From: Amoebophrya sp. A120
Lineage: Eukaryota > Protista > Dinoflagellata
Assembly (NCBI GenBank): GCA_905178155.1
Contig: CAJINV010000110.1
Coordinates: 1 to 6,402, forward strand
Direction: 5' to 3'
DNA length: 6,402 bases
Shown: one piece after another, positions 1 through 6,402 of the stretch
Layout of the letters: the number at the start of each line of letters is the position of its first letter
Position numbering within the stretch: position 1 is the stretch's first letter
Position numbers and translations under genes: made by a program
The notes under the pieces: generated by a model
The model's database searches: none
Seen by the model: only the letters and a program-made list of their open reading frames with translations
What the model was told of the DNA's origin: nothing

Positions 1-1022
1 GGTTTTGGAAAGCATTTCCAACGCCCGGAACACCGCCACCTGGTTATCAGATGCAAAAGTGTCTGGGTCTGGAACAAAGCAACTTGTCATGCTAAATCTG
101 AATCATGTAAAAATCTGTGTTGCATCATTACCAAAAGCCGTCCACTTTTGACCTAATCGGGAGGCAGTTTCTCATGCGGGGTAGGCATGATAGAACTCGC
201 ACAGAATCTGTCATGCTATGTCCTACATACCAGACCCCATGGGTCATGGAAACCCTGCATGACAAGTCTGGCATTCTTCCAGACCCAAACATTTTTACAT
301 TTGATACTGGTCGATCGCGGATAAATGCACATAGCCGGAAATTTCCCGGTCCAAGTACGTGAACAGCCGTATCCTATGTAAAAACATCCCCACACCAATG
401 TCAAGATGGAAAATGTGCTAGACAAATCAACCAGCTTTGGTTGTTTCGCATGACAAATTTGGCCCCGTAGTGTGATCCTGTTTAGTTAGCTCCAGCAGCA
501 TAACAGGTCTAGCAGGTCATGCTGATTTGAGCATCACAAAATCCAAAACACGACGGGGAAATGCTTCGCATGGGGCTTCACATGAGAAACATTTTTGCCC
601 TGCAGATTTGCATGACAACTTTGGGGTGGGGATGTTTTTACTCAGAATATGCCGTCGTGGATTGCCGTCGTACCGGATCTCCCGGCAGAGCTCCCGCCAC
701 TGCTCGAAATCCAGGTTCACGCCGGAATACTGGTATGCAATACAAATTTAGCGTAGGTAGTTGCACGACGAAGCAGATGCACAAAGTGCATGACAAATTC
801 CGGCACCAGCATTAGAGCTGAAAGTTGTCATGGTAAATGGGCTGGGGAAACAGAAGATCTGTCATCGTCATGCAATAAGGTCATCATGATCATCTGCATC
901 TGTGTGTACTACGGTAAGAAGAACTTTGCTCTAGATAACTGCAAGATAATCTGCATAAACGCCTGCTTCGTCGATCCGTAGCGGACGTGAAGTCGCTCGA
1001 TGAACAGTTTCAAGTGGTTTTT
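1..1022 (-). CDS. Partial multi-exon gene, EF-hand-like repeat protein. Exons approx. 1022-942, 732-654, 368-311, 43-1; 5' part not found, 3' part runs off the window
   Basis: Removing three TIR elements plus one TSD each (209, 285 and 267 nt) gives 87 stop-free codons: KNHLKLFIERLHVRYGSTKQAFMQIILQYSGVNLDFEQWRELCREIRYDGNPRRLFTYLDREISGYVHLSAIDQVAVFRALEMLSKT. LFTYLDREISGYVHLSAID resembles a degenerate EF-hand loop. Exact junctions can slide within the TSDs. The product call is by motif resemblance only. Confidence 0.75.
45..306. mobile_element. Introner/MITE-like element E1 (262 bp), intron of the EF-hand-like gene
   Basis: Perfect TSD ctggt at 40-44 and 307-311. Left arm tatcagatgcaaaagtgtctgggtctggaacaaagcaacttgtcatgc; reverse complement of right arm tatcaaatgtaaaaatgtttgggtctggaagaatgccagacttgtcatgc. 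Confidence 0.9.
370..649. mobile_element. Introner/MITE-like element E2 (280 bp), intron of the EF-hand-like gene
   Basis: TSD agccg (365-369) / tgccg (650-654), 4 of 5 identical. Left arm tatcctatgtaaaaacatccccacaccaa; reverse complement of right arm tattctgagtaaaaacatccccaccccaa. Confidence 0.88.
734..937. mobile_element. Degenerate introner/MITE-like element E3 (204 bp), intron of the EF-hand-like gene
   Basis: TSD actgg (729-733) / actgc (938-942), 4 of 5 identical. TAT at both termini and an eroded IR (tatgcaatacaaattt...gcagatg vs tatctagagcaaagtt...gcagatg). Internal gcatgacaaat and ttgtcatg motifs. Removing 209 nt (not a multiple of 3) joins two open frames. Confidence 0.75.
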
Positions 1023-1023
1023 C

Positions 1024-1079
1024 TATCCTGTGCAAAAGTATCGCAGTCGTAGTAATTGCAAACATGCATTACAAATCTT
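1024..1079. mobile_element. Orphan terminal arm E4 of the tgcaaaagtatcg element family
   Basis: tatcctgtgcaaaagtatcg is identical over 20 bp to the reverse complement of the E5 right end. About 55 bp align with the E9 left arm. No partner arm or second ttttc TSD was found by eye. Confidence 0.8.
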
Positions 1080-2824
1080 GTTCGGGTTCCCGGATGATGT
1101 CGGACCCGTTATTCGCAGCAACACCGGCGCTGCCCCCAAAGCCCGAGGAAAGAACTCTCCATTCGTCACTTTCAGTTTCATCACATCCAATCTCCCATTT
1201 GCAGCCCGGTCCCCCGACTACAGCGCGAGCAAAGAGACCCGCTCTCTGCTGGTTCAAACAAAAAAACAAGAAGAATCTCATACTATTCTACAGATGAATT
1301 TGGAAACACATCAAACGAAATAAAGAAAAAGAAAATTATTATACAGGAAGAAGTACTGAAACTCAAGAAAGATGAACAAGCAGAGGTCTCGTCTCCCGTC
1401 ACTATCAATAAACCTATATCGTGAATACCAGCCTGCTCTATGATACGAGAATGTGCAAATGGTTGTTCATAAACGGCTTTCTTGGTCGGATCGAAATTTC
1501 GAGTCTGGGTACTAGTTCACTTCTATCTTTACATTTGCAGACTGGGATGATCGTGGAGATCCGACAGAGATTTTGTTGGCTGTAATATCGTCGGATCTGT
1601 GGCATTTAGCACGAAAAGACTTTCCTGGTGCAGATCTCTCTCCAGCATCAACTTCTGCTTCGTGTCGAAACAAGATTGAGACCGTTCTTGTCGGATCGCG
1701 GTCATTCTCTACTTTTCATTCACATTCTAGTAGGGAAAGGTATACAGATTTATGCTCTTAAACGAAGAGCGCCATGCGGTTGCGGCCAACAACAAAGTAC
1801 AAACTACACGATGTGATCGAACAAAGCTGCCAAATGAATTTGCCACGAGCTGGACAAGTTTCAACACGGCACCGTGTCCTGCACTACACTGGAAATTTAG
1901 TTTTTTCGCACGACTCACCTTTGAGTTTTCCGCGTATTTCACACATATAAAACATCCAACAAGGTTGGACATTTCGGGTGGTGGAGGTGATGTAAAGTAA
2001 GTATTATACATAGTCCTACCTCCTTCCTCTAGTGCTGTGTTTGCTGAGTGCGTGCTTTATTTTGTTTGTGAAAGTTTTTGATGAAACGCCGATCACCAGC
2101 AAGTATTCATTGGGTGAATAGCAGGCGCTCGTCCTCCAGATCGAGTAATTCTTTGTAGCTGTATTTCCCTGGAATTGACGTGGTACTTTGTACTACATTG
2201 CTTTTCAACATCGTGTACTACTTGGCAGCTCTGGTTGCATTCTCACATTAATAGAATACTGGCTCTTGATGTTCACTTCTTTAACAGTACAATGGCCTTA
2301 TCTTATTTTCTGCCGAAGCAGAAAAATCTTCATGCGACATTTTTGATTCATCTTTCCGTATCCGTTGACCACCACATGCAGCACATACGATGAAGGTCTT
2401 GTTTTTTAGTACCATACTTTGTAAAAAAGTACGACAAAAACTACTAGTTGTGTGCATTGTGTTCATTTTCGAGGTTAATGCTGTGGCGTGTCTTATGTTG
2501 ATGTTCTGTGGTTGTAGTAGTGTTTCCGTTCTTCTTTTATTCCGTGTTAGATATGGTCATGCTGACATAAAAATGACAATGACCCTCTACTGTTCCGTCT
2601 GTAATTAGCAGTGAACGACGTCCCAATTTATTCCGTGACGACGAGCAGGGAGGCATACAAACGGAAAAATCTCGAAAAATCTTCTTATATATCTACTTTC
2701 CCGCGTTGATGTTCATGTTCCATTTCGACTCCCGAAGTTTAAAGCATCAATCTGTCCTCCCCCTCTTCTTCTCATACCAGATTGACCAAGAAAAGACCCA
2801 ATTTACATTTAGCACTGAAGAAAT

Positions 2825-3784
2825 TTAGTGCTTCTTGCGCTGGGCGGCAATCTATGAACTGCAAAAGTATCGCACACGTATAAATGCATTACAAATTTTC
2901 TCAGCATGAGAAATAAAATTTGTAATGCTGATTTGCCTTGAGCTTGACAAAGAAATTTGTAATGCAAGACCAGCATTTATACGAGTACGATACTTTTGCA
3001 CAGGATACAATCGCCTCGGTCATCTCCTCACGCTTCTTCTTACCGCGCTTGTGCGTGCCCAACCTATAAAAGTGCACAACTCCCCCTCCCCCACATTTGT
3101 ATTGCATGAACAGCAACACAAGCAACAGCAGAAAAGGGGCCTTCGCATGACAAATCTACATGCGGATTGTAGTACTATTTGAGGTTCCAAAATTTGTCAT
3201 GCTAACAATGCTTACGTGTGAGTTTGGTATTTTGCATTACAAATGAGGGGGAGGGGGAGTTGTGCACAGTCATACAACCGCTTCTTGGCGTACTTCAACG
3301 CACGCTTCAGGGAGTATTAAATGCAAATATGTCTGGGTCTGGAGGGATGCAAGGTTTGTCATGCACATTTTGCATATCTCCTGATGTCTGTGATGCCTAC
3401 CCTAGCATCACATATTTTTCGAGGACTTCCTGATGCCTGTACCGCATGAGAAATGCCCTCGCACCGTGGCAAAAACTGGACCTCTTTTTCTGTTTATGCA
3501 ATACAGATTTTTGTAGAATCCAAATGCAGCATCACAAGTTGCATCCTTCCAGACCTACTAGACATATTTGCAATGCATAGGGAGGAGGCGGACCCCATCT
3601 TGATGAGCTCCATGACACGACGTTCATAGGGCGCGAAGCCCGCGGTCTCGCGGACCACCTCGCGAACGAGGGCGACTTTGGAGGAGAGCTTGCCCTTCAT
3701 ATTGGAGGGCTTTTGCTTCAGGGTGCGCACCGTGGTGACGTGACCACGTTCGCGGCCAGCGGCAATTCCGGAGCGGGGCGACAT
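2825..3784 (-). CDS. RPL36: 60S ribosomal protein L36 (eL36), 4 exons approx. 3784-3584, 3313-3279, 3063-3012, 2851-2825; 104 aa
   Basis: Spliced translation MSPRSGIAAGRERGHVTTVRTLKQKPSNMKGKLSSKVALVREVVRETAGFAPYERRVMELIKMGSASSLKRALKYAKKRLGTHKRGKKKREEMTEAIAAQRKKH*. It carries the eL36 motifs VREVxGFAPYERR and KRALKxAKKRLGTHKRGKxKREE and has normal length. ATG at 3784-3782, TAA at 2827-2825. Confidence 0.97.
2853..3007. mobile_element. Introner/MITE-like element E5 (155 bp), RPL36 intron 3
   Basis: Perfect TSD caatc at 2848-2852 and 3008-3012. Left arm tatgaactgcaaaagtatcgcacacgtataaatgc; reverse complement of right arm tatcctgtgcaaaagtatcgtactcgtataaatgc. Confidence 0.93.
3065..3274. mobile_element. 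Introner/MITE-like element E6 (210 bp), RPL36 intron 2 (GT-AG intron 3278-3064, 215 nt)
   Basis: Perfect TSD caacc at 3060-3064 and 3275-3279. Left arm tataaaagtgcacaactccccctcccccacatttgtattgca; reverse complement of right arm tatgactgtgcacaactccccctccccctcatttgtaatgca. Confidence 0.93.
3315..3579. mobile_element. Introner/MITE-like element E7 (265 bp), RPL36 intron 1 (non-canonical)
   Basis: Perfect TSD gggag at 3310-3314 and 3580-3584. Left arm tattaaatgcaaatatgtctgggtctggagggatgcaa; reverse complement of right arm tatgcattgcaaatatgtctagtaggtctggaaggatgcaa. Same IR family as E1. Confidence 0.93.
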
Positions 3785-5710
3785 GGCTTTGCGGTTTTGA
3801 TGTTTGGAGGTAAGTAGCAAGAAGAGGACAAAATGAAGAATAGATTTGCTCACGGTAAACTTGCAGGAGAGAACGCAAACGATTTCTCTATGCAAACTGA
3901 TAAATCTGGTTGAGCAGAAGCTCGGCCTGGAGGAAAAAAATCAAGGTGACATCGATAAATTTCATCAATTCGCAAGAAATTTTATGAGCCTTCTTCCATG
4001 CAAGACTACTTATTTCGCCACACGGATTGGATTTGGAACACGTCGTCGAAGCCACCGGATCGAAGATTTTTCTGCCTTTACAAACACAAACAGGGTCCTC
4101 ACGGATCTCGATTTTTCTCTTTTTTTCGGTCAACATTTCAACCATCGAAAGCACCAATGGATTTTCTTTCTGTGTTGCAGCTTCTGCTTCCTACTCATTC
4201 AATCATCATCGTGTTCATGAGGATCTTTATTTTCTGTGGAGAGTTGTATCAATTTAAATTTTCGAATTTTTCTAGGCGTGATTTTGATACTTCTACTCAC
4301 CAAGATGTAGTTCCACCGACGAGGACCTCACCTGGCGATGAGAATGATGTTGTGGGCTCTTTACTGAGTGATGGAAGAACAGGTGGAGCTTTTTGTTCCT
4401 TTCGAATTATGGGAATGGCGATGGCATAATTCTCTTGGATATCGCAGTCGTCCTCGAGCACCAGCGCCACAAGCCGGAGAATAATCGATCTGAAACTTCT
4501 TTCGATTTCCTTACCGCAACAAGGACATCGTGGTCTTTTATACAAATGCAAAAATCTGGTGGCGCTGAAGATCATCGATCGATCCTCATAGTCATGGGCG
4601 GCCAACTTTGGAGAAATATTTAGCAAATCGAGTTCATCAACAAGGTAGTTGCAGAGGCGCTTCAGGTGCCGAGTCCACCACGCAAGATGAAATAGTACAA
4701 CGCGTGGAGGCGCCGCAGCAGCGCAACCCAGAGTCTTTCTTCGGTCTGAAGACCCTCCTATTGCAAATTCTACTAGGAAGCTCAAGTCAAACGAAATAAT
4801 AATGGTTTTCGTTGTGTCTAGCAATATCAATCAAGTCAAAGCAAAGCTTATCTCCTTAAGCTAAAACGTTTTCGATTCATCATCAAAAGGTAGCGGTCGA
4901 GAAAGGTACTACGGCTATTCTGAAATTCTGTACTCTGGGTTTCGTCATTTGTTGCGTTTTTGTTCTACTCCGGACGTGCTGGTGTCATCGGTCATTGATA
5001 AAGTTTAGGTACACTGCAAAGTGCATAGAAGATATTTGAAGGAGCAGTGTAACTGTAATACTTCGCATTCATTTTCACTTTCTCAGCATTGCATTACTGT
5101 GTTGATTCGGTTTTGAAATTTGGTTTTAGTAGGGGTAAATAAGCAAACAAGTAAACAGAAGCTCAACTAGGCGCACGTCTCTTTGTGCGTCGAAAATAAA
5201 CGTCTTTCAAGCAGCGCCGCGCGCCGGCTAATAGAATTCCTGGTGACCACGCTTGCGCCGCTTGAGACGAGTTGGTGTATTATACAGGACATTATCAGCG
5301 ATGCATTCAAACAACAAGATTGGCACCTTCTTGACGAGGCCCTTTAATTTTCTGCATTATTGAAACAAGAGCGAAAAGAACTTCCGAAGGATGATGGATG
5401 GCGTGACGCTACGAGGGCGGTTGTTCTACTGGAGTGGTCGTAAACGTAGTCAGCACACTAAATATCAATTACTCCTCCTCCCCGAAGACGGCCTGAAACT
5501 CCTTAACAACTGAAACCCTGTCACGATCATCACCTGCTACTAGGAAAGTAAAAGTTAAAGTATAGTAGATTATTAGTAGATGATTGATTCGCGAATTACA
5601 CGACTAGTACTGTCCGGGTTCTTGCACCGGCAGTACCTACTGGGATTTAAAACAGACGCCACATCATTCAACACGGCTCGCCGGTTTGAAAATCCCCTTT
5701 GACCGGTTCT

Positions 5711-6286
5711 TTAATCCATTAGATCCCCTCCGCCCAAACCCTTCAACAAGTCTCCGTCTCCGCCACTCCCAGACCTCGCTTTTATCGGAGGCGGCCGCGG
5801 TTGCAGCCGGTCTAACTTCGTCCCGCCGGCGGCCGCCCCGCCGCCGCCCGCCGCGCCGCCCCCACCTAGTTGCCCCTGGATCCAGGAGAAGACGGGAATC
5901 GCGTCGGCCTTCTTCTGGACCTTGGCTTTCATACGGTCGCTACTCCGCTATGCATTGCAAAAGTGTCGCGCGTTGTACTAGTAAAAATAGCATCACAAAT
6001 TTTGGCAAGAACAAAAGTGGAAGTTGTAATGCTGTTTCAGGTTTGGAAAGAGATTTGTCATGCATGAGTGCAATTTCAACGAGTCGTGCGATACTTTTGT
6101 AATGCATATCCGCTCCACATGGACCATTTCGTAGAGCATCTGCGTCGCCCGGTTCCACTCGTTATCTAGCACATGGTGCCGCGGGTTCCAGTGCGACCGC
6201 AAGTCGTCCGTTAGTTTTACCCCCTCAAACGCCGGCCCGCGCTGGAAGGTGTTGCTGTGGGCGATGCGAACTTCGTCGAGCGAGCT
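5711..6286 (-). CDS. Last two exons (approx. 6286-6113 and 5947-5711) of a hypothetical protein with a Gly/Ala-rich C-terminus
   Basis: GC-rich, coding-like sequence. Removing E8 plus one TSD (165 nt, containing an in-frame stop) gives SSLDEVRIAHSNTFQRGPAFEGVKLTDDLRSHWNPRHHVLDNEWNRATQMLYEMVHVERSSDRMKAKVQKKADAIPVFSWIQGQLGGGGAAGGGGAAAGG...GGDLMD*. No family recognised. Confidence 0.75.
5823..5863. repeat. GC-rich (CCG)-like low-complexity tract encoding GGGAAGGGGAAAGG on the minus strand
   Basis: ccgccggcggccgccccgccgccgcccgccgcgccgccccc read directly from the sequence. Confidence 0.7.
5949..6108. mobile_element. Introner/MITE-like element E8 (160 bp), intron of the hypothetical gene
   Basis: Perfect TSD tccgc at 5944-5948 and 6109-6113. 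Left arm tatgcattgcaaaagtgtcgc; reverse complement of right arm tatgcattacaaaagtatcgc. Confidence 0.9.
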
Positions 6287-6287
6287 G

Positions 6288-6402
6288 TATGAACTGCAAA
6301 AGTATCGTACTCGTAGTAATGGCAGTCATGCATTACAAATCTTTTTCTTAAGGTAGATCCGCATTACAAATTTCATTTCTCATGCTGCGAAAATTTGTAA
6401 TG
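6288..6402. mobile_element. Introner/MITE-like element E9, partial (runs off the window)
   Basis: Begins tatgaactgcaaaagtatcg, identical over 20 bp to the E5 left end. Contains gcattacaaat twice and atttgtaatg. Predicted TSD agctg (6283-6287). Confidence 0.85.

Follow-up and report, generated by a model that had tools for sequence, protein, structure and literature searches.

How genes can carry transposon-like insertions with almost no standard splice dinucleotides and still encode intact proteins is the question raised by this locus, a 6,402-nt stretch of Amoebophrya sp. A120 DNA analysed over its full length (the window). The RPL36 protein encoded here is 100% identical to an A120 protein and 81% identical to that of A25, and this identity places the insertions in the A120 genome. 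A sequence-only reading had described them as transposon-derived, mostly non-GT-AG introns of Amoebophrya; this was confirmed, and the host is the organism of their original description. Judged by their sequence features, the elements are A120 introners, a published class whose existence was already known (Farhat et al. 2021, PMC7789003). The available text of that paper describes inverted repeats made of TAT, seven looser positions and As, 3-5-nt direct repeats at the boundaries (5 bp in the example), a length of about 240 nt, non-canonical ends and a hairpin, and in none of these do the window elements differ in kind. Direct repeats of 3-5 nt across exon–intron boundaries and repeated families (tested within the window) were found here as well. 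In the text and legends available to us, the ends are regarded as splicing motifs of broad variability, and there is no mention of a shared internal motif, of orientation independence or of a fixed rule of exact removal.

The seven complete TAT...ATA elements claimed earlier are present, all in minus-strand genes and assigned to that strand. Perfect 5-bp repeats flank E1 (40..311, element 45-306, repeats 40-44 and 307-311), E4 (2848..3012, element 2853-3007), E5 (3060..3279, element 3065-3274), E6 (3310..3584, element 3315-3579) and E7 (5944..6113, element 5949-6108). The repeats of E2 (365..654, element 370-649, repeats 365-369 and 650-654) and of E3 (729..942, element 734-937, repeats 729-733 and 938-942) agree at 4/5 positions, a detail absent from the sequence-only reading; E3 has a decayed inverted repeat and retains TAT-N7-AAA at both ends. 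Element plus one repeat copy measures 267, 285, 209, 160, 215, 270 and 165 nt from E1 to E7, and three of these lengths are not divisible by 3, as had been stated. Being 155-280 bp long and non-coding, with inverted ends and a target duplication, the elements are MITE-like. A scan of the window for a 5-bp repeat, TAT...ATA and the same repeat gave 7 matches; a strong inverted repeat was present in 5, against a mean of 0.01 and a maximum of 1 such strong matches in 200 dinucleotide shuffles; the corresponding scan with 6-bp repeats gave one match only, internal and unrelated. Two further elements had been taken as partial, and their ends do match the others. P2 (6283..6402, starting at 6288, with one repeat copy at 6283-6287) is cut by the window end, but P1 (1019..1083, half-element 1024 to about 1083, single repeat copy at 1019-1023) is broken by an internal junction: its similarity to relatives stops at about 1083, and neither a partner end nor an upstream exon was found in 1100-2850.

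The elements interrupt two genes and not three, both outer pieces matching, in permuted order, a single A25 protein of 2108 aa. RPL36 (eL36; CDS 2825..3784, minus strand; Pfam PF01158) contains E4, E5 and E6, whose exact removal leaves four exons encoding 104 aa identical to the annotated protein P0001. The other gene is named an EF-hand gene after the families found on P0023. Its middle piece (1..1023, minus strand; A25 residues 1214-1300) is 5'-truncated at P1 and runs off the window start; after removal of E1-E3 it aligns with the A25 protein in one gap-free block with 70/87 identical residues. The C-terminal exons with the stop codon (5711..6287, minus strand; A25 residues 1981-2088) contain E7 and show 63 identities in 105 aligned residues with no gap at the E7 junction. 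The annotated RPL36 and the gap-free EF-hand alignment bear out the claim that removing an element with one repeat copy restores the frame, and the latter corresponds to an empty site at the level of the A25 protein, not of A25 DNA. What had been observed earlier thus stands for the seven elements, their lengths, the frames and the GT-AG count, but not for the number of genes or for the half-element at 1024 as a product of the window edge. Single exons gave no match in two word-indexed protein searches, one of which likely covered proteins of up to 2,000 aa (the A25 protein has 2,108 aa). The ESM Atlas gave no usable match and Rfam none at E<=1; for 12 frames from the window Pfam had no match at E<0.1 and a single weak one at E 0.14. 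A metagenome scan with RPL36 found 19 loci, 32-56% identical and none close, and a viral scan with the end pattern gave 15 matches. P0024-P0026 were set aside as weak matches, P0024 being a bacterial-looking repeat protein.

The A120 annotation lists an identical RPL36 protein twice, at separate places, the EF-hand pieces are permuted, and the piece at 1-1023 begins in a broken element without upstream exons. The locus could accordingly be a dead duplicate or an assembly junction, with the annotated RPL36 transcript coming from the other copy, a reading that concerns the window and not the class. We regard it as improbable: RPL36 is complete here and identical to the annotated protein, the exons are free of stops and frameshifts despite the divergence of two repeats, a tandem duplication would leave the same elements in both copies, and read support extends to tens of thousands of members of the introner class (Farhat et al. 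2021). With RPL36 annotated twice and the 1-1023 piece truncated, the pseudogene caveat is partly live.

Among the protein-restoring registers, GT-AG ends occur in 1/7 elements and GC-AG or AT-AC ends in none; the single exact GT-AG register, as already noted, is that of the element at 3065-3274 (E5 here, E6 in the earlier numbering). For E4 and E6 no exact register is canonical, yet their exact removal gives the annotated A120 RPL36, which does not use the in-frame GT-AG option (+3 nt) of E4. Near-canonical splicing from N-T to A-N, with 3 extra nt and hence one added codon per insertion, would find its pair in every element (GT-AG in E4 and E5), and over 13 pairs of Table S4 of Farhat et al. 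(2021) it correlated slightly better than exact removal did (0.67-0.70 vs 0.55-0.61). It is very unlikely all the same, as it would add residues that the annotated RPL36 does not contain and predicts zero GC, GA and GT-CG, which were observed at about 5%, 5% and 2%.

We simulated a random 5-bp target, TAT...ATA ends and exact removal with aligner-style sliding, using what we take to be the sliding rule of such programs. The reference was the published 32-value end-dinucleotide spectrum of family 2 (n=9,716), so that spectra were compared and not the element sequences of families 1, 2 and 18. The simulated spectrum agreed with it at r=0.991, and the +3-nt model received weight 0 in the full-spectrum fit; with random termini r was already 0.91-0.94, and in single-rule runs repeats of 4 or 6 bp fitted nearly equally well. 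GT and AG each make up 0.269 in family 2 and 0.24-0.31 and 0.25-0.30 in the simulation, i.e. neither exceeds what random targets give. Poor fits to the published spectra were obtained with fixed registers, with a random register, with +3-nt splicing and with CAC termini; the spectra of families 26, 65, 71 and 99 were unlike those of the other families. According to this model, the reported 'diversity' of splice signals is likely to be the random target seen through aligner sliding and to be uninformative on the cut. Removal independent of the standard dinucleotides, as proposed earlier, has indirect support from the GT-AG count, the restored proteins and the simulation.

The position of the cut is informed by the mismatched repeats of E2 and E3. 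At both sites the A25 residue is Leu, which only registers -4 to -1 match, and because both repeats fit these registers the cut would lie inside the repeat and not flush with TAT/ATA. The argument involves two codons (Leu/Gln and Leu/Phe; 70 vs 69 identities) and assumes a single register; if one register holds for all elements, the cut is probably within the repeat, 1-4 nt outside TAT. One register yields an invariant U-A at -3/-2, and we tentatively suggest that the chosen register might be one in which the intron ends in U-A-N, a mimic of YAG with an invariant A at -2.

All elements share the end grammar TAT-N4-TGC-AAA, in line with the single terminal grammar recognised before; TAT is present in 16/16 ends, and A occupies end positions 11-13 in 14/16, 16/16 and 14/16. 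TAT-N7-AAA with 5-bp direct repeats was already given by Farhat et al. (2021). Left and right ends are identical at 21/21 sites for positions 1-3, 12/28 for positions 4-7 and 88/105 for positions 8-22. Strong hairpins were predicted for E4, E6 and E7 (fold z vs shuffles -8.2, -6.3 and -3.5), and stems are present in the folds of E1, E2 and E5, predicted without shuffle control. The inverted repeat of E3 is weak and its hairpin not significant (z -1.45). TAT/ATA is paired in 5/7 folds and unpaired in E3 and E4, and the mismatched repeats suggest a cut outside TAT; neither lends support to removal guided by the TAT/ATA termini. Nor does the grammar prove guidance at the RNA level, because the end of a DNA transposon needs the same grammar anyway. 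Of the earlier interpretation, this guidance gained no support, while transposon origin, non-GT-AG ends, the common grammar and, indirectly, independence of dinucleotides were upheld.

A motif inside the elements, GCAT(G/T/C)A(C/G)AAAT, occurs in 30 copies on both strands (85..6385), 1-5 per element and none outside them; in the 34 metagenome and viral loci it was found 0-3 times and loose element-like matches 0-1 times, which we take as chance. In E2 and E3 the strict motif is confined to the antisense strand, and the nearest copies point in opposite directions in different families, which disfavours an RNA branch point; no branch signal was found in the elements. E1 and E6 are related (69% identity over 259 nt), and so are E4, E7, P1 and P2 (82% over 114 nt for E4 and P2). 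E1 is reversed relative to E6, and P2 relative to E4 and E7, all within minus-strand genes; related elements occur in both orientations relative to genes. It is fairly likely, from these sequence features, that one transposase system, probably integrase-like, binds the internal motif in DNA and thereby mobilises these families, which are unrelated in sequence. According to the available text of Farhat et al. (2021), no transposase was found in A120, and general mobilisation by transposase was argued against. In the literature searched, as far as its text was available, we found no mention of this motif in these elements, of related elements in both orientations or of a cut inside the repeat deduced from mismatched repeats, and no simulation deriving the end-dinucleotide spectrum from a random target and exact removal.

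The A120 gene models derive from transcript alignments with non-canonical ends allowed, and more than 60% of A120 introns are reported as non-canonical, with read support (Farhat et al. 2021). Removal is very probably exact and at the RNA level. Precise excision from DNA before transcription, like that of ciliate IESs with one pointer repeat kept, would give the same mRNA, and orientation independence and the double-stranded end grammar would suit recognition of DNA. We nevertheless consider it quite unlikely, for the long-read assembly keeps the elements, transposition alone accounts for the DNA grammar, and no split between germline and somatic nuclei is known in Amoebophrya. Element-free DNA is not mentioned in the available text of the A120 study either (PMC7789003).

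As a whole, our leading explanation, held with barely more than even confidence, would begin with insertion of non-coding DNA transposons with TAT...ATA inverted ends and a 5-bp target duplication, and exact deletion of the element with one repeat copy restores the protein. The terminal hairpin, and not GT/AG, would likely set the position of removal in the pre-mRNA, with the host's apparently U1-less spliceosome as the most likely catalyst. In A120, U2, U4, U5 and U6 snRNAs were found, U1 and minor snRNAs were not detected (Farhat et al. 2021), and the undetected U1 in a near-complete spliceosome hints at a changed machinery. For the spliceosome as catalyst, taken by itself, we see somewhat better than an even chance.

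Euglenid nonconventional introns offer another precedent. As described in the available texts (PMC12501133, PMC11282704), they are non-GT-AG genome-wide, have an end-joining stem, junction repeats and a likely MITE origin, and are released as circles; euglenids are an unrelated lineage, and their signature N3CDG...CHG N5-6|R is absent from the window elements in our register table. By analogy with what is suspected for euglenids, a structure-guided nuclease and a ligase outside the spliceosome could remove the same elements exactly from RNA, recognition being through the stem, in which positions 4-7 pair loosely. Either orientation would be tolerated, and GT and AG not above random-target expectation, the missing sense-strand motif in E2 and E3 and the strong hairpins of E4, E6 and E7 would agree with this possibility, which we consider real but clearly the less probable one in view of the near-complete spliceosome (PMC7789003), the invariant U-A at -3/-2 in one register and the decayed stem of E3. 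The MITE-derived introns of Fritillaria borealis and Micromonas are likewise inverted-repeat elements with target duplications; a report that the spliceosome removes the Fritillaria AG-A(N) introns also speaks against a separate nuclease. Fritillaria 3' ends are A(N), and the ends in the two organisms are fixed (AG-AC/AT, or canonical sites partly from the target), whereas no exact register gives the window elements a fixed pair.

Extending the reading of these elements to the class, we hold the chances to be even that the non-canonical introns of A120, which number tens of thousands, for the most part form one system, in which a single integrase-like transposase family would recognise TAT ends and the internal motif, duplicate 5 bp and insert in either orientation, a dinucleotide-blind RNA machine would remove the element and one repeat copy by cutting within the repeat in a constant register, and the diversity of splice motifs would be an alignment artefact. 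If so, introns with mismatched repeats should reveal the register in RNA-seq data that already exist, and the published diversity would reduce to one likely rule. A scarless intron, free of orientation and target sequence, would account for tolerated insertions even in a ribosomal protein gene. The class itself is no surprise; the specialist interest lies in the removal of tens of thousands of eukaryotic introns without fixed end dinucleotides.

Two groups of elements resemble the mobile part of this system. IS3EU/GingerRoot elements (PMC10045372) have TA..TA termini, as do the elements here, and their integrase-related transposase would suit a duplication of the 5-bp type. They usually make 6-bp duplications and are not described as introns in that paper, whereas the window elements have 5-bp repeats and no transposase; membership was not assigned, given the 5-bp duplication. 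A120 family 38, listed with '5-bp TSD, TA/TA Termini' in the available text of Gozashti et al. (2025, PMC12130899), likewise has terminal inverted repeats and generates introns. Compared by description, it is longer (about 808 bp vs 155-280 bp) and, in contrast to the non-coding window elements, contains ORFs resembling Copia/Gypsy integrase regions, and it is a candidate for their autonomous partner.

The seven complete elements, which run from TAT to ATA between 5-bp repeats, namely E1 (45-306), E2 (370-649), E3 (734-937), E4 (2853-3007), E5 (3065-3274), E6 (3315-3579) and E7 (5949-6108), and the incomplete P1 (from 1024) and P2 (from 6288), were confirmed by coordinates, five of the complete ones also by a repeat scan, and the lengths of element plus one repeat proposed in the sequence-only reading (267, 285, 209, 160, 215, 270 and 165 nt) were correct. 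The repeat is perfect in E1 and E4-E7, which have strong terminal inverted repeats, and contains one mismatch in E2 and E3. The scan (perfect 5-bp repeat with TAT...ATA, spacing 100-400 nt) gave 7 matches in the window, five of them (E1, E4-E7) with a strong terminal inverted repeat, compared with means of 0.38 matches and 0.01 with a strong inverted repeat in 200 dinucleotide shuffles. The first observation was largely right, and the intron-forming element class that it named for Amoebophrya is already known in Amoebophrya sp. A120, with 29,850 repeated introns starting with TAT and having 3-5-nt repeats (Farhat 2021, PMC7789003). According to four further papers, the ends are highly variable, the mechanism is open and other Amoebophrya strains are canonical (PMC10045372, PMC12005148, PMC11282704, PMC11453091).

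The first exon of the ribosomal protein gene RPL36 (2825..3784, minus strand), which is interrupted by E4-E6, matched an Amoebophrya sp. A120 protein at 100% identity and its counterpart from strain A25 at 81% (22 matches among 23 candidates). Deletion of E4-E6, each with one repeat, yielded a protein identical to the 104-aa A120 record, and the claimed restoration of the reading frame thus held. No exact canonical register exists for E4 or E6; an in-frame GT-AG choice (+3 nt) is present in E4 and is left unused by the 104-aa record. Since the A120 gene models were made from transcript alignments with non-canonical ends allowed (Farhat 2021, PMC7789003), the match between this model and the exact-removal product is indirect evidence that E4-E6 leave the RPL36 mRNA exactly. 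Among the exact registers of E1-E7, GT-AG is offered by E5 alone, the single such element claimed before (there E6, in a numbering that counts P1), and GC-AG or AT-AC by none.

The sequence-only reading had counted three genes. There are two only: the left piece (1..1023, minus strand, with E1-E3) and the right piece (5711..6287, minus strand, with E7) match one 2,108-aa A25 protein with EF-hand matches, which a profile-free search starting from a single left-piece exon returned as the best of 4 matches. Without E1-E3, the left piece formed a single gap-free block on residues 1214-1300 (70/87 identical), and the right piece aligned to residues 1981-2088 with no gap at the E7 junction, so the frame is restored at these elements as well. 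The order in the window is permuted (EF-hand C-terminus, RPL36, EF-hand middle). The likeness of P1 to related elements stops at ~1083, and neither its partner end nor an upstream exon was found in 1100-2850; in the simplest reading, the junction inside P1 would be a tandem duplication or an assembly join. A small hairpin-like sequence (1083-1107) adjoins this break. The P1 remnant has TAG at its end with an in-frame exon directly after it, and could be a putative acceptor, e.g. for leader trans-splicing.

Removal is very probably exact and at the RNA level, and would be positioned by the hairpin, not by dinucleotides. The sense-strand folds of E4 (z -8.18), E6 (z -6.33) and E7 (z -3.49) are strong and that of E3 (z -1.45) is not; TAT is paired with ATA in 5/7 predicted folds, and Rfam gave no match. 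Excision of the elements at the DNA level is a minor rival to removal from the RNA, as is a dead locus; the RPL36 protein is annotated at two places in A120. As the catalyst, the spliceosome, nearly complete in A120 with U1 not detectable (Farhat 2021, PMC7789003), is a candidate placed only slightly ahead of a non-spliceosomal route like that of euglenids (PMC12501133, PMC11282704).

With a perfect 5-bp repeat, six registers, i.e. cut positions relative to the repeat, are equivalent. The mismatched repeats are more informative: a cut directly at the 3' ATA yields Phe at E3, and one directly at the 5' TAT yields Gln at E2; Leu at both sites, the residue in A25, results only from registers -4 to -1. 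If all elements use one register, these two codons place the cut inside the repeat. At register -4, the introns end with T-A-N in 9/9 cases (AG 4, AC 4, AA 1), a putative YAG mimic with an invariant A at -2; at register -1, all introns start with N-T-A-T. Combining the two registers would insert one extra codon, which is ruled out by the RPL36 record.

In BLAT intron placement, the boundary is moved to the most GT-AG-like register. The A120 annotation pipeline included BLAT, and GT-AC, CT-AG, AT-AG, GT-CG, GT-AA, CT-AC, AT-AT, AT-AC and TT-AG were published at 2-3% each (Farhat 2021, Table S4, PMC7789003). We simulated random 5-bp targets with TAT...ATA ends, exact removal and the boundary slid to the most GT-AG-like (or CT-AC) register. 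When base composition was set uniform, each of the nine published pairs ranked in the simulated top 14 non-GT-AG pairs. In 7 pooled families with at least 96 members (first 22 of 58 A120 rows, n=1,994; Gozashti 2025 dataset, PMC12130899), the published frequencies of GT.268, GC.050, GA.052, AT.178, AG.290 and AC.176 compare with simulated.292,.059,.044,.189,.295 and.154, and 9 further families (at least 32 members, rows 23-41, n=7,836) had similar values. The published ends show no excess of GT or AG over random targets in this comparison. Single-rule fits to the three families in rows 56-58, which have all 16 dinucleotides at both ends, reached r 0.96-0.98, using their end-dinucleotide counts alone. 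For family 2 (n=9,716), a mixture with two fitted weights reached r=0.991 and put weight 0 on the +3-nt model (splicing NT...AN, one added codon); fixed registers gave r 0.61-0.65 alone and 0.90 mixed. However, random termini reach r 0.88-0.94 and TGT termini 0.92-0.96, 4- and 6-bp repeats fit about equally under the single rule, although the mixture prefers 5 over 4, and the +3-nt model correlates slightly better with 13 Table S4 pairs. The annotated end dinucleotides thus likely carry, on this model, no information on the cut. Families 26, 65, 71 and 99 of A120, with 5' ends nearly all GT/AT and 3' ends never AG/AC (Gozashti 2025, PMC12130899), differ from the rest and count against the model; they may be a second kind of intron-forming element or annotated in reverse.

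Read inward, the element ends are TAT-N4-TGC-AAA-like in 16/16, with TAT and an A at position 12 invariant (16/16 each), and their variants are common to the donor and acceptor sides. In the seven complete elements, the base is the same at the left and the right end for 21/21 sites in positions 1-3, 12/28 in positions 4-7 and 88/105 in positions 8-22. Insertion-sequence ends have the familiar layout of outer tip, spacer and inner binding part, and the ends in the window resemble them in this respect. Spacer variants (positions 4-7) recur across families and are exchanged between ends that are otherwise alike (P1, P2, E4, E6, E7), which suggests recombination or conversion among element ends. 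E1 and E6 form one family (69% over 259 nt, opposite orientations), and E4, E7, P1 and P2 a second one, with P2 reversed relative to E4 and E7. Because related elements lie in both orientations, all within minus-strand coding sequence, either element strand can be an intron.

The motif GCAT(G/T/C)A(C/G)AAAT occurs in 30 copies compared with 2.1 expected (200 shuffles, maximum 8), an optimistic figure since the pattern was picked after looking at element k-mers. All 30 copies lie within elements, which make up 27% of the window, and all three sequence groups of elements contain it. Most ends have a copy at a distance of 33-55 nt, directed inward in one family and outward in others, and in E2 and E3 the strict motif is on the antisense strand only; such an arrangement fits a putative binding site on double-stranded DNA more readily than a branch point in RNA. 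The elements would be non-autonomous TIR elements, and we lean towards one transposase system that binds ends and internal motif and moves them. The TA..TA ends resemble those of IS3EU/GingerRoot, but the 6-bp duplications of the latter do not match the 5-bp ones here (PMC10045372), and membership was not assigned. The obvious candidate partner is A120 family 38, which combines integrase-like ORFs with a 5-bp duplication and TA/TA termini (Gozashti 2025, PMC12130899); Farhat 2021 (PMC7789003) found no transposase in A120. Neither the internal motif, nor the register, nor the sliding explanation was the subject of a paper in the literature searched. These refinements open the removal mechanism to direct tests on data that already exist.

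Each of the nine elements borders on coding exons (~984 of ~4,700 non-element bases), and the 1.7-kb and 1.9-kb intergenic stretches contain neither an element nor the internal motif. Perfect GTAAGT donor-like words at 1997 (+) and 3810 (+) run against the direction of the genes, and no gene was assigned to them. A 23-nt inverted repeat (1234-1256 / 1373-1395, 78%) is without TAT/ATA ends, and a protein-like frame at 5171-5443 (+) is broken by one stop at ~5345. The 177-aa stop-to-stop frame at 4297-4830 (-) had no Pfam match, contains a CPCC word and has a GC3 of 0.45 versus 0.73-0.81 in real exons; by its sequence it is probably not a host-type exon and possibly a decayed mobile element.

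What the first reader, a model, noticed from the sequence alone, without database searches (positions are those of the whole stretch)
83..6402. Recurrent internal motif GCAT(G/C/T)ACAAAT in both orientations inside every element
Seen, approximate positions: cttgtcatgc 83, gcatgacaag 257, gcatgacaaat 448/788/3146, gcatcacaaa 531/5990, gcattacaaat 1066/2886/3234/6330/6361, atttgtaatgc 2918/2955, atttgtcatgc 3192/6053, and a gcatgagaaa variant at 2904/3444. The motif is shared across families with otherwise different IRs. I did not see it in exons or intergenic DNA. Inference: subterminal transposase-binding sites, nested RNA hairpins, or a strand-symmetric splicing signal that would let an element work in either orientation.
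Basis: partly seen in the sequence, partly recalled or inferred. Interest (0 to 1): 0.7.

Follow-up and report, generated by a model that had tools for sequence, protein, structure and literature searches.

The report
Spaced protein-site array inside mobile introns
All the transposon-derived introns examined carry one or more copies of the same nine-base word, often in pairs 31-32 bases apart and on either strand of the transcript, so it is likely a DNA docking site for the still unidentified protein that moves them rather than a splicing signal.

Summary
The motif is real: 21 exact GCATBACAA copies against 0.19 expected, all inside nine TAT...ATA elements with 5-nt target duplications. These match published A120-type Amoebophrya introners; all seven complete ones are skipped exactly in RNA-like contigs. 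In a related assembly, 462 of 462 elements called without using the motif hold it (76 expected), across families with unrelated ends. 'Both orientations in every element' is too strong (407 of 462; window E2 has one). The data point to DNA, not RNA: sense 674 vs antisense 713 copies, no fixed distance to the 3' end, no covariation between mirror copies, a same-direction pair 31-32 bp apart in 9 of 13 families with unrelated spacers (null at most 7), and decay at about the target-duplication rate, equal inside and outside reading frames. Best reading: a binding array for the unidentified mobilising protein; binding is untested and no transposase was found. Eight literature searches and three look-ups in this scan's notes gave no description of the motif.

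The parts
45..306 (.). E1, introner (GTCTGGG-end family), TAT...ATA, TSD CTGGT; motif copies at 84(-), about 115(-, weak; 31 bp from the first), 169(-, GAG variant), 208(-), 257(+)
   Evidence: skipped as 267 nt = 262 + 5 in RNA-like contigs
370..649 (.). E2, introner (CCCC-end, 280-nt family), TSD AGCCG/TGCCG; five motif copies, all on + strand (417 weak, 448, about 498 weak, 531, 610), i.e. all antisense to the host transcript; pairs 31 and 33 bp apart
   Evidence: skipped as 285 nt
734..937 (.). E3, introner with unlike, poorly pairing ends, TSD ACTGG/ACTGC; one strong copy at 788(+), weak ones at about 809(+) and 825(-); none within 100 nt of the right end
   Evidence: skipped as 209 nt, with low-depth unspliced contigs too
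1024..1083 (.). E4, left arm only of a GTATCG-family element with motif at 1066(+); truncated, no right end or TSD
   Evidence: (D7); RNA contigs leave the window at 1023
2853..3007 (.). E5, introner (GTATCG family, 155 nt) in RPL36, TSD CAATC; copies at 2886(+), 2904(+, GAG), 2920(-), 2942(+, weak), 2957(-)
   Evidence: skipped as 160 nt
3065..3274 (.). E6, introner in RPL36, TSD CAACC; copies at 3097(-), 3113(+), 3145(+; 32 bp from 3113), 3194(-), 3234(+)
   Evidence: skipped as 215 nt
3315..3579 (.). E7, introner in RPL36, TSD GGGAG; copies at 3356(-), 3388(-), 3405(+), 3444(+, GAG), 3498(+), 3529(+); pairs 32 and 31 bp apart
   Evidence: skipped as 270 nt
5949..6108 (.). E8, introner (GTATCG family), TSD TCCGC; copies at 5990(+), 6024(-), 6055(-; 31 bp from 6024); its right terminus is TAT followed directly by an exact motif copy (6097-6105)
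   Evidence: skipped as 165 nt
6288..6402 (.). E9, GTATCG-family introner cut by the window end; copies at 6330(+), 6361(+; 31 bp apart), 6377(-, GAG) and a copy cut at the window end
2825..3784 (-). Ribosomal protein L36 coding sequence, interrupted by E7, E6 and E5
   Evidence: Pfam PF01158 E 6.7e-21; frames; transcript contig 1895-3957
3932..6287 (-). 3' part of a long transcribed gene (exons 6109-6287 and 3932-5948), interrupted by E8; no motif in the exons apart from one weak hit at 4174
1..1023 (-). Four short exons (1-44, 307-369, 650-733, 938-1023) that lie upstream in the same transcript contig as the gene at 3932-6287; apparently a partial duplicate ending in truncated E4
   Evidence: record positions; DNA-like run X1 contig depth 53-67 here vs 26-33 elsewhere

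Best explanation
The motif GCA(T/a)(G/T/C)A(C/g)A(A/g) is repeated three to five times inside TAT...ATA introner elements of many otherwise unrelated families, and is likely a double-stranded-DNA binding site for one shared protein that the elements need in order to move (the transposase or an accessory factor). Shown: presence in every called element, rarity outside, indifference to transcription direction, a recurring same-direction pair 31-32 bp apart (three helical turns) with unrelated spacer sequence, first copy 36-59 bp inside the end. Inferred: protein molecules bound on one helical face would coat and pair the two ends, the catalytic domain would cut at TAT...ATA and insert with a 5-bp stagger; only copies with intact arrays would found new bursts, which would keep the motif conserved across families while each inserted copy then decays. 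Removal from RNA would depend on the paired ends rather than on this motif.
For: 462 of 462 motif-blind element calls hold an internal copy at one mismatch, 435 exactly, 76 expected from shuffles; 286 of 286 after dropping the family that the search pattern selected. 9.52 per kb in elements vs 0.16 per kb in single-copy DNA. Element orientation vs host gene about even (family 0 62:65, family 1 46:40, family 3 13:11). Sense 674 vs antisense 713 copies, same variant use on both strands; 22 of 347 elements lack a sense copy and 20 lack an antisense copy. E2 is skipped exactly with antisense copies only. 31-32 bp same-direction pair in 9 of 13 families; random placement gives mean 1.0, at most 7 in 20,000 runs, and at most 7 in 5,000 runs for the best of any 2-nt window; spacer identity between families 0.36 vs 0.34 shuffled. 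Divergent pairs at 16-17, 46-49, 59, 68 bp fit a 10.5-bp period at half-turn phase (R 0.86, n 11). Invariant positions 3.65% non-consensus (326 of 8926), TSD mismatch 5.5% (116 of 2125), coding 3.64% vs not called coding 3.72% (p 0.89), higher when the TSD is mismatched (4.57 vs 3.35%, p 0.011). 5-bp TSD in 220 of 424 end pairs, other lengths near zero. Precedent: Lemi1 proteins bind subterminal repeats of the Emigrant MITE cooperatively (PMC1636448, abstract).
Against: No binding was shown and no candidate protein found: 0 transposase or integrase domains in 82 of 206 long ORFs scanned; the source paper reports no transposase in A120 (PMC7789003, passage). Phasing is incomplete: convergent pairs not significant at 10.5 bp (p 0.08), exceptions at 18 and 49 (same direction) and 33-34, 65 (convergent); distance from the end is phased only weakly for outward copies (p 0.02-0.04) and not for inward ones (p 0.44). 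Families are not fully independent (modules and terminal heptamers are shared). Copies fill the whole interior rather than only the ends, their direction relative to the end differs between families, and some ends lack one (E3; L009:505-1608). Folding predicts that copies often pair with each other (0.41-0.55 per base in four families, 0.13 in the fifth; interior z -1.4 to -3.0). The decay test has little power against a need for just one of several copies, and 'not called coding' includes UTR introns.
Confidence: 0.6

Rival explanations
1. The motif is the DNA site of a host chromatin or transcription-coupled protein that the elements have co-opted; bound on the DNA it marks the element as an intron and recruits the cutting machinery to the nascent hairpin, so it serves splicing in either orientation.
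For: [quoted passage not shown]
Against: Individual copies decay at about the TSD rate, equally in coding and other positions; E3, with one strong copy and no regular pair, is still skipped exactly, though with some unspliced contigs; single-copy DNA, which should hold older introns, has near-background isolated copies (15 vs 4-12).
Confidence: 0.16
2. The copies are arms of nested RNA (or single-stranded DNA) hairpins that compact the intron and bring its ends together.
For: Predicted pairing of copies with each other in four of five families and negative interior z-scores; E5 folds 2886-2899 with 2915-2928 as a perfect stem; columns 92 and 103 of family 0 covary C-G/G-C (0.72 vs 0.39).
Against: Middle base of mirror copies agrees no more than chance (family 0 0.57 vs 0.54, n 167; family 1 0.26 vs 0.41, n 95); among 61 sister pairs 0 to 1 compensatory vs 12 to 19 one-sided changes; the 92-103 signal gave 0 compensatory sister pairs and follows subfamilies; a hairpin would not need one fixed sequence in all families; family 3 has copies in one orientation only.
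Confidence: 0.09
3. The motif is a by-product: an ancestral terminal sequence copied inwards by duplication and spread by recombination between elements, with no function now.
For: Some termini are TAT plus an exact motif (E8 right end); left, middle and right thirds of family 0 are weakly correlated (0.21-0.31) and terminal heptamers are shared between families, so exchange does occur.
Against: Motif columns stay at 90% or more while the middle base and the spacers diverge (family 0: 29 of 44 motif columns vs 9 of 39 others; family 1: 38 of 108 vs 7 of 88); A is avoided at the middle base (8 of 980); spacing is kept with unrelated spacers.
Confidence: 0.1
4. The motif is a branch-point-like signal read by an altered U2 snRNA, usable on either strand because both readings contain U-N-A-Y.
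For: The free position sits just before an invariant A, as in the yUnAy branch consensus (recalled, from no call).
Against: No strand bias, no 5'/3' asymmetry, nearest sense copy 34 to 117 nt (5th-95th percentile) from the 3' end in several modes; invariant G1, C2, A3 and A8 cannot pair with one snRNA in both readings; 22 elements lack a sense copy.
Confidence: 0.04

Closest known systems
Introner elements of Amoebophrya sp. A120 (Farhat et al. 2021, PMC7789003; sections 11 and 12 read whole, other passages, supplement text searched, figures not seen)
   Same: Ends start TAT, about seven loose bases, then a run of A; short direct repeats at the borders; non-canonical splice ends; many families; family lengths like those tabulated for A120 (149, 160, 208, 214-227, 252-261, 278, 305, 319-321 bp) in PMC12130899 supplement file 8 (rows 1-21 of 58 seen).
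   Different: The text read groups elements by terminal IR and describes no shared interior motif or spacing rule; it gives DRs as 3-5 nt, whereas here the duplication is uniformly 5 nt.
MITEs with subterminal transposase-binding repeats, e.g. Arabidopsis Emigrant bound by pogo-like Lemi1 (PMC1636448, abstract only)
   Same: Short non-coding TIR elements with repeated motifs inside the ends, proposed to be bound cooperatively in trans.
   Different: Here the motif runs through the whole interior, is shared by families with unrelated TIRs, TSD is 5 nt of any sequence, the elements are spliced out exactly, and no partner transposase is known.
Integrase-like DNA transposons: Ginger2 (4-5 bp TSD) and IS481EU (TNT..AYA ends) (PMC10045372, passages); A120 family 38 with TIRs and Copia/Gypsy-like ORFs (PMC12130899, passage)
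   Same: TAT...ATA fits TNT..AYA; 5-bp TSD fits Ginger2 and LTR integrases.
   Different: IS481EU makes about 4, 15 or 25 bp TSDs; no transposase sequence here, so no superfamily can be assigned.
SOS splicing of DNA transposons in animals (PMC12779559, passages)
   Same: Removal from RNA without GU-AG, in elements whose ends can base-pair.
   Different: SOS splicing is imprecise; here all seven joints remove element plus one TSD exactly in the contigs (contigs hide minor forms). It involves no interior motif in the passages read.

Membership tests
A120-type Amoebophrya introner (PMC7789003) | Inverted repeat at both ends starting TAT, about seven loose bases, then three or more A | tested here: met
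   (A at 85-92% in positions 11-13)
A120-type Amoebophrya introner (PMC7789003) | 3-5 nt direct repeat at the exon/intron borders | tested here: met
   5-nt TSD exact in 5 of 7 complete window elements, 4 of 5 bases in the other two; 220 of 424 end pairs in the loci
A120-type Amoebophrya introner (PMC7789003) | Removed from RNA without GT-AG ends | tested here: met
   7 of 7 joints in four contig sets, one study, two samples, RNA status a guess of the tool; 17 of 275 allow GT/GC-AG
A120-type Amoebophrya introner (PMC7789003) | Repeated across the genome in families | tested here: met
   summed contig depth over elements hundreds to thousands of times that of exons in run X1, E3 far less; 13 multi-copy families
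A120-type Amoebophrya introner (PMC7789003) | Host is Amoebophrya | not tested
   inferred only from end consensus and family lengths; organism names were coded
MITE with subterminal transposase-binding repeats | TIRs, fixed-length TSD, no coding capacity | tested here: met
   no Rfam match in the window
MITE with subterminal transposase-binding repeats | Repeated motif a short way inside both ends | tested here: inconclusive
   first copy 36-59 bp inside most ends, but copies fill the interior and some ends lack one (E3, family 3, L009)
MITE with subterminal transposase-binding repeats | Motif bound by the cognate transposase | not testable with these tools
   needs a binding assay
MITE with subterminal transposase-binding repeats | Autonomous partner with the same ends | tested here: inconclusive
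   none in 551 kb; one 1104-nt element with a 238-aa ORF without Pfam match; 82 of 206 long ORFs scanned
IS481EU / Ginger2 | Characteristic TSD length and termini | tested here: inconclusive
   TAT..ATA fits IS481EU TNT..AYA but its TSD lengths do not; 5 bp fits Ginger2; no transposase to place
Spliceosomal branch point | On the sense strand only | tested here: not met
   674 sense vs 713 antisense, p 0.31
Spliceosomal branch point | Narrow window before the 3' splice site | tested here: not met
   multimodal, 34-117 nt
Spliceosomal branch point | Complementary to the organism's U2 snRNA | not testable with these tools
   no genome held; snRNA alignments are figures, not in the supplement text
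SOS splicing substrate | Imprecise excision near paired ITRs | tested here: not met
   exact joints only, with the limit that contigs drop rare forms

The most novel reading that the evidence does not exclude
One sequence-specific DNA-binding protein coats every introner through this phased array and does three jobs: it assembles the ends for transposition, draws new insertions to within 35-90 bp of resident elements, and marks the element on the DNA for exact removal from the nascent RNA in a lineage with no detectable U1 snRNA, i.e. introns defined on the DNA rather than on the RNA.
Probability: 0.12. Interest if true: 0.92.

Novelty: new variant of a known kind. Interest (0 to 1): 0.58.

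Why it matters
How tens of thousands of A120-type introners move is open: the genome paper found no transposase in A120 and nearly 2,000 families with no common family-level IR. A single interior word shared by all families, with a fixed spacing, suggests that one protein serves them all and gives a ready bait to catch it. It also separates two jobs that were lumped together: paired ends for removal from RNA, interior array for action on DNA. Practically, the motif plus TAT...ATA and a 5-nt duplication finds these introns without RNA data.

Tried and rejected
The same pattern found nothing in viral contigs. Raw-read run X9 laid only 88 partial reads on element pieces and told nothing; no holder was on record as RNA. 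No Rfam match in the window. Search for an autonomous element was negative within its limits. Local hopping as the cause of close neighbours was rejected: 15 of 127 close pairs share a family (20% expected) and are no more alike than random; hot regions were rejected too (short gaps not serially correlated); no 10.5-bp period in gap length or in gap plus motif distance. Two of my own comparisons were faulty and were redone: the TAT coding/non-coding contrast (circular; redone, 1.43 vs 1.55%) and column pairs 78-111 and 47-111 (off by one; redone). Of 470 possible inputs to, 8 overlapping or over-long calls were dropped from 322; one search used 425 of 443 HMM copies (TSD at least 3 of 5, length within 20%) and 18 of 29 consensus sites (those under 20% change per position). 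A 16-bp lattice fits convergent pairs better than 10.5 bp (R 0.82) and is not excluded. RBFOX-like or RNA-protein readings were dropped because of strand indifference. Roy et al. 2023 (Curr Biol) is not held and was not read; figures S19-S25 of PMC7789003 and files 13-14 of the PMC12130899 supplement were not seen and could show the motif.
Full report
Observation. GCATBACAA occurs 21 times against 0.19 expected. All 21 lie in nine elements that begin TAT and end ATA; the 4684 nt outside give one weak matrix hit and one one-mismatch copy.

What the elements are. Seven elements are complete, each flanked by a 5-nt duplication (5 exact, 2 with one mismatch). Three interrupt a minus-strand RPL36 gene (PF01158). 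In four contig sets that the tool guesses to be RNA (one study, two samples), each of the seven is skipped with exactly five more bases: 267, 285, 209, 160, 215, 270 and 165 nt. The end pattern matches the published A120-type Amoebophrya introner (TAT, seven loose bases, three or more A; PMC7789003 section 11), and family lengths match those tabulated for A120 (PMC12130899 supplement file 8, rows 1-21 of 58). The host was not tested directly.

Larger sample. No genome was held. A pattern scan gave 145 loci of one related assembly, 551 kb non-redundant, whose elements are 67-80% identical to the window's over full length. Elements were called from TAT...ATA, a TSD of at least 4 of 5 bases and end-to-end similarity only; one shuffle gave 1 call at that threshold. 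Of 462 elements in 13 multi-copy families and 32 singletons, 462 hold an internal copy at one mismatch and 435 an exact one; shuffled interiors give 76. Family 0 (176 copies) was selected by the search pattern; the other 286 all hold it. Density is 9.52 per kb in called elements, 4.69 in other repeated DNA and 0.16 in single-copy DNA; 15 of the 61 single-copy hits are isolated, against 4-12 expected. Both orientations occur in 407 of 462, so 'every element' is too strong. The matrix is G C A (T 90, A 8) (G 46, T 32, C 20, A 2) A (C 89, G 9) A (A 84, G 14). Motif columns make up most of the well-conserved interior in families 0-2 and about half in families 3-4.

RNA or DNA. Host strand was called for 353 of 462 elements from reading frames restored in silico; calls agree along each locus and with the Pfam hits. 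Elements sit in both orientations about equally. Among 347, sense and antisense copies number 674 and 713, with the same variants; 22 lack a sense copy and 20 an antisense copy; the 5' and 3' ends have the same consensus; the last sense copy lies 34-117 nt from the 3' end in several modes; only 17 of 275 allow GT/GC-AG. In the window E2 has antisense copies only and is skipped exactly. This argues against a single-strand RNA signal or branch point. U2 complementarity could not be tested.

Hairpins. Folding predicts that the ends pair (0.73-0.85 per base) and that motif copies often pair with each other (0.41-0.55; 0.13 in family 3), with interior z-scores of -1.4 to -3.0 (14 copies per family). 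But the free middle base does not covary between mirror copies (family 0 0.57 vs 0.54; family 1 0.26 vs 0.41; site-wise table), and sister pairs on a tree show 0-1 compensatory against 12-19 one-sided changes. The one strong complementary signal in family 0 (columns 92-103) follows subfamilies. Stems are a likely consequence, not the reason for the fixed sequence.

Spacing. A same-direction pair 31-32 bp apart is modal in 9 of 13 families and present at 31-33 bp in six window elements. Random placement gives at most 7 families, also for the best of any window; spacers are no more alike between families (0.36) than shuffled (0.34). It is rigid: 143 of 201 family-0 copies and 64 of 74 family-1 copies have exactly 31. 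Divergent pairs fall at 16-17, 46-49, 59 and 68 (10.5-bp R 0.86, n 11); same-direction pairs R 0.51 (p 0.003, driven by the 31-32 class); convergent pairs are not significant (p 0.08) and fit 16 bp better. Outward-reading first copies sit at 36-38, 45-48 or 56-59 bp from the end (p 0.02-0.04), inward ones are not phased. Families share modules, so these tests overstate independence. Three helical turns with free spacer sequence is what proteins bound on one face of double-stranded DNA would impose (inference).

After insertion. In 425 of 443 HMM-called full-length copies, invariant motif positions differ from consensus at 3.65%, TSD pairs at 5.5%, TIR columns at 5.4%, TAT at 1.45% (biased low by end calling). 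The motif rate is the same in elements inside reading frames and in the rest (3.64 vs 3.72%), and higher in elements with a mismatched TSD (4.57 vs 3.35%, p 0.011). This fits selection during copying followed by decay. It cannot exclude a need for one of several copies.

Mechanism. Most likely a shared mobilising protein binds the array, pairs the ends and cuts at TAT...ATA with a 5-bp stagger (inferred; precedent for cooperative binding to subterminal repeats in PMC1636448, abstract). No such protein was found: 82 of 206 long ORFs gave no transposase domain, and the genome paper reports none in A120; PMC12130899 describes an A120 family with TIRs and Copia/Gypsy-like ORFs (passage), a candidate not tested here. 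A side result fits action on DNA: 127 of 375 gaps between neighbouring elements are 30-89 nt (34 expected, at most 52; only 2 below 30), without family sharing or runs; its link to the motif is untested, and linker-biased insertion is known for introners (PMC9860276, passages).

Novelty. The elements are known. Eight searches, passages of PMC7789003, PMC12130899, PMC11282704, PMC11453091, PMC9860276, PMC12779559 and PMC10045372, and supplement text searches (12 of 14 files in the last) gave no description of an interior motif; figures, two supplement files and Roy et al. 2023 were not seen. This scan's notes hold no earlier record of it. Verdict: real, a new cis-feature of a known element class, most likely a phased DNA-binding array; interest 0.58.

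Noticed in passing
loci L001-L070 and L122-L123 (segments of 2 kb or more); window exons 307-369, 650-733, 938-1023, 3008-3064, 3275-3314: Neighbouring elements are very often 35-90 nt apart: 127 of 375 gaps are 30-89 nt against 34 expected, 2 are under 30; neighbours are not relatives and short gaps do not come in runs. New insertions seem drawn to the flank of a resident element.
   Followed up: partly
window 1-1083: The four left exons lie about 2.1 kb upstream of exon 6109-6288 in the same transcript contig, have about double DNA contig depth, and end in truncated element E4: a recent partial duplicate of the right-hand gene, or an assembly fault.
   Followed up: partly
element ends, positions 4-7: The two ends of one element agree at positions 1-3 (96-98%) and 8-14 (84-97%) but no more than chance at 4-7, so the predicted terminal stem has a 3-bp cap, an often unpaired 4-nt stretch and then a helix; the same terminal heptamers recur in different families.
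   Followed up: partly
L009:505-1608: 1104-nt element with TAT...ATA ends, exact 5-nt TSD and near-perfect TIR; motif copies only in the left 270 nt, low-complexity interior, 238-aa ORF without Pfam match.
   Followed up: partly
window 734-937: E3 has unlike, poorly pairing ends and one strong motif copy, yet is skipped exactly; low-depth contigs that retain it are seen in two runs.
   Followed up: no
family 0 vs others: Family 0 (about 150 nt, near a nucleosome core length, recalled) has its first copy reading inward at unphased distances (38-53 bp), unlike most other families; it shares an 18/16/34-bp three-site module with families 2 and 8.
   Followed up: no
window 1895-3957 and 3932-5943: Transcript contigs of RPL36 and of the gene to its right meet or overlap near 3932-3957 and one contig spans both; both have long 3' untranslated parts with no elements in them.
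   Followed up: no

Follow-up and report, generated by a model that had tools for sequence, protein, structure and literature searches.

In Amoebophrya sp. A120, according to the parts of the genome report available to us (Farhat, 2021; PMC7789003), 65% of introns are non-canonical and 35% are GT-AG, in gene models that were built on transcript alignments. The same source describes a family of introner elements with 29,850 members, recognised by inverted repeats starting with TAT and by direct repeats of 3-5 nt, and finds this repeat layout in common with 15% of the canonical introns. A T at position +2 occurs in all nine predominant non-canonical motifs (PMC7789003, Table S4). Its spliceosome was found to be nearly complete, with 83 of 89 proteins and the U2, U4, U5 and U6 snRNAs; the U1 snRNA was not detected and the minor snRNAs were reported absent (PMC7789003). 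No cognate transposase-coding parent is reported for A120 in the available text of that paper. A TIR family with Copia/Gypsy-like frames has been described from A120 (PMC12130899) and is not linked here to TAT...ATA ends; in Dataset S2 of that study neither the organism name nor the two end motifs were found. Other Amoebophrya strains are reported to have GT-AG introns and a U1 snRNA (PMC12005148), and the available text of a further paper (PMC11453091) merely repeats the A120 figures.

We analysed a window of 6,402 nucleotides of the A120 genome (the whole of the stretch studied, contig CAJINV010000110.1), in which a gene for ribosomal protein RPL36 starts at position 3784 on the minus strand and has three inserts inside it, each starting with TAT and ending with ATA, with inverted ends and with a copy of one 5-bp word on either side. 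Exon 1 (3579..3784, minus strand, coding, and including the upstream repeat copy) is 100% identical to the 104-aa A120 protein P0001, the best of 22 hits from 23 candidates, on which Pfam recognises Ribosomal_L36e. It is followed by element 1, a 265-nt introner with terminal inverted repeats (3315..3579), between the upstream (3580..3584) and downstream (3310..3314) copies of its target duplication, CTCCC on the minus strand. Exon 2 (3275..3308, minus strand; 34 nt in the last register) and exon 3 (3008..3059, minus strand; 52 nt) are separated by element 2 (3065..3274; 210 nt, duplication GGTTG), and the coding part of exon 4 with the stop codon (2825..2847, minus strand) lies beyond element 3 (2853..3007; 155 nt, duplication GATTG). 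Element 3 has no GT-AG, GC-AG, GA-AG or AT-AC register, and element 2 has a single GT-AG register (3278-3064). In addition to this full register, element 2 carries a second GT one base before its TAT, and in the register proposed below elements 2 and 3 both read GT-TT.

For intron 1, the first-pass annotation had claimed a direct repeat at the borders and no canonical solution at the junction. The direct repeat stands, with a length of 5 bp, the sixth repeated base being a coincidence. Recomputing the seven precise registers, each of which removes 270 nt, gave CT-TA, TC-AC, CC-CT, CC-TC, CT-CC, TA-CC and AT-CT, none of them GT-AG, GC-AG, GA-AG or AT-AC. Intron 1 has neither the GT-AG or GC-AG ends typical of the U2 type nor the precise AT-AC register looked for in the U12 type, and Rfam gave no match in the whole window at the gathering score that would mark a group I or group II self-splicing intron. 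Reading through the intron runs into a stop codon at 3496-3494, a forced AT-AC join removes 265 nt and is 5 nt short, and the nearest GT-AG join removes 289 nt and shifts the frame, all as annotated; overlooked were in-frame imprecise joins, for example GC-AG 3571-3305, which removes 267 nt, and AT-AC 3574-3314, which removes 261 nt. The intron folds into a long stem (z -5.49; none of 200 shuffles was equally stable), and across the window an exact 5-bp flanking repeat was found at five of ten inverted-repeat pairs, where 30 simulated windows gave an average of 0.

Precise removal of every insert, with one repeat copy kept, yields exactly the annotated protein P0001. Evidence for such removal was sought in sequencing runs: X1, X3, X5 and X8 were compared with the stretch, out of ten listed, of which seven hold the stretch and none of those seven is recorded as RNA. 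X1 and X3 count as RNA only by the guess of the tool, and X5 reads as DNA. One contig of X1 (depth 29.2) and one of X3 (depth 82.8) agree with 2700-2847 and 3579-3900 at every letter, and the 86 letters between these outer exons, known by count only, equal exons 2 and 3 after precise removal (34 and 52 nt). Contigs of X5 (depth 28-37) cross the exon-element borders unbroken, with the inserts retained. The only raw RNA run compared, X8, gave one read of 3.3 million and is uninformative either way. The identical annotated A120 protein and the locus-specific contigs of joined length in two runs support the claim of the annotation that the introns are removed precisely, by a non-canonical route, from a functional gene, and removal very probably takes place at the RNA level. 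The joined contigs also reach about 780 letters past 2700 (window 1900-2700), which suggests either that the 3' untranslated region is long or that another transcript overlaps.

The lengths of these contigs bear directly on whether the join could instead be an imprecise canonical one, or whether RNA editing could create canonical ends, which is the least probable of the explanations that we weighed. In-frame GC-AG and AT-AC joins do lie nearby, and possible editing has been reported for 3-4% of A120 intron borders (PMC7789003). Nearby imprecise joins, however, predict 67, 89, 91 or 95 letters between the outer exons, with 89 for GC-AG 3571-3305 and 95 for AT-AC 3574-3314, both with a match running beyond 3579, whereas the contigs have 86 letters and a match that stops at 3579; the GC-AG join would also delete K70, a residue invariant in 16 of 16 aligned proteins, and editing is too rare to account for 65% of introns.

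The annotation had also allowed for expression from an intronless paralogue. A second copy of RPL36 does exist, so that this proviso holds in part: the same RPL36 protein is found under two A120 accessions, which belong to different contigs, and in the region of 3275-3313 a loose end in X3 encodes the same ten residues with 7 of 30 letters changed, all of them synonymously. The contig taken as the second copy has a depth of 1514.9 in X3, versus 82.8 for this locus, and of 8.68 in X1, versus 29.2, which makes the ratio of second copy to this locus about 18:1 in X3 and 1:3 in X1. This swing may reflect stage-specific use of the paralogues, and in some samples this locus may supply the smaller share, with its own joined form present in both X1 and X3. 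That the copy studied here is dead or silent, and the protein made from the paralogue, could draw on the shared protein and on the roughly 18-fold deeper paralogous contig in X3, but we regard it as very unlikely: the X1 and X3 contigs with the letters of this locus, untranslated flanks included, have the joined length; the RPL36 exons are intact; and the paralogue differs at the base adjoining the repeat, so that a chimeric path would need the words of this locus across the junction.

The same depths speak to excision from DNA, in which the elements would be lost in some stage or cells, like the internal eliminated sequences of ciliates, and the joined contigs would be DNA. The guessed status of X1 and X3 leaves room for this, as does a 40.6-kb record held by X1. 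Against it, the unequal ratios of the two gene copies in X1 and X3 are as expected of RNA, as is the paucity of element contigs, outnumbered about 40- to 65-fold by those of X5 (267 contigs were placed on the stretch in X1 and 152 in X3, versus 10,035 in X5), and the exon-element borders are unbroken in the DNA-like X5; we consider excision of this kind highly improbable.

The window has further elements outside RPL36. An element at 45..306, in the neighbouring EF-hand protein gene, is 69% identical to element 1, and one at 5949..6108 is 69% identical to element 3; the 5-bp duplication is exact in both, and neither offers a canonical register on the coding strand. In two others, in the neighbouring gene, the duplication copies differ, and both differences alter a residue. 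At 370..649 the copies differ at sense position 5, and the residue of the A25 orthologue is that of the downstream copy; at 734..937, where the arms of the element have decayed (11 of 22 ungapped), they differ at sense position 1, and the orthologue residue is that of the upstream copy. This comparison was set down before its result, with the A25 orthologue P0023, rather than RNA, as its reference. If both elements share a single register, the orthologue residues place the cut after base 1, 2, 3 or 4 and exclude either end of the element. From the letters of two junctions, in a piece of a gene that may be a truncated duplicate, this suggests a cut position inside the duplication.

Precise removal is favoured by the same orthologue. 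When the three left-gene elements are taken out precisely, 70 of 87 positions are identical in a gapless match, while nine shifted joins reach 22-62, and for the right-hand element the figure is 30 of 45, against 14-18; in all four of these additional window elements the join to the orthologue is gapless only on precise removal. A protein search for the neighbouring gene, in the range of 80-2000 aa, found nothing. The element at 734-937 keeps its TAT...ATA and joins gaplessly despite its decayed arms, and the terminal triplets may outweigh the long stem. Positions 1-1022 and 5783-6295, on the minus strand, match a 2108-aa A25 EF-hand protein at residues 1204-1300 and 1979-2088, and the order of these matches implies two EF-hand gene copies around RPL36, which would stem either from an artefact of the assembly or from a duplication, tandem or partial, with its breakpoint in an element. 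A lone element arm at 1024-1083 has no partner arm or matching 5-mer downstream, and the match of the left gene to P0023 starts right at this arm (about residue 1213). Another arm, of the element 3 family, runs off the end of the window (6288-6402).

Element 1 belongs to a repetitive family, as the summed depth in X5 indicates (up to 639,000 over an element arm, versus about 28 in unique sequence). A search pattern made from the ends of element 3 retrieved at least 127 metagenome loci, 118 of them on contigs prefixed JACKZZ01, and had no match in viral contigs. The JACKZZ01 assembly is dense with elements, 71-89% identical to those of the window in the best BLAST hits, and may come from an A120-like parasite. 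Element 1 has BLAST matches in 33 of the 127 listed loci (best 82% over 262 nt) and element 3 in 116 of the 127, which were retrieved by the ends of its own family. Among the loci listed, 105 of 123 flanked elements have TAT...ATA ends, though the search pattern did not specify them, and 6 of the 18 without such ends lie outside the JACKZZ01 assembly.

What our analysis adds to the published description is the regularity of the insertion site. Among the loci listed, 75 of the 105 TAT...ATA elements have an exact 5-bp duplication and 98 of 105 one with at most one mismatch, versus 2 of 2000 in a mismatched-pair control. Duplications of 6 bp and of 4 bp were also tried and found in none of the 105. 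The duplicated word has no sequence bias. Of the elements with exact duplications, 58 of 75 have no GT-AG, GC-AG, GA-AG or AT-AC on either strand, and the 17 with a canonical option occur at the chance rate (22.6%, as calculated for random sites). A broader calling of elements gave 134, of 100-450 nt in length, with 93 exact duplications; here GT-AG is possible on the inferred coding strand in 2 of 41, against 3.1% expected. When elements are oriented by open frames, which is approximate, the 23 polar ones among 31 divide 11:12 between the orientations, and the insertion phases of the 31 are 10:12:9. On the plus strand, mismatches between duplication copies were more frequent at position 5 (14) than at position 1 (3), an excess that was gone on the inferred coding strand (2, 3, 1, 1, 2).

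Open frames are also longer after precise removal than when one nucleotide too many or too few is taken out (n=119; p = 1.5e-5 and 1.9e-4), a first test by frame threshold having been weak (47 versus 40 and 39 of 88). At locus L071 an LMF1 domain runs on in register across an element (profile 1-102, then 105-161) whose coding strand offers no canonical site; in a Pfam search of 84 exon pieces from 42 loci this was the only colinear case, one other locus (L065) having WD40 repeats on both sides and most having no family. A protein search with an exon of locus L052, in the range of 343-2000 aa, found nothing. Between the two ends, positions 1-3 pair in 93-98% of elements, 8-19 in 98-100% and 4-7 in 13-56%, figures that are not independent of the calling, in which the paired positions were partly used.

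With inverted ends, a target duplication of fixed length and no coding capacity, element 1 has the features of a MITE, and it is likely a non-autonomous DNA transposon and an Amoebophrya introner. Five of six features of A120 introners that we looked for were found in it: it lies in an A120 gene, has non-GT-AG ends, a TAT inverted repeat with an A run and a direct repeat within 3-5 nt, and is repeated in the genome. On the sixth, RNA-seq support for the junction, the evidence consists of the contigs of exact joined length from two runs that are probably RNA. Intron 1 is real, was described correctly and falls into a class already published; the annotation had implied that the case is rare, which does not hold, non-canonical introns being the majority type in A120 (PMC7789003). 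Both the class and the gene product are already published, so that the finding itself is not new, and the 5-bp rule or the cut register may already stand in the supplementary figures S19-S25 of PMC7789003.

As to how such an element arises and is removed, its anatomy suggests that a transposase or integrase making 5-bp staggered cuts, with no target preference, would have inserted it; Copia-type integrases make 5-bp target duplications. In the RPL36 pre-mRNA the inverted ends would pair into a stem that juxtaposes the two repeat copies, and a cut at one fixed offset in the duplication, after base 1 to 4 and most probably after base 4, would let the intron start with N-TAT and leave a single copy of the repeat, whatever its sequence. 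Guidance of the removal by the paired ends is likely; pairing in a stem is nevertheless indistinguishable from recognition of the DNA ends by a transposase, positions 4-7 pair poorly, and the arms of element 734-937 are decayed. Catalysis might then fall to the U2, U5 and U6 snRNAs of a U1-less spliceosome, the least certain step.

We give somewhat less than an even chance to this reading as a whole, in which element 1 is a TAT...ATA transposon, precisely removed by a cut set from its paired ends, probably by the U1-less spliceosome. The part of the spliceosome in it rests on the nearly complete set of spliceosomal components in A120 (PMC7789003), on the T at +2, which fits an intron beginning one base before TAT, on the mixture of canonical and non-canonical introns in one class and on the precedent of Fritillaria. 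Against it stand the lack of GT or AG enrichment, which a spliceosome might favour, and the circumstance that the T at +2 may be the pick of an aligner among equivalent registers.

Nearly level with this reading, and in our estimate also short of an even chance, is removal of the same element with the same precision and the same guidance by paired ends in RNA, but by a nuclease-ligase pathway that releases a circle or a linear piece, as has been proposed for Euglena. Neither end shows a preference for any splice dinucleotide, and both orientations are equally frequent; in Euglena the position of a cut follows from its spacer to a paired motif, and factors outside the spliceosome are suggested by the authors (PMC12501133). 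The retention of a spliceosome says little here, since it is needed in any case for the 35% of introns that are GT-AG (PMC7789003). Speaking against a nuclease-ligase are the leading A120 motifs, which have a T at +2 (PMC7789003), and the Fritillaria introns of similar origin, which are reported to be spliceosomal (PMC11282704); a literature search, covering sources available in part, found no such enzyme. A bolder version, that A120 has a second, splice-site-free pathway which reads nothing but the paired TAT/ATA ends of its own transposons, cuts at a fixed offset in the 5-bp duplication with non-spliceosomal enzymes and amounts to a ruler code that arose independently of that in Euglena, we hold to be unlikely. 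If it were true, any insertion, in either orientation, would be erased from mRNA scarlessly.

Whichever enzymes act, a cut whose place is set by the ends, with no regard to sequence, would account for the tolerance of tens of thousands of transposon insertions into coding sequence. The literature search, in the texts available, found no test of the mechanism by which elements are removed in A120. The RPL36 locus offers a good assay, with one GT-AG-capable element and two non-canonical ones that have the same ends in one short gene, and at elements with mismatched duplication copies, RNA data that already exist could show cheaply where the cut really falls.

Compared with the described systems, the RPL36 elements are closest to the A120 introners (PMC7789003), with which they share the organism, non-canonical ends, TAT inverted repeats, a less conserved middle, an A run and direct repeats at the borders. 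Those introners average about 240 nt and spread like transposons (PMC7789003), in which there is no difference of class from element 1. They differ in that the text describes repeats of 3-5 nt at variable positions (5 bp in the legend of Fig. S19), whereas here the repeat is strictly 5 bp and abuts TAT...ATA. The available text of PMC7789003 does not state a fixed cut register for the introners, and it reports fewer introners in ribosomal protein genes of A120, whereas RPL36 has three.

Beyond Amoebophrya, the nonconventional introns of Euglena (PMC12501133), and those of diplonemids (PMC12621601), are similar in having no GT-AG, paired ends and a suspected MITE origin. Euglena differs in lineage, in its CDG/CHG motif, in spacers of 3 and 5-6 nt and in a purine at the start of the next exon, and its code was tested by knock-in (PMC12501133); we found nothing comparable for Amoebophrya in the sources at hand. 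In Polarella, Symbiodinium and Aureococcus, too, the introners are TIR transposons that duplicate their target and turn into introns, some of them in either orientation; their splice sites (GT, GC or GA, and AG) come from the element ends or from a target that is itself biased (bioRxiv 10.1101/2020.10.14.339549), whereas here the target is unbiased and the sites are at chance level. Finally, the introns of Fritillaria borealis are also MITE-derived, with inverted repeats and target duplications, and mostly non-canonical; they keep AG-AC and AG-AT ends and are reported to be spliceosomal (PMC11282704), while the elements described here have no preferred pair of ends.
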